DNA from: Escherichia phage EC100
Length of the DNA: 64,000 nucleotides
Sequence record: NC_105587.1
Direction: 5' to 3' (one strand)
Shown here: one piece after another, positions 1 to 64,000 of the stretch
How positions within the stretch are numbered: position 1 is the stretch's first letter
How the letters are laid out: each line of letters opens with the position of its first letter
Notes under the pieces: model-generated
Told to the model about the DNA's origin: nothing
Seen by the model: the letters and a program-made list of their open reading frames with translations, nothing else
The model's database searches: none
Program-made: the position numbers and the translations under genes

Positions 1-269
1 TACATAATAAGTAAACTTTATAGTGTCATTCTAGACAGGACTCGAACCTGTTATCACTTGTGCGGACTTACGAGAACCATTCTTTCACTCGAATCGAACG
101 AGCTTCTGCCCTCGCCAAGCTGGTTTCCCCATCAACCACGCTAGAATGTTTGATTGTTTTCAGTGCAAGAGTCCGAGTCTTGGACACGACCGCTTCGCAA
201 GTACATAGGCAGCTTATCATGAGTCAGCACTTCCGAATTGCTAGCTCCGTGTTCTGCACTGAAATTTTG

Positions 270-617
270 TTAATTTAATAGTAATGTATGATCTACTTCA
301 CCATTAATTGTTCGGCATTCCTCTGGAATTGCTGGTGTAGTCTTATATTCCCACCATTCAGAACCATCATATTCACCACGTTCTAACCAAGTTCCATCAG
401 TAAACCATACGTTACCATAAAGCAATTGTCCACCGAAACCAGAATCATATTTAAAGTCTAGATTATTTAGAAAATCTTCAATATCTTTTTCTGTATAACC
501 TACGGGTAATACCCAAACTTCTTTGTCCCCATAATAACCGAATTCTATTTTAATACACTTAATTTCAGAATTAATATTCTTTAGGGCAAGTAATAATTCT
601 TCTTTAGCATTAATCAT
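270..617 (-). CDS. hypothetical protein (115 aa)
   Basis: ATG-initiated minus-strand ORF directly downstream of tRNA-Lys; no recognisable motif. Confidence 0.4.
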   Translation of the reverse strand: MINAKEELLLALKNINSEIKCIKIEFGYYGDKEVWVLPVGYTEKDIEDFLNNLDFKYDSGFGGQLLYGNVWFTDGTWLERGEYDGSEWWEYKTTPAIPEECRTINGEVDHTLLLN

Positions 618-643
618 AGCATATTTCTCGTGCTAGTTTAGTT

Positions 644-719
644 TGGTACACCCACTAGGACTTGAACCTAGAACCCTCCGCTTAAGAGGCGGTAGCTCTA
701 ACCATTGAGCTATGGATGT
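644..719 (-). tRNA. tRNA-Lys (anticodon CUU)
   Basis: Minus-strand cloverleaf: 7-bp acceptor stem (ACATCCA/TGGGTGT), D-stem GCTC/GAGC, anticodon loop CTCTTAA, T-arm CTAGG-TTCAAGT-CCTAG, encoded 3' CCA. Confidence 0.7.
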
Positions 720-896
720 ATTAAATTACTTTTTCCAGTTCATCAGCTATGGCTTTGATTTTTTCAAAGTTTACATCACTAATAATGATACCTTCCAGTG
801 ATAGAGATATTCTAGCATTTTTCGTAGCAGATTCTTTTATCTGCTCTATATCTTCTGGAGTAAACTCTCTACGTTCCATAGCTAACCTACCTTATT

Positions 897-973
897 TGGC
901 GCGACCGATGGGATTTGAACCCACATTCCCTCCCGTGACAGGGGAGTACCATTACCAAGCCAGCCCCGGTCGC
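897..973 (-). tRNA. tRNA-Asp (anticodon GUC)
   Basis: Perfect 7-bp acceptor stem GCGACCG/CGGTCGC, anticodon stem CTCCC/GGGAG with loop CTGTCAC, T-loop TTCAAAT, encoded CCA. Confidence 0.75.
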
Positions 974-982
974 ATAATTCAT

Positions 983-1168
983 TTACTCAGCTTTGAGTTT
1001 TTCAATAGCTGCATTAAGTTCTTTAAGAAACTCTTTTCGTACATTAAGACGGTTGAGACTTACTAGTATATCATGTTTAAGTTCTTCGATGTATTTCTTC
1101 TCAACTTCAATATTGTTGATAGTGCTATCACGATGAACTTCTAGCTGCGCAATTACATTCTTGGACAT
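983..1168 (-). CDS. hypothetical small coiled-coil protein (61 aa)
   Basis: ATG start preceded by GAGGAA ribosome-binding site; sits between tRNA genes. Confidence 0.4.
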   Translation of the reverse strand: MSKNVIAQLEVHRDSTINNIEVEKKYIEELKHDILVSLNRLNVRKEFLKELNAAIEKLKAE

Positions 1169-1270
1169 GCTTGTTTCCTCAGTTATTAATGAAAATGGTA
1201 TCTGTGGCTGGATTCGATGTCAGCAATGATAGCTGGTTGGCTACCGGTTTACTTAACTCTACACAGAATT

Positions 1271-1353
1271 TGGCGGGCCGTGTAGGATTCGAACCTACGT
1301 TGTCTTTCGACATGGATTAACAGTCCACCGCCAAACCGCTTGGCTAACGACCC
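1271..1353 (-). tRNA. tRNA with anticodon GUU (Asn-type) but a 13-nt variable arm
   Basis: Acceptor GGGTCGT/ACGGCCC, D-stem GCCA/TGGC, anticodon stem GTGGA/TCCAT, loop CTGTTAA, extra arm GTC-GAAA-GAC, T-arm GTAGG-TTCGAAT-CCTAC, CCA. 83 nt. Confidence 0.5.
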
Positions 1354-1505
1354 TGAATTTGTATTGCTGACTAGGATTTTCACCTAGACGGAGTTAGCAC
1401 CGTAGCGTGTAGCGGCATACCTCTCCAAACCGTGCCTCATCTTTCAATTACGGAGACAGTGTTCCTACGCGTGCCTGAATTGATTTAACAATTCTTTCAG
1501 CAAAT

Positions 1506-1581
1506 TGGACGACCGCATGAGATTTGAACTCACATAAAAAGGATTTGCAATCCTTCGCCTAAGCCATTCAGCCAACGGTCG
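1506..1581 (-). tRNA. tRNA-Cys (anticodon GCA)
   Basis: Acceptor CGACCGT/GCGGTCG, anticodon stem AAGGA/TCCTT with loop TTGCAAA, T-arm GTGAG-TTCAAAT-CTCAT, encoded CCA. Confidence 0.7.
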
Positions 1582-1650
1582 GTTTATCTTGTTCTGTCAT
1601 GTTGCTTCTCCAGTTCAATTTATGTAATTATTATACAGAACTTTTGGAAA

Positions 1651-1923
1651 CTAAGCAACTACATTTTTTAAGAATTTGATGCCTTTCTTTTTCTTCTTAT
1701 ATTTCCACGTTAATGGATTCTGTCGATTATGAACGCTTGAGATCTTTGTCTCGTCAAAGTTCTTCAATACCATGTAATCACAAGATAATTGTTTTAATGG
1801 AATGTGATCACCGTCAAAAGCGTATACATAAGGCTGTTGACTAGCACGATAATGATAGACTTTGTTAATTCTACGTTTCAGCAACTTATCCGCGCAGTAA
1901 ATAAAGAAGTTTTCAGGATGCAT
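1651..1923 (-). CDS. hypothetical protein (about 90 aa)
   Basis: Track ORF 1651..1938; internal ATG at 1923 has a GAGGGAG ribosome-binding site, so the start was moved there. Confidence 0.4.
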   Translation of the reverse strand: MHPENFFIYCADKLLKRRINKVYHYRASQQPYVYAFDGDHIPLKQLSCDYMVLKNFDETKISSVHNRQNPLTWKYKKKKKGIKFLKNVVA

Positions 1924-1940
1924 CAGCAGCTCCCTCAATT

Positions 1941-2015
1941 TGGTGCACCCTGTTCGTATCGAACGAACCTCTCAAGCTCTTCAGGCAAGCGCTAATCCAT
2001 CTCAGCTAAAGGTGC
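1941..2015 (-). tRNA. tRNA-like element, anticodon arm not resolvable (possible pseudo-tRNA)
   Basis: Good acceptor stem (GCACCTT/AGGGTGC), T-arm GTTCG-TTCGATA-CGAAC and 3' CCA, but no clean 5-bp anticodon stem could be folded by hand. Confidence 0.3.
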
Positions 2016-2101
2016 AAATTTTGGCAGGGGTAAAGGTATTCGAAACCTTTTCATGGGTTTTGGAGGCCCATTTGCAACCTATGCGTACCCCAATTATTAA
2101 T

Positions 2102-2176
2102 TGGCACACCCAACGAGGATCGAACTCGTGTTCCCACTGTGAAAGAGTGGTGTCCTAACCGCTAGACGATAGGTGC
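2102..2176 (-). tRNA. tRNA-Glu (anticodon UUC)
   Basis: Acceptor GCACCTA/TGGGTGT (two G-U pairs), anticodon stem CCACT/AGTGG with loop CTTTCAC, T-arm ACGAG-TTCGATC-CTCGT, CCA. Confidence 0.65.
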
Positions 2177-2183
2177 ATTAAAT

Positions 2184-2271
2184 TGGTGGGCGTTAATGGA
2201 GTCGAACCACTCGAGTCGCAATGACCAGGGATTTACAATCCCCTCCGCTACCACTTACGGAATAAACGCCC
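2184..2271 (-). tRNA. tRNA-Tyr (anticodon GUA), long variable arm
   Basis: Acceptor GGGCGTT/AACGCCC, anticodon stem GGGGA/TCCCC with loop TTGTAAA, long extra arm, T-loop TTCGACT, CCA. 88 nt. Confidence 0.7.
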
Positions 2272-2352
2272 ATATTTAGAAGTATTCAAATACTAGTTTA
2301 AACACTTTTAAATATGTTTCCAAATTAGATAACTATTATATCAAGTTTTAAG

Positions 2353-2391
2353 GCACTGAGCAAGTAAGATTTTGAAGAACTTGCTCAGTGC
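2353..2391 (-). terminator. stem-loop with 13-bp perfect stem, downstream of 2400..2675
   Basis: GCACTGAGCAAGT ... ACTTGCTCAGTGC inverted repeat; flanking U-tract weak, so possibly a processing or stability element. Confidence 0.4.
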
Positions 2392-2399
2392 TGTATTAG

Positions 2400-2675
2400 T
2401 TAGTCGAACTTAGGAGTGACAGATAAGGAGAACGGAAGTTCAAAAACTTCTTCACCCTCATTACTAACGGTAACTACACGACCTTTAAGTTCAGACATTG
2501 AAATATCAATATCAGCTTTTGCATCTGGAGACATGCCAGCTTCAACACATTTAGCTTTAACTTCCGGAAGGAGTTCTACATCGTAGAAATAAAGCCATTC
2601 AATCTCACCTTCCCAGCCTTCCCAGGATTTACAGATTGCACTTTCAATACCAGTTGCTATAACACGATTTTGCAT
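2400..2675 (-). CDS. hypothetical protein (91 aa)
   Basis: ATG start with GAAGGAG ribosome-binding site; followed by a 13-bp-stem hairpin. Confidence 0.45.
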   Translation of the reverse strand: MQNRVIATGIESAICKSWEGWEGEIEWLYFYDVELLPEVKAKCVEAGMSPDAKADIDISMSELKGRVVTVSNEGEEVFELPFSLSVTPKFD

Positions 2676-2765
2676 TCGTTAACTCCTTCATCAATTTATA
2701 TAACTATTATACCAGAAATTTAAAGCAAAAGGCAAGTACATTTTTAAAAATTCTGTTCGGAGGAG

Positions 2766-2972
2766 CTAAACTCCAGATTCTTCTGCCAAGTCTAGACTAA
2801 TAAGAGTTATAGCCATAATTGCTGCACCGTGTTCTTTTTCTCCGGTGTTTTTAGCAGAGTCTATAATAGTCTTAATCTGTTCGTAATAGCCTTTTACTTC
2901 TTGTTCAATACCTGCCTCGGCTATCATGCCTTTAGTCATGATTCGTTGCATAGTAATTTCACGGTTAGCCAT
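2766..2972 (-). CDS. hypothetical protein (68 aa)
   Basis: ATG-initiated ORF; its start overlaps the stop of a possible unlisted upstream small ORF (about 2965..3132). Confidence 0.4.
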   Translation of the reverse strand: MANREITMQRIMTKGMIAEAGIEQEVKGYYEQIKTIIDSAKNTGEKEHGAAIMAITLISLDLAEESGV

Positions 2973-3161
2973 GTTGTTTCTCCAGCTTCATTTTTAATAG
3001 TTTACAAATGAAATCAACGTCTTCATCTGTACCTAGATCTCTATCTTCAAGGGTTGCCTTGAAATTTTTCGTTAGTTCCATAAGAATAACTTCCCTAGAA
3101 CGACGTGTTGGCGGAGGTGGATGTCTATACATCTTAATTCCTTAACTTGGTAGGGGTTATA

Positions 3162-3845
3162 TCATCTATTTTTCTTAATACTTTTAGGATCTTTCCCTGT
3201 TAGGGACTTATACCTTTTCCTTAATCCAGTATCAGACAATCCTAGTTCTTTGGAGGCACGAATCCAGGAATATTTAGATACCCAGTACTCTATTTGCTCC
3301 ACAGTAATATCTGGATTTATAGTTATCTCTTTAGGAGTACATGATTTACAGTGTGTTGCTCTTGAGCTAATTTCGCAGTGACAAATAGCACACGTATTTA
3401 CAGTCCTTTCTGTATACCTGCCAATATTTTTGCCTGCATGAGTAGGTGTTAGTGCATGGCAATTTGGGCATAGGAAGGCTAAGTTATCCCATTCATTATT
3501 ATAGTGATTTCCATCCTTGTGTTCAAGTTCTAAAGGAATTGGTTTATCTAACCAACTTTCTAAGCCACAACTCTCACATTTATGTGGTTTTAGCCCCTCG
3601 TTAAGAATTTTATTCTTTAGTTTATAGGAAGAAATAGGGCTGCCGTTATATAAATACTCTGTTGCAGACTTATATTTATTATCATACTGCCTATTCGCAG
3701 GAATAACTACTATTCCTAGTTTTCCTAAATATGCTTCCAAAGTGTTCGAGGAGCAGGATAGCATTCTTGCTATCTCTGCTTTAGATTTTCCCTGAGCTAT
3801 CCACTGAGCTATTTCTTCCTTTCTATCTAGTATATCAGTTCTCAT
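3162..3845 (-). CDS. HNH homing endonuclease with N-terminal helix-turn-helix domain
   Basis: HNH motif region HKCESCG...ELEHKDGNHYNNEWDNLAFLCPNCH plus further Cys/His clusters; weak ribosome-binding site; located inside the tRNA island. Confidence 0.7.
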   Translation of the reverse strand: MRTDILDRKEEIAQWIAQGKSKAEIARMLSCSSNTLEAYLGKLGIVVIPANRQYDNKYKSATEYLYNGSPISSYKLKNKILNEGLKPHKCESCGLESWLDKPIPLELEHKDGNHYNNEWDNLAFLCPNCHALTPTHAGKNIGRYTERTVNTCAICHCEISSRATHCKSCTPKEITINPDITVEQIEYWVSKYSWIRASKELGLSDTGLRKRYKSLTGKDPKSIKKNR

Positions 3846-3868
3846 AGTTTATGACTTTATAATTAAGT

Positions 3869-3946
3869 TGGTGGCTCCCCGAGGATTCGAACCTACGTAC
3901 CTTCCGGTTATGAGCCGGGTGCTCATACCATATGAGCTTGAGAACC
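3869..3946 (-). tRNA. tRNA with anticodon CAU (Met or Ile2-type)
   Basis: Acceptor GGTTCTC/GGGAGCC, D-stem GCTC/GAGC, anticodon loop CTCATAA on a CCGG stem, T-loop TTCGAAT, CCA. T-stem pairs only partially. Confidence 0.5.
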
Positions 3947-3952
3947 AAAATC

Positions 3953-4041
3953 TGGCGGAAGAAGTGGGAATCGAACCCACAAGGCTATATTTCAAACCGA
4001 CAGATTAGCAATCTGCTGCAATACCGTTATGCTATTCTTCC
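3953..4041 (-). tRNA. tRNA-Ser (anticodon GCU), long variable arm
   Basis: Perfect acceptor GGAAGAA/TTCTTCC, anticodon stem GCAGA/TCTGT with loop TTGCTAA, long extra arm, T-arm GTGGG-TTCGATT-CCCAC, CCA. Confidence 0.7.
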
Positions 4042-4062
4042 GAATTTATAAGATATATTATA

Positions 4063-4581
4063 TTAGAAATTTAGCTTCATAGCAAGAAAATTTTTCAAGT
4101 TTTCGGTAGACATCTCATCCACATCTACAGGAGAAACAAATCCATTTAATTTTCTAGCAAATTTTTCACCCGCAGGATCGTTGTCCCCGACAGCTACCAA
4201 TTTAAAAGGTAATAATTTCAGTTGCTTTAATAAGGCTTTTCCTGGAGAAGAACCCAACATTGCCAGGGCTGGATAACCAGCGTTATGTAACGCAACTGCC
4301 TTAAATACAGATTCAGCAATCAATACTACTTTTTCATCTCCATTGAGAGTTTCTAGTCCCCATACACACTGTGTAGTAGAATAGGTAAAATATTTAGCTT
4401 CAAAGGGGCACTTACCATGCCCTTTTGGAGCAGAAGGATTATAAGTCTGATAGCCTCTCAACATCCCAGAGAAGTCATACAACGGGACTGTTAGCCATCC
4501 TTCTGGACTTAACCAGCAATGATATTTATCTGTATCAAATCCCCTAGATAAGAGGTGCTGTGTTAGCTCATCAACATTCAT
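4063..4581 (-). CDS. Toprim-domain protein (primase-like catalytic core without zinc ribbon)
   Basis: Toprim signature VVLIAESVFKA (Glu) ... LVAVGDNDPAG (DxD); start moved to the ATG at 4581, which has a GAGAGAGGAA ribosome-binding site. Confidence 0.5.
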   Translation of the reverse strand: MNVDELTQHLLSRGFDTDKYHCWLSPEGWLTVPLYDFSGMLRGYQTYNPSAPKGHGKCPFEAKYFTYSTTQCVWGLETLNGDEKVVLIAESVFKAVALHNAGYPALAMLGSSPGKALLKQLKLLPFKLVAVGDNDPAGEKFARKLNGFVSPVDVDEMSTENLKNFLAMKLNF

Positions 4582-4756
4582 ATTTGGTTCCTCTCTCAAA
4601 TTTATAGATATATTATACAGAGAATTTAGCATTCAAGCAATCAAATTTTTTAACTTTTTAGAGGAAAATCATAGGGCACTTAAGGGTAGCAGATAAGTGG
4701 TGAGGACCAAAATTTGTGACCCCACTAAAAATCCGGGGGCAATTTTTAAAGACCCC

Positions 4757-4785
4757 TTGACATTTTCGCTGGGGTAGTGTAAAGT
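4757..4785 (+). promoter_or_regulatory. sigma70-type promoter (TTGACA, 17 bp, TAAAGT) for the plus-strand low-complexity module
   Basis: TTGACATTTTCGC -35 core shared with the element at 32904; 60 nt upstream of the GGAGG ribosome-binding site. Confidence 0.45.
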
Positions 4786-4848
4786 ATATGTTATGGATGA
4801 GTGATCAAAGAGACACACATTTTCTGTATACTAGGAGGTGTCAAAAAA

Positions 4849-5840
4849 TGACAGAAGAAGTAGCTAAGAGTCCTGAGACCGTCGCTAGCGTTGCGGCAGA
4901 ACTGCACCGTCACGAGGAATCAGATAAGAAAAAGTGGGAGAAGGTCAGAGCCTACGAAGAAAAACATCGTGAACACGATGATGAAGACGATGAAGATGAC
5001 GATGATGAACATTGTCATAAATATGGAAAACATAAAATGCAAGAACCAGTAAACGTATTTACTAATGGCTTCCCTGGCCTACTAGGTGGTTACCCAGCAA
5101 ACGTAGGTGCTTTCGGTGGTGAAGGTATGGGACTATTCGGAGCTATCCTAATCGGCGCTCTATTAACAGGCGGATTCGGTGGTTTCGGTGGATTCGGTGG
5201 ACGTGGTGTTGTTGGTGAAGGTACCGCAGTTGATGCAGTACTTCAGAACCAAGATACCGCTAGTATTCTAGCAGCTATCAACACTACTCGTACAGAAGCT
5301 AACCAGGGTACCGGAGCTGTTTTAAGCGCAGTTAACAATGGTTTTAGCCAGACATCCCAAAACCAGAGCCGTGATACTCAGTCTGTATTAACTACGATCT
5401 ATGGTACAGGTGCTAATCTGTCTAATCAGATCTGCCAGGAAACCCGCAACGTTATTCAGGGTCAGTTCGATCTTTCTCGCCAGATTGATCAATCTTTCGC
5501 AGCTAACCAGATAGCTCGTGCACAAGATAAATTTGATTCTGCACAGATAGCTTTCCAGCAGACTTTACAAACTAATAACCAGTTTGCCGCTGTTCAGGCT
5601 CAGATGTGTGCTAACCAGAACTCTCTGGAACGTCAGATCGCTGAATGTTGCTGTGAACTTCAGACTGCGATCGCTGGTGTAACTACTGCGCGTATCCAGG
5701 ATGAGTTAGATGCATGTCGCCTACGTGAAGCAATCGCTGCGGGTAGCGGTGCTAACGGTCAGGTAATTAATCAAATCGCTTTAAGTCTTGGTGCTATCAC
5801 TCAGACTCTGGCTGGTCTGCAGGCTAAACTGCCGGCTTAA
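4849..5840 (+). CDS. low-complexity protein: acidic N-terminus, Gly-zipper hydrophobic segment, Q/N/T-rich Cys-containing C-terminus
   Basis: GGAGG ribosome-binding site 9 nt upstream of the ATG at 4849; acidic run DDEDDEDDDDE, GLFGAILIGALLTGGFGGFGGFGG, roughly 200 aa Q/N/A/T-rich tail with CCC. Confidence 0.55.
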
Positions 5841-5861
5841 TATTAAGGGGAGGAGCCCATT

Positions 5862-6275
5862 ATGAGTAAATATGGTTTTGTAAATAACGGACTTAATCAA
5901 AGTATGGGCTCCCAGCAGCCCATTCCGGGTCTGGATAACCCCTACTTACAACAGTTGCAACAGCGTTTAGCAGAAGCGCAACAGATGCAGCAACAACTCC
6001 AGCAAAACCCTGGAAGTGTGAGTCCTATGCAAATGATGCAGCAAATGAGCGGGCAGTCGCAAATGCCTCAACAAATGCAGCAACAGATGCCGCAGCAAGT
6101 TCAGCAACAAACCCAACAACCGCAGGTTTCTGCGGAAGGACAGGCAGTACTAGCCCTTTTCGAAGACTTCGCAAAGACAGAGGATGGGAAACAGCTTGTA
6201 TCACTTATGGGTAAGTTTAATAGCTTCTGCCAAAGCCAAATTGCAAAAGCTCAAAATAGCGGTAATAACTCCTAA
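5862..6275 (+). CDS. glutamine-rich protein (137 aa)
   Basis: GGAGG ribosome-binding site; QQLQQRLAEAQQMQQQLQQ...QQMQQQMPQQVQQQTQQPQ; codon usage of highly expressed genes. Confidence 0.55.
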   Translation: MSKYGFVNNGLNQSMGSQQPIPGLDNPYLQQLQQRLAEAQQMQQQLQQNPGSVSPMQMMQQMSGQSQMPQQMQQQMPQQVQQQTQQPQVSAEGQAVLALFEDFAKTEDGKQLVSLMGKFNSFCQSQIAKAQNSGNNS

Positions 6276-6284
6276 GGAGGGATT

Positions 6285-6479
6285 ATGTGTTGCAGAAAAT
6301 CTGTTTCGTGCTGCCCAATGCCTGTAGCACGTTGTTGCTCTCCAGCAATGTTTACGCAAATACCGGCGTTCAATCCGTTTGCCTTTAAGCCTACTCTTAT
6401 CCTGCCCCCTAGAGTAGATTTTCAGTCAAGATTGGCCTCCCGTATGGGTGGTTGCTGTAATAAGAGTATATGGTTCTGA
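6285..6479 (+). CDS. cysteine-rich small protein with four vicinal CC pairs (64 aa)
   Basis: AGGAGG ribosome-binding site; MCCRKSVSCCPMPVARCCSP...GGCCNK; followed by an intrinsic terminator. Confidence 0.45.
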   Translation: MCCRKSVSCCPMPVARCCSPAMFTQIPAFNPFAFKPTLILPPRVDFQSRLASRMGGCCNKSIWF

Positions 6480-6495
6480 AGAACCAAACAATAAA

Positions 6496-6529
6496 GCCCC
6501 TAGTCGAAAGACTTAGGGGCTTTTCTTTT
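6496..6529 (+). terminator. intrinsic terminator ending the plus-strand low-complexity module
   Basis: GCCCCTAGTC-GAAA-GACTTAGGGGC hairpin followed by TTTTCTTTT. Confidence 0.75.
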
Positions 6530-6540
6530 ATCTTAAATAC

Positions 6541-6574
6541 AGAAAAGCCCTGCGCTCTCCAGGAAACGCAGGGC
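6541..6574 (-). terminator. intrinsic terminator after the SPFH gene
   Basis: GCCCTGCG ... CGCAGGGC hairpin with a U-tract on the minus strand; convergent with the 6496 terminator. Confidence 0.65.
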
Positions 6575-6599
6575 TTACTTCAGATGTTACATGCGGGTA

Positions 6600-7547
6600 T
6601 TATTTATTACGCATATCCATAATCATTTGGCCATCATAGCCAGTGCCAACCACAGTCTGCGGTACACCACCCTGATACTTCTGAGCACGAATCATTTCAA
6701 CTTCCAGTTGCTTCCAGCGAATCATCTCAGGAGTAATGGTACGTTGCAGTGCGGCGTTAGCTTCAGCTTCTTTCTTAGCTGCGTACAGTTTAGCATCTGC
6801 ATCACGTTCATTAGCAATAGCTTGGTTGTTGCGAGCTTCACGATCTGCTTCTGCTTGTTTAACTTTTTGCTGTGCTTCCTGTTCAACACGAGCTAATTCA
6901 GCTTTAGCAGCATTAACCTGTTCTTCACGAACTTTGGTATTCTGTACCTGTTCCATGATTACCGGTGGCAAAGTAATATCCTGAAGGAACACCTGCTTAA
7001 CTGTGTAACCATATGGGCGTGCATACTCTTCAACTTCCTGTTGAATTGCAGTTTGCAATTGAGCCTGAATTTTAGCATCAAACAAATCTTGTGCTTTAGG
7101 CACAGACTTACCAAACTCACGAATAGTAGACAATAATTTTTCAGTTACATATTTGTCTAACGCTTGATCCTGAGTACCTGCATTAATACGGTTAATCGGT
7201 GCCTTAGAACCATCAAATTGCAACATAACAGTCAAGTCAACAGTGGATTTAAACTTATCCTGACTAGGAACCTGAAGTTTATCTAATTTTACAGCAATAT
7301 CTTTTGTACTAAAAGTATCGAAAGATGCAAACGGGTTTACAAGATGGAAACCAGGTAATACTGGGTTAGGATCTACTTTACCCAGAAATGTTTGGGTTTT
7401 AACCGTACCATCAGAAACAATAGTATATGAATTAAAAGCTAGGATTAAACCTGCTAAACCAACTACAGCACCAATACCCCAACGTTTAATAGTACGAATT
7501 ACTTTCTGCTCAGAAGTCAGTTCTTTCATATTTTTAGTATTAAACAT
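6600..7547 (-). CDS. SPFH/band-7 (HflC/prohibitin-like) membrane protein
   Basis: N-terminal transmembrane helix (WGIGAVVGLAGLILAF), SPFH-like core, C-terminal Ala/Glu/Gln-rich coiled coil; ATG with AGGA ribosome-binding site. Confidence 0.65.
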   Translation of the reverse strand: MFNTKNMKELTSEQKVIRTIKRWGIGAVVGLAGLILAFNSYTIVSDGTVKTQTFLGKVDPNPVLPGFHLVNPFASFDTFSTKDIAVKLDKLQVPSQDKFKSTVDLTVMLQFDGSKAPINRINAGTQDQALDKYVTEKLLSTIREFGKSVPKAQDLFDAKIQAQLQTAIQQEVEEYARPYGYTVKQVFLQDITLPPVIMEQVQNTKVREEQVNAAKAELARVEQEAQQKVKQAEADREARNNQAIANERDADAKLYAAKKEAEANAALQRTITPEMIRWKQLEVEMIRAQKYQGGVPQTVVGTGYDGQMIMDMRNK

Positions 7548-7581
7548 ATATTTCCTTTGTTTTAGTTACAGTTAATAAAGT

Positions 7582-7656
7582 TGGCCGAGGTGACAGGATT
7601 CGAACCTGCATAAAGGAATTTAGAAGACTCCTGCCTCTCCCTTAGACTACACCCCG
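7582..7656 (-). tRNA. tRNA-Arg (anticodon UCU)
   Basis: Acceptor CGGGGTG/CACCTCG, anticodon stem GGAGT/ATTCC with loop CTTCTAA, T-arm GCAGG-TTCGAAT-CCTGT, CCA. Confidence 0.7.
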
Positions 7657-8157
7657 TTTAAGTATTTTTAAGAACTCTCGTAAAAACTCTTAAAAATACA
7701 GACGATACCGGGAGAGTCATAAGTCTCACTCATTAAGTATTTCAAGACAAAATACAGTAACGTCTATTATTTTCCAGTTTAAGTCAAGGTGACTTAGTGG
7801 TTATGTCCTGCGGTATATTGAGGACTCGGTTAGGTTAGGGTCATGACTCCCCACCTTTTTGCTGCTACTCAACAGGAGTTATCGCGAATTACCTGTGCTA
7901 TTGTGCACCATTAGTGGCATCTCTCATGCCAGCATTTCCCACTTTATGTATAGCTTGAAAAACTACTCCGATATGGAGGAAAAACTTCACTATCTAGAAT
8001 ACCTTCTAAAGTTCTTCTTTAGCCTGGACATAGTTAAATCGTAATAAAACTATTCAGCAGACTGGTTGGTTAGTCTGGAACCAACTACCGCGTGGTTTAG
8101 GCAGTGCGCAACTAACCTCGGAAGCTTTTACGTTAAAAGCATCAGTTATCCAGTTCT

Positions 8158-8229
8158 TACCGACCGTAGGATTCGAACCTACATCTTCCACCAGTTACGG
8201 CTTGATAATACCAATTATACTAGGACGGC
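8158..8229 (-). tRNA. tRNA-like element (degenerate, possible pseudo-tRNA)
   Basis: T-arm GTAGG-TTCGAAT-CCTAC identical to the one in the 1271-1353 tRNA, acceptor stem with one mismatch, no clean anticodon stem, no CCA. Confidence 0.25.
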
Positions 8230-8305
8230 AGTGTTACTACATAAGTGATTTCCACACCCCACTATTTATAAATTAGATAGAAATTACTCTCTAATTTATG
8301 AATAT

Positions 8306-8334
8306 ATTATATAGAATTTATAAGCATTTAGCAA
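8306..8334 (-). promoter_or_regulatory. T5 early-class promoter (TTGCTA, 17 bp, TATAAT)
   Basis: Minus-strand TTGCTA-17-TATAAT with the conserved CATAAATT downstream box. Confidence 0.6.
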
Positions 8335-8342
8335 ATGAATTT

Positions 8343-8777
8343 TTAGAAAAATTCGCTAGCAATCAAAGCAGTTGTTTTACCATCATAACGCCCTGGAAAC
8401 TCTGCCTTAATGGTTTTCATTAAGAGAGCTTTGGTAATACCCGGGTTTAATTTAACCAGTTCTGCAAAATACTCACGAATCTGAACTTCAGTTAACTGCT
8501 CTAGAGCATATTCATACTCTAGACCTGCTAACAAGTCGAGATATTCAGCATCTGGAGTATATTCGATATTTGCTTTTGCAGCAGAAGTCATTGTATTCTC
8601 AATTGCTTTGAACTGTGATTTAATCCAGTTAGTAAATTCTAGTCTAGATACGCAATCTTTATCAATTCGTTGTAGGTCGCCTAAAATCGTGCTAAGGTGC
8701 TTGACTGACGCAGTATCACCGTGTTTGCGAGCTTTTTCAATTAATTCTCGCAGTACACGAATCATATTCGTACCCAT
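8343..8777 (-). CDS. hypothetical protein (144 aa)
   Basis: ATG start overlapping the stop of an upstream small ORF in a TAATG arrangement. Confidence 0.5.
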   Translation of the reverse strand: MGTNMIRVLRELIEKARKHGDTASVKHLSTILGDLQRIDKDCVSRLEFTNWIKSQFKAIENTMTSAAKANIEYTPDAEYLDLLAGLEYEYALEQLTEVQIREYFAELVKLNPGITKALLMKTIKAEFPGRYDGKTTALIASEFF

Positions 8778-8947
8778 TATTTCATCCCCAATGCTTGGTT
8801 AAAAGATTGTTCTGTCATAACTGCTGAGACTTTGGCGAAATCAAACTTTTTAGGGTTCGTAGTGATTTCAGCAATGTTAGAAGTTTTAACAGTTTTCGTA
8901 GTACGAATACCGCGAGTGTTAACACCAATAATTACAACTGATTTCAT
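8777..8947 (-). CDS. hypothetical small protein (about 56 aa, below the track size cutoff)
   Basis: ATG at 8947 with GAGGAAG ribosome-binding site; stop overlaps the downstream start (TAATG). Confidence 0.3.
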   Translation of the reverse strand: MKSVVIIGVNTRGIRTTKTVKTSNIAEITTNPKKFDFAKVSAVMTEQSFNQALGMK

Positions 8948-9015
8948 ATTTCGCTTCCTCTCATTAATTTATGAAAGTATTATACAGAAATTTAAGTATT
9001 TAAGCAAGTAAATTT

Positions 9016-9465
9016 TTAAGTTTTAGTGACAACAGGTTTATAGAATGTATGTCCCTTAATCTTAGTTGTTTTCTTAAATTTCTTTGTCCAGTAAGGTTTA
9101 TCTTTACCACTATGGAAGTATAGTGCTCCATGTGTAGGATCTTGTGGTAAATCAACGTAGTATATCACTCTAGCTAAATTCTTAGCGGTTTGCCAAGCCT
9201 CATCAGTTTTATCAACTTTTGGTCTCTTAGATACCCAAGAGAACTGGTTAGACTGATATACTACTTTACAGTAGGAATCTGGGAATTTACCGGAGTTTAC
9301 ACGGTTTTTAGTAACATGTGCAATCGCCGTCATTCCCTTTATGCCCTCACCACGACTTTCGAAATAGATATTTTTAGCAATGCAATCTATTTCTTTTGCA
9401 TCGTGCGACGCCTGACTACTAAAGCTGAAGGTAAGGGCAGCTACTAAAAGCAAAGCTGCCTTCAT
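9016..9465 (-). CDS. secreted cell wall hydrolase, SleB/Hydrolase_2-like
   Basis: Signal peptide MKAALLLVAALTFSFSSQA; conserved block IYFESRGEGIKGMTAIAHVTKNRV...VVYQSNQFSW; start moved to ATG 9465 with AGGAG ribosome-binding site. Confidence 0.6.
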   Translation of the reverse strand: MKAALLLVAALTFSFSSQASHDAKEIDCIAKNIYFESRGEGIKGMTAIAHVTKNRVNSGKFPDSYCKVVYQSNQFSWVSKRPKVDKTDEAWQTAKNLARVIYYVDLPQDPTHGALYFHSGKDKPYWTKKFKKTTKIKGHTFYKPVVTKT

Positions 9466-9470
9466 TCTTT

Positions 9471-9788
9471 TTACTCCTGCCAATCATATTCAACACGATT
9501 GGGATTTTCTTTATACCCTAAGTCAAGCAAATCATTACGCATATTTTGCTTAGCTACTGGGTTCGAGGTTACTAGTACCACTTTCTTTGGTCTCTGCCCA
9601 AATTCTAAGAGTAAACGAAGAATTTGATAACCTTCCATACCATCTACAGCCAAGTCATTATCCATATAAACGAAGTGGCCTGTGGTATCAGTTTTATTCA
9701 GAAACTCTACAGCGGCTTCTGGGGTTCGAATGATAATGTCCATTCCGTGAAGATTACGCACATCATCAATCAAAATATGAAAAGTCAT
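9471..9788 (-). CDS. stand-alone CheY-like receiver (REC) domain protein
   Basis: Aligns by eye to CheY: ILIDD (acidic pair), YMDNDL..GMEGYQIL (phospho-acceptor Asp), VVLVTS (Thr), GYKENP (Lys); 105 aa. Confidence 0.5.
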   Translation of the reverse strand: MTFHILIDDVRNLHGMDIIIRTPEAAVEFLNKTDTTGHFVYMDNDLAVDGMEGYQILRLLLEFGQRPKKVVLVTSNPVAKQNMRNDLLDLGYKENPNRVEYDWQE

Positions 9789-10230
9789 AATAGCCTCGTT
9801 TCATCAATTTAAAAATATATTATACATATAATTTAGTAGATTAGCAAATACATTTTTAAATTGTGAAACTAGTAAACCGATAAACAGCCTAGAGGCGCCA
9901 CAGGCCATATCTTATGAGCCATGTACCTTTGATCTAGGGTTTGAATCATCAACGAATACTTTGCATCTTTTAGCTTTAGAAGTTTAGAAGTTTGAGTTCT
10001 TTAAACTTTTCAGCTTTCATACTTAAATGTTGATCTTTGAAGTTGTGTCGGTAATATCAACGACGCTTTGTTCTTACGTGTCAGCTTAAAAGGCTGGTGT
10101 AATAAACATAATCTCCAATAGATTATACTTTATAGTATGGTCAGCGGTCTTATTTAACCTCGTATTTCAACCGCTGTTGCGAGGTAAGATGCTTGGGCTT
10201 TCGTCTACCGATTTACTAGCTTTTAAATTA

Positions 10231-10869
10231 TTACTCTACTTCAATAAAGGTAGAGGCGTTAGACTCGGACAGAACAAAGTCAACATTTGTTGCAAAGTCC
10301 TGGTATTCCTCGTCATGCTGCTTAATCAGCTTCTCCAGTTCCAGCGGATCAATCAAGAATGGAGTATTCTTGAGTTCCAGCAGGTTGAGCTGCATTTTAA
10401 CTTCATCTTCGGAAGTTTTCTTATCGCGGGTAGCCATGCTATCCTGCAAACGCTCGTATTTAGCATCAAACTGTGCTTTCTGCGTATTAAACTTAACCGT
10501 AGCGGCATGGAACTGCTTACGCATGTTAGCCAGCAGTTGAGCTTTAAGTTCCATACAACGCTTAGCTTCAATTGCTTCCGCAACAGTCATCTTACGAGAA
10601 CCGATCTCAACGATTGTTTCTGCATTGCTCTTAATCAGAGCAGCTTTGATACGATCACGCTGGGACATCATATCCAGCAGAGACTGGAAATCTGTCTTAA
10701 TACGCTCAGATAAATCAGCTACTTCGATTGCAGCACCAACTACAACCTGGTTTTTATCCTTACCTTCACCAACAGCGATCAGAAGCTGCTGTTCAGTAGC
10801 TTTACGGATTTTAGCTTCCAGAGATTTGATAGTTGCTAGAGCGCGAGTTTTAGAAATACGAGTAGTCAT
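10231..10869 (-). CDS. hypothetical coiled-coil protein, likely abundant (212 aa)
   Basis: AAGGAAG ribosome-binding site; E. coli-optimal codon usage; no catalytic motif. Confidence 0.55.
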   Translation of the reverse strand: MTTRISKTRALATIKSLEAKIRKATEQQLLIAVGEGKDKNQVVVGAAIEVADLSERIKTDFQSLLDMMSQRDRIKAALIKSNAETIVEIGSRKMTVAEAIEAKRCMELKAQLLANMRKQFHAATVKFNTQKAQFDAKYERLQDSMATRDKKTSEDEVKMQLNLLELKNTPFLIDPLELEKLIKQHDEEYQDFATNVDFVLSESNASTFIEVE

Positions 10870-10922
10870 TATTTGCTTCCTTATATGAAGTTTGAGATTT
10901 GAATTTGTTTAAATTTGGTCTA

Positions 10923-11105
10923 TTACAGGCCAATTGCCAGTAAGGTACGCAGAACAGTATCGTTACTGTTATTAATTTTAGGATTAGCACGATTTAGCAG
11001 ATCAAAGATTTTCTGGATACCTGATTGACGTTCAGCCATACGACGGATACCCAGATTACGAGTAGCTTTCTTACCATTTTTACGAACATTTTTAGATACT
11101 GGCAT
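10923..11105 (-). CDS. small basic protein (60 aa)
   Basis: ATG-initiated, Lys/Arg-rich. Confidence 0.4.
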   Translation of the reverse strand: MPVSKNVRKNGKKATRNLGIRRMAERQSGIQKIFDLLNRANPKINNSNDTVLRTLLAIGL

Positions 11106-11145
11106 ATTTGTTTTCCTTTTATTGTTTTCTCAAATTTATGAATAT

Positions 11146-11174
11146 ATTATACAGAATTTTGGAGCCGGAAGCAA
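11146..11174 (-). promoter_or_regulatory. T5 early-class promoter (TTGCTT, 17 bp, TATAAT)
   Basis: Minus-strand consensus hexamers with 17-bp spacer, followed by ATATTCATAAATTTGAGA. Confidence 0.6.
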
Positions 11175-11175
11175 A

Positions 11176-11877
11176 TCAAATTTTCATTTTTTCGATCATA
11201 GCTGCAACACAATAGCTCTCAACTAAGGCATCAAATGCTGGGTCGTGCTTAACCGGATAGATCCCATAACGAATGGTGTCCATCTTCTCCATTTTAGCTT
11301 TTGCCCAGCTAATACCTTCAGCCTCTAGATCTTTGTAACTATAACCAGCTTGCATCCAGAGATTACGGAGAGATCGAACATTGCCCAAATTCCAGAATTT
11401 CCACGGAACTACCTCTTCATTGGTTCCAGCATGGAACGTGTTTGCAGAGTAGATAGTCATATCAAACTCTGGGCCATTGCCATAATACAAAGCATTTTCG
11501 CCTAGAGCCAACTCCATAATATTTTGAGCCATAGAGAAGGCAGCATAGTTTGAGCCGAGTTTATTAGTGCAATGATGTTTACCATTTTGGAAGGCAATCA
11601 GTTTTGGATTACGTCCCTTCATAGCTTCCATAATGTGGATAGCAGACGGGCTATTTTTAGCTTGATCCATCCAGAATGCTAGAGTAGATGCTGTAACTTT
11701 GGCACCAGAATTAAGCTGATCTTGTACATCCAAAGTAACAAATATTAGATCAGGGTCTTTATCAATTCCTTGCATAGCCACAAAAGCGAAAGAAGGCATT
11801 GCGATATGAGTAGTACCACAATCTCCTGGAGTTCCCAGAGATTCAATATCTAGCATACCAAATGGTTTTACTTTCAT
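11176..11877 (-). CDS. DEDDh-type 3'-5' exonuclease (DnaQ-like fold)
   Basis: Exo I motif MLDIESLG, Exo III motif YPVKHDPAFDA; AAAGGA ribosome-binding site. Confidence 0.6.
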   Translation of the reverse strand: MKVKPFGMLDIESLGTPGDCGTTHIAMPSFAFVAMQGIDKDPDLIFVTLDVQDQLNSGAKVTASTLAFWMDQAKNSPSAIHIMEAMKGRNPKLIAFQNGKHHCTNKLGSNYAAFSMAQNIMELALGENALYYGNGPEFDMTIYSANTFHAGTNEEVVPWKFWNLGNVRSLRNLWMQAGYSYKDLEAEGISWAKAKMEKMDTIRYGIYPVKHDPAFDALVESYCVAAMIEKMKI

Positions 11878-11905
11878 AACTTATCCTTTATTGTGTAGAA
11901 AACTA

Positions 11906-12142
11906 TTAAAGAGCTGTCTCTTTAATAGACTCCCACTTCTTGGGGTCTTTAAAACCAGGAAGCATATCCTCACTGACATCCCAGTTCTCTTCCATAGAGA
12001 AGTCGGGCCACTCATTCCAGCTACCTTCCAGCTCTTCATAACAGGTATCCATTACCTCATGACTAGAAAGTCGTGTATAATCTCTAGCGGACTTATGAGT
12101 GCTAGCACGGTTAAAATCATTCTTTGCTACAAAATTACGCAT
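11906..12142 (-). CDS. hypothetical acidic protein (78 aa)
   Basis: ATG with GGAGA ribosome-binding site. Confidence 0.45.
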   Translation of the reverse strand: MRNFVAKNDFNRASTHKSARDYTRLSSHEVMDTCYEELEGSWNEWPDFSMEENWDVSEDMLPGFKDPKKWESIKETAL

Positions 12143-12149
12143 AGTTTCT

Positions 12150-12176
12150 CCAAATAAGAGGGGCTTTCGCCCCCTG
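12150..12176 (-). terminator. GC-rich hairpin terminator (AGGGGCTTTCGCCCC family)
   Basis: Hairpin GGGGGCGAAAGCCCC followed by TTATTT on the minus strand, after 12184..12399. Confidence 0.5.
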
Positions 12177-12183
12177 ATTTAAA

Positions 12184-12399
12184 TCATTTGCCCAGCAGTT
12201 TAAGGATATTTTCCATAATAGTTTGGGCAGATTTTTCACTCTTGCTGGTTTCAGCCAACTTTAAAGCTAGTTCTTCCTGCTGTTTCTGAATATCCGCAGC
12301 AATTTTTTGATCAGCCTCAATACGAGCTTGAAGCTCATCAGTGATAGTGGTAAAGGAAGCAACGATTTCAGCAACGGAACGTGGTTTCTTAGAGAACAT
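12184..12399 (-). CDS. hypothetical coiled-coil protein (71 aa)
   Basis: ATG with AAGGAT ribosome-binding site; flanked by GC-rich hairpins. Confidence 0.45.
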   Translation of the reverse strand: MFSKKPRSVAEIVASFTTITDELQARIEADQKIAADIQKQQEELALKLAETSKSEKSAQTIMENILKLLGK

Positions 12400-12463
12400 A
12401 AAAATATCCTTGATTAGTTAGAGAATTAGTCGATTGTAAGGGGCTTTCGCCCCTATTTATCTG

Positions 12464-12979
12464 TTACTTCGCTTTACGCTTGCGCGCTGGTTTAGCAGAT
12501 TTACGAGCAGAATCACCCGTGAACTTAATGCCTACACCGTAGCACAGAGCACGAACATTATCTTTACTATACTCTACGCCAAAGATATTTGGCTTAACAG
12601 ACCCAAACTGTCCATGAGTATCACGCAATACATCTGCTGTTGGTTTACGCTTCTGGTTAACTGCCTTCTCATAGTCTTTCATAGACATACCATTACGAGA
12701 GAACAACTCAGCCCCAGCGTTGAAGCTCAGGGAAACTGGGACAGATTTGTGGCCGTAATTTTCTACATACATAACCATTTTGTAAGATTTACGGGTGGCA
12801 TTTTTAGCTTTAGGCTTCTGACGAATCGGAGCCGGATTATTCAGTGCTTGCGCAGCCTGAGCATCGGTAGGGTGCTTACGCAGGTGGCGTTCCAGACGAG
12901 CTTTGCGATTAGCCTCGGTCTGTGGGAAAGTTTTAACTGTAGTAGCTGCTTGAGTTTTTGCGTTTTTCTGCTTAGCCAT
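12464..12979 (-). CDS. lysine-rich basic protein, possibly nucleic-acid binding (171 aa)
   Basis: ATG start; basic N- and C-termini (KARLERHLRKH, KPARKRKAK). Confidence 0.5.
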   Translation of the reverse strand: MAKQKNAKTQAATTVKTFPQTEANRKARLERHLRKHPTDAQAAQALNNPAPIRQKPKAKNATRKSYKMVMYVENYGHKSVPVSLSFNAGAELFSRNGMSMKDYEKAVNQKRKPTADVLRDTHGQFGSVKPNIFGVEYSKDNVRALCYGVGIKFTGDSARKSAKPARKRKAK

Positions 12980-13017
12980 TATTTGTTTTCCTTTTTGTTT
13001 ATCAATTTATGAAGTAT

Positions 13018-13046
13018 ATTATACGAGAATTTGAAGCGTTTAGCAA
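13018..13046 (-). promoter_or_regulatory. T5 early-class promoter (TTGCTA, 17 bp, TATAAT)
   Basis: Minus-strand consensus hexamers upstream of 12464..12979. Confidence 0.6.
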
Positions 13047-13054
13047 ATGAATTT

Positions 13055-13504
13055 TTAATTTATTAACTGTAAGCTTCTTTTAATTTCAGACCTTACCTGC
13101 ATCAAAAGAACTCCCAAAGTATTATCCCCGATGCCTCGGCAAACACCCCAATATGTATCTCCCCAGGTATTTCCTTCAATCAAAGTTGCATTTTCTGTTG
13201 CTAACAGTTTATCTCTCAAATCAGGGAGTGCAAACTTTAACCGTAAAAGCTCTAGCATTACATCATCTTTTACCTTATCCCAGTCAGAGCGTAGAGTTAA
13301 TTTACGTCCTCTACGTTTAGCAACTCCTGCATTTAGGGAGCGTAGTACATGAGCTACATCATCTTTTTGGTCGGATTTCATAGCCTGAAAAGCATGTTCT
13401 ACAGTATCAGCATGCCATATTTCATTTAGATATTCGAAAGTAATTGGTGATAAATAAAAGTTAGATAAGAAACTATAAGCACCTTTAAATTCAGTAATCT
13501 TCAT
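13055..13504 (-). CDS. NADAR / YbiA-like domain protein
   Basis: Family motifs FLSNFY, EHAFQAMK, and C-terminal WGDTYWGVCRGIGDNTLGVLLMQVR. Confidence 0.65.
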   Translation of the reverse strand: MKITEFKGAYSFLSNFYLSPITFEYLNEIWHADTVEHAFQAMKSDQKDDVAHVLRSLNAGVAKRRGRKLTLRSDWDKVKDDVMLELLRLKFALPDLRDKLLATENATLIEGNTWGDTYWGVCRGIGDNTLGVLLMQVRSEIKRSLQLIN

Positions 13505-13785
13505 TTTTTACGCCCCGCATCTTTGGCCTCTTCGGCTGTATAGATATACTGGTAAGCCCCTTTGGAGTAGGCTGGAGCAGTACACAGTTTCTTACGCTCA
13601 ATCTCTTCTTGAGCTTTTCTTTCGCGTTCAGCTAATTCTTCATCCAGATAAACTAAACGTTGTTCTGGAGGAGGTGGAAGACGTGTTTCTGGCTCACCAA
13701 TATTAGCCTTTCTTATTTGACGAGGTGATTGTGCACGTTTTCTCAATGATTTAAACCCTAGTGAATTTGAGTTATAAATTCGCAT
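13501..13785 (-). CDS. hypothetical protein (94 aa)
   Basis: ATG with GAGGAGG ribosome-binding site; stop overlaps the NADAR start. Confidence 0.5.
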   Translation of the reverse strand: MRIYNSNSLGFKSLRKRAQSPRQIRKANIGEPETRLPPPPEQRLVYLDEELAERERKAQEEIERKKLCTAPAYSKGAYQYIYTAEEAKDAGRKK

Positions 13786-13861
13786 AAAGCCCTCCTCACT
13801 TTCAATACGAATATTATACTAAATTAGAGAGCTTTAAGCAAGAAGATTTTTAATTTATTTA

Positions 13862-14338
13862 TCACATCTCAGCCATTTCAGCTTCAGTAATAACTGTGTT
13901 ACACAAAGCATCTACAGCTTCATTACCACTAATACCAGAATGTCCTTTAACCTTAATAAAGGTAGGATTAGTATTATGAAAGTTGATATACTGCTGTGTT
14001 AATTTAAATGCTTCCTGCCAAAGTTCTAGATTAAGAGGAACTTCACCATCTGCTTTCTTCCAGCCTTTTCTTTGCCAAGAAAACATCCAACTTTCCATAC
14101 CATTTTTGCAATAAGCAGAGTCAGTATAGATAATAATTGGTCTATTATCTTTTTTAACGGACCAACGTAGAGCTTCTACAATAGCCGTGAGTTCCATCTC
14201 ATTATTTGTAGTTTTAGGACTATACCCAGATTTAGAACCTAAACGATCGTCGTTATCATCATAGACAATAAAACCCCAAGCACCTAAACCCGGATTGCCT
14301 TTACATGCACCATCTGTGTAAATGTGGAAAACCGACAT
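13862..14338 (-). CDS. rnh: ribonuclease H (RNase HI-like)
   Basis: IYTDGACKGNPGLGAWG and downstream TNNEMEL...YTDS catalytic residues; 158 aa. Confidence 0.85.
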   Translation of the reverse strand: MSVFHIYTDGACKGNPGLGAWGFIVYDDNDDRLGSKSGYSPKTTNNEMELTAIVEALRWSVKKDNRPIIIYTDSAYCKNGMESWMFSWQRKGWKKADGEVPLNLELWQEAFKLTQQYINFHNTNPTFIKVKGHSGISGNEAVDALCNTVITEAEMAEM

Positions 14339-14538
14339 TATTTTTCACCTTCTGTTATCTCTTTAGTTTTTGACTGGGTAGGAGACTTGGGTTTTATAGC
14401 CTCTAACTCTCTATCCAGAAATTCCTCTATTGCTCTATCTACAAAATAATCATATGGTAAATGATAATATTCTGATAGAGTAAGAAGTTTGAGTTCTTGC
14501 TTTTCTGTTAAATAAACTTTCTTTCTAAAGAGTCCCAT
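14338..14538 (-). CDS. hypothetical protein (66 aa)
   Basis: ATG ORF whose stop overlaps the rnh start (TAATG). Confidence 0.4.
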   Translation of the reverse strand: MGLFRKKVYLTEKQELKLLTLSEYYHLPYDYFVDRAIEEFLDRELEAIKPKSPTQSKTKEITEGEK

Positions 14539-14632
14539 ATGTGTATCTCCAATTTATAAAATATATTATATTTAAATTTCACTAAATAAGCAAATGAAAT
14601 TTAAATATAATAGCCCCGAAGGGCTATTTAAG

Positions 14633-15472
14633 TTAAGAGGACATTTTAGCTTTAAGAGCTGGATGAGGATCGTACCCCTCTAAATGGAATGACCAAGCTG
14701 CCGTATTATTTTCTAGTAAGTCGTAAAGATCTACAAACTCTGGCATTACTAGAGTTGGTAAAGAACGAGGTTTACGTTTTACCTGTTCTTCTACCTGTTC
14801 CATATGGTCATTATAGATATGAGTATCACCACCACTAAAGATAAGATAACGAGGTTTTAATCCTGTCAGTTTTGCTAATATATGTGTTAATAAAGCATAA
14901 CTAGCAATATTGAAAGGTAAACCGAGGAAACAATCTACAGAACGTTGTGTCCATTTAAGGTCTAGGTATCCATCGTTACTTACATAGCATTGGAAGCCGT
15001 AGTGACAGGGTGGTAATGCCATCTTATCCAGTTCAGCAACGTTCCATGCAGAAACTAGATGTCTGCGGCCATGAGGATTATTCTTGAGTCCCTCAATAAG
15101 TTCTAGAATCTGATCTCGCCCACCAAAGTTACGCCACTGTTTGCCATATACTGGTCCTAGATTACCCTTATCATACCCCATACTTATAGCTTGGTCTTCA
15201 TAATTTGGAGTCCAGATGGTCCACTGCCCTTCGTCACGACCAAATGTGAATACACGTAGATCATGAAGATTTGTGGAACCAGACAAGAACCATAAAAGTT
15301 CTCCTACTACTGATTTCCAGGCCAGGCGTTTGGTAGTTACAGCTGGGAACCCTTCACGTAGGTCGAACTTAGCATAGGAATCAAAAATTGAAACTGTGCC
15401 TGTTCCTGTACGGTCATTACGGGGTTCACCTAGTAAAATTACATCTGTCAAAATTTTTAAATATTGTTGCAT
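14633..15472 (-). CDS. thyA: thymidylate synthase
   Basis: Active-site block LPPCHYGFQCYV and overall ThyA layout; 279 aa; start overlaps the DHFR stop. Confidence 0.9.
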   Translation of the reverse strand: MQQYLKILTDVILLGEPRNDRTGTGTVSIFDSYAKFDLREGFPAVTTKRLAWKSVVGELLWFLSGSTNLHDLRVFTFGRDEGQWTIWTPNYEDQAISMGYDKGNLGPVYGKQWRNFGGRDQILELIEGLKNNPHGRRHLVSAWNVAELDKMALPPCHYGFQCYVSNDGYLDLKWTQRSVDCFLGLPFNIASYALLTHILAKLTGLKPRYLIFSGGDTHIYNDHMEQVEEQVKRKPRSLPTLVMPEFVDLYDLLENNTAAWSFHLEGYDPHPALKAKMSS

Positions 15473-16005
15473 TAATAAGTAACCAATTCCTGTACAAATC
15501 GCAGGCTGTTATCACTGTTTGCGCCAACTGCATAGACTAATCGGGTGGATTCATAATTATAATCCAGTATCATACTATCTAGGTGTATATCTGCCTCTAG
15601 CTTCTGTTCGCTAAAGATTGTAGATACAAAAGCACTTTCTATATGCCCATGTTGGTACATTTCTAGAAGAAGATTAGCTCCGCCTAGAACTACTGTTTGC
15701 TGATCTTTTAGAAAAGTAGGTAATGTATCACCTATCATTGATATGGGAGTGTAAATATCATGTGTAATATCGTCTGGCAGTGGACGATCAGCACGAATAA
15801 ATAGGTCAGAAGCTCCAATCATACGTTCCCTAACGGCGTATGGAAGAGCTAAATAAGTACCTGCCCCAATAATAATATTATCAGGATTTAGTACATCTAA
15901 TTGTGAATAAAAAGCATCTAGTTCTTCTTTAAAAGAACCCCAGGGAAGCTTACCTCGGAGGCCGAACTCCCCATTCGGCCCAACTGCATATATTGCTGTA
16001 ATCAT
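15472..16005 (-). CDS. frd: dihydrofolate reductase
   Basis: N-terminal IYAVGPNGEFGLRGKLPW typical of DHFR; 177 aa; translationally coupled between nrdB and thyA. Confidence 0.85.
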   Translation of the reverse strand: MITAIYAVGPNGEFGLRGKLPWGSFKEELDAFYSQLDVLNPDNIIIGAGTYLALPYAVRERMIGASDLFIRADRPLPDDITHDIYTPISMIGDTLPTFLKDQQTVVLGGANLLLEMYQHGHIESAFVSTIFSEQKLEADIHLDSMILDYNYESTRLVYAVGANSDNSLRFVQELVTY

Positions 16006-17147
16006 AGGAAATCTCCAAATTCATTGCCCAGATCTTTCAGAGTATCAGTAGAGGTCTCAGTTACCTGACCTACACGGTAAGCTGCACCAATCTGGATTTC
16101 TTGTGGAGCAGGCTGTAGAGAAGTAGTATCCAACCAGTTCATGATCCACGGAATAGGGTTTTTGGTGATTACTGGTAAGTGACTAGGCCATTCTACACCA
16201 ATGTGCATAAATGCGTTACGTCCCACAAAGTACAAGTATTCTTCTAGAAGTTCTGCATTCAAACCAATCAGACTACGACCTTTGAAGATGAAATGACCCC
16301 ATTCAATTTCAGTTTTCAGAGTTTTCAGGAGCTGTGCTGGTGCTTTAGCCACTGCTTCATCTACCAGATCTTTGTCAAACTGCTGGAACATAATCTGGAT
16401 GATTGTTTTAGACATCTGAGTATGTAGGGCTTCATCTTTAGCAATCAACTGCAGATTTTTAGCAATACCTTGCAGAATATCGTTCTCTGCTAACGCAAAG
16501 GTACATGCAAAGGATGCGTAGAACTGCATTGCTTCTAGACCGTAGATTGCAAAATAAGCGTCTAATAACTTAGCCTGAGTTTCACGTTTAACTTCAGGAA
16601 ACTCTGTTTCTGGGTAAGTATTATCACCACGATGATCGCGTACTGCGATGAAATACTGACCTAACTGGTACAATTCATCGAACAGTTCAACAGAATCAGC
16701 GATACGTGCGAATGCTTCTTGGTTTTTAGTTACAGAATCAATAAATTCTGCCGGATCAGTCAGCACATTACGGATAATATTGCTATACGCACGACTATGC
16801 AGGTCTTCAAAATAGCTCCACTGCTTGAGCATACCTTCCAATTCTGGACGGCTTACAAGCGGCATAATAGCTGCTTCAGGAGCACGACTGATAAAGGAAT
16901 CTGTTTGAGTCTGCCATGCTAAGTTCAGGAGTGTGATTTCCTGGATTTCACGTGGGAGATTGGGCCATTGTTTCTTATCTGCTTCCAGACTGATTTCAGT
17001 TTCAGTCCAAAATTGAGAGCGTTGCAGAAGTGCCAGACGTTCTAGTTCTGGATGTGCTACACGTACATAATCTGCGATACCTAGAGAATCGCCCAGGAAA
17101 AGATCAGCGTTAGTATGATCCCAATTCAGGTTTAGTAAAGTAGTCAT
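16002..17147 (-). CDS. nrdB: ribonucleotide reductase class Ia beta subunit
   Basis: 381-aa R2-like protein with di-iron ligand region (DEALHTQM); T5-class promoter immediately upstream. Confidence 0.9.
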   Translation of the reverse strand: MTTLLNLNWDHTNADLFLGDSLGIADYVRVAHPELERLALLQRSQFWTETEISLEADKKQWPNLPREIQEITLLNLAWQTQTDSFISRAPEAAIMPLVSRPELEGMLKQWSYFEDLHSRAYSNIIRNVLTDPAEFIDSVTKNQEAFARIADSVELFDELYQLGQYFIAVRDHRGDNTYPETEFPEVKRETQAKLLDAYFAIYGLEAMQFYASFACTFALAENDILQGIAKNLQLIAKDEALHTQMSKTIIQIMFQQFDKDLVDEAVAKAPAQLLKTLKTEIEWGHFIFKGRSLIGLNAELLEEYLYFVGRNAFMHIGVEWPSHLPVITKNPIPWIMNWLDTTSLQPAPQEIQIGAAYRVGQVTETSTDTLKDLGNEFGDFL

Positions 17148-17178
17148 TGATTTTCCTCTTTCTCACTATTTCAGGAAT

Positions 17179-17207
17179 ATTATAGCAAATCAGGTAGCGA
17201 TTAGCAA
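17179..17207 (-). promoter_or_regulatory. T5 early-class promoter upstream of nrdB
   Basis: Minus-strand TTGCTA-17-TATAAT between the nrdA terminator hairpin and the nrdB start. Confidence 0.55.
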
Positions 17208-17216
17208 GTAAAATTT

Positions 17217-17254
17217 CAAAGAAAAAGGAGACCCGAAGATCTCCTTGTTTTTTA
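17217..17254 (-). terminator. bidirectional hairpin terminator after nrdA
   Basis: AAGGAGA-CCCGAAGA-TCTCCTT hairpin with T-runs on both strands. Confidence 0.6.
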
Positions 17255-19585
17255 TTATAACTGGCAACCACCAGAAGCACAACCCGCTGCTTCTTCACCA
17301 GCTCCTCCACCATTCGCAGTGTTAAAGTTAGCATAATACCAAGTTTTTATACCGTACTTAACAGCAGTCATGAAATCACGAACTACTACTGGGCCAGGGA
17401 TGATTTCATTCTCGAATTTAGAGTAATCATAATACATCTGGAAACTTGATGACTGATTCAAGAATTTTTGGTAAACGGCGTTCCACTTGATCCACTCAGT
17501 GCGATCAATATCATAGGCCAGTTTATAGCTCATTAATGTTTCCCAATCAGTCGCACCTGGGGCAATTGCAATTACTTTATTCACTGCACTACCCTTGATA
17601 GATACAATCTTACGAGGTGGCTCAATTGAGTTGGTAACACCTAACAGAACAGAGGAACTTTCTCCCGGCATCTGAGCAGTCAGAACAGAGTTACGCATAC
17701 CGTATTTCAGAATATCTGCACGGAGAGATTCCCAATCCATTTCTAGACCTACGGATACCAGCTCATCAACAGTTTTCTTATACGTGTCGATTACCAGAAT
17801 TCCTTTGGATGGTTTAGTACGATTAAACCATTCACATGCACCTTGTTCTTTAGCCAGACGTACAGAGGCTTTATGTAGGAAGTAAGACAGTTTTTCAGCC
17901 TCACGGTGAATCCAGTTACGTGCTTCAACGCCTTCATAAGCCAGACCTTCTGCTGCCATTGCACCTGCTGCGTTCATAAGGCCAATACCAACGTTACGAC
18001 GTTTCTTAGCTGTATATTCCATAGTTGGGAACGGATAGTCCTGAATTTCAATAATTGTATCAACGAATTTCAGGAGGATGTAGCAAGTTTTTTCCCACTC
18101 AGCCAGAGATTCCATGCGTCCTAGTACAACACCACCTAAGTTACACAGAGATACTTCCCCAATATCCTCCGGCTTCATTTGATCAAGTTGTTCTTTTGTT
18201 TTATACAGTTCCGTGATATGATGGAGCGGGCGTGTAGGCTGAGTAATTTCAACACAAAGGTTTGTCATACGGATTGGATCAAGGAAGTTACCGTGACGAT
18301 TAGATTCCCCAATGTGGTGCGCATACATGCGTCCTGTTTCCATTCGGATACGTAGCCAGGTATCTAGGATTTCTTTTGCAGAGACTTTAGGAGCTGCTGG
18401 AACTGTTTTTCCTTCGTGGTCGATCTTTGTAAGAGATGCCACACGTTTCTCCGCTGCCACATAGATTTCTTCAAATTTAGCCTCGTCATCACTATAAAAC
18501 GCTTCATGAACTTCTGGAGCATAGAAGTATGACATTAGCGTAATATCTTCATTTTTCAGATAACGTTTTAACAAAAGATTGTTGAAACTCAGAGAATAAT
18601 CCATCTTATCGATTTTATTCTCATCTGTAGCACGTTGTTGCTTAACCTGCATCAACTGGATGATTTCAGGGTCAAAGTAAGGATAGGATACAGTAGCAGA
18701 ACCACCACGAGTTTGCTGAGTATTAGCCTTTACTGATCGGTCAATGTGTCGATAATATGGCAGTTTTCCGGAATGCGGGAATGCCCCATTTCGCACCGGA
18801 TCAGCAATTGATCGGCTTTCAAGATGATACCCGATTCCCGCTCTGGCTGCGACCATTTTAAAAACGATGTGCTCGGCTGTGTCGATTGAATCCAATGTGT
18901 CAGTGGAATCCACGAGGCAGCAACTAGCAAATCCACGGTCACTAGAGCGCAAGCCAACCAATGGCGGCGTAGGAACGTTGATTTTGTGGAGCGACATTGC
19001 ATTGTAGAGGTCGATTGCATCTAGAATTGTCCAGTTAGGTTGAGATAACATCGCCATTGCCATGCCCATATAGGCAAATTGCGGGGTTTCGTAAATTTCG
19101 CCAGTTGCGATATTACGACGGGAATACTTATCAAAGAATTGTTTCAGTCCTCCGCTAGTGAAAAGACGGTCACGATCATGATCAATAACCTGATTCAAAG
19201 CCTCAAACTGCTCATCGGTAATCCATGCACTCATGTCTTCCCATGCACCTACACTAACCATATGATCGTGGAAAAAGCGTAGAGAAGGTGGTTCGAAGGA
19301 ATCATAAAGGCGTTTACGCATCTGCGCAAGACGTAATTCCTTTGCAGGCACGTCGTATGCTGGATTATCTTTGATAAGACTTTCAGCAGCTTTAATTAAC
19401 GCATCCATCAGAGTATCGGAATCTACAACCCCTTTAGGCAGAGTTTTTTGAGCAGCCATAGTAATGGCTGACCAACTTACATCAACTGTTTTGCAACCAT
19501 ACTCTGCCCAACCATTGAGTTTTTCAGGAGCAAAGTCTTCTACAGTACCGTCACGTTTAATTACTTTTTCAATGCGATGGCTCAT
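17255..19585 (-). CDS. nrdA: ribonucleotide reductase class Ia alpha subunit
   Basis: N-terminal ATP-cone (VIKRDGTVEDF), C-terminal Cys pair (GCASGGCQL); start moved to ATG 19585 with AAGGAAAA ribosome-binding site. Confidence 0.9.
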   Translation of the reverse strand: MSHRIEKVIKRDGTVEDFAPEKLNGWAEYGCKTVDVSWSAITMAAQKTLPKGVVDSDTLMDALIKAAESLIKDNPAYDVPAKELRLAQMRKRLYDSFEPPSLRFFHDHMVSVGAWEDMSAWITDEQFEALNQVIDHDRDRLFTSGGLKQFFDKYSRRNIATGEIYETPQFAYMGMAMAMLSQPNWTILDAIDLYNAMSLHKINVPTPPLVGLRSSDRGFASCCLVDSTDTLDSIDTAEHIVFKMVAARAGIGYHLESRSIADPVRNGAFPHSGKLPYYRHIDRSVKANTQQTRGGSATVSYPYFDPEIIQLMQVKQQRATDENKIDKMDYSLSFNNLLLKRYLKNEDITLMSYFYAPEVHEAFYSDDEAKFEEIYVAAEKRVASLTKIDHEGKTVPAAPKVSAKEILDTWLRIRMETGRMYAHHIGESNRHGNFLDPIRMTNLCVEITQPTRPLHHITELYKTKEQLDQMKPEDIGEVSLCNLGGVVLGRMESLAEWEKTCYILLKFVDTIIEIQDYPFPTMEYTAKKRRNVGIGLMNAAGAMAAEGLAYEGVEARNWIHREAEKLSYFLHKASVRLAKEQGACEWFNRTKPSKGILVIDTYKKTVDELVSVGLEMDWESLRADILKYGMRNSVLTAQMPGESSSVLLGVTNSIEPPRKIVSIKGSAVNKVIAIAPGATDWETLMSYKLAYDIDRTEWIKWNAVYQKFLNQSSSFQMYYDYSKFENEIIPGPVVVRDFMTAVKYGIKTWYYANFNTANGGGAGEEAAGCASGGCQL

Positions 19586-19729
19586 TTGGTTTTCCTTTTT
19601 ATAGTTATCAGGATTTAGGAAATAGTTTACTTTATTCTCAGTCATTTGGCAAATAAAATTTTCTGATAGAAAAGGCCCGAGTATTTTCATACCCAGGCCT
19701 TCTGTGTTGTCAGTCTAGTTTTTGGCCAC

Positions 19730-19927
19730 TTAAGTTCTCAGCAGAATATCTATTGAGGTACTTAGTTCATTATAATTGAAGGGCCGATTTGGATTTGAGG
19801 TTACAATTTTCCACGCTAGGGTAGTCTTAGGACTATCTTCCCCTTCCTTACGTGTAATCATATTAGCAGCACTCAGTGAAGTACGATGTATTTTTGTTTT
19901 ACGGTGTAGATGTACGACGTTTCCCAT
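19730..19927 (-). CDS. hypothetical protein (65 aa)
   Basis: ATG-initiated ORF immediately downstream of phoH. Confidence 0.35.
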   Translation of the reverse strand: MGNVVHLHRKTKIHRTSLSAANMITRKEGEDSPKTTLAWKIVTSNPNRPFNYNELSTSIDILLRT

Positions 19928-19928
19928 A

Positions 19929-20681
19929 TTACACCTTCCCCATGTCTTTAAAAATATCGTAGAATGCTTTAGACTCAGCAGAACGAACGTTATCGATCAA
20001 TTCGATCATTGAGAATGGAGCATTTTCATATTTCTCATAAACTTCCATAAGAAGTGCTAGACCTGAGTCACCTTTAATGTCTTTCTGAGCTATATCTCCG
20101 CAGATAATTAAACGGCAGTCTTGTCCTACACGAGTTAGGAGACAAACCATTGCCTCAACGGAAATATTCTGAGCTTCATCGACAATTACATAGGAGTTGT
20201 TGAAAGTTCTGCCACGAGCATGTTCTATAGCCAAAAATTTAATTTTCTGGCGTTCGACATATCCCTTATAGGCATGATCACCGATGGCCCATTTCATACC
20301 ATCAGCTATTGGCTCCAACCAAGGCTCTAGCTTTTCTGCTAGATCACCAGGAAGCATACCAAGAGACTTACCTAGAGGTTCATTAGGACGTACGAGAATC
20401 ACTTGCTCAATATCTGAGTGAATGTCTACGAGTTCCTGAGCTGCAAGAACGGACGGGATAAAGGTTTTACCTGTACCTGGTTCACCGATACCTACAGTCA
20501 CTGTGTTGTTCTTGATCATATTGATATATGATTTTTGCTCTCGGTTTTTACCTACTAGGGATTTAGCAACTGGGTTAGCGTAATCATTAGAAAAATCAGC
20601 CTGAATTACGTTATTCTCATATTTGTTGCCACGCTTTCTTGAACCATTGCGGTTCTCTCTTTTTTGACGTGCTTTTCCCAT
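19929..20681 (-). CDS. phoH: PhoH-like ATPase
   Basis: Walker A GEPGTGKT, Walker B YVIVDEAQN; start moved to ATG 20681 with AGGAG ribosome-binding site. Confidence 0.85.
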   Translation of the reverse strand: MGKARQKRENRNGSRKRGNKYENNVIQADFSNDYANPVAKSLVGKNREQKSYINMIKNNTVTVGIGEPGTGKTFIPSVLAAQELVDIHSDIEQVILVRPNEPLGKSLGMLPGDLAEKLEPWLEPIADGMKWAIGDHAYKGYVERQKIKFLAIEHARGRTFNNSYVIVDEAQNISVEAMVCLLTRVGQDCRLIICGDIAQKDIKGDSGLALLMEVYEKYENAPFSMIELIDNVRSAESKAFYDIFKDMGKV

Positions 20682-20993
20682 AAATAACACTCCTATAGTG
20701 TACTTCGCTAACAGAGGATCAACAAAAAGATCTTGTTTATCAACTTACAAATATATTATACCAGTATATGCAGTAAAAAGCAACTACAATTTTAAATAAG
20801 CCTATGATATTGCATTTAAATAAAAAATTTGCTTGCTTTTAACGGGAAATGTATGGTATTAGATAATCATTTTATACCGCGTACATAGGTGCGTGATTAT
20901 ACTATTTTAAGTACAAAATAGCAAATAAATTTTTTAACAATTTGCTAACCTTTTAGCACAGATCAAAATACAATATCTAAGAGAAAAATTATA

Positions 20994-21022
20994 TTGACAT
21001 TTGCCCTTGAATAAGCTATAAT
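20994..21022 (+). promoter_or_regulatory. sigma70 consensus promoter upstream of nrdD
   Basis: TTGACA, 17 bp, TATAAT in the AT-rich divergent region between phoH and nrdD. Confidence 0.6.
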
Positions 21023-21051
21023 AGTAGTCTTAGCTAGAGAAGGAGAGTATA

Positions 21052-22926
21052 ATGAATCGCAATGATGAACTAAAGTACAAGGAAATGCAGTCCTTGATTA
21101 GAAACTGCAAAGAAATTATTGAGGGTTCTGCTGATGAAGAGCTTCTCTTTAATAATGCGAATAAACCCTCTGAGCGTTTCCCTACACAAAGGGATATGCT
21201 TGCAGGGGAATTGAGTAAATATCTGATTCTAGAAGAAATGCCAATTCAGATTCGAAATGCTCATATGATTGGTGATATTCACTTTCATGATGCTGATTAC
21301 GCTGCTTTAGGCATGACTAACTGTTGCCTAGTAGCCCTGGAAGATATGTTGAAAAATGGTATGAAAGTTGGTAATGCTGAAATTAGCACTCCAAACTCTA
21401 TCACTACTGCGGCTGCTATTACAGCTCAGATTATCACACAGGTTAGTTCCCATCAGTATGGAGGTACTTCTGTAGACCGATTAGATGAGGTATTGGCTCC
21501 TTATGTTCGTAAGTCTTATGATAAGAATCATGCGTTTGCAAAACGTTGGACTAAGGATGAAGCCAAAGCATCAGTAATGGCTACGGAGATGACTGAAAAA
21601 GAAGTCTATGATGCTTGTCAAGGTCTAGAGTATGAAATCAATACGATGTTCAACTCTAATGGTCAGAGTCCATTTATTACCTTTGGTTTTGGTCTAGGAA
21701 CTTCTTGGGAAGCACGTCTAGTACAGAAAGCAATACTGAAAGTACGTATGGATGGCTTAGGCATCAATAAACGTACAGCTATCTTTCCGAAACTGGTGTT
21801 TGTTCTGCGTGATGGCGTAAATATGAAGCCAGGAGATGTTAATTATGACATCAAGAAGTTAGCTATGAAATGTACTGCTGAACGTATGTATCCGGACTAT
21901 ATAAGCTATGATAAGGTTGTGGAAGTTACGGGCGACTATAAAGTTTCTATGGGCTGCCGTTCATTCCTAGCTGCTACAGAAGATGGTGAAACTGCCGGTC
22001 GTAATAACTTAGGTGTTGTTTCTATAAACTTGCCTAGAATTGCTATCGAAGCTGAGGGGAATATTGATCTATTCTTTGATTTGCTTGAGTTACGTGTGGA
22101 TACAGCGTTAAAAGCATTGGAGTGGAGGGTTGATCGCTTAAAATACATTCAAGCTAAAGCCGCACCCATCCTCTATATGTCAGGAGCCTTTGGATTACGC
22201 TTAGGGCCTGATGAGTATGTATTCGATCATTTCTATAACCGTGCTTCTGTATCTCTGGGGTATATTGGTTGCCATGAAATGTTACAGTTCATGTTTGGCA
22301 AAGATGTGGATACAATGTCAGACACCTGTATTAAGTTTGTACAACGTGTTCTACAGTATATGCGGGATAGAGTGGATCAGAAGAAGGAAGAGACTCAGTT
22401 AGGCTATAGTCTGTATGCTACACCATCAGAGTCCCTATGTGATCGCTTTTGTCGTCTAGACCATGAATATTTCCCGGAGCATGAAGATATTCTGTCCAAA
22501 GGTTACTACACTAACTCACACCACCTCGATGTGGAGCGTAAGGTTGCTCCAAACGTGAAGTTTGACTATGAATCTAATTTTACTCCAATTGCATCTGGTG
22601 GGTGTATTTCCTACGTGGAATTACCAGACATGAAACGATTCCCAGATGCACTGGAATGGGTTATTAACTATGCTGCTAGTAAGGTTCATTACTTTGGTAT
22701 TAATACTCCAGTGGATTCTTGTGGTAAATGTGGATTCTTAGGTGAAACAGTAGCATCCGAAGATGGATTCAAGTGCCCTATCTGTGGTAATCATGACCCT
22801 GAAACTCTTGAAGTAACTCGTCGAGTTTGTGGGTATCTTGGAAATCCAGGTGCTCGTCCGTTTAACCCAGGCAAACAACATGAGGTTATGGGCAGGGTGA
22901 AACATCAGGATATTCTAGCTAAATAA
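21052..22926 (+). CDS. nrdD: anaerobic ribonucleoside-triphosphate reductase (class III)
   Basis: C-terminal zinc ribbon CGKCG...CPICG and glycyl-radical motif RVCGYLG; 624 aa; TTGACA-17-TATAAT promoter and GAAGGAG ribosome-binding site upstream. Confidence 0.9.
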   Translation: MNRNDELKYKEMQSLIRNCKEIIEGSADEELLFNNANKPSERFPTQRDMLAGELSKYLILEEMPIQIRNAHMIGDIHFHDADYAALGMTNCCLVALEDMLKNGMKVGNAEISTPNSITTAAAITAQIITQVSSHQYGGTSVDRLDEVLAPYVRKSYDKNHAFAKRWTKDEAKASVMATEMTEKEVYDACQGLEYEINTMFNSNGQSPFITFGFGLGTSWEARLVQKAILKVRMDGLGINKRTAIFPKLVFVLRDGVNMKPGDVNYDIKKLAMKCTAERMYPDYISYDKVVEVTGDYKVSMGCRSFLAATEDGETAGRNNLGVVSINLPRIAIEAEGNIDLFFDLLELRVDTALKALEWRVDRLKYIQAKAAPILYMSGAFGLRLGPDEYVFDHFYNRASVSLGYIGCHEMLQFMFGKDVDTMSDTCIKFVQRVLQYMRDRVDQKKEETQLGYSLYATPSESLCDRFCRLDHEYFPEHEDILSKGYYTNSHHLDVERKVAPNVKFDYESNFTPIASGGCISYVELPDMKRFPDALEWVINYAASKVHYFGINTPVDSCGKCGFLGETVASEDGFKCPICGNHDPETLEVTRRVCGYLGNPGARPFNPGKQHEVMGRVKHQDILAK

Positions 22927-22930
22927 GCTA

Positions 22931-22962
22931 ATCAGCCAGGTTGCTAGTCGACCTGGCTTTTA
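22931..22962 (+). terminator. intrinsic terminator after nrdD
   Basis: AGCCAGGT-TGCTAGTCG-ACCTGGCT hairpin followed by TTTATTTT. Confidence 0.7.
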
Positions 22963-22968
22963 TTTTAT

Positions 22969-22997
22969 TTGCTTTCAGCTAAAAATTTATGTATAAT
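22969..22997 (+). promoter_or_regulatory. T5 early-class promoter (TTGCTT, 17 bp, TATAAT)
   Basis: Followed by AGATTTATAAATTTGAGAGGAG and the ATG at 23026. Confidence 0.65.
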
Positions 22998-23025
22998 AGA
23001 TTTATAAATTTGAGAGGAGAAAGAT

Positions 23026-23238
23026 ATGAGGATTCATAAGGTAGATAAAGATCGTATCTATTTTGTTATGGACTCAGGAGCATATGGTTCCATTCTCTGT
23101 GAGGATATAACTAAATTATGTTTAGTAAATACTTGGATGGACGAAGAGAAGATTGATCCTAGGGCGGGATTGTGCTTATCTGAGCCCGCCCTTTCTATTG
23201 CTAATGCAGAAATTGAAATGTTTGAGGAACAAGAATGA
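23026..23238 (+). CDS. hypothetical protein (70 aa)
   Basis: GAGAGGAG ribosome-binding site downstream of a T5-class promoter. Confidence 0.4.
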   Translation: MRIHKVDKDRIYFVMDSGAYGSILCEDITKLCLVNTWMDEEKIDPRAGLCLSEPALSIANAEIEMFEEQE

Positions 23239-23438
23239 AAAACGTAAAACATCTTAAATATCGCTTAATTTACAACGGACGTATGGAAACAGAAGATCTG
23301 GCCCAACTAGCTATTAATTCTAATGAGGTTACAGTGCGTGCACTGGCAATTGAAAAGTTGCGTGCTTCTTATGAAAATCGTGTTATGGAACTAGAGGAGA
23401 AACTTTATGGACTTCTTGAATCAGAATCTAAAAAGTAA
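23235..23438 (+). CDS. hypothetical protein (67 aa)
   Basis: ATGA overlap with the upstream stop (translational coupling). Confidence 0.4.
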   Translation: MKNVKHLKYRLIYNGRMETEDLAQLAINSNEVTVRALAIEKLRASYENRVMELEEKLYGLLESESKK

Positions 23439-23601
23439 TCCAGAAAACATGCTTATTGAGCAGTGGAACTTTGGTTATAATGCTGGTGTAGCTACTTGTA
23501 TTGCTAGATTGGATATGCTTATTAAACAAGAAAAGGTACGCCCGGAGGAAGCAATTTTACTCCGAAATATTATCGAAGGATTTAAGCAAGGAATCGTATA
23601 G
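23407..23601 (+). CDS. hypothetical protein (64 aa)
   Basis: GGAGAA ribosome-binding site; overlaps the preceding ORF. Confidence 0.4.
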   Translation: MDFLNQNLKSNPENMLIEQWNFGYNAGVATCIARLDMLIKQEKVRPEEAILLRNIIEGFKQGIV

Positions 23602-24437
23602 TGCGTAGATTAATTATTATTAGCGGTGCGGGTTTGAGTGTTGAAAGTGGTGTACGAGCTTTTCGTACTGATACTGCTAGTGGTAAAGCATTGTGGGATG
23701 ATTATGACTTAGAAGAGGTATGTAATATTCATGCCTTTCGTGGTAATTTTTATCATAAAACTCATATGTTTTACAACAAGCGTCGTGAAGAGCTAAAAAC
23801 TGTTGAACCCAATCTTGCACACTTGCGTATTGGTGAATGGTATAAGAAATATCCGGGTCAAGTAGTAAACTTGACTACCAACGTTGATGACCTTATTGAG
23901 CGTGCTGGCGTTCCACATAGTGACATTCTGCACATTCATGGGTATTTAAAAGAGGTTGTTGTAGCTGATAGCTACAATAGTAGCAATAAACGAATTATTG
24001 ATATTGGGTATAGCTCTATTGACCCAGATGATTATAAATGGGTTAAACCTAATGTAATCTTCTTCGGGGAACATGCTCCAGCATATGCAGAAATGTACAA
24101 TGTTTTTGATGGTATTACCAGTCAAGATATGATCATTGTGGTTGGTTGCTCTAATCAAGTAATTAACTTCTACTGGGAATTATTCCCTGTTCTTAATCTG
24201 ACTTCTGCAAAACTTATGGTAGTTAACTACTATGATAGTGCTCTAGCGGTGGAACCAGGCTATCAAGGTATGACTCGTAGTGAGATGTACCAATTGGAAG
24301 AACGCGGTATCCCTTACTGGAGTAAAGGTGCGGTAGATGCTTTCAGTGACCCTGGTTTTATTGCTCGTGTAGAAGCCCATTTAGAGGGTAGACCTTATGT
24401 GCCGGAGAGAATGGGGAACAAATATGTCCATAGTTAA
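23601..24437 (+). CDS. Sir2-family (sirtuin/CobB-like) NAD-dependent enzyme, lacking the zinc-binding Cys cluster
   Basis: GAGLSVESGVRAFR (NAD-binding), TTNVDDL, catalytic HIHG, NVIFFGE; no CxxC pairs between HG and FGE; GTG start overlapping the upstream stop. Confidence 0.75.
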   Translation: MRRLIIISGAGLSVESGVRAFRTDTASGKALWDDYDLEEVCNIHAFRGNFYHKTHMFYNKRREELKTVEPNLAHLRIGEWYKKYPGQVVNLTTNVDDLIERAGVPHSDILHIHGYLKEVVVADSYNSSNKRIIDIGYSSIDPDDYKWVKPNVIFFGEHAPAYAEMYNVFDGITSQDMIIVVGCSNQVINFYWELFPVLNLTSAKLMVVNYYDSALAVEPGYQGMTRSEMYQLEERGIPYWSKGAVDAFSDPGFIARVEAHLEGRPYVPERMGNKYVHS

Positions 24438-24606
24438 ATCTGTGTATACACATCCCGATGATATATTTGTATGGGCGGATGGTAGTTGGTGTTATCGATG
24501 TGAGCTATGGGAAATGGACTATAAATCCGATGACTATGGTGTCATATATGTTGATACGGCTGAGTATGATACGTTCTTAGAAAGGAACAAAAATGGAAAT
24601 AAGTAA
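24424..24606 (+). CDS. hypothetical small protein
   Basis: Track ORF 24397..24606; ATG at 24424 chosen; overlaps the Sir2 3' end. Confidence 0.3.
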   Translation: MSIVKSVYTHPDDIFVWADGSWCYRCELWEMDYKSDDYGVIYVDTAEYDTFLERNKNGNK

Positions 24607-25099
24607 TACTCCAATTATTTTTCTAGACATTGATGGGGTGCTTAATTCGAGCATCTCCCACCATCATGCACCTGATGATGAAAAGATTTTCTTTGGAAGT
24701 GACTGGGTTTTTAAACCACTTCTCAAGGCTTTTCAGGACTTTATTCGTCCTTCTCCAATAATGATTGTTGGGGTATCTTCATGGTTCTCTGTCAAGAATG
24801 AGATGGAGAACGTTCAGATTATGGCCGGATTAGATCTTATCGATCGTTTTCTTGGTACAACGGATTTTACTGGTGGTGGGCTATCTAGAGGTAATTCTGT
24901 TCTTCGCTTCGTTGAAAAGCATAAGCTCAAACATTGGTGTGTGCTGGATGACGCTGGTGCTATGATGTATCAGTATCCAACGGTTATAGTCAACGGTAGA
25001 ACTGGAATAAATCTTCAAGATTTAAGAGCTGTTAGCTATATGTTAGAATTTAGTCCAGATCTTGAAATGTGTAAAGCCCTACAACAATTTAAGGTGTAA
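24593..25099 (+). CDS. HAD-superfamily phosphatase-like protein (capless)
   Basis: HAD motif I FLDIDGVLN, motif II VGVSSW, Lys region KHKLKH, motif IV VLDDAG; 168 aa. Confidence 0.55.
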   Translation: MEISNTPIIFLDIDGVLNSSISHHHAPDDEKIFFGSDWVFKPLLKAFQDFIRPSPIMIVGVSSWFSVKNEMENVQIMAGLDLIDRFLGTTDFTGGGLSRGNSVLRFVEKHKLKHWCVLDDAGAMMYQYPTVIVNGRTGINLQDLRAVSYMLEFSPDLEMCKALQQFKV

Positions 25100-25101
25100 A
25101 T

Positions 25102-25530
25102 ATGTTCAATAATGTATTCTCTAAAGAAGCTAACCCAATATTGGTTAATTTTTGGCGTACTCTTCCAGACAACCTGTACAATGAGGCTATTAATGCTCTG
25201 AAAATATGGTGTGAGAATAATGAAATCTCCTTTGCTTTTAAAGGTGAGATTGAAGAAGCTCCCTGTATTGGTTTAATTGTGCAGGTAGAGGATGGCTTTG
25301 AAGAGATTGTCGGCTGGAAAGAGTTAGATGAAATGGGCTTGGTTTTTGCGTTAAACTATAAGCTGTTTATGCCTAATAAGCACCGTATTGTTGTTAACTA
25401 TAAAACCAGTGAATCTCCGGGCTTTCAAGTTAATGAACATTACGGTTGGTCTTACTCACCGGAAGAAGTAAATGATGGTATACAAAAACTTCGTCGTTTT
25501 GGTTATCAAATTCCGGGTTTAACCGCCTAA
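25102..25530 (+). CDS. hypothetical protein, paralog A of a tandem pair
   Basis: Shares SFAF..PCIG, W.EL..MGL..ALN..LF.P and W.Y.P...L.R.G...PGL blocks with the next ORF. Confidence 0.5.
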   Translation: MFNNVFSKEANPILVNFWRTLPDNLYNEAINALKIWCENNEISFAFKGEIEEAPCIGLIVQVEDGFEEIVGWKELDEMGLVFALNYKLFMPNKHRIVVNYKTSESPGFQVNEHYGWSYSPEEVNDGIQKLRRFGYQIPGLTA

Positions 25531-25540
25531 AGGGGGCACA

Positions 25541-25933
25541 ATGGAACAAGTATATTGGCGTCAGATTGATCCTAGTTTGGTGAAGCGTGCGGAGAAGCTG
25601 CTACAACGTTGGTTGGGGGTAAGACAAGCCTCCTTCACTTTTCCGGAGCAGCAAATAGACGATCCCTGTGTTGGTGTTTTCCTATCAGGCTACGCTAGGG
25701 AATGGGAATTGGATTGGAATGAATTGTCTGCTATGGGTTTAATTGTTGCACTAAATTTCTCTTTGTTCCATCCACGTGGTTTGGCCATATGTCGTGTGCC
25801 TGATGACGGTTGTTCGCCCCATCTTTTACAGGTGGAAGATGATATTTGGGAGTACACTCCAGATATTCTCAAAGAAGCCAAAGAACAATTAAACCGTGTT
25901 GGGATCTATGTTCCGGGGCTAAATGATAAATGA
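25541..25933 (+). CDS. hypothetical protein, paralog B of a tandem pair
   Basis: Collinear similarity to 25102..25530; AAGGGGG ribosome-binding site. Confidence 0.5.
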   Translation: MEQVYWRQIDPSLVKRAEKLLQRWLGVRQASFTFPEQQIDDPCVGVFLSGYAREWELDWNELSAMGLIVALNFSLFHPRGLAICRVPDDGCSPHLLQVEDDIWEYTPDILKEAKEQLNRVGIYVPGLNDK

Positions 25934-26550
25934 TTTTTATTAGTTGACCTCTGATTACCGAGTCATTTTGGCTCGGTTTTCTCTATGCTCAAAGACACTG
26001 ATAGCACCATCCGGAAAATTTTACTTGCAGGATGCCCAAAATCTTGATATAATATTTATATTGAATTGAGAGACATTAGTAAAAATTGATTTTGCTAATT
26101 TTTCTTGTTTACAATCCGCGATACGGAACAGTTAGGCTGCCCCATTAAGGGTTGTTTTAACTATTACTAGTGTTTATATTGCATTAGTTAATCTTCAATT
26201 AAGTGATCTGTGTACCCTGAATTCGGAAAGGTAAATCCAAACCGTGCATATTTAGCTCGTTATATAGGCAGAGTTTTATATGGGGGTGCGAACGAAAAGA
26301 GCAGCGAATGGCGGCACGTACAGTAGTCACCTACCAATAGGATAGTGAGGACAAATAGAATCGGCTTAGCGGCCAATGACCTAGGTTCTATTCTGTATAT
26401 GAGCGAAGAGAGCACAGCACTGAGATATGATAACTTATTCATATTGTTTGATGATAATTGATGTTTACGTAAATAGTAGTAATAGTTGTTCTATTCTTTC
26501 TGAATAGTCCTAAAGAAAAGATTTCGATTAACCAACACAGGAGTATTGTT

Positions 26551-28389
26551 GTGTTTTCTATCCTTCAAGGTCACGCCGGATTTTCTCGTGATTTAGCAAC
26601 AGGTATTTGGCGAGAAATCAAAGCGGAAGATTATACCTTTGCCAAGCGATTCTCGAAAGAGCATCCAGAAGGTAAACCAGCTTCTATGCCCTTCAAATTT
26701 GATGTAATAGAAGAGCACGACCCACAAAGCCTTGCCGAAATGTTACCCCTTATGAGACGTTTAACGTCTGACCCTCATATCGTTGCGGTACGAGGTCGAT
26801 GTCTTGCACCTAAAAATAATGTGCGACGTAAGAAAGGTAACTTTAATGTATCTAATCCTAGTAATATTATTGCTATGGACGTGGATGGTATCCTAGATAC
26901 CGGTGGGTACGACAAATTTAATCTTGTTGGTATGGCCCGCCACATTATTAAGATGTTGAATAGTATTAGTGAGGATATGTTTCCTCTTGATGCAGGCTTT
27001 ATAGCTCATGCATCATCTTCGGCTGGGCTAAAACCAGGTATCCGAATGCACTTAATGCTAGAATCTAACGTCAAGGTAACTCAGGGTCAGCTAAAGTTCT
27101 TATTTACATCTATCAACGATAGTAGTAAGCAAAAATTTGGTTTTGATATTGCCGACCTAGCTTATTATTCATCTGTCCAGCTCCACTATTTTGCCGACCC
27201 CTTATTTAGCGATGGTATTGTTGATCCGTTTAAAGCGGAGAGTAAGCCACGTCTGGTGTATGTTAAAGGTTCGAAAGTAAATTTGCCCAATAATCTAGTT
27301 GACTATGAAACAACTAGAGGGGAGTTTAAGGAAGAGTTTTATTCTTTACTTGATCAAATTAAAGGCAAAAAGATTGCTTCTGATAAAGTAGAAGAAACCA
27401 TCAGCGAGTTAGAAGAGGCTGATGATGGAGTGTATTTGCGTATTATCCCCAAACTATACCATAGAGCATTAGAGGATGGTGTTGATTTTGCATGGCTAGA
27501 ACGTGAGATTAAACCAGCTTTATCTGAATATATTGCAACTAAAGATAACAGTCGTAATATTCAAGATTACTTTAATAACGGTCGTAAGCAGGCTCTCAAA
27601 GCGTTTGTTAATAATTCTAAACGTGAGATTCCATTAAATCTGAAAGGTGTTCCACTTAAGAAATTAGAAGTGGATTCTCCACCAGAAGTTCCATACCTGA
27701 AGATTAATATTGTGCCCCCAAAAGGCCATATAACATTTGTTAAGGCAAGTCTTGGTACGGGTAAAACTACGGCAGTAACTAAATGGCTGGACGCAGGTGT
27801 TCTTCCGGGCAACTTTTTAGCAGTTACAAATACTAGAGCACTGGTATCTTCAAATGCCAAGAAATTTAGTGCAGGACAATACGATAAGTCTGTAGATATG
27901 CTCAACTTTAAGCGTGGAGCTATTGATCGTATGTCCACAACTATTCACTCTTTGCATAAGTTCAAAAGTTTTATTGGGCAAATAGACACCATTTTTATTG
28001 ATGAATGTGACGCTGTAATGAATGACCTATTATTCGCCCCTGTTGTTAAACAACGTCGTGAGTGTATTCAAGTTCTACGTGACATCCTCATGACAGCTAA
28101 GACTGTAATCTTATCCGATGGTGATATTAGTGCTGAGACGATTGAAGCATATGGTTCTCTAATTGATTTTGATAAACCGGTTGCATTTTATAATCATCAC
28201 CGTAAAATGCTGTCAAAAGCTCATGCTTATGAGTTCCCTGATGAGTCCAGTATTTGGGTTGCACTTCAGACTTCTCTAGAGATGGGTGAGAAATCTATTC
28301 TAGTATCTGATTGTGGCCCGGATGAGCTAAATGAGAAAGGTATGGCACTGCGTCGTAATACGGGTGCGTTAGTTAAGGAAATCCATTGA
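26551..28389 (+). CDS. P-loop NTPase / helicase-like protein, N-terminal part (ends at an in-frame TGA)
   Basis: GTG start with AGGAG ribosome-binding site; Walker A SLGTGKTT, Walker B IFIDECDAV; the frame stays open beyond TGA 28387-28389. Confidence 0.6.
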   Translation: MFSILQGHAGFSRDLATGIWREIKAEDYTFAKRFSKEHPEGKPASMPFKFDVIEEHDPQSLAEMLPLMRRLTSDPHIVAVRGRCLAPKNNVRRKKGNFNVSNPSNIIAMDVDGILDTGGYDKFNLVGMARHIIKMLNSISEDMFPLDAGFIAHASSSAGLKPGIRMHLMLESNVKVTQGQLKFLFTSINDSSKQKFGFDIADLAYYSSVQLHYFADPLFSDGIVDPFKAESKPRLVYVKGSKVNLPNNLVDYETTRGEFKEEFYSLLDQIKGKKIASDKVEETISELEEADDGVYLRIIPKLYHRALEDGVDFAWLEREIKPALSEYIATKDNSRNIQDYFNNGRKQALKAFVNNSKREIPLNLKGVPLKKLEVDSPPEVPYLKINIVPPKGHITFVKASLGTGKTTAVTKWLDAGVLPGNFLAVTNTRALVSSNAKKFSAGQYDKSVDMLNFKRGAIDRMSTTIHSLHKFKSFIGQIDTIFIDECDAVMNDLLFAPVVKQRRECIQVLRDILMTAKTVILSDGDISAETIEAYGSLIDFDKPVAFYNHHRKMLSKAHAYEFPDESSIWVALQTSLEMGEKSILVSDCGPDELNEKGMALRRNTGALVKEIH

Positions 28390-28404
28390 AACTCTACCTC
28401 AGAT

Positions 28405-29340
28405 GTGGATATTCGACGTATTCTGGATTACACAACTAATGAACTAATTGATCAACAAATTGATTGCTTATTATGTAGTCCATCCGTAACGAGTGGTGTT
28501 GACTTTAACTATTTTGATAACGTATTTGTGATTACTAGAACTAGTAATCAAGCGCCAAACATGCGTTTCCAAGCAATCAGGCGCGACCGTGGTGCTCAGA
28601 ATATCTATTATTTTATTGATAAATCCACTAGTGGATTCTCCGCAGGTTCTGAACAATATAATATTGATGAGGGTTGGCTGGAGTTAGCACAGCAATTATA
28701 TGCACGTCGCAGGGAGCTGGAATCTAGGAACTATACTAGTACTTTACGTTATTACTTGCTTGATCAGGGTGCAACTATTGATATTTTCAGTGAAAGCTGG
28801 GGAACTATTGAAGGTGCTGGTAAAGAGTACACAGAAGAGCGAATCAAAGCTATTCTGCACTCAACTCCTGATTATTGTGCTCCACGTCATGCGGATGCGT
28901 ATGAAGCTAAGCTACTTCTTGTTCGCTATTATCATCTCGAGTCTATTAAAGATGTAACAGTTGAGCATGTTGAACAATATATAAAAGATAAACCGAATGA
29001 TCGAGCTGCATTCTTCCATAAGATGCACGAGATGTTCTGGGAAGATATTAAGAAGTGTTCAAATGTGACCATTAAACCATTCATAGAGGCTCTGAAAGGT
29101 AAGAAGAAAGATTTCTTCCTTAAAACCGGTCAGAGTGCTAACCCAAAATATGCTAGAATGTATCTTGGCATGATGGGTATTGGTAAGGATATGAACACGG
29201 AGAATATCGTAGACTGGTACAGAACCTACTGTAAAATCGAGTGTATGCCAATTCCTTATAAATTCATGACTGACGAGGAAAAACATATGCACGATGAAGC
29301 AATGTCAGAGCTAGGTGCTAGAAATGACAGTGAAGAATAA
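28405..29340 (+). CDS. helicase-like protein, C-terminal continuation (same frame as 26551..28389)
   Basis: Same reading frame as the upstream ORF, five codons after its TGA; begins with helicase-like block LLCSPSVTSGVDFN. Confidence 0.5.
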   Translation: MDIRRILDYTTNELIDQQIDCLLCSPSVTSGVDFNYFDNVFVITRTSNQAPNMRFQAIRRDRGAQNIYYFIDKSTSGFSAGSEQYNIDEGWLELAQQLYARRRELESRNYTSTLRYYLLDQGATIDIFSESWGTIEGAGKEYTEERIKAILHSTPDYCAPRHADAYEAKLLLVRYYHLESIKDVTVEHVEQYIKDKPNDRAAFFHKMHEMFWEDIKKCSNVTIKPFIEALKGKKKDFFLKTGQSANPKYARMYLGMMGIGKDMNTENIVDWYRTYCKIECMPIPYKFMTDEEKHMHDEAMSELGARNDSEE

Positions 29341-29557
29341 AAAATGGGAAACAAGGAAGTTTCCAGTAAAAGAACGTAAAGTTCCTGTTTATGATACTTC
29401 GGAAAAGCTATGTAGGGTGGTACCACATAGATTAGCTGGTATCCCTAACATATCCGAGTGGTTACTTAAACAACGGAGGACTAACGTATCTCTTCGCATA
29501 GGGTTTGAGTTAGATAAAGTATATGCTGAACTTTCTTCTTTGCTCAAGGAATCGTAA
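29315..29557 (+). CDS. hypothetical protein (about 80 aa)
   Basis: Overlaps the 3' end of the helicase-like gene; basic N-terminus. Confidence 0.35.
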   Translation: MLEMTVKNKKWETRKFPVKERKVPVYDTSEKLCRVVPHRLAGIPNISEWLLKQRRTNVSLRIGFELDKVYAELSSLLKES

Positions 29558-29565
29558 AAATTTAT

Positions 29566-29594
29566 TTGCTTTCAGGAAAATTTTTCTGTATAAT
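29566..29594 (+). promoter_or_regulatory. promoter matching phage T5 PN25
   Basis: TTTATTTGCTTTCAGGAAAATTTTTCTGTATAATAGATTCATAAATTTGAGAGAGGAG matches the PN25 sequence as I remember it, including the downstream ATGGCTGGTTCTCGC. Confidence 0.8.
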
Positions 29595-29625
29595 AGATTC
29601 ATAAATTTGAGAGAGGAGTTTAAAT

Positions 29626-30330
29626 ATGGCTGGTTCTCGCAGAAAGAAACATATCCATGAAATCCCGGATGAAGTCTTTAAAAAAGTTATAGAGCATCTG
29701 GAGAATGGTGGTACTAAGAAAGCAGCATGTGAAATGCTCGGCGTATCATCCAATCCAACTATGGAAAGGATGATTGAAGAATGGCAAGACCGCCAGATTC
29801 AAGTTGCCGAAATGAAGAAAAAGAAACGTGGCACACTTATTGAAGGCATAGAGTTAGCCAACGTTATTGAGCAGTATTTATCTGGTGATTCTTTTGAAGA
29901 AATTGCCGATCGTAATTATCGCTCTGTAGCAATGGTTAAATCTGTTCTGGAACGATATGGTGCTCTACTTCGTTTTAACGATATTGTAGATCCATTGAAT
30001 CCTCCAATTATTCCTGATGATGCTGTAGCAGAAGAATTTGCAGTTGGTGAGCTTGTTTGGGTTCCTGGATACCAGTGTATCGGTGAAATCAAAAAAGCAA
30101 TGGATAATCCTGTTGGTTGTTACCGTGTTTGGCTTCTATCAGAAGGCAAACAACAGAACGTTCATTATATGAATTACGAGCTGGCTTCTGTTAAACATCT
30201 GGAAAAGTTAGGAGTAGACGTAAAATCTTTAGGATATAAGTGGACTCGTGAAGAAATTATTACGTTGATTAACGAAGCTGTTAAGGCCGCCTTGAAACTT
30301 GATAAAGAAAAAGGAAAACGCCGTGAGTAA
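29626..30330 (+). CDS. helix-turn-helix DNA-binding protein, first gene of the PN25-type transcription unit
   Basis: Immediately downstream of a promoter matching T5 PN25 as I remember it; GAGAGAGGAG ribosome-binding site; N-terminal helix-turn-helix (TKKAACEMLGVSSNPTMERM). Confidence 0.6.
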   Translation: MAGSRRKKHIHEIPDEVFKKVIEHLENGGTKKAACEMLGVSSNPTMERMIEEWQDRQIQVAEMKKKKRGTLIEGIELANVIEQYLSGDSFEEIADRNYRSVAMVKSVLERYGALLRFNDIVDPLNPPIIPDDAVAEEFAVGELVWVPGYQCIGEIKKAMDNPVGCYRVWLLSEGKQQNVHYMNYELASVKHLEKLGVDVKSLGYKWTREEIITLINEAVKAALKLDKEKGKRRE

Positions 30331-30586
30331 ACTAACAGATTTGCTTAAAGATGGAGATGTAAAATATCTCCAGCGGGATAGCTGGGGTAACTGGGATGCT
30401 CGTACTTATTACTCTACTATTATAAAAGTAGATGTTGATAATAATGATATTGTCGAGTTTACCTGGTGGCCCAATGAAGATGGGTATACCAAGTTCGGTA
30501 TAAAAGACGCAACATGGAAAACCACCTCCCTAACCCTAGAAGAAGCTCTGGCGGATGATTGGGAGATCGTTGAGCTAGATGTGTAG
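30323..30586 (+). CDS. hypothetical protein (about 87 aa)
   Basis: GTG start overlapping the end of the preceding gene. Confidence 0.4.
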   Translation: MSKLTDLLKDGDVKYLQRDSWGNWDARTYYSTIIKVDVDNNDIVEFTWWPNEDGYTKFGIKDATWKTTSLTLEEALADDWEIVELDV

Positions 30587-30605
30587 CAATTACTGAAAAA
30601 TTTCA

Positions 30606-30634
30606 GTTGCTTAATCCTATAATTCTTGATATAA
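30606..30634 (+). promoter_or_regulatory. T5 early-class promoter (TTGCTT, 17 bp, TATAAT)
   Basis: Upstream of 30693..31103. Confidence 0.6.
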
Positions 30635-30692
30635 TATTCTCATAGTTTGAAAGAACTATTCTGTTTAATTCTTAATTAAGGAAATATAAAAT

Positions 30693-31103
30693 ATGACTAC
30701 TCCAACTCAGTGGACTGATGAACTGTTTGAAAAAATGTCTTCCGAATATGTTGCTCGTATGGAGCAATTCCCAGAGGATGAACGTCCGGGCGTTAGCATG
30801 GAAATTGTTAGTGAAATTGCCCAGGAAAATGGTGTAACTCCGAACGGTTTTCGTATGAAGCTGACTAAAGCAGGTTTGTATATCAAGAAAGCTGCTGGTT
30901 CTACTTCTAAATCTAGCGCATCTACTGGAGAAAAAGCTTCCGGTGGTTCTCGTACCTCCAAAGCTCAAGCCCATGCCGACCTTCGTTCAGCGTTCTCTGA
31001 TGCTGGCTTAGCACCAGATTTTCTGGATGATGCAATTATCGACAAATTGACCGGTAAAGCGGCTGCTCATCTGGCAGAAGCAATCCGAGCTATCACTAAG
31101 TAA
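30693..31103 (+). CDS. hypothetical protein, likely abundant (136 aa)
   Basis: T5-class promoter (30606-30634) and AAGGA ribosome-binding site; E. coli-optimal codons; Ser/Thr/Ala-rich linker. Confidence 0.5.
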   Translation: MTTPTQWTDELFEKMSSEYVARMEQFPEDERPGVSMEIVSEIAQENGVTPNGFRMKLTKAGLYIKKAAGSTSKSSASTGEKASGGSRTSKAQAHADLRSAFSDAGLAPDFLDDAIIDKLTGKAAAHLAEAIRAITK

Positions 31104-31138
31104 TTTTAGATAAATCCACCACAAAAGGAACTATAGCT

Positions 31139-31435
31139 ATGACTAAAGCTGAAATTATTGCACAGTGCGAAAAATTTGGTGAGTTTTATCTTCATTACGA
31201 GAAACTTCGTCAGAAAGGAACCACGTACCTTCAGGGTACAATGGAATTTGATCCAGCCCAAGATAAATATCTGGCTGAGCGTATTAAACGTGAACGTATT
31301 CGTAAAGCGAAAGATGATGAAATCCTTGTCTTCTCTCGTACTAATGATAGCTTCCGTTTTATTCCTGTCGAGAAAGTTCGTCGTGTGACTAGCCTCCAAT
31401 CAGAGTTAGATCGTGCTTCTCCAGTAGGCCGATAA
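31139..31435 (+). CDS. hypothetical protein (98 aa)
   Basis: AAAGGA ribosome-binding site; followed by an intrinsic terminator. Confidence 0.5.
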   Translation: MTKAEIIAQCEKFGEFYLHYEKLRQKGTTYLQGTMEFDPAQDKYLAERIKRERIRKAKDDEILVFSRTNDSFRFIPVEKVRRVTSLQSELDRASPVGR

Positions 31436-31443
31436 GAAAACAA

Positions 31444-31466
31444 TTAGCCCCTATATGGGGCTTTTT
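31444..31466 (+). terminator. intrinsic terminator
   Basis: AGCCCC-TATAT-GGGGCT followed by TTTTTG. Confidence 0.7.
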
Positions 31467-31485
31467 GTGTATTTGGGATATGTAA

Positions 31486-31794
31486 ATGAGCGAACAGGTA
31501 AATCAAAACTATGAAGGACACGTTGATGACCAGTCCATCATACTTTGGGAGAAGGAGGGAGAACAAGTAAGATTAACAGTATCTGAATTTCGTGGGAATC
31601 TATACATGGGTATTCGTTACTGGCTTCTTGATATTAATGATGAATGGTTTCCAACGAAATCTGGCTTCTCTTTTCCTTACACCCTAGAAACAACATCACA
31701 GCTTTTCTATGCGTTTACACAGATTCTCAGCGAATCTGAGGTTTTACATGAAGTACAGAAACGAGCTGAAGAACTCAAAGCCAAGAATGCCTAG
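31486..31794 (+). CDS. PC4/YdbC-like ssDNA-binding protein
   Basis: PC4-fold signature: WEKEGEQVRLTVSEFRGNLYMGIRYWLLDINDEWFPTKSGFSFP; 102 aa. Confidence 0.5.
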   Translation: MSEQVNQNYEGHVDDQSIILWEKEGEQVRLTVSEFRGNLYMGIRYWLLDINDEWFPTKSGFSFPYTLETTSQLFYAFTQILSESEVLHEVQKRAEELKAKNA

Positions 31795-31821
31795 TTCTTG
31801 GCTTTTTCTTTATAAATGTAT

Positions 31822-31850
31822 TTGCTTTCAACTCAGTTTTGATATATAAT
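31822..31850 (+). promoter_or_regulatory. T5 early-class promoter upstream of the ligase N-terminal gene
   Basis: TTGCTT, 17 bp, TATAAT followed by ATTTATATAAATT. Confidence 0.6.
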
Positions 31851-31881
31851 ATTTATATAAATTAATGAGAGATATAAATAA

Positions 31882-32853
31882 ATGACCAATGTAAAAGAAT
31901 TTATTAAACGCTGTCAAGAAGCATATTATCAAGGCATGTCTTTAATCTCTGATGAAGAATATGATCGCCTGGTAAAACGCTTCCCGTTAGAGGAAGAGAT
32001 CGGGCCTAAGGGTGATATTCCACACCTATATCGTATGTATTCTTTACAGAAAGTTTATTATAACCGTGGGGATAAACCACCATTTAATCCTTTAGGTCAG
32101 GTAGAAACTGATAAGTTAGATGGTTGTGCAATTTCTCTGCTATATATTAACGGTGAATTTGTTCAAGCATTAACCCGTGGTAATGGTATTCTGGGAAATG
32201 ATGTAACAAGCAACGTAAGATTGCTGAACATTCCTAAAAAGATTTCCCAAAAAGTACCTACTCAAATCACTGGTGAAGTTCTAATTACAAAAGAAGTAGA
32301 AAATAAACGTAACTTTGCCTCTGGTGCTATTAACCTCAAAGATAGTGATGCTTTCGTACAACGCATTGGAGAAGGCGGTTTAATCTTTGTTGCTTACGGT
32401 ATCCAATGTTCTGCTGAATCTGTAGGTATTACAGAAGCATATTTAAAAGATATGCTTTGGCTAGAGAAGGAGAACTTCTTAACAGTTGTTAATGTGCGTT
32501 CCTTTTTTAAATGGATTCCTACGGACGGTAAAGTTGTTCGTATTAATGACAATAACAAATTCTTCCGTGAAGGCTGGACTAATAAATTCCCTCGTGGAGC
32601 ATTCGCCATTAAAGAGGATGAAGAAGGCGAAATTACAACTCTTACTAAAGTTGAATGGCAGGTAGGGGCTTCTGGTAAAGTAACTCCAGTTGGTTATTTC
32701 GAACCGGTAATTATTGATGATGCTACAATTGTTAAAGCGACTCTTAATAACGTTGATTATATTAACTCTCTTGATCTAGAGATCGGTTGCCAGATTCGAG
32801 TGATTCGTGCTGGTGGTGTAATCCCGTGCATAGTAGAGCGAGTATACGATTAA
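31882..32853 (+). CDS. NAD-dependent DNA ligase, N-terminal adenylation/OB part (split gene)
   Basis: LigA-type adenylation block KLDGCAISLLYINGEFVQALTRGNG; own T5-class promoter upstream. Confidence 0.8.
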   Translation: MTNVKEFIKRCQEAYYQGMSLISDEEYDRLVKRFPLEEEIGPKGDIPHLYRMYSLQKVYYNRGDKPPFNPLGQVETDKLDGCAISLLYINGEFVQALTRGNGILGNDVTSNVRLLNIPKKISQKVPTQITGEVLITKEVENKRNFASGAINLKDSDAFVQRIGEGGLIFVAYGIQCSAESVGITEAYLKDMLWLEKENFLTVVNVRSFFKWIPTDGKVVRINDNNKFFREGWTNKFPRGAFAIKEDEEGEITTLTKVEWQVGASGKVTPVGYFEPVIIDDATIVKATLNNVDYINSLDLEIGCQIRVIRAGGVIPCIVERVYD

Positions 32854-32903
32854 TACATAACCCTTTGCTACCCATCTACCATATCGGAATTATAAAGTGG
32901 TTA

Positions 32904-32932
32904 TTGACATTTTCGCCGCTTAGGTATATACT
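32904..32932 (+). promoter_or_regulatory. sigma70-type promoter (TTGACA, 17 bp, TATACT) between the ligase halves
   Basis: TTGACATTTTCGC core identical over 13 nt to the 4757 element. Confidence 0.45.
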
Positions 32933-32996
32933 ATTATCATTCAGTTGAGGGATAGAAAGTTATGGCGAGGGTAAGCAAAGTTAGTTAAAATTGTAG

Positions 32997-33025
32997 TTGC
33001 TAAATGCTTAAATACTTGCTATAAT
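32997..33025 (+). promoter_or_regulatory. T5 early-class promoter upstream of the ligase C-terminal gene
   Basis: TTGCTA, 17 bp, TATAAT followed by ATTTATATAAATT and the AGGAAG ribosome-binding site. Confidence 0.6.
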
Positions 33026-33055
33026 ATTTATATAAATTGATAAGGAAGAAATTTG

Positions 33056-33835
33056 ATGAAAATCGAAATTCCAACACAATGTCCCTCTTGTGGTTCTAAG
33101 CTAGATCTTGTCAACGGACAATTATTCTGTCGTAATAAGTCCAACTGTCCAGCGCAATCAAGTAAGTTAATTGAGAACTTCTGTTCAAAAATGAAGTTAA
33201 AGGGCTTTGGCCCAAAAACTATTGAGAAGCTGGAGCTGACGAAGATTTCAGAACTATTTTACCTAACCGAAGAAGATTTGGTTAGAGCCGTGGGTAGCAA
33301 GGTTGCCGCTAAGTTAATTAGCGAATTAAATACTAAAGTTCGCGGAGACATTGACTTTGGTTCAGTTCTCGGTTCTTTAGGAATCCCTCTAATTGGAGAG
33401 GTTGCAGCAAAGAAATTGTCCCAAAATTGCACCAGTTTTCAAGATGTGAAGGCTGACGGCAAGGCTGGAGAAAACTATAAAGCCTGGCTAAATTCCCCAC
33501 AAGGCAAGGATGTTATCGAATTACCGTGGAAATTCACAACTGGTATTAAAGGTGCTAAAGCTGAGGTCATCATTACTGATGGTCTAGTAGCCCAGCCAAA
33601 TGGAATCGCGGTGTGTATTACCGGGTCTTTGCAAGATTTTGCAAATCGAACGGATGCAACAAACTATTTAGAAGGTCTAGGATATACGGTTAAGAAATCC
33701 GTTACCAAAGACGTCAAATACCTAATCTGTGAGGATGAATCTAAGCGTTCTTCCTCATCTTATAAGAAAGCCGAAACGAATGGGATAGAAATCCTGTCGA
33801 TTAAAGAACTATTGGAGAAAAATAATAATGTCTAA
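33056..33835 (+). CDS. NAD-dependent DNA ligase, C-terminal zinc finger/HhH/BRCT part (split gene)
   Basis: Zinc finger CPSCGS...C...C, helix-hairpin-helix region, BRCT-like C-terminus; AGGAAG ribosome-binding site and own promoter. Confidence 0.75.
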   Translation: MKIEIPTQCPSCGSKLDLVNGQLFCRNKSNCPAQSSKLIENFCSKMKLKGFGPKTIEKLELTKISELFYLTEEDLVRAVGSKVAAKLISELNTKVRGDIDFGSVLGSLGIPLIGEVAAKKLSQNCTSFQDVKADGKAGENYKAWLNSPQGKDVIELPWKFTTGIKGAKAEVIITDGLVAQPNGIAVCITGSLQDFANRTDATNYLEGLGYTVKKSVTKDVKYLICEDESKRSSSSYKKAETNGIEILSIKELLEKNNNV

Positions 33836-34595
33836 ACTGAACTGGAACGTAGAAGGTGTAACCGAGTCTCTGAAAGCAAAAGCCACTGCTCTGGGTGTTG
33901 CTGTAATCTCTCAAGAACAAGTAGCGGCTATCGCTGCTGAACTGGCTGCTGAAACTGGCAAAGACGTTACCGCTCGCTCTGTTGGCTCTAAGCTGCGTAA
34001 AGAAGGTTTCGAAGTACAGAAAGCTAACGAAGTACAGAAATCCCCGTGGACTCCTGAGCAGGAAGCTGAACTGGTTGATTTCCTGAACGCTCATGCTGGT
34101 CAGTATACCTATGCTGAAATCGCTGCTGCTGTAGCTGGTGGTCAGTTCGGTGCTAAGCAGGTACAGGGTAAGATCCTGAGTCTGGAAATGACCGCTTCTG
34201 TTAAACCAACTGAAAAAGCTGCTGCTGTTCGTTCCTTCACTCCGGATGAAGAAACTGACTTTGTTAATCAGGTTGTTGCTGGAGCTACTATTGAAGCTAT
34301 CGCTGCTCACTTCGGTCGTAATATCAAACAGATCCGTGGTAAAGCTCTGAGTCTGCTTCGTGAAGGTCGTATCGCCGCTATGCCGGTACAGGAAACTTCA
34401 AGTGCTAAAACTCGTGAAGATCTGTTAGAAGGTCTGGATCTGGCTAACATGACCGTTGCTGAGATCGCTGAGAAAACTGGTAAGTCTGAGCGCGGTGTTA
34501 AATCTATGCTGTCTCGTCGTGGTCTGGTTGCTAAGGACTATGATGGTGCCGCTAAGCGTGCTAAACTGGATGCAAAAGCTGCGGCTGCTGAATAA
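33828..34595 (+). CDS. abundant DNA-binding-like protein with three helix-turn-helix-like repeats
   Basis: Three repeats (YTYAEIAAAVAGGQFGAKQVQGKILSL / TIEAIAAHFGRNIKQIRGKALSL / MTVAEIAEKTGKSERGVKSMLSR); optimal codons; terminator downstream. Confidence 0.6.
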   Translation: MSKLNWNVEGVTESLKAKATALGVAVISQEQVAAIAAELAAETGKDVTARSVGSKLRKEGFEVQKANEVQKSPWTPEQEAELVDFLNAHAGQYTYAEIAAAVAGGQFGAKQVQGKILSLEMTASVKPTEKAAAVRSFTPDEETDFVNQVVAGATIEAIAAHFGRNIKQIRGKALSLLREGRIAAMPVQETSSAKTREDLLEGLDLANMTVAEIAEKTGKSERGVKSMLSRRGLVAKDYDGAAKRAKLDAKAAAAE

Positions 34596-34611
34596 TCTGG
34601 TAAATTAAACC

Positions 34612-34646
34612 TAAGGGGAGGGGGCTATGCTCCTTCCCCTTTTTGC
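34612..34646 (+). terminator. intrinsic terminator after the helix-turn-helix repeat gene
   Basis: AGGGGAGGGGGC...GCTCCTTCCCCT imperfect hairpin followed by TTTTTG. Confidence 0.6.
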
Positions 34647-34677
34647 ATTTAGAAGGCACGAAAGCGTGCAAAGGAGA

Positions 34678-36150
34678 ATGACCTTGTTTAACGTGCAAGC
34701 TGTAGTGTTGAAGATGCTTCTAGCTTCCGAACAGAAGCAAATAGCATTGGAAACATTCTCAAAACTGCATAAAGATCATTTTAATGACGCTTTCTCCTCA
34801 ATTTACCAAGCCGTCCAGAATTATTATAAAAAATATAACACAATGCCGTCCATTGACGCACTGATGCTTGAGTCTAATAGGAACGCCCGCCTTTCTCAAG
34901 CTCTAGTCGTCTTAGCTAACACTCAAATTCCAGAAGTGAGCATGGAACAGGCACTTGAAGTCCTAGAGGCCGAATATACACAGGATTTATTCCTGAAGCT
35001 TCTAGAAACAGACGTGCTTCAAGATTTAACAATGCTGGATCAGGGAGAAATTCTCAACCGAGTTGCCTCCCTTCACTTAAAATTAGAAGAGAAAGTAACG
35101 AATACTGGAAAAGTATTCAACGCAGATAACATGCGTATTTTCCAGAGAGAAGAAGATACCAAACTGAACTTAATCGCTCTTGGTATTTGTAATGAGTTCG
35201 ACGCTCAAATTGGTTTAGCTCGCACAGAAACGTTACTGCTTGGTGGTTGGCGTGGTACTGGTAAATCCATTATCTGTTCAAACATACAGGTTCAGCAATA
35301 TTTGAATGGAGATATTGCTCCATACTTCTCAATTGAGATGAAAGAACATGAAGTATTTAGACGTAATCTAGCCATGTTAGCTGGTGTATCAGCATTAGCA
35401 ATGCGTAATAATACTCTAGAAGGTGCAGCTCTGTTGAGGTTGGCCAGAACTAGAGCTAGAATGTTTAATGGTGGTGAAGAGCTTTTTGATAACTTCGTTA
35501 AACAGTACACAATGGCTAAGATGAGTGATTTCTACGATATGGAGAGTAAGCTAATAGAGGGATATGAACTACATACTCCTATGATTATTGTTTATGATCC
35601 TGAGCTGTCCATTACAACAGTTGACGTAGAATTAAATAAATTAGTTGCTAGATATGGTGATAAAGTTACAGTAGCTTTACTGGACTATATTAACCAAACC
35701 CGACTTCCAGACTCTAAAACCATTGATATGTATGACTGGAAAGAACAGATGGTTGTTAGCTCGTCTTTCAAATCTATCTGCCAGAAACATAACGTGGCTG
35801 GAGTAGCTCCTTACCAGATCGATCAAGATGGTAGAACACGTATGTCAAAGGGGATTCTTGATTCCGCAGACATGGCTGCTAATCTTAATGCTGCAAAAGC
35901 TGATAATGGTCAAGGTGCTATTATGTTTGACTTCGTTAAGACTCGTTCTTCTGATAGCGTGAAGTTTATGCCTAAAATGAACTGGGAAACTCTGCGAATG
36001 GATAACACTACCAATCTAGCAATGGAAGATATATCTCAAATGGAAGCTGAGTTCGTTATCCCTATTGAGAAGGATAAGTCGGCTCAACCTAAACGTGCTA
36101 AGAAAGACAAAGCTGAAAATTCAACAGGTGAACAGGCCAGCGATATATGA
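34678..36150 (+). CDS. DnaB-like replicative helicase (RecA-fold ATPase)
   Basis: Walker A GGWRGTGKS, DnaB-like FSIEM block; exact start uncertain (ATG 34678 or TTG 34684). Confidence 0.7.
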   Translation: MTLFNVQAVVLKMLLASEQKQIALETFSKLHKDHFNDAFSSIYQAVQNYYKKYNTMPSIDALMLESNRNARLSQALVVLANTQIPEVSMEQALEVLEAEYTQDLFLKLLETDVLQDLTMLDQGEILNRVASLHLKLEEKVTNTGKVFNADNMRIFQREEDTKLNLIALGICNEFDAQIGLARTETLLLGGWRGTGKSIICSNIQVQQYLNGDIAPYFSIEMKEHEVFRRNLAMLAGVSALAMRNNTLEGAALLRLARTRARMFNGGEELFDNFVKQYTMAKMSDFYDMESKLIEGYELHTPMIIVYDPELSITTVDVELNKLVARYGDKVTVALLDYINQTRLPDSKTIDMYDWKEQMVVSSSFKSICQKHNVAGVAPYQIDQDGRTRMSKGILDSADMAANLNAAKADNGQGAIMFDFVKTRSSDSVKFMPKMNWETLRMDNTTNLAMEDISQMEAEFVIPIEKDKSAQPKRAKKDKAENSTGEQASDI

Positions 36151-37037
36151 GTAGAATAACAGAACTACTTGATCTGAAAGGCATTGAATATAAAGACACA
36201 GGTGGGGACATCCTCATCTGTTGTCTCAATCCAGATCATGACGATAAACACCCAAGTTTGCGTATTGATCCTGAAACAGGTATTATGCACTGCTTGAGTT
36301 GTGGCTTCGGTAAAGGTATACCGAGCATTTACCATTATTTTAATGAGACTCAGTACCGACAGTCTCCAAGACTATCACAGGTACGTAAAAAGATTTCAGA
36401 GATTAGGAATGGATCTACGAATCTTGCAATTCCTGAATCTGCTTACCTTTTCGAAGGTGATTTCCGAGGTATAAGTTCTAAGACCTTGAAGAAATATTTT
36501 GCTTTCCAACACCAAGCAGACTGGGAAGGCAGAATTGTATTCCCAATCACAGATGCTGTTGGACGCAATATCCTATTTTTGGGTCGTTCTATAAACAGTT
36601 CTGCCCCTCCTAAATACTTAGTAAAACCAAAACAAGTTTCACCACCAATTTTTCCTGTACGATATAATACTCCAGTTCTTATTCTAGTTGAAGGTATCTT
36701 TGATCTGCTAAATCTAGAGGATAATGGTATAGACTATGCTTCTTGTTGCTTTGGTACACATCAGTTTACTTCAGACAACATTGCGGATAAGTTTAGTCCT
36801 TATATTATTGCTGGTGTAAAAGTTGTTGTTATCTTACTAGATAATGATGCTTCGGGTAATAAAGCTGCACAAGCACTGGCCAAGCTAATTCGTACAAAAA
36901 CGCGTTTAACACCTGTAGTTGCTAACTTTCTTCTACCTGAAGGTAAAGACCCAGGTGACCTAAATAAAGAAGAAATTGATATGTTAGCAAAACGTATTGA
37001 AATTTTAGTTGCTGAATCGCTTAAAGATTTGGTATAA
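36147..37037 (+). CDS. DNA primase (zinc ribbon plus Toprim)
   Basis: Zinc-binding CCLNPDHDDKHPSL...HCLSCG, Toprim LVEGIFD...LLDNDASG; ATGA overlap with the helicase stop. Confidence 0.8.
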   Translation: MSRITELLDLKGIEYKDTGGDILICCLNPDHDDKHPSLRIDPETGIMHCLSCGFGKGIPSIYHYFNETQYRQSPRLSQVRKKISEIRNGSTNLAIPESAYLFEGDFRGISSKTLKKYFAFQHQADWEGRIVFPITDAVGRNILFLGRSINSSAPPKYLVKPKQVSPPIFPVRYNTPVLILVEGIFDLLNLEDNGIDYASCCFGTHQFTSDNIADKFSPYIIAGVKVVVILLDNDASGNKAAQALAKLIRTKTRLTPVVANFLLPEGKDPGDLNKEEIDMLAKRIEILVAESLKDLV

Positions 37038-37099
37038 TATATTGGTAAGTTAGAGAAGAAACACTGAAGTTATACTTACTTACCAAGAGGAGATTAAAT

Positions 37100-39667
37100 T
37101 TGAAAATCGCAGTAGTTGATAAAGCTCTAAATAACACTCGTTACGATAAATATTTCCAGCTATACGGCGAGGAAGTTGATGTATTTCATATGTGTAACGA
37201 GAAGTTATCTGGTCGTTTGCTTAAAAAGCACATTACTATTGGAACACCAGAAAACCCATTTGATCCGAATGATTATGATTTTGTTATACTGGTAGGTGCC
37301 GAACCTTTTCTGTACTTTGCAGGTAAGAAAGGTATTGGTGATTATACCGGTAAACGTGTAGAGTATAATGGATATGCTAACTGGATTGCGAGTATCAGCC
37401 CAGCCCAACTACACTTTAAACCTGAAATGAAACCAGTTTTCGATGCAACAGTAGAGAATATCCACGATATTATCAATGGTCGTGAGAAGATTGCAAAAGC
37501 TGGTGATTATCGTCCTATTACTGACCCTGATGAGGCAGAAGAATATATCAAGATGGTGTATAATATGGTTATCGGACCTGTCGCATTCGACTCCGAAACC
37601 TCAGCACTATACTGTCGAGATGGTTATCTGCTCGGTGTTTCTATGTCTCACCAAGAGTATCAGGGTGTATATATCGATTCTGATTGTCTCACAGAGGTTG
37701 CAGTATATTATCTCCAGAAAATTCTGGATAGTGAAAACCACACTATTGTTTTTCACAACTTGAAGTTTGATATGCACTTTTATAAGTACCATCTGGGACT
37801 TACTTTTGATAAAGCGCATAAAGAACGCAGGCTTCATGATACCATGTTGCAACACTATGTTCTAGATGAACGTCGTGGTACTCATGGCTTGAAATCTCTA
37901 GCGATGAAGTACACCGATATGGGTGACTATGACTTCGAACTAGATAAGTTTAAAGATGATTACTGCAAAGCACATAAAATTAAGAAAGAAGATTTCAGTT
38001 ATGATCTGATTCCTTTTGATATTATGTGGCCATATGCTGCAAAAGATACAGATGCTACTCTACGTCTTCATAACTTCTTCTTACCAAAAATTGAGAAGAA
38101 TGAAAAACTTTGCAGTCTGTATTATGATGTTCTAATGCCTGGTTGTGTATTTCTCCAGCGTGTTGAGGATCGTGGTGTACCTATTTCTATTGATCGTTTA
38201 AAAGAAGCTCAGTACCAATTAACCCATAATCTGAATAAAGCTCGTGAAAAGCTGTATACTTATCCAGAAGTAGTTCAGCTAGAGAAAGATCAGAACGAGG
38301 CATTTAACCCTAACTCTGTTAAGCAGCTACGTGTTCTTCTGTTTGACTATGTTGGCTTAACTCCAACAGGTAAACTGACGGATACTGGAGCAGACTCTAC
38401 AGATGCAGAAGCTCTGAACGAATTGTCTACGCAGCATCCAATTGCTAAGACTCTACTAGAGATTCGTAAGCTGACTAAGCTGATCTCTACTTATGTTGAG
38501 AAAATTCTTCTGAGCATTGATGCTGATGGTTGCATTCGTACTGGCTTCCACGAACACATGACTACTTCTGGTCGTCTGAGTTCTTCTGGTAAACTGAACC
38601 TGCAACAGTTACCTCGTGATGAATCTATTATCAAGGGTTGTGTAGTAGCTCCTCCTGGGTATCGTGTAATTGCATGGGACTTAACAACTGCGGAAGTTTA
38701 TTATGCTGCTGTTCTATCTGGTGATAGAAATATGCAACAAGTATTTATCAACATGAGAAATGAACCAGATAAATACCCCGACTTCCACTCTAACATCGCA
38801 CACATGGTATTTAAGCTCCAATGCGAGCCTCGTGATGTTAAAAAGTTATTCCCAGCTCTGCGTCAAGCAGCTAAAGCAATCACCTTTGGTATTCTGTATG
38901 GTTCTGGCCCAGCTAAAGTAGCTCATTCTGTTAACGAAGCTCTTCTGGAACAGGCTGCTAAGACAGGCGAACCGTTTGTAGAATGTACGGTTGCAGATGC
39001 GAAGGACTATATCGAAACTTACTTCGGTCAGTTCCCGCAGCTTAAGCGTTGGATTGATAAGTGCCATGATCAGATCAAGAATCATGGGTTTATCTATAGT
39101 CACTTTGGTCGTAAGCGTCGTCTGCACAATATCCACTCCGAAGACCGTGGTGTTCAGGGTGAAGAAATTCGTTCTGGATTTAACGCAATCATTCAGTCTG
39201 CTTCCTCTGATAGCCTCCTTTTAGGTGCTGTAGATGCAGATAATGAGATCATTTCTCTTGGCCTGGAACAAGAGATGAAGATTGTTATGCTGGTTCATGA
39301 CTCCGTAGTTGCTATTGTTCGTGAAGATTTGATCGACCAATACAATGAAATCCTGATTCGTAATATCCAAAAAGACCGTGGTATTAGTATTCCTGGCTGT
39401 CCGATTGGTATTGATTCTGATTCTGAGGCTGGAGGTTCTCGTGACTATTCCTGTGGTAAGATGAAGAAGCAGCATCCATCAATCGCTTGTATTGATGATG
39501 ATGAATATACTCGTTATGTCAAAGGTGTGTTACTTGATGCAGATTTCGAGTATAAGAAACTAGCTGCAATGGATAAAGAGCATCCAGATCATAGCAAATA
39601 CAAGGATGATAAGTTTATTGCTGTATGTAAAGATTTGGATAACGTAAGAAGGATTCTCGGTGCTTGA
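37100..39667 (+). CDS. DNA polymerase, family A with 3'-5' exonuclease (T5 DNA polymerase-like)
   Basis: 855 aa; exo motif FDSETSALY, motif B RQAAKAITFGILYG, motif C LVHDS; TTG start with AGGAG ribosome-binding site. Confidence 0.95.
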   Translation: MKIAVVDKALNNTRYDKYFQLYGEEVDVFHMCNEKLSGRLLKKHITIGTPENPFDPNDYDFVILVGAEPFLYFAGKKGIGDYTGKRVEYNGYANWIASISPAQLHFKPEMKPVFDATVENIHDIINGREKIAKAGDYRPITDPDEAEEYIKMVYNMVIGPVAFDSETSALYCRDGYLLGVSMSHQEYQGVYIDSDCLTEVAVYYLQKILDSENHTIVFHNLKFDMHFYKYHLGLTFDKAHKERRLHDTMLQHYVLDERRGTHGLKSLAMKYTDMGDYDFELDKFKDDYCKAHKIKKEDFSYDLIPFDIMWPYAAKDTDATLRLHNFFLPKIEKNEKLCSLYYDVLMPGCVFLQRVEDRGVPISIDRLKEAQYQLTHNLNKAREKLYTYPEVVQLEKDQNEAFNPNSVKQLRVLLFDYVGLTPTGKLTDTGADSTDAEALNELSTQHPIAKTLLEIRKLTKLISTYVEKILLSIDADGCIRTGFHEHMTTSGRLSSSGKLNLQQLPRDESIIKGCVVAPPGYRVIAWDLTTAEVYYAAVLSGDRNMQQVFINMRNEPDKYPDFHSNIAHMVFKLQCEPRDVKKLFPALRQAAKAITFGILYGSGPAKVAHSVNEALLEQAAKTGEPFVECTVADAKDYIETYFGQFPQLKRWIDKCHDQIKNHGFIYSHFGRKRRLHNIHSEDRGVQGEEIRSGFNAIIQSASSDSLLLGAVDADNEIISLGLEQEMKIVMLVHDSVVAIVREDLIDQYNEILIRNIQKDRGISIPGCPIGIDSDSEAGGSRDYSCGKMKKQHPSIACIDDDEYTRYVKGVLLDADFEYKKLAAMDKEHPDHSKYKDDKFIAVCKDLDNVRRILGA

Positions 39668-40157
39668 TTTCAAATTGCCCGTCTATGCGTTACGGGCGTT
39701 TGTATCAATTGAGCAAGAAGGTGATTATTCCGTAATTACAACAAGATATAATAAATATGTGCTAGATAACAGGAAGTTGCCTGGCACGTTTTCTCAACGT
39801 AGGCTTATTCTATTTGAGAAACGGAAAGAATTACCGTACAAGCTCTATCCTATTAGAGGTAGAATATCAATGTTGTCCCAATTAGTTGGGTCAAAGCGTA
39901 GCCAATTTATAGATTCTGATGGAAATCTTATTAATTGGAAGAAAACTACGTTCTATGATGTTGTTACCTCTAAAGTTTTGCATTCAGCTAGAATTTATAA
40001 CGGAAAATACCAATGCTATGTAGCTAAAGTTCCATATCCATTTGTATTATCCTATGTTCCAGCGTATATAAGCTATATTCTGGTAAATAATAGCCCTGTT
40101 ATTTATCAAGTCCATCAAGAGGAGCCTGAAATTCCTAGACTTAGAATAAAATTATGA
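39660..40157 (+). CDS. hypothetical protein (165 aa)
   Basis: GTG start overlapping the polymerase stop; no motif recognised. Confidence 0.4.
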   Translation: MLDFKLPVYALRAFVSIEQEGDYSVITTRYNKYVLDNRKLPGTFSQRRLILFEKRKELPYKLYPIRGRISMLSQLVGSKRSQFIDSDGNLINWKKTTFYDVVTSKVLHSARIYNGKYQCYVAKVPYPFVLSYVPAYISYILVNNSPVIYQVHQEEPEIPRLRIKL

Positions 40158-41506
40158 AGGTTGTTATATCTAATAAAGCCTATTTCAAGCCCGATGATGA
40201 ACTTTGGGATTATTGTAGTAAGCAAACCACTTATCACATTGAGACAATGACTAGTAAATACCCTATTATGTATAAGAATAGTGGTGTTGTTGCTAAAGAG
40301 ATTAAGTGGATTCCTATCACGCGTCTAGATTTACTAGATGCTAAAGGAGTAAAATACGAATTAGTCGATAAACGCACATTAGCCCCAGTAGATATACCAA
40401 AACCTAAGTTTAAGCTGCGTGAAGAAGACCAGCTCCCAATATATGAAGAGTGCGATGATACCTGTATTATTAATGGTAAGCCTGGATTTGGCAAAACTAT
40501 CCTAGCCCTGGCACTTGCGTATAAATTTGGCCAGAAAACTTTGGTAATTTGTACCAACACATCTATTCGTGAAATGTGGGCGGCAGAAGTTCGTAAATGG
40601 TTTGGGTTCGAACCGGGCATTATAGGTTCTGGGAAATACAATATTGATCCACCAATTGTAGTCAGTAATATTCAAACAGTAAATAAACATGCGAATAATC
40701 TTTCTAAAGTATTCGGTACTGTTATAGTTGACGAAGTTCACCATTGTGTGGCTACAACTTTCACTAACTTCCTAGAAATATCATGTGCTCGCTATAAGAT
40801 TGGACTATCTGGAACATTAAAACGTAAAGATGGTCTACAAGTTATGTTCAAAGACTTCTTTGGATATAAGATCTTCAGCCCGCCTGTTAATAATACTGTT
40901 GCACCTACAATCCATAGGTACTCTGTACCTGTTGAGTTATCAGGAAATCAGAATGTGCCATGGGCATTACGTGCTAATGATGTGTACAACCATCCTGAAT
41001 ATCGAGAGACTATTATAAACTTAGCACACTTATACGTGAATATGGGGCATAAAGTACTCATTGTAAGTGACAGAACAGAGTTAATCCAAACAGTACTAGA
41101 AGCTCTCGCACAGCGTGGTGTTACAACATATGAAATTATAGGGGCAACTCACTTAGATGACCGATTAAAAATTCAGGAAGATATAGCAAAAGGTGGACCT
41201 TGTGTACTTGCAGCAGCTCAAAGTATCTTCTCTGAAGGTATTTCCCTTAATGAGTTGTCTTGTTTAATAATGGGAAGTCTCATTAATAATGAATCTCTCA
41301 TCGAACAGCTTGCAGGACGTGTTCAACGTATTGTCGATGGTAAACTAGACCCTATTGTTGTAGATCTAATTATGAAAGGTGGCACTGGACTAAGACAGGC
41401 TTCTGGACGTATGGCAGTATATCGTAACAACGGGTGGAAAACTATTACCATGACCCCTGAGAAAGCAGTTCAATTAGCTAAAATTGCATTTGGCAACAGC
41501 TCATAA
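40154..41506 (+). CDS. SF2 DEAH-type helicase (T5 D10-like)
   Basis: Walker A GKPGFGKT, motif II IVDEVHH; 450 aa; ATGA overlap with the upstream stop. Confidence 0.8.
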   Translation: MKVVISNKAYFKPDDELWDYCSKQTTYHIETMTSKYPIMYKNSGVVAKEIKWIPITRLDLLDAKGVKYELVDKRTLAPVDIPKPKFKLREEDQLPIYEECDDTCIINGKPGFGKTILALALAYKFGQKTLVICTNTSIREMWAAEVRKWFGFEPGIIGSGKYNIDPPIVVSNIQTVNKHANNLSKVFGTVIVDEVHHCVATTFTNFLEISCARYKIGLSGTLKRKDGLQVMFKDFFGYKIFSPPVNNTVAPTIHRYSVPVELSGNQNVPWALRANDVYNHPEYRETIINLAHLYVNMGHKVLIVSDRTELIQTVLEALAQRGVTTYEIIGATHLDDRLKIQEDIAKGGPCVLAAAQSIFSEGISLNELSCLIMGSLINNESLIEQLAGRVQRIVDGKLDPIVVDLIMKGGTGLRQASGRMAVYRNNGWKTITMTPEKAVQLAKIAFGNSS

Positions 41507-41518
41507 ATGATGTATAAT
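41490..41518 (+). promoter_or_regulatory. sigma70 promoter (TTGGCA, 17 bp, TATAAT) overlapping the helicase 3' end
   Basis: First of two tandem promoter-plus-leader copies (TATAATATATACATAAATT). Confidence 0.5.
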
Positions 41519-41588
41519 ATATACATAAATTTGAGAGAGAAAGTTTCGGATTGATAAGAAAGTCCGAAGCAGAAAAATAAAAATTTTA

Positions 41589-41618
41589 GTTGCTAAATTC
41601 TCTCGAAATCTAGTATAA
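41589..41618 (+). promoter_or_regulatory. T5 early-class promoter (TTGCTA, 18 bp, TATAAT), second tandem copy
   Basis: Followed by ATATATACATAAATTCGAGGAG; no ATG at canonical spacing from the GAGGAG site. Confidence 0.5.
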
Positions 41619-41726
41619 TATATACATAAATTCGAGGAGAAAATAAAAATTAAATTCTTCGATTATGAAAAGCTATACTTACTAGCTAGAGGAAATTCCG
41701 ACCTAATTATTAAGCTATTCAAAAGA

Positions 41727-42011
41727 ATGCTTACAGAGCCTGATGCTCACCAATTATTGGTCGGTCCCTCATTCATTTTGAATGAATCAACTATTGTTGA
41801 TAATCCAAATAAATTGTCTAATAGACAACTGGCAGAATATCTAGGAATTTTAAGTCTACGAAATTATGCCGAATACAAGTTTACAAACGATCCTAGTTTG
41901 GACATACAATATGTTCCAGTATGGATACCACGTTTAGTAATCGACACTAACCCACTAATCGCAATTAACAAATCGAAATTAATCTTTAAAGAGGAAATAA
42001 AATATGGCTAA
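41727..42011 (+). CDS. hypothetical protein (94 aa), start uncertain
   Basis: The frame is open from 41613 but the first ATG (41727) lacks a ribosome-binding site; an orphan GAGGAG site lies 90 nt upstream. Confidence 0.3.
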   Translation: MLTEPDAHQLLVGPSFILNESTIVDNPNKLSNRQLAEYLGILSLRNYAEYKFTNDPSLDIQYVPVWIPRLVIDTNPLIAINKSKLIFKEEIKYG

Positions 42012-42777
42012 GTCTTGGGGCGAAACTACTGGCGGTTCTAACGATAAAATCGAATTCCTGAAGTTCAACAACGGTATCACTCGTGTTCGTATCGTTTCTG
42101 GTGTTCTTCCACGTTATGTCTATTGGCTGACCAATAAAGAGGGTAACGTAGCTCCTTTCGAATGTCTCCGTTTTAACCGTGACAAAGAGAGCTTTGTTCG
42201 TGGTAAAGCTGATCCGGTTCATGAGATGGGCTTCTTCGAGAAAGAGCTGGATAAAGACGGTAATCGTGTTCCGCTGAAACCGAAGAAAAACTATATCGCT
42301 TTTGTTATCGACCGTTCTGATAACAAACTGAAAGTAATGGAAGTCAAGGCTACTATTCTGAAAGGCATCCAGTCTATCATGAAGCAGCTGAGCCTGGCAA
42401 CTCCGTTTGATATTGATATTTCTATCGAGAAAAAAGGTAAAGGTTTCGATACTGAGTATGATGTACAGCAGATTGCTGCTATGCAGTTCCAGATTAAGCT
42501 GCAAGATCCTAACAGTGCAGAATCTAAGCAATATGCTGCAGATGTAGATCTGATCGGTGAAGCTATGTGTGATGAAGATGGCGACATCATTAAGTTCGAA
42601 AAAGTTCCTTCTCTGGAACAAACCTATCCGGTTCCTACCTATGAAGAGCAGAAAGAAGCAATTCAAGCCTTCATGGAGGGTCGTGAGAATAAAGATGATG
42701 ATGCCAAATCTGGTAATAGCAATGCAGGCTCCCAGAAAGGTATTGACACAGAAGCTGCAAGCGATCTGGATGACTAA
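42004..42777 (+). CDS. abundant replication-module protein with acidic C-terminal tail (possible gp2.5-like ssDNA-binding protein)
   Basis: GAGGAA ribosome-binding site; optimal codons; C-terminus DTEAASDLDD; own terminator. Function is inferred, not motif-proven. Confidence 0.5.
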   Translation: MAKSWGETTGGSNDKIEFLKFNNGITRVRIVSGVLPRYVYWLTNKEGNVAPFECLRFNRDKESFVRGKADPVHEMGFFEKELDKDGNRVPLKPKKNYIAFVIDRSDNKLKVMEVKATILKGIQSIMKQLSLATPFDIDISIEKKGKGFDTEYDVQQIAAMQFQIKLQDPNSAESKQYAADVDLIGEAMCDEDGDIIKFEKVPSLEQTYPVPTYEEQKEAIQAFMEGRENKDDDAKSGNSNAGSQKGIDTEAASDLDD

Positions 42778-42784
42778 TAAATAG

Positions 42785-42808
42785 AGGGGCTTCGGCCCCT
42801 TTCTTTTT
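42785..42808 (+). terminator. intrinsic terminator (AGGGGC-TTCG-GCCCCT hairpin)
   Basis: Hairpin followed by TTCTTTTT, directly after the stop of 42004..42777. Confidence 0.7.
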
Positions 42809-42813
42809 AACCA

Positions 42814-43791
42814 ATGAGAATATTATTTAGTGCTGATCATCATATCAAACTAGGACAAGATAAAGTTCCAAAGGAATGGCAGAAGCGTCGCTTCCTGATG
42901 CTAGGAGAACGGTTAAATGATATATTCCATAATCATAACTGTGATCTTCATATTGCTGGTGGTGATATACTTGATGTTGCCGACCCGTCGTCAGAAGAAA
43001 TAGAACTGCTTGAACAGTTCATGTCAAGACTCGACCATCCAGGCAAAATCTTTACTGGAAATCATGAAATGCTAACTAAAACCATTTCATGTCTATATCA
43101 CTATGCAGGAGTTATTAATAAAGTAACTAGTGGGAAGTGGGAAGTAATTACCAAACCATATCGTTCTCCTGAATTTGATATTGTTCCATATGATGAGATC
43201 CATAAATCTAAGTGGAAATCTCCTGAATCAAAACTATGTTTCACACATGTTCGTGGTGAAATCCCTCCACATGTAAAACCAGAAATTGATCTAACTAAGT
43301 ACAACTGTTATGATACTGTAATTGCTGGTGATTTACATTCTTATACTAATAGCCAGACTATCGGACCTACTAGACTTCTCTACCCAGGGTCTCCATTAAC
43401 TACGTCGTTCCATAGAGAACGCACAAAAGGTACAAATGGTTGCTTTATCGTTGATACCGACACATTAAAAGTAGAATGGATTGAACTAGGTGATTTACCT
43501 CAACTGATTCGTAAAACAATCGGAGTTGGTGAAGAGATGGAACCTAGTGATTATGATCGTGTAGTCTATGAAGTTACTGGTGACGTTGTTCAATTAAAGT
43601 CTATCAAAGACTCTGATTTATTAGATAAGAAGATTAACCATCGAGTTACTAAAGACGCTAAGTTAAATCTTGTTGATCTTGATATGTTAGGTGAACTTGA
43701 ACTTTACTTCCGTGAAGTTGAGAAGCTATCTCAAGGCGACATTGATAGAATCTTGGCTAGAGCTGCGAAATATGTCAAAGATTACAATTAA
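42814..43791 (+). CDS. SbcD/Mre11-like nuclease (calcineurin-like phosphoesterase)
   Basis: Phosphoesterase motifs FSADHH, IAGGD, TGNHE; 325 aa. Confidence 0.85.
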   Translation: MRILFSADHHIKLGQDKVPKEWQKRRFLMLGERLNDIFHNHNCDLHIAGGDILDVADPSSEEIELLEQFMSRLDHPGKIFTGNHEMLTKTISCLYHYAGVINKVTSGKWEVITKPYRSPEFDIVPYDEIHKSKWKSPESKLCFTHVRGEIPPHVKPEIDLTKYNCYDTVIAGDLHSYTNSQTIGPTRLLYPGSPLTTSFHRERTKGTNGCFIVDTDTLKVEWIELGDLPQLIRKTIGVGEEMEPSDYDRVVYEVTGDVVQLKSIKDSDLLDKKINHRVTKDAKLNLVDLDMLGELELYFREVEKLSQGDIDRILARAAKYVKDYN

Positions 43792-45610
43792 GACACTAAA
43801 ATTTAGTAACGTTATGTCTTACGGTAAGGACATCGTAATCCATTTCGATAAGAATCCAGTTACTCAACTAATTGGTGGCAATGGGCTAGGGAAATCCACC
43901 ATCGCTACGGTTATCGAGGAATTGTTTTATAACAAGAACTCACGGGGTATTAAGAAGGATGCTCTGTTCTCTTGGTCTTCCCCGAAAAAAGAGTATGATA
44001 TGCACGCTTATTTCTCGAAAGATGAAGATGAGTATGAACTGCATAAAGTAGTTAAGTCAACTGCTAAAGTAACTCTTATTAAGAATGGGGAAGATATTAG
44101 TGGGCACACGGCAACCCAAACATACAAGATGATTGAAGAGATTATGGGTGGTGACTTCCAAACATTCACCAAACTAATTTATCAATCAGTAGGTTCCAAT
44201 CTAGACTTTCTAAAAGCAACAGATGCAACACGTAAGGCTTTTCTTGTTAACTTGTTCAATCAAGAACAGTACAAAGAAATGTCAGAAACTATTAAGGCAG
44301 ACCGTAAAGAAATAGCAAATACCTTAAATAATTTGCAGGGCCAAATGGCTGTAATTACGAAAATCCTTGATGGAAAGAATAATCTAGGAACTTTGCAGGA
44401 ACCTGTAGAAGTACCAGAGTTTGATGAAGAGCCATTAGCACAAGAACTTACTAAATCGAAAATTAAGGCGGCATTAGCCAAGTCTCAAGAGGCTAATATT
44501 ACTAAATTGCGTAATTTGGACAAAGCTGTACAAGTTGCCGAACAATCTTTCGAGCCTTTCAAAAATTTACCCGCGCCCACTGACCAAAATGAAGAGATCT
44601 CGAGTGTTACGCGTGACCTAACGATTGTGACCTCACGTGCGGGCGAAGTTAAGAAACGTTATCAGAAGTTCAAGCAAGAGGCTTCAAATACTGAATGTCC
44701 TACCTGTGGTACTCATCTGGATACAACTGCTGCGCAAAAAGCAATGGATATGGCTAGAACAGAATATGATCCTCTGTTCAAAGAGAAGCAATCTCTTGAA
44801 GCTAAGCTAGAACAGTTGAAGAAAGAACAACTTGAGTACGTTGCATATACTAGAGCAAAAGATGCTTTGGATAAGGCAGTAGCAGCTAGAGACGAATTCA
44901 AGAATTCAATGAGTGATACTTCTTTTGAAGAACTCAATGTGCAAAACCTACAGGTGCAAATCCGACAACTAGAACAGGAAATCGCCGATGGCCGTTCTAA
45001 GGTTGCAATTGCCAAAGAGCATAATGCAAATGTTGAATTAGCCAATGCAAAATATAAAGCGAAACTAGAACAGATTGAGAAAGCTGAGGCAGAAATGTCT
45101 GAGATTACTTCCAAACTGGATGGAGTATCAGAAGCTGTTGCTGATCTCGATATTCTGATCGCCGCATTGAAAAATCTGGTAGGGTATAAACTAGAGCATA
45201 GTGTGAAAGTATTTGAAGAGCTTATCAATAAATATCTTTCTATTATGACTGGCGGTAAATTCGCACTTGGATTTGAACTTGATGAAACAAAATTACAAGT
45301 AGTAATCTTCAATGATGGAAACCGTACTAGTATGGAGAACTGCTCCACTGGTCAGCAAAGTCGAATCAATCTAGCAACCCTGTTAGCTATTCGGATGCTG
45401 TTAACATCTATTAGTAAAGTTAATATTAATCTTCTATTCCTTGATGAAGTAATTAGCTTTATTGATACAAAAGGACTTGATACTCTCGTTGAACTATTAA
45501 ATGAGGAAGAAAGTCTAAATTCTATCATTGTTTCTCATGGGCATACGCATCCATTAGCCCATAAGATTACTGTTAAAAAAGATGCAGAAGGATTTTCCTA
45601 CTTAGAATAA
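43772..45610 (+). CDS. SbcC/Rad50-like ATPase
   Basis: Walker A GGNGLGKST, central coiled coil with CPTCG zinc hook, C-terminal LLFLDEVISFID; start taken at ATG 43772 overlapping the SbcD end. Confidence 0.85.
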   Translation: MSKITIKTLKFSNVMSYGKDIVIHFDKNPVTQLIGGNGLGKSTIATVIEELFYNKNSRGIKKDALFSWSSPKKEYDMHAYFSKDEDEYELHKVVKSTAKVTLIKNGEDISGHTATQTYKMIEEIMGGDFQTFTKLIYQSVGSNLDFLKATDATRKAFLVNLFNQEQYKEMSETIKADRKEIANTLNNLQGQMAVITKILDGKNNLGTLQEPVEVPEFDEEPLAQELTKSKIKAALAKSQEANITKLRNLDKAVQVAEQSFEPFKNLPAPTDQNEEISSVTRDLTIVTSRAGEVKKRYQKFKQEASNTECPTCGTHLDTTAAQKAMDMARTEYDPLFKEKQSLEAKLEQLKKEQLEYVAYTRAKDALDKAVAARDEFKNSMSDTSFEELNVQNLQVQIRQLEQEIADGRSKVAIAKEHNANVELANAKYKAKLEQIEKAEAEMSEITSKLDGVSEAVADLDILIAALKNLVGYKLEHSVKVFEELINKYLSIMTGGKFALGFELDETKLQVVIFNDGNRTSMENCSTGQQSRINLATLLAIRMLLTSISKVNINLLFLDEVISFIDTKGLDTLVELLNEEESLNSIIVSHGHTHPLAHKITVKKDAEGFSYLE

Positions 45611-45613
45611 AAC

Positions 45614-46096
45614 ATGGCCGTAGATAGTAGAGAGAAAGGTAAGCGTGGTGAATATCAGGTAAGAGATATTCTACGTGAGCGTACAGGTCTTGAGTGGGAA
45701 CGTGTTCCTGGCTCTGGTGCTTTTGGCCAGAGCCACGGATTGAAGGGTGACATCTACCTTCCACCACAAAGCGGACACATTAGTAAATACTGCTTCGAAG
45801 TTAAGTGGTATAAAGATGATAATATATCAAGTAATTTATTTAATGTTGGTGAATCCACTCTAGAGAAGTGGTGGCAGCAGTGCTCACGTGAAGGCGAGCA
45901 GATGAACTCCAAACCTGCATTAATATTCAAAAAAGACAGAGGACAGTGGTTAATAGCTTTGGATAGCTCAGACCCGATGGTTGACAACTTAATGAGTCGT
46001 ACCCATATGGTGTTAAATAAGAAAGGCATGGAAATCGTAATCGGTTTATTTGAGCCGTGGCTACATAATGCATCTGTTGAGGACTTAATTAAATAA
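45614..46096 (+). CDS. putative PD-(D/E)xK family nuclease
   Basis: Candidate catalytic D...EVK arrangement (GDIYL...CFEVKW); 160 aa. Confidence 0.45.
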   Translation: MAVDSREKGKRGEYQVRDILRERTGLEWERVPGSGAFGQSHGLKGDIYLPPQSGHISKYCFEVKWYKDDNISSNLFNVGESTLEKWWQQCSREGEQMNSKPALIFKKDRGQWLIALDSSDPMVDNLMSRTHMVLNKKGMEIVIGLFEPWLHNASVEDLIK

Positions 46097-46971
46097 TGAG
46101 CAAATCCTGGGGAAAATTTATTGAAGAAGAGGAAGCTGAAATGGCTTCCCGTCGTAACCTAATGATTGTCGATGGAACTAACTTAGGCTTTCGCTTCAAA
46201 CATAACAACAGTAAAAAACCATTTGCCTCAAGTTATGTTTCAACTATTCAATCTTTAGCAAAATCCTACTCCGCAAGAACTACGATTGTTCTAGGTGATA
46301 AGGGGAAATCTGTATTTCGTCTAGAACATCTACCAGAGTATAAAGGTAATCGTGATGAAAAATACTCACAACGTACAGAGGAAGAGAAAGCACTGGATGA
46401 ACAGTTCTTTGAGTACCTGCGTGATGCTTTCGAGTTGTGTGAAACCACATTCCCAACTTTTACCATTCGTGGTGTAGAAGCTGATGATATGGCAGCTTAT
46501 ATTGTTAAGCTCATCGGGCATCTTTATGATCACGTTTGGTTGATTTCTACCGATGGTGACTGGGATACTTTATTAACGGATAAAGTTTCCCGATTTTCTT
46601 TTACTACACGTCGTGAGTATCATCTTCGTGATATGTATGAACATCATAATGTTGATGATGTTGAGCAGTTTATTTCCCTGAAAGCAATTATGGGAGATCT
46701 AGGGGATAATATCCGTGGTGTTGAAGGTATTGGGGCAAAACGCGGGTATAACATTATTCGTGAATTCGGTAACGTTCTGGATATTATTGATCAGCTTCCA
46801 CTACCCGGAAAACAGAAATATATACAGAATTTAAATGCTTCGGAAGAATTGCTTTACCGAAACCTAATTCTGGTTGATTTACCTACCTACTGTGTGGATG
46901 CTATTGCTGCTGTAGGTCAAGACGTATTAGATAAGTTTACAAAAGATATTTTGGAGATTGCAGAACAATGA
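46096..46971 (+). CDS. D15: flap endonuclease / 5'-3' exonuclease (T5 D15-like)
   Basis: 291 aa; N-terminal LMIVDGTNLGFRF typical of the 5' nuclease family; precedes dut as in T5. Confidence 0.9.
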   Translation: MSKSWGKFIEEEEAEMASRRNLMIVDGTNLGFRFKHNNSKKPFASSYVSTIQSLAKSYSARTTIVLGDKGKSVFRLEHLPEYKGNRDEKYSQRTEEEKALDEQFFEYLRDAFELCETTFPTFTIRGVEADDMAAYIVKLIGHLYDHVWLISTDGDWDTLLTDKVSRFSFTTRREYHLRDMYEHHNVDDVEQFISLKAIMGDLGDNIRGVEGIGAKRGYNIIREFGNVLDIIDQLPLPGKQKYIQNLNASEELLYRNLILVDLPTYCVDAIAAVGQDVLDKFTKDILEIAEQ

Positions 46972-47414
46972 TTAAAATTAAGTTAACTCATCCAGATTGT
47001 ATGCCTAAGATTGGATCTGAAGATGCCGCAGGTATGGATCTGCGAGCATTCTTTGGTACTAACCCTGCAGCGGATTTACGTGCTATTGCACCCGGCAAAT
47101 CCCTGATGATTGACACCGGTGTCGCGGTAGAAATTCCGCGAGGTTGGTTCGGTTTGGTAGTTCCGCGTAGTTCTCTAGGAAAGCGTCATCTGATGATTGC
47201 AAATACCGCGGGGGTGATTGATTCAGACTATCGTGGTACTATTAAGATGAACTTGTTCAATTACGGTTCTGAAATTCAAACTCTGGAGAATTTTGAAAGA
47301 CTTTGTCAGTTAGTGGTACTACCGCATTACTCAACCCATAATTTTAAAATCGTTGACAAACTAGGAGAGACTGATCGTGGTGAAGGTGGGTTTGGAAGTT
47401 CGGGAAGCAAATAA
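46968..47414 (+). CDS. dut: dUTPase
   Basis: dUTPase motifs AAGMDLRA, PRSSLGKRH, GVIDSDYRG, RGEGGFGSSG; 148 aa. Confidence 0.9.
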   Translation: MIKIKLTHPDCMPKIGSEDAAGMDLRAFFGTNPAADLRAIAPGKSLMIDTGVAVEIPRGWFGLVVPRSSLGKRHLMIANTAGVIDSDYRGTIKMNLFNYGSEIQTLENFERLCQLVVLPHYSTHNFKIVDKLGETDRGEGGFGSSGSK

Positions 47415-47440
47415 CCTACATATCAAATAAATAATAAACC

Positions 47441-47483
47441 CCAGAGGATTTTGTCCTCTGGGGTTTTCTTTTACTTAGCTTTC
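47441..47483. terminator. bidirectional terminator between dut (plus) and the tail fibre gene (minus)
   Basis: CCCCAGAGGA-TTTTG-TCCTCTGGGG hairpin flanked by an A-tract upstream and TTTTCTTTT downstream. Confidence 0.75.
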
Positions 47484-49201
47484 AATATATTTATTTCTTC
47501 TTGCAATTCTTCAACTTTATTAATAAGCCACTTAACCGCAGCAACGGAATCAAGCAACATAACATTTTCATCGATGGCTAACGTTTTCTCTCTTCCTGGA
47601 TCTCCGTATTCCCGTACATATTGGGGATCTATTTTCTGTAAATCCTGGGCTATAAAACCGCGCCTCACTTGTTCATTCTCATCATTTTTATAGATGTATG
47701 ATTTATAGGGCATCTGCTTAATATTACTTATTGCAATATTAGTATCGATGGACTGAATATTTTTCTTTAGTCTTTCATCACAAATCGGAGATTTTGAAAA
47801 AATATAATTTAACGAACCATCGTTGTACCCATATTGAATATCAAATGAATTATCAATAAATGTAAACACGGTAATACTCTTGCCATTACCTTGTTCACCA
47901 TCTGGCAGTGCCCAATCCCTTACTTGAGCAATTGCAGCTCTAGGATAACTATTGCTAGAATCAGGATAAGATATTTGTCCAAAACAAGCAAAAGATCTAT
48001 AGTTTTTTAGTGAATTACCGCTACCACCCCCAAGAATTGGAACGAAGGCACTATACGCTGTGTTATTCCACCAGTCTGGCGCGCGATAAGCGCAGTGACT
48101 ATAGGAATTCCCTGTACCGACTCCGGCCGGCCTATGAGATGTTGAAAACTGACCATTACTGTCATACTTAATGCTTACAGGGATTCCTCTATCATCTGAT
48201 ATAGTTAAACTAACACCCCATGCACCATTAACCACTTTACTTGATTTTAGTTCCGCTACTACATTTGCACTGGGTGATTTATACTCAGATTTAACACTAC
48301 CTCCAAAAACGACAACACCTGAATTGGGGGTTGTTTTATCCGCATTAATAACACTCCACGAGGTATTAGCAGCCACGAACCCACCAGAAGCACGGATTAC
48401 CCACACACCGACAAAGTTTCGTGTAAGAATCTCATCTGTTGATGCCCCGTAAATCGGACTTGATATTGAGGCATTGAATTCGCAGGTATTATAACGCCCA
48501 GATAAAGCTGTAGACCCTGGAGCGATTCCGTCACCTCTTCCGTCAGGAAACGCATTATTGTTTGCATTAAAGCAACCACCTGTATGTCCTAATACCTGGG
48601 CATAGGTTTGAGAGGCATATGTGGTGAAAAAACCTGTAATATTAGGCGCAGCGGATTCGAACAGTTGCCCATTTGCACCACTATTCCCACCATCTCCACG
48701 GCCATAAAGAGCACGTATTGATCCCTCCTGCACCCCATTCTTATCTGGAACACGAAAGGTTGTTGTCCCATCCCCAGATGAGTATCTGCCACGCTGAAAT
48801 TTATCTGCTAACCAAACTGAATCATCTATAGCCCCAACCATTTGTGCATACGCCCAAAGTTCAGGCCAGTCAGCCCTATTAAGAAGCTGTCCATCCGAAA
48901 CGACTTCGTATGGTTGAATATACGCACGACTATCTCGGAGGTGAAAATCACCAACACCGTAGTTCATAACACCATTCATAGTGGGTCCAACTGTACCAGT
49001 GTTAATCTTATTCTCTACCCAACGTTTAGTTGCGGCATCATAATCCCCAACAGGATCACCAGCAAGAGGGGTTGAACCAATAGGTCTTACATTTAGCCAC
49101 GCTGCTGCACGGTCTGCTAAGTCACTCAGGTTATTATTTTTATTAAGTGACTCATTTTTAAGTTTTGTAATATCCGTAGGAATTACTGTTTTAGTTACCA
49201 T
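47471..49201 (-). CDS. tail fibre protein with phage tail-collar domain and C-terminal intramolecular chaperone (S74-type) domain
   Basis: Collar-domain block LNRADWPELWAYAQ...GDGTTTFRVPD; C-terminal chaperone block DERLKKNIQSID...YKSYIYKNDE...RRGFIAQDLQ; 576 aa. Confidence 0.8.
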   Translation of the reverse strand: MVTKTVIPTDITKLKNESLNKNNNLSDLADRAAAWLNVRPIGSTPLAGDPVGDYDAATKRWVENKINTGTVGPTMNGVMNYGVGDFHLRDSRAYIQPYEVVSDGQLLNRADWPELWAYAQMVGAIDDSVWLADKFQRGRYSSGDGTTTFRVPDKNGVQEGSIRALYGRGDGGNSGANGQLFESAAPNITGFFTTYASQTYAQVLGHTGGCFNANNNAFPDGRGDGIAPGSTALSGRYNTCEFNASISSPIYGASTDEILTRNFVGVWVIRASGGFVAANTSWSVINADKTTPNSGVVVFGGSVKSEYKSPSANVVAELKSSKVVNGAWGVSLTISDDRGIPVSIKYDSNGQFSTSHRPAGVGTGNSYSHCAYRAPDWWNNTAYSAFVPILGGGSGNSLKNYRSFACFGQISYPDSSNSYPRAAIAQVRDWALPDGEQGNGKSITVFTFIDNSFDIQYGYNDGSLNYIFSKSPICDERLKKNIQSIDTNIAISNIKQMPYKSYIYKNDENEQVRRGFIAQDLQKIDPQYVREYGDPGREKTLAIDENVMLLDSVAAVKWLINKVEELQEEINILKAK

Positions 49202-49210
49202 TATAAAACC

Positions 49211-49489
49211 TTATGCCCATACTCTAAGAGGCTGTTCTAGCTGAACTATAAAAGGCTCGAAGTATTCGTAAGTAAAGGATTCATCAAGAATCCTTACATT
49301 AACATAGTATCCTTCATTACGGACGTACATAGGCTCCTCATCATCTGGCGAGGAGATTTCAGTATAAGTATAGCCAATCTCGTCCAGGAGAAACATATCT
49401 CGTAACTCTTCATTTTCTTGCCAACTTATTCCAACTAAGAAATTTTTATATTCATTCTTGTCTTTAAATTTTAGTGTTATGTCTTTCAT
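49211..49489 (-). CDS. hypothetical small acidic protein between the two fibre genes (92 aa)
   Basis: ATG with GAGGGAG ribosome-binding site; start overlaps the stop of the upstream fibre gene. Confidence 0.45.
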   Translation of the reverse strand: MKDITLKFKDKNEYKNFLVGISWQENEELRDMFLLDEIGYTYTEISSPDDEEPMYVRNEGYYVNVRILDESFTYEYFEPFIVQLEQPLRVWA

Positions 49490-51900
49490 ACAGACTCCCT
49501 CATTTGACGATCTGTTAATTCTTTATGCCAGATTCTAAAGTTTCTGACATGCCCGAAAAGATGTTTCCCACCATCTGCACTAATGCCGCCAATACGAAGA
49601 TTTTTAGATAAACCAGCTTTCCATGTTGTTTTTACAGGCGCACCGAACACAGCGTTTGTTACGCATCTTAATTCTGAGTTTTTGTTACAAACGAAACCTG
49701 TCACCATTTTCCCGCTTGTTTTTGTTGATACTGGCGTATATGACTGACTTACTCCCAACTGAGAATAAGGCAGCGGTTCTACTGTATCACTTGATGGAGC
49801 TCTGAAAGCAACTAATAACTGGTCTTCTGGTAAATTTGCTACATGTACTATCCTTGGGGCTGAGTTTGGAGGTATATCCCAGTTTCTGTTTACCTCAACA
49901 AGTAGACTTAATGGTATAGATGATGGTTGATTGCAATCAGTTGGTATTAAAACCATGTCACTAGCGCGAGTTGCTGGCGCACCTCCTGTGATTATGAATG
50001 AAGAAGCGCACGATCCGGTCTCTACTTGAGGTGTAGCTAAGTTAAGCGATGCACCTGTTTGTATAACACTTTCATTTTCAGGGCATACAATCTCAAAACG
50101 ACAAACAGCAGATAGATCTGTATCAAATCCGAATGTCGTTTCAAAGTACCACCAATCACCATCTTTTACCGATCTTGATGTGTATAAAGGACCAGAAGTT
50201 ACCTTACCAGTATCAAGATCGAGAACTGAATCAGAATGAAAAATTGCTACACCATCAGTTACTTTTGCAAGCCTCATTCGAAGCCTAGAATTAGACCCTG
50301 CTTTAGCACGACATGACACTGTAATATAATCACCCGTTGTTCCGCTAATAGCATTACCTATCACCATGCTCAAAATTTGATAGCCGGCAGCGTTTGGTGC
50401 TTCGTTTGTTACAGTTACACGCCCATAATTGAATCTACCATCGTTTGACTCCTCGATACCTATCGATGCTGTTTTATTCCATAATGCCGGTGAGTTGGAA
50501 TTTAAGAAATAATTAGTTCTTTGCCCTTCAATAAGCAAACCATCTCGTTCAAATCGCGGTTCGTCAACTTCAGCAATGGTCAATATACCGGACTTATTAA
50601 TATATGTCGCAGTTGATGCACGGGTAAAGCTAACAATCTTGTCGCTAGGCAGTGTTATTTCCTCATCACCGACTGTTATTTTTTTATAGCCTGGTGCAAA
50701 GCCGGTGATCATATCTAGAGAATCGTTAAACGGTATCCATACATCTGGAAGAGGTTGAATGTCGGGGGTAGAATTAGCAGCAGCTTCTGATCTATCAGCC
50801 TCAGTTTTTGAACGGTCGGCTTCAGTTTTAGCAGTATTAGCACTATTGGCAGCATTAGTAGCTTGTTTTCCAGCTTCAGTAGCAGAATTTGCAGCATTAG
50901 TTGCAGAAGCAGCAGCTTGGTTTTTTAAAGTTGTTGTCTCAGATACCGCGCTATCCTTAATACCTTGTGTATCTATTTTTAATTGCTCAACATCTGCTTT
51001 TAAAGCTGTTGTCTCTGTTACAGCACTATTTTTAATGGCTTGGGTATCTGTTTTTAATTGCTCAACATCTGCTTTTAAAGCTGTTGTCTCTGTTACAGCA
51101 CTATTTTTAATGGCTTGGGTATCAGATTTTAACTGTTCAACATCTGATTTAAGTCCTTGAATAGTAGTTACAGATTGACTGGCGGAAGTTGCAGATCCTG
51201 CAGCATTAGTTTCACTAGCCTTAGCTTTTGTTTCCGAGGTTTTTGCATTGGTTTCAGAGATTTTTGCCGCAGATGCCGATGCAGCAGCTTGCTCAGAGAA
51301 TATTTCCGCCTCATTCCTAAAACCGTTAGAAGCAGCAGCTGATTGAGCTGCATTAGTCTCACTGATTTTTGCTTTATCTTCACTAATTTTTGCAGCTGCA
51401 GTCGAAGCAGCAGCATTAGTTTCACTAGCCTTAGCATTAGTCTCGGAGGCCTTAGCTTTGGTTTCACTAGACTTTGCATTAGTTTCTGATGTTTTTGCAT
51501 TAGTCTCGGAGGTTTTAGCCTTAGTTTCACTAGCTTTCGCATTAGTCTCGGATACTTTAGCTGCTGCAGCTGATTCTGCAGATTTAGTAGCAGAAGTGGC
51601 AGACTGAGTAGCAGAAGTAGCTGATTGGGTAGCCGATGCTTCAGAAGCTCCAGCGGAAATAGCAGCTTCCTGCTCCGAATTCTTAGCATTAAGTTCTGAG
51701 GTTTTAGCTGCTATTTCAGAATCTTTTGCAGCCGCAGCAGATTTAGCAGCGGCCTCTATAGAGGATACTAACTCATTAGCAGTAATAGAGCTAATAGAAT
51801 TTCCAAGAGTTACTGTGTATCTAGGAAATTTACTAGCAGTAGCTTTAGTATCATCAATATTTAATATTTGTTGTACAATAATCTTAGTAGTTATTGCCAT
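49486..51900 (-). CDS. tail fibre protein with Ala/Ser/Thr-rich repeat shaft and C-terminal LamG-like domain
   Basis: 804 aa; SETNAK-type hexapeptide repeats, two to three 25-aa repeats (TETTALKADVEQLKTDTQAIKNSAV), C-terminus GHVRNFRIWHKELTDRQM resembling LamG jelly-roll ends. Confidence 0.7.
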   Translation of the reverse strand: MAITTKIIVQQILNIDDTKATASKFPRYTVTLGNSISSITANELVSSIEAAAKSAAAAKDSEIAAKTSELNAKNSEQEAAISAGASEASATQSATSATQSATSATKSAESAAAAKVSETNAKASETKAKTSETNAKTSETNAKSSETKAKASETNAKASETNAAASTAAAKISEDKAKISETNAAQSAAASNGFRNEAEIFSEQAAASASAAKISETNAKTSETKAKASETNAAGSATSASQSVTTIQGLKSDVEQLKSDTQAIKNSAVTETTALKADVEQLKTDTQAIKNSAVTETTALKADVEQLKIDTQGIKDSAVSETTTLKNQAAASATNAANSATEAGKQATNAANSANTAKTEADRSKTEADRSEAAANSTPDIQPLPDVWIPFNDSLDMITGFAPGYKKITVGDEEITLPSDKIVSFTRASTATYINKSGILTIAEVDEPRFERDGLLIEGQRTNYFLNSNSPALWNKTASIGIEESNDGRFNYGRVTVTNEAPNAAGYQILSMVIGNAISGTTGDYITVSCRAKAGSNSRLRMRLAKVTDGVAIFHSDSVLDLDTGKVTSGPLYTSRSVKDGDWWYFETTFGFDTDLSAVCRFEIVCPENESVIQTGASLNLATPQVETGSCASSFIITGGAPATRASDMVLIPTDCNQPSSIPLSLLVEVNRNWDIPPNSAPRIVHVANLPEDQLLVAFRAPSSDTVEPLPYSQLGVSQSYTPVSTKTSGKMVTGFVCNKNSELRCVTNAVFGAPVKTTWKAGLSKNLRIGGISADGGKHLFGHVRNFRIWHKELTDRQMRESV
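50910..51140. repeat. tandem repeat of about 75 bp, roughly three copies, inside the 804-aa fibre gene
   Basis: GCTCAACATCTGCTTTTAAAGCTGTTGTCTCTGTTACAGCACTATTTTTAATGGCTTGGGTATC occurs twice nearly identically with a diverged third copy; encodes 25-aa repeats. Confidence 0.7.
51170..51560. repeat. short 18-bp coding repeats (hexapeptide SETNAK-type) in the fibre gene
   Basis: Recurring TTAGCATTAGTCTCGGAGG / TTTGCATTAGTTTCTGATG units on the plus strand. Confidence 0.6.
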
Positions 51901-52322
51901 TATCTAGTTACCCCATCACTGATAAATACTTTACCCTCCATTATACGAAAAGAGCTAATAGCTGATCCTATGACATCTCGTGTCATAATTATATCATAGT
52001 ATCCTGCAAAACGTTGGCGAGGGTTATACTTATCTCTCTCTTTGGTAGCTTTTTCACCAATATTATCTACCGCCTCTACAGGTAAACTTATAGCTATGGC
52101 ACCTTGAGCAGCATCAATAATTTTAGTAGTAAAAGATGCCAAAGTTTCCGCATTCTCATCAAGCCCGGCCTTTATAGTACCCCTTAGAGAATACCCCGTT
52201 AAGTTAACAGGGGTATTTGTAGGTGGATAAGTACTATCATCAACATCTAAGAATTGCATCATTAGACCATAAGGTACTTTCTCATCTATCACTAAGTCTA
52301 TAACTCTATTTTCAGTACTCAT
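51900..52322 (-). CDS. tail collar protein (T5 p132-like)
   Basis: 140 aa; position between pb4-like and fibre genes and size match the T5 tail module; no catalytic motif. Confidence 0.55.
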
Positions 52323-52328
52323 TATTTA

Positions 52329-54386
52329 TTACCTTATATGGATATACCCACTATTTAGGTCTATCTTCATCTTGTAGTATGCCTCAGGATTCCCGGATAA
52401 CGCAGCATTTCTATCATAAATGATGTTAACACCGATCTGAGATAAGAAAGCATTTCCTGCTACAATTTTATCTGCCGTCACCGTCCCATTAACAATCATG
52501 TTTCCGTGGAGAACCATTGCAGGGCTAACCCAACCAGACCCATTCCATTGCCTTGTAAATGCTGATTGTGGAGCATTACTATTAAATTCGGTTAATACAT
52601 CATATCTAACAGGAGGACTACCAAAGTTATTCTGGAAGAAGGCATTAGCCTGCCCATCATCCCAGCCCCCAAGACCAGGAATACCTAAGGAGTACATTCC
52701 AGGACCACGTTGTCCATCATGTCCTATAGTACCCTCAGTACCACTCCACTGAACTACATCAGACCAGCTAGTACCTTCAAGAAGTTTGTTAGTAACGGGA
52801 TCAAGCGTACCTGTAGTGGCATAGATATTCTGTGTCATATCTGTACGGTTAGGTGGAGTTTTTGACCAACCAGGAGGCGGATAATCTTGTTCTAGTGGTT
52901 TAGCAGGTAGAGATGTTGCTAACTTATAAACAAATACTGTTTGCTTACCTTGCATACCAGTACCCAGATCTACATCACCATTAGGAGTTCCAATAACTAC
53001 TCCACTAGAAATACGTAGCACATCACCATCATAACGAATCCACTGTGTGGCATTACCAATGTCTAATTTAGCTTTGGCAGAGGTATTATCCATACCCATC
53101 CAAATACCAGAGTTATTATCCCCCCAAGATTTACCTTGAGTGTAAATTGCTGGATTATCCTTACCAGATAAGTTAGTCATGATAAAGTTCGCAGCATTAA
53201 TATCTCTAGTAATTACTTTACCATCAACGTTAACAACACGGTTTATAGGGTCAAAAGAAATAGGTGCTTTTCCTTCTTCATCTAGCAGACCAATGTTAAT
53301 AGCACCAGTAGCTGCGTCGATTAAGAATGTCTGTCTCCAGATTTCTCCATCTTTCATGCTGCCCTTAATAAAGGCATAATTAACATCAATACCCGTCTCA
53401 TTGACAAAGCTGTTGTCTAGAGGAGTATCTTCATTAAGTATAAACGTTACAGGAGCTGATTCTGTTATATCTTGCTTATTTGGTCCCCAGGCAATTGATG
53501 ATACCTTAAAAGTATGCTCAACTTTCCATGGGAATGATATAATCGTTGCAGCTCTAGCAGCCCCAACGTTTATCTTTTGAGCTTTAGCCCAGCCAGTCTT
53601 AGCGTATTCTTCAGAGTTTATATAAGTAACCAGAAATTCACGGACATTAGCACCCGCACCACGTTCCCAGTCCCACTCTATTCTGACATCATATCGTTCC
53701 TTACCATCTGCAATTCGTGCAGCTTTAAAGGCAATGTTAGTAGGTGCAGTAGGTGGTACAAAATTATAAGCTACAGTGAAAACGCTAGGATATTCATAAT
53801 AACCAGATGAGTCAACTGTAACACCATCTGGCATCGTAACTTGACCAGATATTCTGATCTTATAGTCGCCAACAGGAACACCACCAAATTTGATAGTAGG
53901 TCCCAGCGCACCTATATAATACTTAACCCATTCACTATCTTCTGATGCAGTACTTTTTAATTCAATAGTGCAGTAACTAGCTTCACCAGTAGTATCTACA
54001 ACAACTATTGGAGCACCAACACCTACGTCGACGGGTTCTGATTCAGATCTTGCTGCAACAATTATTGGCTTTTCCTTTGTTCTAAAGTTAGTTTCATTAG
54101 AGAGGTTGATACCAATTTTTGCATTTAAAAGCTCTGAGTCAATAATTGAGTCATAGAAAGCCCCCTGAATCTCATAGGAGGTAGAGGGGGTTAGATTATT
54201 AATCATTACGAAGAAAGTATCTATACCGGTGTAATCACGTCTATCTATACTTTCTCCTATTTTTAACCAAAAAGATCTACCAATAACATCATAATCAGTA
54301 TAAATGGAGTGCTGGACATAAGCCAAAGTATATCCAGTCATTATACTATTTAAGACCATTTTGGCTGGTGCATTATTTGAAATCAT
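52329..54386 (-). CDS. tail tip protein (T5 pb4-like)
   Basis: About 685 aa after moving the start to ATG 54386 (TAATG overlap with the pb3-like stop); call rests on size and synteny. Confidence 0.6.
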   Translation of the reverse strand: MISNNAPAKMVLNSIMTGYTLAYVQHSIYTDYDVIGRSFWLKIGESIDRRDYTGIDTFFVMINNLTPSTSYEIQGAFYDSIIDSELLNAKIGINLSNETNFRTKEKPIIVAARSESEPVDVGVGAPIVVVDTTGEASYCTIELKSTASEDSEWVKYYIGALGPTIKFGGVPVGDYKIRISGQVTMPDGVTVDSSGYYEYPSVFTVAYNFVPPTAPTNIAFKAARIADGKERYDVRIEWDWERGAGANVREFLVTYINSEEYAKTGWAKAQKINVGAARAATIISFPWKVEHTFKVSSIAWGPNKQDITESAPVTFILNEDTPLDNSFVNETGIDVNYAFIKGSMKDGEIWRQTFLIDAATGAINIGLLDEEGKAPISFDPINRVVNVDGKVITRDINAANFIMTNLSGKDNPAIYTQGKSWGDNNSGIWMGMDNTSAKAKLDIGNATQWIRYDGDVLRISSGVVIGTPNGDVDLGTGMQGKQTVFVYKLATSLPAKPLEQDYPPPGWSKTPPNRTDMTQNIYATTGTLDPVTNKLLEGTSWSDVVQWSGTEGTIGHDGQRGPGMYSLGIPGLGGWDDGQANAFFQNNFGSPPVRYDVLTEFNSNAPQSAFTRQWNGSGWVSPAMVLHGNMIVNGTVTADKIVAGNAFLSQIGVNIIYDRNAALSGNPEAYYKMKIDLNSGYIHIR

Positions 54387-57235
54387 TAAATGGATGCCCA
54401 CTCCACAGACTGTTCTCCATCATCCCCTTCAGCTCTAATACGAAAATACAATTTTCTATTTATACCTAGAGCACCGCTGTTCTGGAGAGCAAAATCTGCC
54501 TTATTATACGTTAATAAATAGTCATAAGTATACTGATTTTCAATACGTACACTTCTTAACATCCTATTTTGTGAATCGTGTATTTCAAGGGTATAAAATA
54601 TACTCTCTATTATATCTTCTTCAGGTATTCTATCCCAGGCTAGTTTCACATCTGGGCCAACAAACTCAGTTACATCTCCAGAAGCAGTATTAGTTACCCT
54701 AAAATTAGATACTACACTAAGATTTTTAGCGGAGTTAAGTTCTATGGACAGAGTCACCGGAGAACTTCTTCTACCATTAATATCTACTGCCCTTATTTCA
54801 AATATTGCTAAACCTGCAGGCTCTCCAATTACCTCTTGGATCATGCGTTCATTGGGATTTGTTTCTAGTTGCTGCACAATATAAGGTTCAGCATGACCGG
54901 AATGCACAATAGAGTAGTAAACTACATTATTGGTTAGACTCGGAAACCAGGATAACTCACCATTTTTACCTATAGAGCCTACTAAACCGCCAGGAGTAGG
55001 AGTATATTTAAAGTCTCTAGGAGGAAGGACATTGTTACTAATATCAGGAATATCATTACTGCTATTATCAACCTGCTCAGAGTTGATGAATACATCCTCT
55101 CCATACTCCTGTAAGGTAACATTTATCTTTCCTTCTCTAGAGTTTTCCACTTCGTCTACTAGGAAGTACTTTTTATCCCATCCGTAACGATCGTAAGTAA
55201 AGGCGATAGCATCATTGGGTTCAATCCCTATGAACTGGTATGGTAATGAGAAAGAAAGTGTTCTTGAGTATCTGGATTTCTTAAGTTCTCTGTCTGCAAA
55301 ACTTCTAGCAGTATAGTAGTTAGTTATATTTGCAAAAGATAATTGTAATTTTTTATCTAAATTTTTATCTTGCTCTTTATATTTAGAATTATAGAATGTG
55401 ATGGCATTCGTTTTCCAGCTTAATGCAGGATCTACAATAGATGCCTGCACTGAGTTGAATTTATTTCTACCAGTAGTATCTGATAGCTCCAAATCACCGT
55501 AAGTATCTAGAAAATTAATCTCTAATGGAGTATTAGAGTATTTTTCTACAGTAACTCTATACTGGCCAGATAAGTTGTTAATAGCCCCGCCATAGGACTC
55601 TAACAAACCTTGCACATTTTTAAATACTGATTCAGATGTATCTAGAATAGTATTCATTTGTACTATTTGTCTATTTTCTGCTACTGGGTCAGTCCACCCA
55701 ACGTATCTCCAGTATGGCTGCCAAGATACTTGGTATGATTCATCTATAATATCTAGGATAGCAGCTTCTTGTATTAATTGCTGAAGAGGGAACTGATCAA
55801 TAGTAATGTTTGCGCCATACCTATCTGAAGTTAAGTAGTCAAGCGTTTGCCAGATACCATTTAAACTAGTACTATTAGCCGTTACTCTACCATCAGAATG
55901 ATAGATTTTTATCTTCTTACCCTGAATTTCAGCACTAACTTCTGGAATCTCAGTTCTATTTTCATTAATAGTAAAGCGCACTACCGCATATGCAGTATCC
56001 AATAGCTTATACCTAGCATCCCAGTATTCAGGTCCATTGCCATTCATATTTTGAAGATAGAACCCTCGTTCTTTCGCTATGTTTACTAATACTTCAGAAG
56101 CCGTTTGATTAGATTTCCCATGATAAGTCCAAATTCTTATATCACCATTACCATCGTTGTATTTATACTCCTGTCCATGTACGGAAGGGCTACTAGAAGA
56201 TGTTCCTGATGCTATTCTCTGCATGGTATCTCCGGCTACTTTTTTAACACCGAAACAGGTTCTAGCAGAGCTATCATTAGAGTCCATACAAATCATAGGA
56301 TTATCACCAAAGGAAAAATCAAGAAAACCGTCTATCTCTCCCTCAGCAAAAGCATATACTACGTAAACTATATTAGGATTGTGTAGTTCTGTATCCGCAA
56401 AAACAGGTATTCCAGGTATTTTCTGTACACCATAAACTACTGGTATATACTTAGCAGCAAGGTTAAAATCTATATCTACTTCTTTAGTAACAGTCTCATA
56501 GTATTTTTTAAGACTATAGCTTCTAGATAAACCAAATAGTTTTTTCTTAGACTTTAGTTTATATCTTTCTTCCTGTACCTGATACTTTGCTAGAATAGAG
56601 ATACTTTTATTGGCATGAAAGAATCCATAGTCTTCTTGATATTCAGGTCTTTTAGCACCGTTAGATGGAACTAATTGTCCTGCTACAACTTCAAGTCCTC
56701 TATGAGAAGCATCATCAGTATATCTACCATTAACTCTATCGAAGTCATAGAACTGATTAGAACAATTCCAAGTAATTGTAGAGGTTCCAACTCCAGAAGT
56801 ACTAACGTTGTCCTTAATACCTCCCCCAGTAATTCTCCCCCTAAAATATAGTAGAGGACCATTTGTATCTGGGTCTACAGGTAAAATGGAGCCATCCTCC
56901 ATAATAATTGCTTGGTGAATTGATACTATTCTATCTAAAAAGGACACACCATTCTGCACTAATTTCAGTACTTCATCCTGCGCTGTACCCGTAATAGTAA
57001 AAGATAGACTGCCAATAGATAAATCTCTATTTTGTTTATGTGTGCTAATGGACTTAACCTTACCGGCCTGGTACAAAATACCATTATATAGTACATCTCT
57101 AAAATAATCAGTTAAATAAATAAAAGCAGTACTAGTACCAGTAGAGCCAGGTAATTCTAGGGAAATTAGACTAGCAGTTTTTATTCTGCTATTATTTTTT
57201 AAGTAGTTTCTAGCACTATCTAGTATTTTCTTCAT
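54386..57235 (-). CDS. baseplate hub / tail tip protein (T5 pb3-like)
   Basis: 949 aa, same length as I recall for T5 pb3; follows the Dit-like gene. Confidence 0.65.
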   Translation of the reverse strand: MKKILDSARNYLKNNSRIKTASLISLELPGSTGTSTAFIYLTDYFRDVLYNGILYQAGKVKSISTHKQNRDLSIGSLSFTITGTAQDEVLKLVQNGVSFLDRIVSIHQAIIMEDGSILPVDPDTNGPLLYFRGRITGGGIKDNVSTSGVGTSTITWNCSNQFYDFDRVNGRYTDDASHRGLEVVAGQLVPSNGAKRPEYQEDYGFFHANKSISILAKYQVQEERYKLKSKKKLFGLSRSYSLKKYYETVTKEVDIDFNLAAKYIPVVYGVQKIPGIPVFADTELHNPNIVYVVYAFAEGEIDGFLDFSFGDNPMICMDSNDSSARTCFGVKKVAGDTMQRIASGTSSSSPSVHGQEYKYNDGNGDIRIWTYHGKSNQTASEVLVNIAKERGFYLQNMNGNGPEYWDARYKLLDTAYAVVRFTINENRTEIPEVSAEIQGKKIKIYHSDGRVTANSTSLNGIWQTLDYLTSDRYGANITIDQFPLQQLIQEAAILDIIDESYQVSWQPYWRYVGWTDPVAENRQIVQMNTILDTSESVFKNVQGLLESYGGAINNLSGQYRVTVEKYSNTPLEINFLDTYGDLELSDTTGRNKFNSVQASIVDPALSWKTNAITFYNSKYKEQDKNLDKKLQLSFANITNYYTARSFADRELKKSRYSRTLSFSLPYQFIGIEPNDAIAFTYDRYGWDKKYFLVDEVENSREGKINVTLQEYGEDVFINSEQVDNSSNDIPDISNNVLPPRDFKYTPTPGGLVGSIGKNGELSWFPSLTNNVVYYSIVHSGHAEPYIVQQLETNPNERMIQEVIGEPAGLAIFEIRAVDINGRRSSPVTLSIELNSAKNLSVVSNFRVTNTASGDVTEFVGPDVKLAWDRIPEEDIIESIFYTLEIHDSQNRMLRSVRIENQYTYDYLLTYNKADFALQNSGALGINRKLYFRIRAEGDDGEQSVEWASI

Positions 57236-57846
57236 AAACTTTCCCGTAAATTTAATGAGATGCCGGAATATGTTCCGTTATTATTTAATGTAGATCCGAA
57301 AGCATCACCATTCATGAGTTTTGTTCTAAATAGTATTCCGTTAAACACTGGTTTCTCAGCCCCAGTAGTAGTTATAAATAAATCAGGGTATAAGTTTATA
57401 GACCACGTATTGCCTGATTTATTGAATGATGTTATTTTATATACTTTTGGATGGTTAGATAGCTTAAATAGATCCCCCGGTTTTGGAGTACCGATAAGAA
57501 GTCCTTTTGTATCCATAGTTATATTAGAACCCTTCTGTCCAGCAGGTATACTTACTAGACTAGTATTACCTCTAACTCTAAAAGCTTCGTATTGTGGTAA
57601 TATAACATCTATATAACCACCAGTCCTTTTGTATTCTAGAATAAAAGCATCTAGAACACTATATTCATCTGGAAATAATTCTGGGTAAGAAATATTTATA
57701 CCCCAGTATTGAGCGGATACCTTAACTTCGTTAACTTTACCATTTGGTAACTCATCACGAATTACTGGGTCATTATCAATCAGGTTAACACTTTCGAATC
57801 CTAAGCCTGAAAGTTCCGGATTCGTGTATGGGTCTGGTAATCTCAT
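57232..57846 (-). CDS. distal tail protein (Dit; T5 pb9-like)
   Basis: 204 aa immediately downstream of the tape measure gene; promoter-like element upstream. Confidence 0.65.
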   Translation of the reverse strand: MRLPDPYTNPELSGLGFESVNLIDNDPVIRDELPNGKVNEVKVSAQYWGINISYPELFPDEYSVLDAFILEYKRTGGYIDVILPQYEAFRVRGNTSLVSIPAGQKGSNITMDTKGLLIGTPKPGDLFKLSNHPKVYKITSFNKSGNTWSINLYPDLFITTTGAEKPVFNGILFRTKLMNGDAFGSTLNNNGTYSGISLNLRESL

Positions 57847-57866
57847 AGTTAATTTCTCCTCTTTAA

Positions 57867-57895
57867 TAACAATATTATAATAGTATTAGAAAATT
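57867..57895 (-). promoter_or_regulatory. sigma70-like promoter (TTGATA, 17 bp, TATAAT) upstream of the Dit-like gene
   Basis: Minus-strand CTTGATAAAATTTTCTAATACTATTATAAT between the tape measure terminator and the Dit ribosome-binding site (GAGGAG); coordinates approximate. Confidence 0.4.
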
Positions 57896-57929
57896 TTATC
57901 AAGAAATTTTTATTTTTCCATAAAGAAAA

Positions 57930-57959
57930 GGAGGACTCAAAGTCCTCCTCCAGTTTTAA
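57930..57959 (-). terminator. hairpin terminator after the tape measure gene
   Basis: AGGAGGAC-TCAAA-GTCCTCCT hairpin with TTTCTTT on the minus strand; overlaps the tape measure stop codon. Confidence 0.6.
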
Positions 57960-60900
57960 GAATTTCCTAATGTTTTCAGACTAGCACCGTTCTCATTCAG
58001 AGCTAATTCTACTGCGTCTCTTAGAGCACTACTATTACTAGAAGCAAACTCTCTAAAACTTGCAGCATCCATAGCACTAATATTCAAGATGATAGGTCTT
58101 CCTGAAGTTGAGTTAGATGAGGTTTTTAACTCATCATTAGGTGTAGCTTTCATAGGAACCATAGGGGTAACTACTTCTGTACCATGCTCACCCATTTGAT
58201 AGCTAACCCCAGGGTACATATTACCACCCTCAGCACGAGGAACGAAAGAGTTAGCACCGCCTATGCCTTTATCGCCACGAATATAAGATAATTCACCAGC
58301 ATTAGCAGACATGGACACATCTATATTCTTCTGACGTTCTCCTAAGGTTAAATAACTAGTTGTATCCGCCCCAGAATCTGCAATAGAAGACATGCCAGAT
58401 GCAGAAGATGCTTGTGCTAACGCCAATGCACCCGCTAAACCTGCCGCAACCATTAAAGGAATAGAGAACGGGTATGGTACAGCTGTTGCCGCTTGCATTA
58501 CAGCTACTGCAGTTTGGATGATAATCTGCTTCTTAGCTGCGTCTTGTTGAATCTTCAGCTTTTCAGCTTCCAACTTCTTCAACTTAGCTTTAGATGCTTC
58601 TGATTTACCATCACGTTTCTGTTCTGCTGCAATAGCCTGATCAATTGCACTAACTTGTTGGCTAGTACTATATTGAATCATCGAGGCTACAGTCTGCATA
58701 CCAGAAGCAATCATAGACGTAGTATCTAGGGATCCCTGGGAGAACTGAATCATAGAGTTAGTTAAATTACCCATGCTTTGAGCTACAGCAGTTGCTTCGG
58801 AATTTAACTCAGATAGTTTAGAAATTGCTTGGTCATACGAAGACATCCTATTCTGCATATCAGCAAAATCTTTATCTGCTCCAGATAGGCCAGTTGTAGG
58901 AGTATAAGTAGCTCCAACAGAAGAACCTACCTGTTGCTGCATCTGAGCATTACGTTGTGCTGTTAAAGCTGACATCTGAGCCCTTGTCTTAGCTATTTCA
59001 GCATTCCAACGCATTTGCTCATTAGCGTTACCTTTGGTAAGTTCTTTCATCTGAGTATAAAAATCTAACTGCATTTCCATTTTTTGCATTTCCCCTGCCA
59101 GAGGGAACATGGAAGTTAGAGTATTTTCAAAGGCTTCTTGCCTTTTACTGGTCATTTCAGCTTGCTGGTTCTGACGGAATTTCCATATTTCACGTTCAAT
59201 TTGGGCTTGAGAACGTCTAGACTGTTCAGCCTCTTTCTGTTTGTCCGCTTGTTTTGTATACCATTCGTACTTCTCTTTTTCAATGGTCAATTCAAGATTT
59301 AACTGTGCTAGACGATACTGAGTATCTGTCATAGTACGGTTATTTAAGAGAGCTATCTCACGATCTACACCAAGAATTTTATCTGTGTAATCCTTGACCT
59401 TCTTCTGAGCTTCCATACCCTGATTGGTAAGTTTAAGTTTCTCCAGCTGAATTTTTTCAATTTCTTTCTCAACAGCTTTATTTCCCTGGTTTGTTTGAAG
59501 AACACGGCGTAAAGCAGCTTCTTGCTCTTCTAACTGTTGGAGTTCTAAACGCCTACCGGCTTCCTGTGCTTTTTCTTTATCCTTAGTTTGGTTATATACA
59601 TCAGCTATCTTCTGTTGAACTGCTAACTGATTTTTAGTTTCATTACCGGTTAGTTTAACATACTCAGATAAGGCCTGAGACGCAGTTTTCATTTCAGACA
59701 GAGTGTTATAGCCTAGGTTAAGATTTTTAACGTACTCATCTGCACTTTTACCAGTACCTAGAGATAGAGATTCTATATTTTTTATAGCATCTGCTAAAGT
59801 AGCACTAGTTTTAGCAGCAGTATCTGTATTCTGAGCAACGTTCTGTATGTCATTAGCTAAGTCACTAGCCGTTTTCTTAGTCTGATTGTACGCTTTCTGC
59901 TGCTCAGTTAGTCCTTTTAATACAGTAGAGTTAAAATCGTATACAGCATCAGGATCAGTAGTATCTCTCTGTAGATTAATCTGTTTCTGAAACTCTGGAT
60001 TAGCTTTTGCAGCAGCAGCACCCGCAGCTTGATAGGCTGACTTCCAAGCATTAAGGTTTTCAGTAGAATCTTCTACTTCCTTACCTAGTCTGGTTACTTG
60101 TAGACCCATAGCCGCAGTTTCTTCTACGAACTTTTTATTAGCTTCGGAAGCACCAGCAGCAGCAAGACCAACAGGAATACCTTCACCAACTTGACGTATG
60201 GCTAGTTTTGTATAGAAATCTGCTTGTTCCATTCGTTTGTCGAACTCAGATTTTAGCTTATTACGCTTATCAAGAGATTCCTTATACATATCTAGAGCTT
60301 TATTATAGCCTTCTTCAGAAGCAGCCAAACTTAAAGCAACAGCACCAACGTTGGTAGGATCTATCTGTCTATTAGTTTTTTCTTGCGCTCTAGCTGCCTC
60401 AGCAGATATCGAAGCCTGAGAAGTGTAGAATACAGTATTGATAGCATCAATTACTGGCCCTAAATACTTAGCAGCAGCCTGCTGAATCTTTCTCAGGGCG
60501 GCATCTGCATTAGCAGCAAATTGCTCCCATGGAGTTGCACGTAGTACTTCATCTAGGTAGCCAAACCTCTTAGTAGATTCAGCAATTACCGCGTTAGCGT
60601 ATGCTTGTTGTTTCTGGAAAGTGGTAAGACTATTAACATTATATGTTATACCTGTGTTTGCAGCATTTAACTGTTTAACATAATCGGCGTATGCGTCATT
60701 AAGACGGATGGTGACACCAAGTTCATCCAGAAGTTCGATTTCTTGTTTAGATACGCCCTTAATTACACGGTTAAGTGCATCAGTCATATCAACACCAAGA
60801 ACAGCAGCAGCACGACGAGCTACTAAACCAAATTTATTAAGTTGTTCGGCATCAAATCCATAAGCAGATGCTGAAGATGCCTGTCTCATTGCTTCCTCAA

Positions 60901-61639
60901 AAGAAATAGCATATCCAGCAGCTTCTTGTAGTGATCTAGCAAGGGTCTGAACAGGAGTACCTGTCTGAGTACCTACTATAACACCAAATTTTTCTAGACG
61001 ATTTAGCTGGTCACCTAGTTTAAGTTGTTCGAACGCTGATTGCAAAACGAAGATGTTGGAAGCAAGAGCTGCGTACATAATAGGTAAACTACCACCTATC
61101 TTAGCCATTGCTGCAAAATCACGAGTTGCACCACGTGCTGAACCAGAAGTATTACCAATAGCTCTAGAAGCTCTACCAGCGGCACCAGCAGTGTCATTAA
61201 AACCCCTAGCTGTGCCACCTAATGCTCTATTAGTATCATATAACCTATCTTGAACTTTCTCTGTTGCAGCTGCAACATCATTGCCCATTGTTTTAACAGA
61301 TCTAGAAACCCCATCGAATCCAACTTCTAGCTTATCAGCTACCTCTATCATTGTAATAGCAAGGTCGTCCAGCTTAGTTCCTATATCATTAATAGATTTA
61401 GTAACACTAAGCATACCCCTACTAGCTTGCATTTTAGTAAGACTTTTTGCTGCTCTATCTGCTGCCCTCTCAATGGAGTATAGAGTTTTGGGCATTTTAC
61501 CTAACTGTTCATTCGTTAGCTCAGAAGCCGCAGCAGCATTCTCTAATGCATCAGATACGTTTTCAATAGACTTTGCAGTACGAGTTGCCCCCTTCTGTTT
61601 AACGTCTATTAGTAATTCTCGTATTAGCTTATCAGTCAT
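57956..61639 (-). CDS. tail tape measure protein (T5 pb2-like)
   Basis: 1227 aa, extended Ala/Gln/Glu-rich coiled coils, hydrophobic Gly-rich segment near the C-terminus. Confidence 0.85.
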   Translation of the reverse strand: MTDKLIRELLIDVKQKGATRTAKSIENVSDALENAAAASELTNEQLGKMPKTLYSIERAADRAAKSLTKMQASRGMLSVTKSINDIGTKLDDLAITMIEVADKLEVGFDGVSRSVKTMGNDVAAATEKVQDRLYDTNRALGGTARGFNDTAGAAGRASRAIGNTSGSARGATRDFAAMAKIGGSLPIMYAALASNIFVLQSAFEQLKLGDQLNRLEKFGVIVGTQTGTPVQTLARSLQEAAGYAISFEEAMRQASSASAYGFDAEQLNKFGLVARRAAAVLGVDMTDALNRVIKGVSKQEIELLDELGVTIRLNDAYADYVKQLNAANTGITYNVNSLTTFQKQQAYANAVIAESTKRFGYLDEVLRATPWEQFAANADAALRKIQQAAAKYLGPVIDAINTVFYTSQASISAEAARAQEKTNRQIDPTNVGAVALSLAASEEGYNKALDMYKESLDKRNKLKSEFDKRMEQADFYTKLAIRQVGEGIPVGLAAAGASEANKKFVEETAAMGLQVTRLGKEVEDSTENLNAWKSAYQAAGAAAAKANPEFQKQINLQRDTTDPDAVYDFNSTVLKGLTEQQKAYNQTKKTASDLANDIQNVAQNTDTAAKTSATLADAIKNIESLSLGTGKSADEYVKNLNLGYNTLSEMKTASQALSEYVKLTGNETKNQLAVQQKIADVYNQTKDKEKAQEAGRRLELQQLEEQEAALRRVLQTNQGNKAVEKEIEKIQLEKLKLTNQGMEAQKKVKDYTDKILGVDREIALLNNRTMTDTQYRLAQLNLELTIEKEKYEWYTKQADKQKEAEQSRRSQAQIEREIWKFRQNQQAEMTSKRQEAFENTLTSMFPLAGEMQKMEMQLDFYTQMKELTKGNANEQMRWNAEIAKTRAQMSALTAQRNAQMQQQVGSSVGATYTPTTGLSGADKDFADMQNRMSSYDQAISKLSELNSEATAVAQSMGNLTNSMIQFSQGSLDTTSMIASGMQTVASMIQYSTSQQVSAIDQAIAAEQKRDGKSEASKAKLKKLEAEKLKIQQDAAKKQIIIQTAVAVMQAATAVPYPFSIPLMVAAGLAGALALAQASSASGMSSIADSGADTTSYLTLGERQKNIDVSMSANAGELSYIRGDKGIGGANSFVPRAEGGNMYPGVSYQMGEHGTEVVTPMVPMKATPNDELKTSSNSTSGRPIILNISAMDAASFREFASSNSSALRDAVELALNENGASLKTLGNS

Positions 61640-61653
61640 ATTTTATTTTTCCC

Positions 61654-61687
61654 AATAAAAAAGGCTCTGGGCAAATCACCCAGAGCC
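61654..61687 (-). terminator. hairpin terminator/attenuator between tail chaperones and tape measure gene
   Basis: GGCTCTGGG-CAAATCA-CCCAGAGCC followed on the minus strand by TTTTTT, 15 nt before the tape measure ribosome-binding site. Confidence 0.55.
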
Positions 61688-61721
61688 AAGCCTCATCGTG
61701 GAACGCCCATTGGAGGAAACT

Positions 61722-62213
61722 TTACCGTGCTCGAGATTTGGCATGCGGCTTAACGTTAGGTATTCTACCGTTTTGCGGCTTATGCTTCTCAGCACGTTTA
61801 CGTGCAGCGTCTACAGCTTTAGCATCAAATATATTGATAATGTGTAGAACAAATTCTTTTTCTATAGGGTCGGTAATCCCATAAATATCAAATAAAACAC
61901 CTAAAGCAGCCTTGTCTTTACCTATAAAGATAGGGAAGTCACCAGGTATGAAACAGTCAACTAGACTATTATAAATATTCATACTAATAGCTACAATAGG
62001 TGGAAAGTCTTCAAGTTCAACAGGCATAGCCTTAGGATCAGGTTCTATACCCATTGACTCACAAAGTATTAAATATTGTTGTTTAGTCATTTTAGATGCT
62101 GAGCTTTTAATACACTTATCTGCAAAATCAGCAACAGCATCTAGTAGTTCTTTACGCTTTTGAGCTACGAAAAGTGTCGAGGTGGAACACTGTCTGGTTG
62201 ATCCAAGAATCAA
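61722..62213 (-). CDS. tail assembly chaperone, downstream frame (possible frameshift extension)
   Basis: Overlaps the upstream chaperone ORF by about 60 nt in the +1 frame; first internal ATG is only at codon 42. Confidence 0.4.
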   Translation of the reverse strand: MILGSTRQCSTSTLFVAQKRKELLDAVADFADKCIKSSASKMTKQQYLILCESMGIEPDPKAMPVELEDFPPIVAISMNIYNSLVDCFIPGDFPIFIGKDKAALGVLFDIYGITDPIEKEFVLHIINIFDAKAVDAARKRAEKHKPQNGRIPNVKPHAKSRAR

Positions 62214-62556
62214 ACGCAGCAGAGTTCTGCATAAGCATTACAGCATTATCACGACTAAATGGAACTTCAGTAGTAGGATCAGCATCTGTCTCAATCAGCA
62301 TCAGCTTTTCAACGTCACCTACAGTCAAACCAGTCCAACCTTTAATTGCAGCATCAACGAAAGCTTCAATAAACTTATCGTCATCCTGTACTTGAATTAG
62401 AGTACCATTAACCCACTCATCGCGTTTGGCGGAAGAGATAACACGCTTAGAGGTAGCACGAGACATATAGTTAAGCTCTAGCTTAAAGTTTGGCATACCT
62501 GGGTATGAAAGAGTAATAGTACGGGTATCAAGGGTAATATCTTTTAAATTAATCAT
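62152..62556 (-). CDS. tail assembly chaperone
   Basis: Start moved to ATG 62556 with GGAGA ribosome-binding site; sits between the p140-like and tape measure genes. Confidence 0.55.
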   Translation of the reverse strand: MINLKDITLDTRTITLSYPGMPNFKLELNYMSRATSKRVISSAKRDEWVNGTLIQVQDDDKFIEAFVDAAIKGWTGLTVGDVEKLMLIETDADPTTEVPFSRDNAVMLMQNSAAFDSWINQTVFHLDTFRSSKA

Positions 62557-63451
62557 TTTTAATTTCTCCAAAGAAATCTATTCTCACTGGGTCTGAAGAA
62601 GCAGTAGGTATAATATCCCACTCAACTTTATACACATCTGAGAAATCTAGGCGTTTTGTAATACGTGCTAAAGGAAAATCTATAGAAATACTATTATTTC
62701 TTATATTTAAAGGTACATCGGTCTCTGGTTCGATATTGTAAACCATATCTCCAGCAAAACGTTTTAAGTAATATAGAGAAATGGTTGCCGAAGCATTCAT
62801 TTCATTTACATAGGCTCTTTTATTATTATAGATTTTATTTATATCAAAAACACTCTTATCTTCTCTCCAAGAGCATTGCTGTTGAAAAGATAAAGAGGCG
62901 GAAATAAGGCCAGGTAAGATGCTACCGTTAGTAGAAACTATTACCGGGCTATAAGACATTGCTTCACCCTGTATAATAGAAGCTGCTTCTCTATATGTAG
63001 ATACTTCGGAGAATTTCCCTGACTCAATACCAACGTTAAGAATTGGTATATTCTTATCTAAAGAAAAATCTACTGTAGATACATAACAGTTTTCAAAATA
63101 TACACAGTTGTTATCTTTATTTACTATATAGATATTAAACATAATAGGTTCAATATTGTTACTATATAGTGGTAGTAAGAAAGTATTACCTTTTCTGTCA
63201 AAACCTAGCCATTCAAAAAAGTTAGCTTCAGTAAGTGTATTACTAAAATTTATTGCTAGAGAGATAGAAGAAGGAGTTTGAGCATTTATAATAGAGTCTG
63301 CATAGTTAGTTCTACGATGAATAGTCCTACGAAGGGTCTTAAATTCTTCGTAGGATGTTTGTACATCATAGTTTGATAGGGCATCAAAATGAAATGCCCT
63401 ACCATCATACTCAACTATAACTTTTGACTCTCGCATTAGAGAGTAGTACAT
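62549..63451 (-). CDS. minor tail protein (T5 p140-like)
   Basis: 300 aa directly downstream of the tail tube gene; call by synteny and size. Confidence 0.5.
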   Translation of the reverse strand: MYYSLMRESKVIVEYDGRAFHFDALSNYDVQTSYEEFKTLRRTIHRRTNYADSIINAQTPSSISLAINFSNTLTEANFFEWLGFDRKGNTFLLPLYSNNIEPIMFNIYIVNKDNNCVYFENCYVSTVDFSLDKNIPILNVGIESGKFSEVSTYREAASIIQGEAMSYSPVIVSTNGSILPGLISASLSFQQQCSWREDKSVFDINKIYNNKRAYVNEMNASATISLYYLKRFAGDMVYNIEPETDVPLNIRNNSISIDFPLARITKRLDFSDVYKVEWDIIPTASSDPVRIDFFGEIKND

Positions 63452-63455
63452 TTAT

Positions 63456-64000
63456 TTAACCACCAGCACTAACTGTGATAGTTTTAGTACCTTCTACACC
63501 AGAACCGTCTTTAGCTACAGCCTTCACAATAACTGCACCAGTTTTAGAAGCGTCAGCTGTTAATAGCCCAGATTCTGCATCAATCGTAGCTGCGTTACCA
63601 CTAGAAATAGACCAAGTTACAGCCTTATTAGTAGCTTCTGGAGGTGTTACCTCAACAGACATCTGTAAAGTATTACTATTTGTTACAGAAACAGCCTCAC
63701 CTGCAGATTTAACTATAATGGATTTAACGGGAACTGGAGGAGTTTTAGCACCATCTCCGGTAGCAATTAGATTCGCTATTGTAGTTTTGGTATACTTGTT
63801 AGAGAAGCCTAAGTATCCTTCGTCACCAGTATCCAAATCAGTAGGAATAGCTTTAAACTCTACTGAAGTACCAAGTACATCATCAGTCTCAATAGTAGGA
63901 ATGTTAACGTGCGCCTGTTTAGCAACTAACACAGCTGCCGGACGTTCATCATCGTATTCACCACCCAAAATAAGTGCAATTTCAAAACGGTTAACTACCT
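63456..64000 (-). CDS. tail tube protein (T5 pb6-like), C-terminal part only; 5' end lies beyond the window
   Basis: ORF runs open to the window edge; C-terminal Ig-like block (AVTWSISSGNAATIDAESGLLTADASKTGAVIVKAVAKDGSG). Confidence 0.6.
   Translation of the reverse strand, partial: VVNRFEIALILGGEYDDERPAAVLVAKQAHVNIPTIETDDVLGTSVEFKAIPTDLDTGDEGYLGFSNKYTKTTIANLIATGDGAKTPPVPVKSIIVKSAGEAVSVTNSNTLQMSVEVTPPEATNKAVTWSISSGNAATIDAESGLLTADASKTGAVIVKAVAKDGSGVEGTKTITVSAGG

Follow-up and report, generated by a model that had tools for sequence, protein, structure and literature searches.

The Sirtuin–HAD Unit of T5-Like Phages

In T5-like phages, an accessory unit transcribed early holds two enzymes that belong together, a zinc-less sirtuin and a HAD_SAK_2 phosphatase. 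We tentatively favor, while giving it somewhat less than an even chance, the interpretation that they form an accessory module in which NAD+ is consumed and phosphates are processed, either those of RNA ends or those of ADP-ribose by-products. The window (the whole stretch analyzed, 64,000 nucleotides of Escherichia phage EC100, NC_105587.1) belongs to a T5-like Tequintavirus and shows 100% identity to Escherichia phage EC122; the first-pass annotation had rightly taken it for a lytic phage. The region 23601–25933 is the counterpart of T5 genes T5.102–T5.107 and contains four main genes, encoding the sirtuin, the HAD_SAK_2 phosphatase, and two DUF7415 paralogs.

The zinc-less sirtuin/HAD operon is already known in T5-like phages from annotation and published prediction (PMC5107563; relevant sections of PMC9503650). 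The gene has been named Sir2 in T5 annotations since about 2005, and a zinc-less phage Sir2 was published in 2016 (PMC5107563). Iyer, Burroughs, Anantharaman and Aravind (2022) described predicted RNA-repair systems of phages centered on a sirtuin, of which type 3 pairs the sirtuin with a “Swiss-army-knife” (SAK) HAD, with Escherichia phage SP15 as the prototype, and section 3.7.3 of their paper predicts that the sirtuin/HAD neighborhood of T5-like phages is an NAD-dependent RNA-repair system (PMC9503650). The window copy is a member of this system, with the same T5-like group, two genes, and neighborhood, and with a phage-clade sirtuin adjoining a SAK-type HAD. The sections describing the system are computational throughout, and sections 3.3.2, 3.7.1, and 3.7.3 are silent on the DUF7415 pair, order inversion, natural deletions, cREC elsewhere in T5-like phages, or HAD_SAK_2 in NARP1-like operons (PMC9503650). 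A literature search found no experimental work on T5 Sir2 or DUF7415. The sirtuin–HAD finding therefore adds little alone, as both annotation and a published prediction preceded it. Added here are the adjacency of the two genes despite inversion; the independent losses of HAD and DUF7415, with double losses in DT57C and probably SelmaRatti; the occurrence of sirtuin relatives in RNA-ligase/cREC/kinase cassettes and less than 7 kb from NARP1-like NAD+-rebuilding genes; HAD relatives directly upstream of NARP1-like operons with no sirtuin; and the presence of cREC and NADAR genes in the EC100 genome.

Boundaries and Conservation of the Unit

The unit is delimited by two intrinsic terminators on the plus strand. 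The upstream terminator, following nrdD, is located at 22934–22958 (10-bp stem with 6 GC pairs and a T-run), and the homologous site in T5 carries an annotated terminator and early promoter. The downstream terminator is located at 25957–25977 (9-bp stem and a T-run), and a terminator is annotated at the homologous T5 site.

Three small co-oriented ORFs on the plus strand (23026–23238, 23235–23438, and 23407–23601; matching phrog_20147, phrog_5236, and phrog_5827, respectively) lie upstream of the sirtuin gene, and their presence differs between T5-like phages. These ORFs were overlooked in the first-pass annotation, as was a plus-strand ORF of 60 amino acids at 24424–24606 (phrog_5116, E 2e-30) that overlaps the genes on either side, for the sirtuin and for HAD; in T5 and Epseptimavirus, this gap holds two small ORFs instead of one. 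Elsewhere in the window, a tRNA-like element at 8158–8229 was considered as an opal suppressor of an in-frame TGA and rejected, as its anticodon loop does not read UCA.

The gene order nrdD–…–Sir2–…–origin-binding gene is found in all 34 T5-like loci compared (those named being L012–L034, L042, L047, L049, L052, L053, L061, L063, and L064), and 28 of them contain all four main genes. L042 has HAD and a single DUF7415 gene, whereas HAD is missing from L061, L063, L064, and Roth49. HAD and DUF7415 have each been lost independently across T5-like phages. In two distant T5-like phages the order is inverted (HAD–small ORF–Sir2) and the adjacency is kept; in L077, HAD–Sir2 is kept without nrdD. DT57C is a natural mutant that has lost both enzymes, and SelmaRatti is probably a second. 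The first-pass annotation had tied its interpretation to co-conservation of the neighboring genes and to a sirtuin that is not dispensable; the co-conservation is present, but sirtuin and HAD are dispensable for viability because DT57C has lost both. As phage early regions are syntenic, the neighborhood signal may be partly inherited rather than selected.

Sirtuin

The sirtuin gene (23601–24437, plus strand, GTG start) encodes a zinc-less class-III-like protein of 278 amino acids homologous to T5.102, which matches Pfam SIR2 (PF02146) with an E value of 9e-25 and 88.1 bits (cut-off 24). The NAD-binding and catalytic blocks noted in the first pass are all located, namely GAGLS (residues 9–13), TTNVDD (from residue 92), HIHG (from 111), and FFGE (from 154). 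The absence of zinc-ribbon cysteines also stands: the protein has only two cysteines (Cys41 and Cys183), and none between His113 and Glu157 (residues 113–157), where the zinc cysteines of CobB are located in an alignment with the E. coli protein. The same insert contains zero to two cysteines in the 46 clade members and never four, and thus the Cys4 zinc ribbon of the small domain is lacking. Zinc loss is clade-wide and does not represent decay, and a three-stranded sheet is still predicted (residues 114–122, 131–134, and 147–152) in the AF2 model (pLDDT 88.4).

Tyr58, Arg61, Asn94, Asp96, His113, Gly114, Phe154, Phe155, and Glu157 are invariant in the 46 members, whereas Gly156 of the FFGE loop varies. 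The active site is intact, with all NAD+-binding and catalytic residues of class III sirtuins retained, and the fold is of class III. The best solved relatives by sequence and fold are CobB (1s5p), SIRT5, and Sir2Af1; the TM-score normalized to 1s5p is 0.85, and the phage protein shares with CobB and SIRT5 the GAGxS loop, YxxR, catalytic His, and FGE loop. The residues thus support an enzyme that is probably catalytically intact without zinc and nearest to CobB/SIRT5.

Given this similarity, a strong rival explanation, although we consider it on balance unlikely, is that the sirtuin simply deacylates protein lysines with NAD+, probably as a desuccinylase or a comparable enzyme like CobB/SIRT5. 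Early in infection, it would then alter the acylation of host or phage proteins, and HAD would be an unrelated neighbor. In SIRT5 and CobB, the YxxR pair binds the acyl carboxylate; in the phage protein, this pair (Tyr58 and Arg61) aligns with FYNARR of CobB and is invariant together with the catalytic His and Phe154, Phe155, and Glu157. Ala76 and Ile131 of the CobB pocket align with the conservative Cys41 and Val95, and this apparent retention of the acyl-pocket positions counts against RNA repair. The isoelectric points of all 46 clade sirtuins are acidic (median 5.2), which is compatible with a protein substrate and unlike typical RNA-binding enzymes. To our knowledge, all characterized class III sirtuins are protein deacylases, which also counts against RNA repair. 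Skliros et al. reached the deacylase view for the KVP40-type protein by modeling (PMC5107563). However, the phage protein is only about 25% identical to CobB/SIRT5, and its score of 89.7 bits against the CobB equivalog NF040867 is far under the cut-off of 320, which speaks against CobB orthology. In place of the conserved Gln of TQNID, the clade has an invariant Thr93 (giving TTNVD). The gene contexts differ from those of CobB/SIRT5; in three contexts, the sirtuin is paired with phosphate or cyclic-phosphate enzymes and RNA ligase, not with protein modification (relevant sections of PMC9503650). In addition, the clade, carried by roughly a thousand phage genomes, is essentially confined to phages: when bacterial and archaeal genomes were scanned with one genome for each species, the single close relative was on a phage-like contig.

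That the sirtuin is an NADase draining host NAD+ for shut-off or for exclusion of competitor phages is very improbable. NADase activity is common among the zinc-less Sir2 domains of bacteria (parts of PMC9503650 and PMC10973363), and the defense proteins ThsA, DSR1/2, and SIR2-HerA share with the phage sirtuin a Sir2 fold without a zinc ribbon. However, no PADLOC defense-Sir2 family is matched at E ≤ 0.01, the core is class-III-like rather than of ThsA or DSR type, and the protein is a single domain with no sensor or partner domains and no HerA, SLOG, or TIR neighbors. In contrast to the defense enzymes, it belongs to a lytic phage with its own need for NAD+: the phage DNA ligase is NAD+-dependent (PF01653 at 31882–32853), and NAD+ depletion would therefore harm the phage itself. 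Relatives of the sirtuin even adjoin NAD+-rebuilding genes. A defense-type Sir2 NADase was rejected on the PADLOC result, the class III fold, and the NAD-dependent ligase.

HAD Phosphatase

The HAD_SAK_2 gene (24593–25099, plus strand) encodes a protein of 168 amino acids homologous to T5.105, which matches PF18143 with an E value of 2.9e-20 and 73.5 bits (cut-off 27.5). The LDIDGVLN, SSWF, and DD blocks are invariant across 15 homologs of 37–95% identity, and in the GGGxxRG block Gly95, Gly96, Arg99, and Gly100 are invariant and Gly94 is nearly so. Asp12/Asp14 (motif I), Ser62/Ser63, Arg99, and Asp119/Asp120 accordingly provide the DxD, S/T, K/R, and DD motifs, the full set of four that had been proposed, with Arg99 assigned to motif III by position only. 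The length fits the proposed capless HAD, and HADs without a cap mostly act on macromolecular ends. No solved structure matches the ORF by sequence at E ≤ 1. In an exhaustive profile search, HAD_SAK_2 proteins are mostly stand-alone, with some tandem repeats and one Metallophos fusion, and no NAD-linked domain occurs among the multidomain relatives.

DUF7415 Proteins

The two DUF7415 proteins, homologs of T5.106 (25102–25530, 142 amino acids) and T5.107 (25541–25933, 130 amino acids), are both encoded on the plus strand, and each contains two repeats. They match PF24187 with 114.2 bits (E 3e-33) and 108.3 bits, respectively (cut-off 27), and are 31% identical to each other (E 2e-19), in agreement with the earlier description as tandem paralogs. 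Their inclusion in the sirtuin module does not hold: the genes are gone from some T5-like phages that keep sirtuin and HAD, DT57C keeps the pair despite the destruction of both enzymes, and the genes have another location in T4-like phages. Independent loss and this different placement rule out DUF7415 as an obligatory sirtuin partner; the proteins are co-transcribed with the enzymes yet functionally separable.

HAD and DUF7415 might instead be an NAD-unrelated part of the nrdD/nrdAB/td/frd nucleotide-metabolism cluster, for example with HAD as a nucleotidase and DUF7415 proteins as NrdD accessory factors, but we regard this as highly unlikely. The unit directly follows nrdD, opposite phoH/nrdAB/frd/td; a HAD homolog follows td in Aeh1; the Jiaodavirus DUF7415 gene is located between nrdD and nrdG; and sirtuin genes adjoin NrdD in L068 and L081. 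However, HAD–Sir2 occurs without nrdD in L077, the Vequintavirinae HAD homolog is in a NARP1-like operon away from nrd genes, the Aeh1 DUF7415 gene follows RNA ligase 1, and T5 already encodes dmp, a phosphatase dedicated to dNMPs.

Gene Contexts of Relatives

Sirtuins that are 57–63% identical to the phage protein are located in RnlA–cREC–Sir2 operons, with Pnk and a calcineurin-type phosphoesterase as neighbors, and in rV5-like phages a cREC gene is directly upstream of the orthologous sirtuin gene. In nine loci, these 57–63% identical sirtuins are also 1.7–6.6 kb from an Adps-like and Namat-like gene pair. Two further lineages have the order NamPT–Sir2–(EndoVII)–NrdD, one of them with NADAR nearby, and in L081 NADAR is two genes from the sirtuin. 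The neighbors of the Phapecoctavirus and Vibrio phage copies are uninformative.

In the window, the minus strand encodes a cREC (cyclic-phosphate processing receiver) protein (9471–9788; PF20274, E 3.8e-15), a possible partner, and a NADAR-domain protein (13055–13504; PF08719, E 8.9e-22), which may be an ADP-ribose-processing partner. The NADAR gene cited in the first-pass annotation is thus real but variable, as T5 has no gene at this position. The broader proposal of an NAD/ADP-ribose module is sustained in part: the sirtuin–HAD pairing is conserved and relatives are found near NARP1-like, NamPT, NADAR, and cREC genes, but DUF7415 does not belong to it. No Adps (Prs-like) or Namat (NamPT-like) genes are present in the T5-like loci, nor is an rV5-type RNA ligase, Pnk, or Metallophos gene, and NARP3 (PnuC and NadR) was matched by none of the candidate window ORFs scanned.

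HAD homologs of 36–42% identity are directly upstream of Prs-like and NAPRTase-like genes in three contigs (ChuuTotoro, L075, and L076), and Adps/Namat genes occur beside HAD homologs only in L073, L075, and L076. A similar arrangement is found in NARP1-AP, which consists of Adps, Namat, and the Macro-domain ADPR-1''P phosphatase Adpp (Osterman et al., 2026 preprint; 10.64898/2026.01.28.702374): a phosphatase gene is located within a Prs-like and NamPT-like operon, as are the HAD_SAK_2 homologs of ChuuTotoro-like phages. The NARP1-AP phosphatase is, however, a Macro domain and not a HAD, and the window contains neither Adps nor Namat. These operons raise the prospect, in our estimate a poor one, that HAD alone is a small-molecule ADP-ribose-phosphate phosphatase, a HAD-fold analog of Adpp that detoxifies or recycles ADPR-1''P from RES-type host NADases and is linked to the sirtuin through shared NAD+ products only. 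Recruitment of an ADPR-1P phosphatase into NARP1 operons has a precedent (10.64898/2026.01.28.702374), and no sirtuin is present within 20 kb in ChuuTotoro. However, the association is seen in three contigs, which represent two or three lineages, and as the window lacks NARP1 genes, the phage itself could not rebuild ADPR into NAD+. The usual preference of capless HADs for macromolecular ends also argues against this, as does the definition of the family from RNA-repair proteins, one relative being fused to a calcineurin-type phosphoesterase.

Proposed Model for the Sirtuin–HAD Module

In the RNA-end or ADP-ribose processing that we favor, the sirtuin would transfer ADP-ribose from NAD+ onto a negatively charged acceptor, preferably the 2'- or terminal phosphate of cleaved tRNA or RNA. 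Nicotinamide would be released, and the catalytic His would activate the ribose 2''-OH, producing ADP-ribose-1'',2''-cyclic phosphate; ADPR-cyclic phosphate also arises as a side product of NARP1 (10.1101/2024.02.11.579819). HAD might then strip the remaining phosphate from the RNA end, or convert ADP-ribose-1''-phosphate to ADP-ribose after ring opening by cREC. In larger phages, the same sirtuin clade occurs with RNA ligase, kinase, cREC, and the NARP1-like pair, which could remake NAD+ from ADP-ribose and nicotinamide, and the T5 version may be a trimmed set. The likely purpose would be to counter host defenses that act by tRNA cleavage or against the NAD+ pool.

The proposed chemistry is by analogy that of Tpt1/KptA, in which NAD+-dependent ADP-ribosyl transfer to a phosphate and attack by the 2''-OH would give ADPR-1'',2''-cyclic phosphate, and sirtuin relatives take the place that Tpt1 has in fungal and plant tRNA splicing, next to ligase, kinase, and cyclic phosphodiesterase. 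However, the Tpt1/KptA fold (ART superfamily) is unrelated to that of sirtuins, and T5-like phages have neither the ligase nor the kinase: a search of the window and the first 50 kb of T5 found no gene for an RNA ligase or a polynucleotide kinase, and a complete repair pathway is therefore missing.

A more specific version of this model, which we hold to be rather improbable, is that the sirtuin is a Tpt1 analog with a nucleic-acid phosphate as acceptor and HAD_SAK_2 a non-Macro ADP-ribose-phosphate phosphatase that, with cREC, closes an NAD+ cycle. HAD_SAK_2 and cREC would convert the sirtuin by-product and side products of RES-type enzymes and NARP1 to ADP-ribose, and phages might use the cycle against tRNA-cleaving and NAD+-targeting defenses. 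If so, this would be the first sirtuin with a nucleic-acid phosphate as its natural acceptor.

Significance

The HAD_SAK_2 genes inside NARP1-like operons provide a concrete lead on phage–host conflict over NAD+. Should the sirtuin indeed use NAD+ to take phosphates off RNA, the chemistry of sirtuins would no longer be limited to protein deacylation, and phages would prove to have an RNA-repair route that has gone unrecognized.

Phage Identity and Transcription Unit

The 23000–26500 interval matches 526 phage records by megablast, with 100% identity to four Escherichia phages (EC104, EC105, EC122, and EC142) and 95.5% identity to T5. The window corresponds to positions 32001–96000 of EC122, a Tequintavirus of the family Demerecviridae. 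In the T5 counterpart region, T5.102 is annotated as Sir2 or 'cobB', T5.103 and T5.104 are small ORFs, and T5.105, T5.106, and T5.107 form the rest of the gene set. A pattern scan of the window places terminators at 22934–22958 and 25957–25977. In the T5 annotation, the upstream edge has the terminator of nrdD together with an early promoter, and the downstream edge has a terminator that precedes the origin-binding/helicase gene. The sirtuin, HAD, and DUF7415 genes therefore share a single early transcription unit, made up of seven or eight ORFs that run in one direction and in part overlap. The genes listed in the first-pass annotation are present, and the list had omitted a small ORF (24424–24606) and three small upstream ORFs.

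The Sir2-like annotation in T5 records dates from the first genome sequences. The gene is thus not newly recognized, and a mechanistic prediction for its neighborhood is in print: Iyer et al. (2022) propose that the sirtuin removes RNA 2′-phosphates in a KptA-like manner (PMC9503650). No experimental work on the T5-like sirtuin or DUF7415 was found in the literature.

Zinc-Less Sirtuin

The 278 amino acid product of 23601–24437 (+) matches Pfam SIR2 (E 9e-25), and its previously noted Sir2 motifs start at residues 9, 92, 111, and 154. The reported absence of zinc-ribbon cysteines is borne out: the only two cysteines of the protein are C41 and C183, and the stretch from H113 to E157, exactly where those of E. 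coli CobB fall in a phmmer alignment, is free of them. Because this insert holds 0–2 cysteines, never four, in all 46 homologs (55–96% identity), zinc loss is a feature of the clade and not decay. The zinc ligand is likewise absent from the modeled sirtuin of KVP40/phiSt2, and T5 was named among the phages carrying the gene (Skliros et al., 2016; PMC5107563). Even without these cysteines, the small domain is predicted to keep its three-stranded sheet in the AlphaFold2 model (pLDDT 88.4, pTM 0.87), for which the top Foldseek matches are CobB (target-normalized TM-score 0.85), Sir2Af1, and SIRT5. Tyr58-x-x-Arg61, Asn94, Asp96, and His113 are invariant; the active site is intact and class-III-like, and the clade is essentially phage-only.

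HAD Phosphatase and DUF7415 Paralogs

The ORF at 24593–25099 (+) encodes a HAD_SAK_2 protein (E 2.9e-20), in agreement with the HAD fold assigned earlier. Homologs as distant as 37% identity keep motif I (LDIDGVLN), SSWF, Gly95/Gly96 with Arg99, and DD without change. The profile phrog_18062 ('Sir2', 92 positions) matches both the HAD C-terminus (residues 77–168) and a short sirtuin stretch, and this double match may be the source of the RefSeq label 'Sir2 (NAD-dependent deacetylase)' on T5.105-type HAD genes.

The downstream ORFs (25102–25530 and 25541–25933, +) are indeed tandem paralogs (31% mutual identity, E 2e-19), each with two DUF7415 repeats. T4-like phages have DUF7415 proteins with a single repeat: one is encoded at 4995–5228 in Aeh1 (L004), immediately after RNA ligase 1, and one at 3995–4213 in the Jiaodavirus KpV477 (L005), between nrdD and nrdG.

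Conservation of the Locus in T5-Like Phages

A total of 59 IMG/VR loci were recovered with the sirtuin alignment, and neighboring genes were mapped by tblastn and HMM searches. The order nrdD, small ORFs, sirtuin, and, further on, the origin-binding gene is kept in 34/34 T5-like loci (L012–L034, L042, L047, L049, L052, L053, L061, L063, and L064). All four genes are present in 28 of the 34 (L012–L034, L047, L049, L052, and L053; L016 by tblastn only); L042 has the HAD gene and one DUF7415 gene. Sugarlandvirus-like loci (L061, L063, L064, and Roth49) have the sirtuin and DUF7415 and lack HAD. In two distant T5-like loci found via HAD homologs (L074 and L077), the order is HAD, small ORF, sirtuin, with no DUF7415. 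The sirtuin is the constant element of the locus, and its adjacency to HAD outlasts inversion, whereas DUF7415 is separable. The earlier idea of an NAD/ADP-ribose module is partly supported: the sirtuin–HAD pairing is conserved, and DUF7415 is not tied to the sirtuin.

In DT57C (L007; KM979354.1, 46493–46765), sirtuin residues ~165–212 alone are left, fused to HAD residues ~134–168, and neither DUF7415 gene is damaged. SelmaRatti (MZ501103.1), probably a second case, has a gene labeled 'Sir2-like' that likewise matches part of HAD. Given the natural loss in DT57C, growth does not require the two enzymes, which would suit an accessory or counter-defense function. Between Tequintavirus and Epseptimavirus (L047, L049, L052, and L053), identity is 89–97% for the neighboring nrdD, HAD, and origin-binding genes, whereas it is only 52% for the sirtuin. 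The sirtuin allele was replaced while its locus stayed the same, a pattern suggestive of diversifying selection on the gene.

Other Genes in the Window

A cREC protein (T5.084 homolog; 9471–9788, −; PF20274, E 3.8e-15), annotated only as hypothetical, is encoded at a distance of 14 kb from the sirtuin gene, whereas the cREC gene of rV5-like phages immediately precedes that of the sirtuin. The NADAR gene reported at 13055 was recovered (13055–13504, −) and is found in EC122-type phages. As no gene is annotated at the same position in T5 (45973–46412), NADAR is a variable accessory gene. An NAD+-dependent DNA ligase is split into adenylation/OB (31882–32853, +) and HhH/BRCT (33056–33835, +) parts about 200 bp apart. 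The early region also encodes a Toprim-domain protein (4063–4581, −), an SPFH/Band-7 protein (6600–7547, −), and an Rv2179c-like 3′-5′ exoribonuclease (11176–11877, −; 'metallopeptidase' in EC122).

An in-frame TGA (28387–28389, +) divides the origin-binding/helicase gene (26551–29340; T5.108 homolog) into ORFs of 612 and 311 amino acids. This codon is TCA (Ser) in 28/28 related loci, and in the EC122 record a single CDS runs through the stop. The TGA may reflect a sequencing error common to EC104, EC105, EC122, and EC142, opal readthrough, or a split gene that the phage tolerates. The window has many tRNAs. In addition, a tRNA-like element (8158–8229, −; Rfam tRNA 35.5 bits against a gathering score of 29, with no ARAGORN call) is 'tRNA-OTHER' in EC122, and T5 has a stable RNA, 'RNAX', at the same place. 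Its anticodon arm is aberrant, and it is not an opal suppressor, since the anticodon loop does not read UCA.

Sirtuin Relatives and a Proposed Mechanism

In rV5-/Mydovirus-like phages, the sirtuin (57–63% identity) lies in an operon of RNA ligase (RNA_lig_T4_1), cREC, and sirtuin, and genes for a divergent kinase and for a phosphoesterase of the calcineurin type lie next to it. Nine of these loci also have, 1.7–6.6 kb from the sirtuin, an Adps-like and Namat-like pair with the architecture of NARP1 (10.1101/2024.02.11.579819); its Prs-like protein is ~40% identical to proteins of Felixounavirus, to which the characterized Bas63 belongs. Beside such NAD+-rebuilding genes, a role of the sirtuin as an NADase is highly improbable. 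A T4-like MAG contig (L081; JBOFGC010000083.1, 3664–10669) carries NADAR, a 240-amino-acid ORF, NamPT, sirtuin, EndoVII, NrdD, and NrdG in this order, uniting NADAR, nicotinamide salvage, and a phage sirtuin. In T4-like L068, a NamPT-like match alone lies ~1.6 kb from the sirtuin, with NrdD ~1.3 kb away on the opposite side. Despite such neighbors, a role of HAD and DUF7415 in nucleotide metabolism is given very little credence. Neighbors of the Phapecoctavirus and Vibrio phage copies are uninformative.

The conserved phosphatase pairing, and the repeated location of relatives by cyclic-phosphate, phosphate, ligase, and NAD+-rebuilding genes, form the basis of a tentative model in which the sirtuin ADP-ribosylates RNA phosphate and the phosphatase and cREC process the products. 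In the manner of Tpt1/KptA, the sirtuin would use NAD+ to ADP-ribosylate a phosphate of damaged RNA, with YxxR binding the anionic group; the His-activated 2″-OH would then release ADPR-1″,2″-cyclic phosphate. Sirtuin deacylation proceeds through the same two steps. Ring opening of the cyclic phosphate would fall to cREC, HAD would take phosphate off ADPR-1″P or the RNA end, and NARP1-like enzymes in larger phages would rebuild NAD+. NARP1 likewise yields ADPR-cyclic phosphate as a side product (10.1101/2024.02.11.579819), and a proven NARP1 add-on is a Macro-domain ADPR-1″P phosphatase (10.64898/2026.01.28.702374), both of which fit the model.

Against it, neither RNA ligase nor polynucleotide kinase was seen in the window or in T5 1–50 kb, and the sirtuin clade is acidic (median pI 5.2). 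To our knowledge, moreover, every characterized class III sirtuin is a protein deacylase; a plain protein deacylase is the strongest rival reading of the phage enzyme, judged only somewhat less probable than RNA-phosphate ADP-ribosylation, which is retained as the tentative working model.

HAD Homologs and NARP1-Like Genes

HAD homologs (36–42% identity) are located directly 5′ of Prs-like and NAPRTase-like genes in Serratia phage ChuuTotoro (ON287369.1, 37735–39502; L073/L079) and in two metagenomic contigs (L075 and L076), and these HADs share 46–74% mutual identity. No sirtuin was found within 20 kb of the ChuuTotoro HAD. That HAD acts as an independent ADPR-phosphate phosphatase is considered rather improbable. 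The preprint describing the Macro-domain phosphatase of NARP1 makes no mention of HAD (10.64898/2026.01.28.702374), and the association of HAD_SAK_2 with NARP1-like genes is a fresh, testable lead.

Follow-up and report, generated by a model that had tools for sequence, protein, structure and literature searches.

What is encoded in several hundred base pairs of phage DNA that lie directly before the gene of an essential early helicase and hold no evident gene of their own? The question is posed by Escherichia phage EC100 (NC_105587.1), a T5-like phage of which we analysed one strand over 64,000 nucleotides (the window), and in which a 617-bp gap (25934-26550) separates the T5.107 gene from the D2 helicase gene. 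T5 is among the classical model phages, and phages like it are widely isolated with therapy or biocontrol in view; the initiation of T5 replication and the control of D2 are poorly understood. An earlier note, made from the letters of the sequence, had singled the region out as the longest gap in the plus-strand gene block, lying between a paralog pair and a helicase-like gene, and had offered three readings of it: it might encode a small RNA or a structured leader, or else hold a replication origin or a region bound by factors. The description proved accurate, as the next longest plus-strand gap in the block 21052-47000 is 220 bp when ORFs of at least 50 aa are considered, and the flanking genes are as described below. 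The three readings fared differently and are weighed here against the predicted fold of the region, its conservation and its genomic setting.

The gap and its transcription signals

The gap is 100% identical in Escherichia phage T5_ev219 and in four EC phages, 99% identical in T5 itself (T5 coordinates 58928-59544 of 121750, that is 48.4-48.9% of the genome), and matched at more than 80% identity by 522 phage records. On its 5' side lie the two DUF7415 paralogs that the earlier note had taken for a pair, preceded by a HAD_SAK_2 protein (the T5.105-107 unit), and on its 3' side lies the helicase-like gene, whose product is homologous to the SF2 helicase D2 of T5 and weakly matches Herpes_ori_bp. 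The T5 protein, T5.108, has 928 aa and was characterised as the bipolar SF2 helicase D2; DNA synthesis is absent in D2 amber mutants, and the 'origin-binding' label of D2 has its sole basis in a helicase core that weakly resembles herpesvirus UL9 (PMC3632103). In the window the D2 gene starts on the plus strand with a Shine-Dalgarno sequence AGGAG at 26539-43 and a GTG at 26551 (element 26539..26553), in alignment with the annotated T5.108 / obp / D2.

In the T5 GenBank records a rho-independent terminator and a 'putative early promoter T5P32' are annotated in the gap, and nothing else. The intrinsic terminator of the upstream T5.105-107 (HAD_SAK_2 / DUF7415) unit begins 24 nt past the T5.107 stop on the plus strand (25957..25985). 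Its stem (25957-25977 in a terminator scan; 9 pairs, 5 of them GC) is formed by ACCGAGTCA and TGGCTCGGT and is followed by the T-run TTTTCTCT, and it is unchanged in 9 relatives. At a distance of 25-30 nt beyond the terminator lies an early-type sigma-70 promoter (26013..26059, plus strand). The TTGCAG-17-TATAAT promoter named in the earlier note can be read directly in the sequence, with the -35 hexamer at 26025-26030 and the -10 hexamer at 26048-26053. The latter is part of an extended -10, TGaTATAAT, at 26045-53 (TG at 26045-26046, positions -15/-14). The A/T tract GGAAAATTTTAC lies upstream of the -35, the promoter is flanked by AAAATTTTAC upstream and TATAATATTT downstream, and the discriminator contains ATATT, by which T5 early promoters are marked (PMC7472727). 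The site thus combines the hexamers, the 17-nt spacing, the A/T-rich upstream tract and the ATATT of a T5 early sigma-70 promoter, and from its position the start of transcription is predicted at about 26060. A generic consensus scan missed the promoter because TTGCAG matches TTGACA at just 3 of 6 positions, and it listed a weaker promoter-like site at 26086-26115 instead. More distant relatives keep either TTGCAA-17-TATAAT or TTGACA-17-TATAAT. In some phages the promoter has been swapped and the leader behind it retained.

In a scan of 25400-27000, no terminator-like site was listed on the plus strand from the promoter to the D2 start, and no antisense promoter-like site. As far as such signals can be read from a sequence, the gap is shown to be a transcription-unit boundary, at which the putative terminator of the upstream operon is followed by what appears to be a strong promoter of the T5 early type.

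Predicted fold of the leader

Downstream of these signals lies a leader of about 490 nt, counted on the plus strand from the predicted transcription start to the D2 start codon. The earlier note had proposed structure prediction. In single-sequence folding, the plus-strand leader folds at -126.5 kcal/mol (z = -3.07), and 0 of 100 shuffled sequences folded as well, versus -97 kcal/mol (z = -1.48) and 9 of 100 shuffles for the minus strand. Thermodynamic stability was therefore found to be strand-specific, as is looked for in a structured RNA. The asymmetry of pairing between the strands argues for an RNA of the plus strand rather than for duplex DNA, and the dependence of the pairing on G-U pairs likewise points to selection on plus-strand pairing.

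The predicted leader is laid out, on the plus strand throughout, as a 5' hairpin (P1), a near-invariant linker, a long stalk (P3), a core closed by P4, the hairpin P9, a 3' hairpin, the Shine-Dalgarno sequence and the GUG, and the same layout was obtained when RNAalifold was run separately on the two versions of the region, types A and B, that are described in the next section. P1 is predicted as a two-tier 5'-proximal hairpin (26068..26106) with a lower stem GAGAGA/UUUUCU and an upper stem UUAGUAAAA/UUUUGCUAA, and a hairpin of the same shape and other sequence is predicted in six further lineages, seven in all. The linker, or 5' domain (26107..26157), contains the motif ACGGAACAGTTAGGCTGCC at 26123-26141 and a weak hairpin. 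This motif occurs once in the window and is recognisable in DU_PP_V, My1, IME260 and L058. ACGGAACAG is also carried by the linker.

The two strands of the P3 stalk, 26158..26198 on the 5' side and 26448..26488 on the 3' side, are predicted to pair with each other, and the inverted repeats I1 and I2 of the region are this helix. Between them lies the multi-helix core of 248 nt (26199..26446), which is closed by P4 (26202-26213 with 26412-26421). Within the core, P8 (26354-26362 with 26384-26392) encloses an invariant hairpin, GGC-UUAGCG-GCC (26363-26374), with GCTTAGCGG at 26364-26372, and P9 (26424-26445) stands between P4 and the 3' strand of the stalk. The GC-richer segments mentioned in the earlier note were recovered as well, with 47-50% GC at 26270-26419 versus 25-28% at 26030-26119 and 26420-26539. 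Beyond the stalk, a conserved GUUCU precedes a conserved 3' hairpin, CUAUUC-UUUCU-GAAUAG (26491..26507), which has counterparts in IME260, DU_PP_V and L048 and is not a terminator because it has no U-tract. An A-rich spacer then leads to the D2 ribosome-binding site, so that about 45 nt separate the structured part from the Shine-Dalgarno sequence.

Conservation within T5-like phages and beyond

When nine T5-like gaps were aligned, the terminator and the promoter were nearly invariant, as was the transcript over its first ~100 nt, and the last ~90 nt of the gap were highly conserved. The middle of the gap exists in two versions of equal length, type A (the window, T5, IrmaTschudi and TrudiGerster) and type B (Gostya9, saus111K and HASG4), which have short islands in common such as GGCTTAGCGGCC. 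Identity to the window is 96-100% in the 5' domain (26060-26157) and, in comparisons with phages other than T5, 89-93% in the core within type A; the cores of types A and B are 40% identical. In the same non-T5 comparisons, nucleotide identity is 82-86% over D2 codons 1-400 and 65-70% at D2 third codon positions. The type of core tracks the D2 lineage and not the upstream gene. The ~490-nt leader hence exceeds the synonymous sites of the flanking genes in conservation, and these comparisons show it to be under what appears to be strong purifying selection.

Related loci from more distant phages were fetched via the D2 N-terminus. In every enterobacterial Demerecviridae lineage sampled, D2 comes after a promoter (TTGCAA/TTGACA-17-TATAAT) and a leader poor in ORFs; in four of the five distant sequences, the promoter is itself preceded by a terminator-like hairpin. 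The leader measures 489-497 nt in T5-like phages, 484 nt both in the Sugarlandvirus IME260 and in the Hongcheonvirus DU_PP_V, 471 nt in My1, 522 nt in the metagenomic sequence L058, 612-616 nt in the Priunavirus-like L048 and L049, and 764 nt in L044 and L045. CUUAGCGG is present in all of these leaders, from the T5-like phages to L044/L045, and the plan of hairpin, stalk and core also recurs in L048 and L049. L044 and L045 have a further consensus promoter, which lies after the RNA and before D2. The RNA always stands directly upstream of D2, in one position and orientation, and was found nowhere else in a limited search.

In Vibrio and Aeromonas Demerecviridae, gaps of 600-1600 nt precede D2, in which no ORFs or only small ones are annotated. 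The leaders of the two Vibrio phages that were folded, Quinn and PG07, are predicted to be highly structured; homology of these two to the T5-like leader could not be demonstrated.

Covariation within and between lineages

Based on the alignment of type A (16 sequences, many of the sequences compared in this study being closely related), 152 pairs were evaluated, in which 99.8% of the cells were paired and 13 pairs were compensatory. Slid alignments used as controls gave 0-1 compensatory pairs, and none of 500 shuffles reached the observed value. The type B alignment contained 157 pairs, 6 of them compensatory, as in P4, where CUGCG/CGCAG changes to CUACA/UGUAG. Compensatory changes within lineages fall in P4, P8, P9 and other helices. 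Between lineages, the P5/P5b/P6 subdomain was evaluated by applying a hand-written structure to type B, DU_PP_V, My1 and L058 as aligned by sequence alone, and 12 of its 20 pairs were compensatory with 96.2% paired, as opposed to 0-4 in slid controls. MAFFT alignments of P7-P9 across lineages misplaced the invariant motif and the 3' strand of P4; they are excluded from the pair counts, and this half of the core was assessed by an alignment-free duplex test in their place.

In this test the 5' strand of a helix from each lineage was paired with the 3' strand from its own or from another lineage. Cognate strands of P3 gave a mean of -29.3 kcal/mol versus -12.0 +/- 3.4 for non-cognate strands and ranked first in 6 of 6 cases; for P8 the values were -11.1 and -5.6 kcal/mol (cognate first in 7 of 8), and for P4 -9.5 and -5.4 kcal/mol (4 of 6). 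Nine stalks from six lineages, unrelated to one another in sequence, form P3 helices of 30-39 bp with dG values from -29 to -38 kcal/mol, and the length of the core from P4 to P9 is 243-252 nt in six lineages. Inside P8, a 3-bp helix covaries (GGC/GCC, GAC/GUC, GCC/GGU, UGC/GCG) and closes the invariant hexaloop UUAGCG. A P9 loop of the GUUGCCA type is common to five lineages and differs in type A.

Compensatory substitution, the mark of a conserved structured RNA, was found beyond the controls in type A and across lineages, and it also occurs in type B. Cumulatively, these comparisons show a predicted core in which six or more helices covary and one hairpin has the invariant hexaloop UUAGCG. 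They further show that the fold, as modelled, and not the sequence has been kept in T5-like types A and B, Sugarlandvirus, Hongcheonvirus, My1-like phages, Priunavirus and a metagenomic lineage. Among the readings offered in the earlier note, the structured leader is strongly supported by the scan that listed no plus-strand terminator-like site on the ~490 nt from promoter to D2, by the plus-strand-only fold relative to shuffles and by covariation within and between lineages.

Searches for known families and remote copies

No known RNA family was recognised in the leader. A scan of the whole window at the Rfam gathering thresholds returned tRNAs only, a scan of 25800-26700 at E<=10 returned three chance-level matches only, and a scan of 12 related loci at E<=1 gave no match in the leaders; no family of Rfam 15 was matched, including riboswitches, ribozymes, group I/II introns, RNase P, tmRNA, 6S, GOLLD and ROOL. 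By eye, AGAAUCGGCUUAGCGGCC resembles the CR-V of RNase P. This resemblance was rejected, as none of the RNase P models gave a score and other lineages do not keep the flanking ACAGAA. In the literature searched there was neither a description of the leader RNA nor a T5 transcript map covering the gap. Existing T5 annotation covers the terminator and the promoter. It lacks the structured RNA, which is also absent from Rfam 15 and from that literature.

A covariance model of the P5/P5b/P6 subdomain (R1) was built from four lineages. It recovered its own source sequences DU_PP_V and My1 with E = 6e-25 and 2e-22, produced weak matches, located where they would be expected, in IME260 (E = 0.39) and in type A (E = 3.4), and gave no match in L044, L048 and the Vibrio and Aeromonas phages. 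As R1 is weak or silent outside its source lineages, the P5/P5b/P6 subdomain is taken to be lineage-variable and R1 is no detector of the family. Outside Demerecviridae, a search with a two-motif pattern yielded chance matches in coding sequence only. A three-motif pattern had 9 viral matches, 7 of which are Demerecviridae contigs from the D2-based sampling; the two others, the metagenomic viral contigs L223 and L227, had no R1 match. The same pattern had 64 bacterial matches, no more than the ~130 expected by chance according to a hand estimate, and none was confirmed by R1.

A possible cis-acting leader of the D2 mRNA

We consider the chances about even that the structured leader acts in cis and controls or processes the D2 mRNA. 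A plus-strand RNA starting at about 26060 would read through the folded leader into D2, and the leader would act in cis on expression of this essential early helicase. P1 may shield the 5' end of the transcript, and the P3 stalk would probably serve as a platform for processing of the RNase III type or for folding. The core and its loops may bind a factor that governs the extent to which D2 mRNA is synthesised, preserved or translated; candidates for this factor are a small ligand and early phage proteins, D2 among them.

This arrangement resembles that of long structured cis-regulatory leaders in bacterial and phage mRNAs, such as riboswitches, T-box leaders, ribosomal-protein leaders and the T4 gene 32/43 operators, in that the D2 leader likewise lies between promoter and ribosome-binding site on the same strand and has covarying helices and invariant loops that are kept with the downstream gene across the family. 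It differs from them in being much larger (490 nt with a 250-nt core on a 35-bp stalk), in having no recognisable expression platform and in matching no Rfam model. Leader size and complexity are also beyond those of most protein-binding operators. Neither a terminator/antiterminator nor a conserved occlusion of the Shine-Dalgarno sequence was found in the leader, and it is because no conserved expression platform of this kind emerged that we hold the cis-regulatory or processing reading to an even chance. Bases of the initiation region are predicted to be unpaired with a probability of 0.15-0.49, close to that averaged over the entire leader, and sequestration of this region by conserved upstream segments is not predicted consistently across lineages; given the ~45-nt spacer before the Shine-Dalgarno sequence, simple riboswitch-like occlusion is not evident. 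A CGAUAC-GUAUUG pairing by the start codon is predicted in T5-like phages and is not kept in DU_PP_V, My1 or IME260.

Three specific pairings were considered and rejected. That the conserved 5' linker sequesters the start region was not upheld across lineages, kissing of the UUAGC loop with a GCUAA in or after P1 fails in IME260 and L058, in which GCUAA is absent, and an alternative pairing of the duplicated GTTCTATTCT is lost in type B and in IrmaTschudi-like phages.

Host RNase III cuts the stems of rRNA and of T7 early mRNA. Like the 16S/23S rRNA stems, the R1-R5 sites of T7 early mRNA and the lambda N leader, P3 is a long-range imperfect helix (30-39 bp) that brackets a structured RNA, here too in a phage early transcript, and it is conserved as structure only. 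In nine sequences P3 has the double-stranded length of an RNase III stalk (at least ~20 bp); cleavage itself is hypothetical. Should the RNA regulate D2 or cooperate with it, it would offer an experimental route to the timing of T5's very productive DNA replication.

A possible free-standing RNA or large ornate RNA class

Alternatively, the RNA could be a stand-alone molecule of ~250-330 nt, released by cleavage of P3, for example by host RNase III, and working in trans, be it as a ribozyme, as part of an RNP or as a decoy for a host enzyme or a host defence, with D2 merely co-transcribed. We regard this as possible, though unlikely. Conservation of the stalk as structure alone in nine sequences from six lineages, the constant size of the core, the invariant UUAGCG loop and the P9 loop shared by five lineages other than type A are all consistent with it, as are the second promoter of L044/L045, which lies between the RNA and D2, the initiation region that is not consistently sequestered, and a complexity on a par with that of large ornate RNAs. 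Against it stand the lack of a terminator after the core, the fixed position and orientation directly before D2, with no copy elsewhere in a limited search, and the variation of the P5 subdomain by lineage. The small RNA that the earlier note had listed first would, if separate from the leader, have to be produced by processing.

A related, equally tentative proposal, which we would not expect to hold, is that of a large ornate phage RNA class with a core of ~250 nt on a 35-bp stalk, which would be excised from the early D2 transcript and serve as a ribozyme, as an RNA subunit or cofactor in a machine for replication or host takeover (for example, with D2), or as a structured pre-primer at a T5 origin. 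The D2 leader is like the phage GOLLD and ROOL RNAs and like OLE, raiA and HEARO in being several hundred nt long, in having many covarying helices and in being phage-borne. It is unlike them in sequence and structure, as no Rfam model is matched, and in being fixed before one gene and confined to one phage family in a limited search. Constancy of size, covariation across genera and conservation above that of synonymous sites are marks of unusually complex functional RNAs; to our knowledge, few RNAs reach such size and intricacy, and what they do is often not understood. If free-standing or a primer, the RNA would constitute a new class, and a large ornate RNA would be one conserved throughout enterobacterial Demerecviridae and overlooked for decades in a model phage.

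Less probable readings: replication origin, ordinary spacer or small gene

Having given preference to a cis-acting leader, we turn to the reading in which the gap is a replication origin, where the early-promoter transcript would act beside D2 as a structured pre-primer or in an R-loop, with the AT-rich flanks as unwinding elements. The setting invites this view, as the gap adjoins the gene of a bipolar SF2 helicase with UL9-like motifs whose amber mutants make no DNA (PMC3632103), has a strong promoter at a conserved distance from the gene and stretches of 25-28% GC at 26030-26119 and 26420-26539, and lies in mid-genome (48.4-48.9% of T5). In these respects it resembles transcript-primed origins (ColE1 RNA II, T4 ori(uvsY)/oriF and the T7 primary origin), in which a strong promoter likewise yields a structured transcript of several hundred nt, beside a replication gene and with AT-rich stretches. 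Unlike those, the gap has neither an antisense regulator promoter nor repeats, and the strand bias of T5 points to replication from a genome end. Iterons are absent, the repeats found being two-copy matches of 73-100% at irregular spacing, of which the P3 arms alone are notable, and 3 DnaA-like 9-mers occur at no more than 2 mismatches, compared with 2.6 +/- 1.6 in shuffles. Selection appears to act on plus-strand pairing with G-U pairs rather than on duplex DNA. A recombitron study reported a strand bias of T5 that fits replication running predominantly in one direction from one end of the genome (PMC10055335), and an origin guessed from GC skew in a T5-like phage lies elsewhere (PMC5519627). 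The origin reading of the earlier note is accordingly not supported by the sequence, and an origin at this site seems improbable to us.

Much less probable still is an ordinary spacer, in which terminator and promoter would be the only functional parts and the structure a by-product of base composition or of relatedness. These two signals alone do explain ~130 bp, and many of the sequences compared are close kin; however, the other 490 nt are more conserved than flanking synonymous sites, at least six lineages retain the helices in sequences that are unrelated, slid and shuffled controls do not carry the signal, and the length is constant to a few nucleotides. Covariation and conservation, as found here, already contradict it.

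An unannotated small protein gene is the least credible reading of all, since the ORFs of 38-60 aa that occur on both strands, some GenBank records annotating 'hypothetical proteins' here, are broken by stops or frameshifts in close relatives (save for one 43-aa minus-strand ORF with a GTG start, so that the earlier note's judgement of no credible ORF stands), no gap ORF is conserved in frame among relatives or common to types A and B, and the 60-aa TTG ORF of type B phages starts within the RNA 5' domain, which is invariant even at would-be synonymous positions. In most GenBank records, about 500 of them from phages, the structured RNA is left blank or is overlaid with such spurious 'hypothetical proteins'.

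Variation of the leader and its promoters among T5-like phages

Among the relatives, whose loci were fetched through the N-terminus of the D2 helicase, promoters turn over while the structured leader RNA upstream of D2 is retained. At L026 (1389-2003; SHSML-45-like), the promoter is tandemly duplicated together with P1, the 5'-proximal hairpin of the leader (window 26068-26106), and at five other loci (L016, L024, L035, L055 and L013) a different promoter (TTGCAAGGGAGTATTATTTTATAGTATAAT) is joined to the same leader, with an additional ORF inserted upstream in L013 (SP76). The leader itself carries, in some phages, a structured insertion of about 97 nt immediately 3' of P1, at the point that corresponds to window position 26106. 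This insertion is bordered by a TTTTTCTT repeat and was found in L005 (1627-2220; Gostya9), L014 (YZU-L1), L025, L032 and L047, and occurs in leaders of both core versions, type A as well as type B; no copy of it was found elsewhere in the window. It could represent either an expansion segment of the leader RNA or a small mobile insert.

Further promoters or promoter-like sites were noted in or close to the leader. In the lineage with a 764-nt leader (L044/L045), a second promoter of consensus sequence (TTGACA-17-TATAAT) is placed between the structured RNA and the D2 start codon, which it precedes by approximately 40-70 nt, and because of this placement we consider that the RNA and D2 could, judging from sequence, be transcribed separately in this lineage. 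A weaker promoter-like site in the window (26086-26115; TTGATT-18-TACAAT, 9/12 matches) falls within P1 and the linker that follows it (26107-26157). This site is conserved, and its conservation may be a mere by-product of that of the RNA.

In more distant Demerecviridae, represented by Vibrio phages Quinn, JSF12, D145 and PG07 and Aeromonas phage TS3 (L097-L101), the D2 homolog is preceded by 600-1600 nt that are unannotated or contain small annotated ORFs only. Folding of two of these leaders, those of Quinn and PG07, predicts a high degree of structure, and they are at most candidate homologs of the T5 RNA. Three UUAGCGG-like motifs occur in TS3, and PG07 contains an internal direct duplication of about 55 nt.

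The D2 gene and the genomic surroundings

D2 is an essential helicase. In the window, its gene (26551-29340) is interrupted by an in-frame TGA at 28387-28389, between helicase motifs II and V, which leaves ORFs of 612 and 311 aa. The T5 codon at this site is TCA (Ser), and the ORF is unbroken, at 925-938 codons, in all 35 IMG/VR relatives. None of the 190 matching phage records is identical to the window over 28340-28440, the closest (99.0%) differing by one mismatch. Two explanations are considered for the TGA: an error of sequencing, or a nonsense mutation private to this phage, which may call for suppression or read-through.

Upstream of the leader, and divided from it by a terminator, three genes (24593-25933) encode a HAD_SAK_2 domain protein and two DUF7415 paralogs. 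HAD_SAK_2 denotes the HAD domain that 'Swiss Army Knife' RNA repair proteins carry, and this neighbourhood has a flavour of RNA repair. Farther away, the minus strand carries a cluster of 10 tRNA genes (644-8229), typical of T5-like phages; ARAGORN detected 9 and Rfam 10, the two sets differing in part.

Follow-up and report, generated by a model that had tools for sequence, protein, structure and literature searches.

A private in-frame TGA interrupts the T5.108-type helicase gene of Escherichia phage EC100

T5.108 of coliphage T5 (YP_006936.1, 'replication origin binding protein'; the AY692264 label reads D2 'putative DEAD/DEAH box helicase') and its orthologues in phages BF23, SP01, EC122 and EC105 lie at the same locus, with a SIR2-type gene upstream and PN25 and D2/D3 downstream, and each is a single open reading frame (ORF) of 927-929 aa. 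On the function of T5.108, our literature search found no genetic or biochemical study, only a CRISPRi-ART fitness table. The herpesvirus protein HSV-1 UL9 (PF02399; PDB 9hgj and 9hgi) has in common with these phage proteins an SF2 core with motifs I-VI, followed by a helical C-terminal region. Phages are also known to carry genes in pieces, in which replication or nucleotide-metabolism genes are present as two expressed ORFs, often by way of a homing endonuclease, the split ribonucleotide reductase of Aeh1 being one example.

The window, by which we mean the whole 64,000-nt stretch of DNA that was analysed, comes from a Tequintavirus (T5-like coliphage) to which EC105 and EC122 are almost identical. 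It carries the same gene at the same locus, except that codon 613 reads TGA rather than TCA. The gene and its immediate surroundings are laid out as follows.

26551..29340, plus strand: whole gene, the T5.108 orthologue, annotated 'replication origin binding protein', with one interruption
26551..28389, plus strand: N-terminal ORF with a GTG start, 612 aa, covering the AEP-like domain, a helical linker, RecA1 and the first half of RecA2 (motifs I-IV)
28387..28389, plus strand: in-frame TGA, codon 613; the private base is the G at 28388, which is C in relatives (TCA, Ser)
28405..29340, plus strand: mechanical C-terminal ORF from a GTG, 311 aa, covering the remainder of RecA2 (motifs V and VI) and the C-terminal helical domain
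29324..29557, plus strand: small downstream ORF, a T5.110 homologue, overlapping the end of the gene by 17 nt
29557..29625, plus strand: conserved early promoter PN25 of T5, before the D2 homologue (ATG 29626) and nearly identical to the annotated T5 PN25

An initial sequence-only reading had described two ORFs sharing one frame and separated only by the TGA at 28387-28389 and five sense codons, and this description is borne out: 26551..28389 and 28405..29340 are in the same frame, and the codons between the TGA and GTG 28405 are AAC TCT ACC TCA GAT. With both of its stop codons counted, internal TGA as well as terminal TAA, the gene has 930 codons. Its DNA is 97.5% identical to the T5 locus, and in EC122 and EC105 the identical coordinates are annotated as one CDS. 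A GGAG Shine-Dalgarno sequence at 26540-26543 precedes the GTG at 26551, with an anti-SD duplex energy of -6.9 kcal/mol. Against the phrog_3712 profile (927 positions), the first ORF matched positions 1-613 (1175 bits) and the second positions 620-927 (616 bits), and since both match collinear parts of a single profile, chance juxtaposition of two ORFs is excluded. The two ORFs are one gene with a single internal stop, the sole case among the 69 annotated genes in the window's first 58 kb, and the ORF at 28405..29340 shows no sign of being an independent gene. The match to the T5.108/phrog_3712 family is collinear from end to end, and the uninterrupted chain of ~900-1050 aa found in that family is broken here; judged at the level of sequence, the window carries a disrupted allele of a family member.

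The interruption comes down to one base. Over 6101 nt around the gene, the sole difference between the window and EC122 is at 28388, G here versus C (TGA versus TCA, Ser613), and this C-to-G transversion, which turns Ser613 TCA into an opal TGA, is private to this genome. The comparison with T5 and its relatives that the sequence-only reading had proposed as a check found the stop in none of them: it is absent from T5 (T5.108), BF23, SP01, the four EC sister phages, 33 IMG/VR loci and 74 protein clusters. All 33 of the IMG/VR loci have a Ser codon (TCA, TCT or TCC) at the position of the stop, and every one of the 74 clusters, reaching down to 30% identity, is a single chain of 861-1050 aa. 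A 45-nt megablast probe that could seed only across the G retrieved 0 phage records with the TGA allele, versus 57 with the corresponding C probe, and an exact 34-mer scan of IMG/VR gave 0 matches. A degenerate 23-mer run against metagenomes gave two matches, both to unrelated contigs and by chance. Exact-protein look-ups found neither the 612-aa nor the 311-aa product on record, and a database of 5.8 billion proteins held no homologue near 612 or 311 aa. In an alignment of 75 sequences, column 613 is S, K or A, never Trp or Cys; it is flanked by the invariant H612 and S615, and D618 is near-invariant.

The protein, of ~929 aa, starts with a putative AEP-primase-like domain, continues as an SF2 helicase resembling herpesvirus UL9 and ends in a helical domain. 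Its structure was read from the AlphaFold model of an intact homologue, 93% identical, with a pLDDT of 87.9 (cluster P0001 and the intact sister protein share 93% identity). The motifs and the last domain are placed as follows.

26878..26886, plus strand: D110-V-D112, an acidic pair and candidate AEP motif I, invariant in 53 of 53 homologues
27754..27768, plus strand: Walker A/SF2 motif I, GTGKT, residues 402-406, family-invariant and aligning with UL9 motif I
28000..28011, plus strand: Walker B/SF2 motif II, DECD, residues 484-487, family-invariant and upstream of the stop
28477..28506, plus strand: SF2 motif V, SPSVTSGVDF, residues 643-652, with S643, P644, S645, G649 and D651 invariant in 75 of 75
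28570..28593, plus strand: SF2 motif VI, QAIRRDRG, residues 674-681, with the arginine finger; Q674, A675, R678 and R680 are invariant
28675..29337, plus strand: all-helical C-terminal domain, residues ~709-929, from the model's secondary structure; absent from the truncated product

The model of the N-terminal domain resembles PrimPol and the AEP domain of MPXV E5, and D110 and D112 would presumably have a catalytic role. Pfam PF02399 (Herpes_ori_bp) matched residues 389-533 at 26.8 bits versus a cutoff of 20. The chain combines two features of a UL9-like SF2 helicase: it exceeds the PF02399 gathering score and carries Walker A and B, and it has two RecA domains, the second of them with motifs IV-VI, as seen in the homologue model. 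Foldseek placed HSV-1 OBP/UL9 first (E 1.7e-15), followed by DEAD-box, RecQ, Hel308 and Mfd helicases, and its alignment to UL9 ran over 556-608 columns, exceeding two RecA domains. In the homologue model the strands and helices of RecA2 extend over residues 544-689, and residue 613 sits in a loop within this domain, after the strand at 608-611 and before a helix. The stop is therefore inside RecA2, past motifs I-IV and ahead of V and VI, and the helicase fold spans it. This agrees with what had been suspected from the letters, namely that Walker A and B lie upstream of the stop, a helicase block lies directly downstream and one fold extends across both: GTGKT and DECD come before the stop, motifs V and VI after it, and the best PDB match is HSV-1 UL9. 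In HSV-1 OBP, the glycine of motif V is structurally critical, and the arginine of motif VI, R389, makes contact with the gamma-phosphate of ATP (PMC12543377). For the C-terminal domain, analogy with UL9 points to a putative role in DNA binding.

The account that we favour, and hold to be probable, is a recent, unselected nonsense mutation in a T5.108-type helicase gene, fixed in this isolate, for example in plaque purification or amplification. We infer that the change is real; if so, translation would end at 28389 and give a 612-aa product that retains the AEP-like domain together with RecA1 and one half of RecA2, and is devoid of motifs V and VI (and hence of the arginine finger) and of the C-terminal domain. 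With these parts missing, the truncated product should be dead as a helicase and is probably unstable. Near-cognate decoding of the UGA by host Trp-tRNA could still give full-length S613W protein at a level of a few per cent; in E. coli K-12, UGA is read through at a basal rate of ~2% (37 C) or 4% (25 C) (PMC10570021). The allele, if real, is loss-of-function or leaky; the phage may get by without the gene in laboratory culture, or the leak may suffice for its survival. Polarity from the premature stop would reach just one gene, the T5.110 homologue at 29324..29557, as PN25 stands before the D2 homologue and shields the genes downstream.

Viability of the stop allele is plausible. In a genome-wide CRISPRi-ART screen of T5, T5.108 was scored 'Not Fit', meaning that its knock-down was without significant effect (PMC11879866, supplementary file 16). 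It should be considered that the primase and several virion genes were likewise 'Not Fit' in this screen (PMC11879866), so that the screen is insensitive for T5 and is weak evidence for the dispensability of T5.108. The gene is conserved in the T5-like phages sampled, from Escherichia, Salmonella, Klebsiella, Pectobacterium, Erwinia and Vibrio, down to 30% identity; such conservation suggests that it matters in nature, and a viable null would be somewhat unexpected. Trp never occurs at position 613 in homologues, and the readthrough product might for that reason be impaired.

The main alternative, which we regard as the less likely one yet a serious one, is that the TGA arose as an error of sequencing, assembly or consensus calling, or as some other artefact of the record, and that the true phage has TCA (Ser) and with it an unbroken gene of 929 aa. 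A single base sets the window apart from four otherwise identical sister genomes, in a gene that is strongly conserved and uninterrupted everywhere else, which counts for an error. Within its first 58 kb, the window departs from both EC105 and EC122 at just three sites: one change is synonymous, one gives S105C and the third is the stop at 28388. The S105C change, at 10556, is in no other record, which tells us that further unshared calls are present in this genome, and EC105 has a probable local assembly artefact at 61660-61677, so that the records of this series are not flawless; both observations count for an artefact. However, the private SNP at 12785 is common to the independent phage ECOP18, so that at least part of the private variation is genuine, and position 28388 lies outside any homopolymer or repeat. 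For the EC sister genomes, MiSeq 2x250 reads were assembled with a coverage of 187-636x (PMC9583813), and at the depth of these sister genomes substitution errors in a consensus are rare.

The remaining possibilities, like the favoured account, take the TGA as real, and they fare far worse. That the phage depends on bypass of the stop, with either an S613W leak or a two-piece RecA2 reassembled non-covalently supplying enough protein, strikes us as very unlikely. Trp never occurs at position 613 in homologues, and the readthrough product might for that reason be impaired.

More doubtful again is a functional two-chain helicase, in which translation would stop at 28389 and start again at GTG 28405, and RecA2 would be rebuilt non-covalently from two chains of 612 and 311 aa. 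The GTG is just 16 nt beyond the stop, close enough for termination-reinitiation coupling, and the break would fall, according to the model, where a loop connects a strand to a helix. Yet no Shine-Dalgarno sequence precedes GTG 28405, where the anti-SD energy is +0.4 kcal/mol versus -2.8 to -11.7 for 16 nearby annotated starts, and an out-of-frame ATG at 28403 overlaps this GTG and would compete with it. The later in-frame starts at 28528, 28561 and 28756 have no anti-SD pairing either. Residues 613-618, including the invariant S615 and the near-invariant D618, would be absent from both chains. No relative examined is split. The two hallmarks of a natural split gene, a ribosome-binding site of its own for the second part and conservation of the split, are both lacking at this locus, and the re-initiation at GTG 28405 offered by the sequence-only reading is not supported. 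As the change is one private base, selection for a split cannot have shaped it. Splitting by a homing endonuclease was considered and rejected: in T5 the HNH homing endonuclease gene hegI is immediately downstream, past the end of an intact 928-aa gene, whereas this genome is without hegI.

In E. coli, termination at UGA is comparatively leaky when the next base is A, which counts for programmed recoding of the TGA, be it through efficient readthrough, a suppressor tRNA of the phage, insertion of selenocysteine or a reassigned code. Host Trp-tRNA does read a few per cent of UGA (PMC10570021). Against this, ARAGORN and Rfam on the window, and ARAGORN on the rest of the EC122 tRNA cluster, detected neither a tRNA with a UCA anticodon nor a phage tRNA-Trp. 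The odd tRNA-like gene at 8158-8229 ('tRNA-OTHER') was rejected as a suppressor, as its anticodon arm is degenerate and non-pairing and is without UCA. RNA structure around and downstream of the stop was no stronger than in shuffles (z -0.79), giving no SECIS-like or stimulatory hairpin. For selenocysteine, neither a SECIS 3' of the UGA nor Cys or Sec in column 613 was seen; for programmed readthrough, neither a conserved stop nor a stimulatory structure or suppressor tRNA. TGA ends 14 of the 69 genes and occurs internally just once, which speaks against an alternative code with TGA as sense, and recoding in any of these forms is barely credible. Among the four explanations originally put forward, readthrough and a two-subunit split fall away, being unsupported because the stop is conserved in no relative; a pseudogenising mutation and a sequencing error remain.

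In an annotation, a single disrupted gene, or a corrected one, should stand in place of the two ORFs, and neither two genes nor a recoding site should be entered. The import for biology is little. If the mutation is real, this isolate would be a ready-made natural opal mutant of T5.108, and a viable null, if true, would mean that growth in laboratory culture does not require this AEP-primase/UL9-like helicase, conserved though it is among T5-like phages. Should bypass after all prove true, the locus would offer a natural helicase that tolerates a break in a RecA domain, or an essential phage gene running on the basal UGA leak.

Set beside the known systems, the locus recalls phage genes in pieces in that two collinear ORFs likewise make up one enzyme fold. 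Unlike those genes, it has no mobile element, second ribosome-binding site or conserved split, and its break removes invariant residues. The likeness to HSV-1 UL9 runs through the shared helicase core, with a PDB profile match of E 1.2e-05 and a best Foldseek match of ~560-610 columns, at an identity of just 14-15% and with low TM-scores (0.31-0.38). The phage protein has in addition a putative AEP-primase-like N-terminal domain of ~370 aa that UL9 is without, and ATP-dependent unwinding and origin-specific DNA binding are putative activities of the phage protein. Opal nonsense alleles of phage genes, leaky via host tRNA-Trp, match in having the same single-base UGA, with truncation and a few per cent of readthrough as the expected outcome (PMC10570021). 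The present allele was met in a deposited-type genome sequence and not by selection in a suppressor host.

The sequence-only reading had described two open reading frames in a single frame, separated by a TGA and five in-frame sense codons, with Walker A and B upstream of the stop and a helicase-like block downstream. That layout proved accurate. The elements of the interrupted gene (26551-29340, + strand) are listed here.

26540-26543, + strand: GGAG, Shine-Dalgarno sequence of ORF1, graded good
26551 to TGA 28387-28389, + strand: ORF1, GTG start
27754-27768, + strand: Walker A, GTGKT, 5' of the stop
28000-28011, + strand: Walker B, DECD, 5' of the stop
GTG 28405 to TAA 29340, + strand: ORF2 as called mechanically, same frame as ORF1
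28477-28506, + strand: motif V block SPSVTSGVDF, 3' of the stop
28570-28593, + strand: motif VI block QAIRRDRG, 3' of the stop

The gene encodes a 'replication origin binding protein' of the T5.108 type, in which an AEP-like domain is joined to a UL9-like SF2 helicase. Both ORFs match phrog_3712 ('replication origin binding') collinearly, at positions 1-613 and 620-927 of 927. Pfam PF02399 (Herpes_ori_bp) covers residues 389-533 above its gathering score, and in a search among solved structures the family profile matched the HSV-1 UL9 origin-binding protein. An AlphaFold model of an intact, 93% identical homologue (cluster P0001), built on an alignment of 53 sequences, was confident (pLDDT 87.9). 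Its best PDB match by Foldseek was HSV-1 OBP (9hgj, E 1.7e-15, ~560-610 aligned columns), followed by many two-RecA SF2 helicases including Mss116, Hel308, BLM, Mfd, RecQ and WRN. The modelled domains are as follows.

Residues ~390-540: RecA1
Residues ~544-689: RecA2, with strands 544-549, 558-562, 582-586, 608-611, 639-642, 657-662 and 684-689
Residues 709-929: all-helical domain

Residue 613 occupies the loop directly after strand 608-611 and ahead of helix 619-635, and hence the stop falls inside RecA2, past motif IV and ahead of motifs V and VI; the earlier suggestion that the fold spans the stop was correct. The surrounding pattern, IHSxSxxD(x)3R(x)IL, resembles the stretch that DEAD-box and RecQ-type helicases have after motif IV.

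The N-terminal third (residues 1-375, 26551-27675) has no Pfam match and models confidently, with weak similarity to the cyanobacterial plasmid Rep CyRepA1. Because it resembles AEP primase-polymerases (PrimPol, the poxvirus E5/D5 AEP domain, herpes UL52) and carries invariant D110xD112, H167 and D202, the whole protein looks, from the model, like a fusion of an AEP primase with a UL9-like SF2 helicase.

Comparison with T5 and relatives, as had been proposed, found the stop in none of those examined. A single CDS is annotated at this locus in T5 (T5.108, 928 aa), BF23 (obp, 929 aa), SP01 (927 aa), vB_Sen_I1, EC122 and EC105, all with TCA at the aligned codon. The 33 IMG/VR loci (63-100% protein identity) carry TCA (30), TCC (2) or TCT (1), and the frame is open in every one containing the whole gene. 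Among 5.8 billion proteins searched, 74 clusters matched, with identities reaching down to 30%; they come from Escherichia, Salmonella, Klebsiella, Pectobacterium, Erwinia and Vibrio phages, measure 861-1050 aa without exception and include no homologue near 612 or 311 aa. At column 613 the 75 aligned sequences have S (49), K (16) or A (10), whereas H612 and S615 on either side are invariant in 75/75. A 45-nt megablast probe centred on 28388 G, which needs that base in order to seed, hit no phage record; its C version hit 57. The allele was also missing from an exact IMG/VR scan, a degenerate metagenome scan returned only two matches, both unrelated chance matches, and neither truncated protein (612 or 311 aa) is on record in the gene-position index.

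The gene region is matched by 453 phage records, at 97-98% identity in T5, BF23, oldekolle and Shivani. The nearest are Escherichia phages EC104, EC105, EC122 and EC142, T5-like (genus Tequintavirus) isolates from bird faeces in Copenhagen, sequenced by MiSeq at 200-640x (PMC9583813). Over 6101 bases around the gene, the sole difference from EC122 is 28388, G here and C in EC122. Against EC105 the full window shows 20 differing positions, made up of six isolated SNPs plus a 14-base block (61660-61677). Within the first 58 kb the window departs from both EC105 and EC122 at just three positions.

10556: Ser105Cys in a small gene
12785: synonymous
28388: TCA (Ser613) to TGA

By these alignments the stop is due to a single-base substitution private to this genome, and the few private differences identify the window as one more member, slightly distinct, of this sister-isolate cluster. 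The second private substitution, 10556 (CDS 10231-10869, - strand, codon 105), changes TCT to TGT; no phage record matched a 45-nt probe for it. Only in the 61660-61677 block do differences from EC105 cluster: a terminator-like hairpin, GGCTCTGGGCAAATCACCCAGAGCC, in the window and EC122 is replaced by repeated TTTTCCCAATAAA in EC105, which has the look of a local assembly artefact of that record. The tail-gene region, 58415-64000, matches EC105 at 99.8% identity but EC104 at just 96.6%, and its divergence from EC122 is much greater (~3700 position-wise mismatches, which may include a frame offset). Since upstream sequence is virtually identical in all sister phages, this uneven divergence suggests mosaic exchange of tail modules between the sister isolates. 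Sister annotations also place 'DNA ligase' in two consecutive CDSs (31882-32853 and 33056-33835, +, ~200 nt apart), a division apparently conserved in this group, unlike the helicase stop.

A pseudogenising mutation and a sequencing error had both been offered as explanations; both remain, and sequence alone singles out neither. We consider a real mutation at 28388 fairly probable. An error or artefact in the record is a possible but less likely account: the gene is strongly conserved, the allele occurs in no other genome and the record series is imperfect, as in the EC105 block, but the related records are high-coverage Illumina consensus and the site is not repetitive. Moreover, the private SNP at 12785 is shared with the independent phage ECOP18, and private variation is therefore natural at least in part.

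Programmed readthrough and a two-subunit split with GTG re-initiation had also been raised. TGA is an ordinary terminator here, closing 14 of 69 annotated genes in the first 58 kb, and no gene but this one has an internal stop; neither the nine tRNAs in the window nor the eleven in the rest of EC122's tRNA cluster include a UCA anticodon or tRNA-Trp. At the stop and 3' of it, the RNA folds no more stably than shuffled controls do (z -0.79), hence no SECIS or stimulatory hairpin. The 17 nt 5' of GTG 28405 offer no anti-SD pairing (+0.4 kcal/mol; 16 nearby annotated starts, -2.8 to -11.7), an out-of-frame ATG (28403) overlaps it, and the next in-frame ATG is codon 671, past motif V. Two chains would omit residues 613-618, and with them invariant S615 and near-invariant D618. 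Above all, a stop restricted to a single genome cannot be a device shaped by selection, and a functional split or recoding is very improbable.

A tenth tRNA-like sequence, 8158-8229 (- strand), reaches 35.5 bits with Rfam RF00005, whose gathering score is 29, and is 'tRNA-OTHER' in sister records, uncalled by ARAGORN. Its acceptor, D and T arms fit; the 18-nt anticodon region has no stem, recognisable anticodon loop or UCA. A decayed or non-canonical tRNA is one possibility.

If the mutation is real, translation would end at 28389, giving a 612-aa protein that would keep the AEP-like domain, RecA1 and half of RecA2, and lack motif V, motif VI and the C-terminal domain. In HSV-1 OBP the motif V glycine is required for stability and the motif VI arginine touches the ATP gamma-phosphate (PMC12543377). 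From these missing parts we infer loss of helicase function; the half RecA2 domain is probably unstable. UGA leak is lower in non-K-12 hosts with fully active RF2, and is favoured by a following A. A small amount of full-length S613W protein would be expected without any special signal, because Trp-tRNA decodes UGA at a basal ~2% at 37 C and ~4% at 25 C in an E. coli K-12 reporter (PMC10570021). Two features lie downstream.

29324-29557, + strand: small ORF overlapping the gene end
~29557-29625: strong, conserved T5 early promoter PN25, ahead of the D2 homologue

Because PN25 is conserved there, polarity should be limited to the overlapping ORF. T5 differs in carrying the HNH homing endonuclease hegI (T5.109; T5 record 4425-4943) between T5.108 and the small ORF; hegI is absent from the window. 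Genome-wide dCas13d knock-down in T5 scored T5.108 'Not Fit' (six guides, mean -3.65, p 0.34) and DNA polymerase 'Fit'; primase and several virion genes were also 'Not Fit', and the screen therefore misses genes expected to be essential (PMC11879866, supplementary file 16). Viability of a T5.108 nonsense mutant is plausible.

The locus should be annotated as one disrupted gene, and a real mutation would make this isolate a natural mutant for asking whether a conserved replication protein is dispensable in culture. Since every defining feature tested for recoding and split-gene classes failed, the interruption belongs to none of them; as far as sequence can tell, one genome's copy of an already known gene has acquired an ordinary opal nonsense change or has been miscalled.
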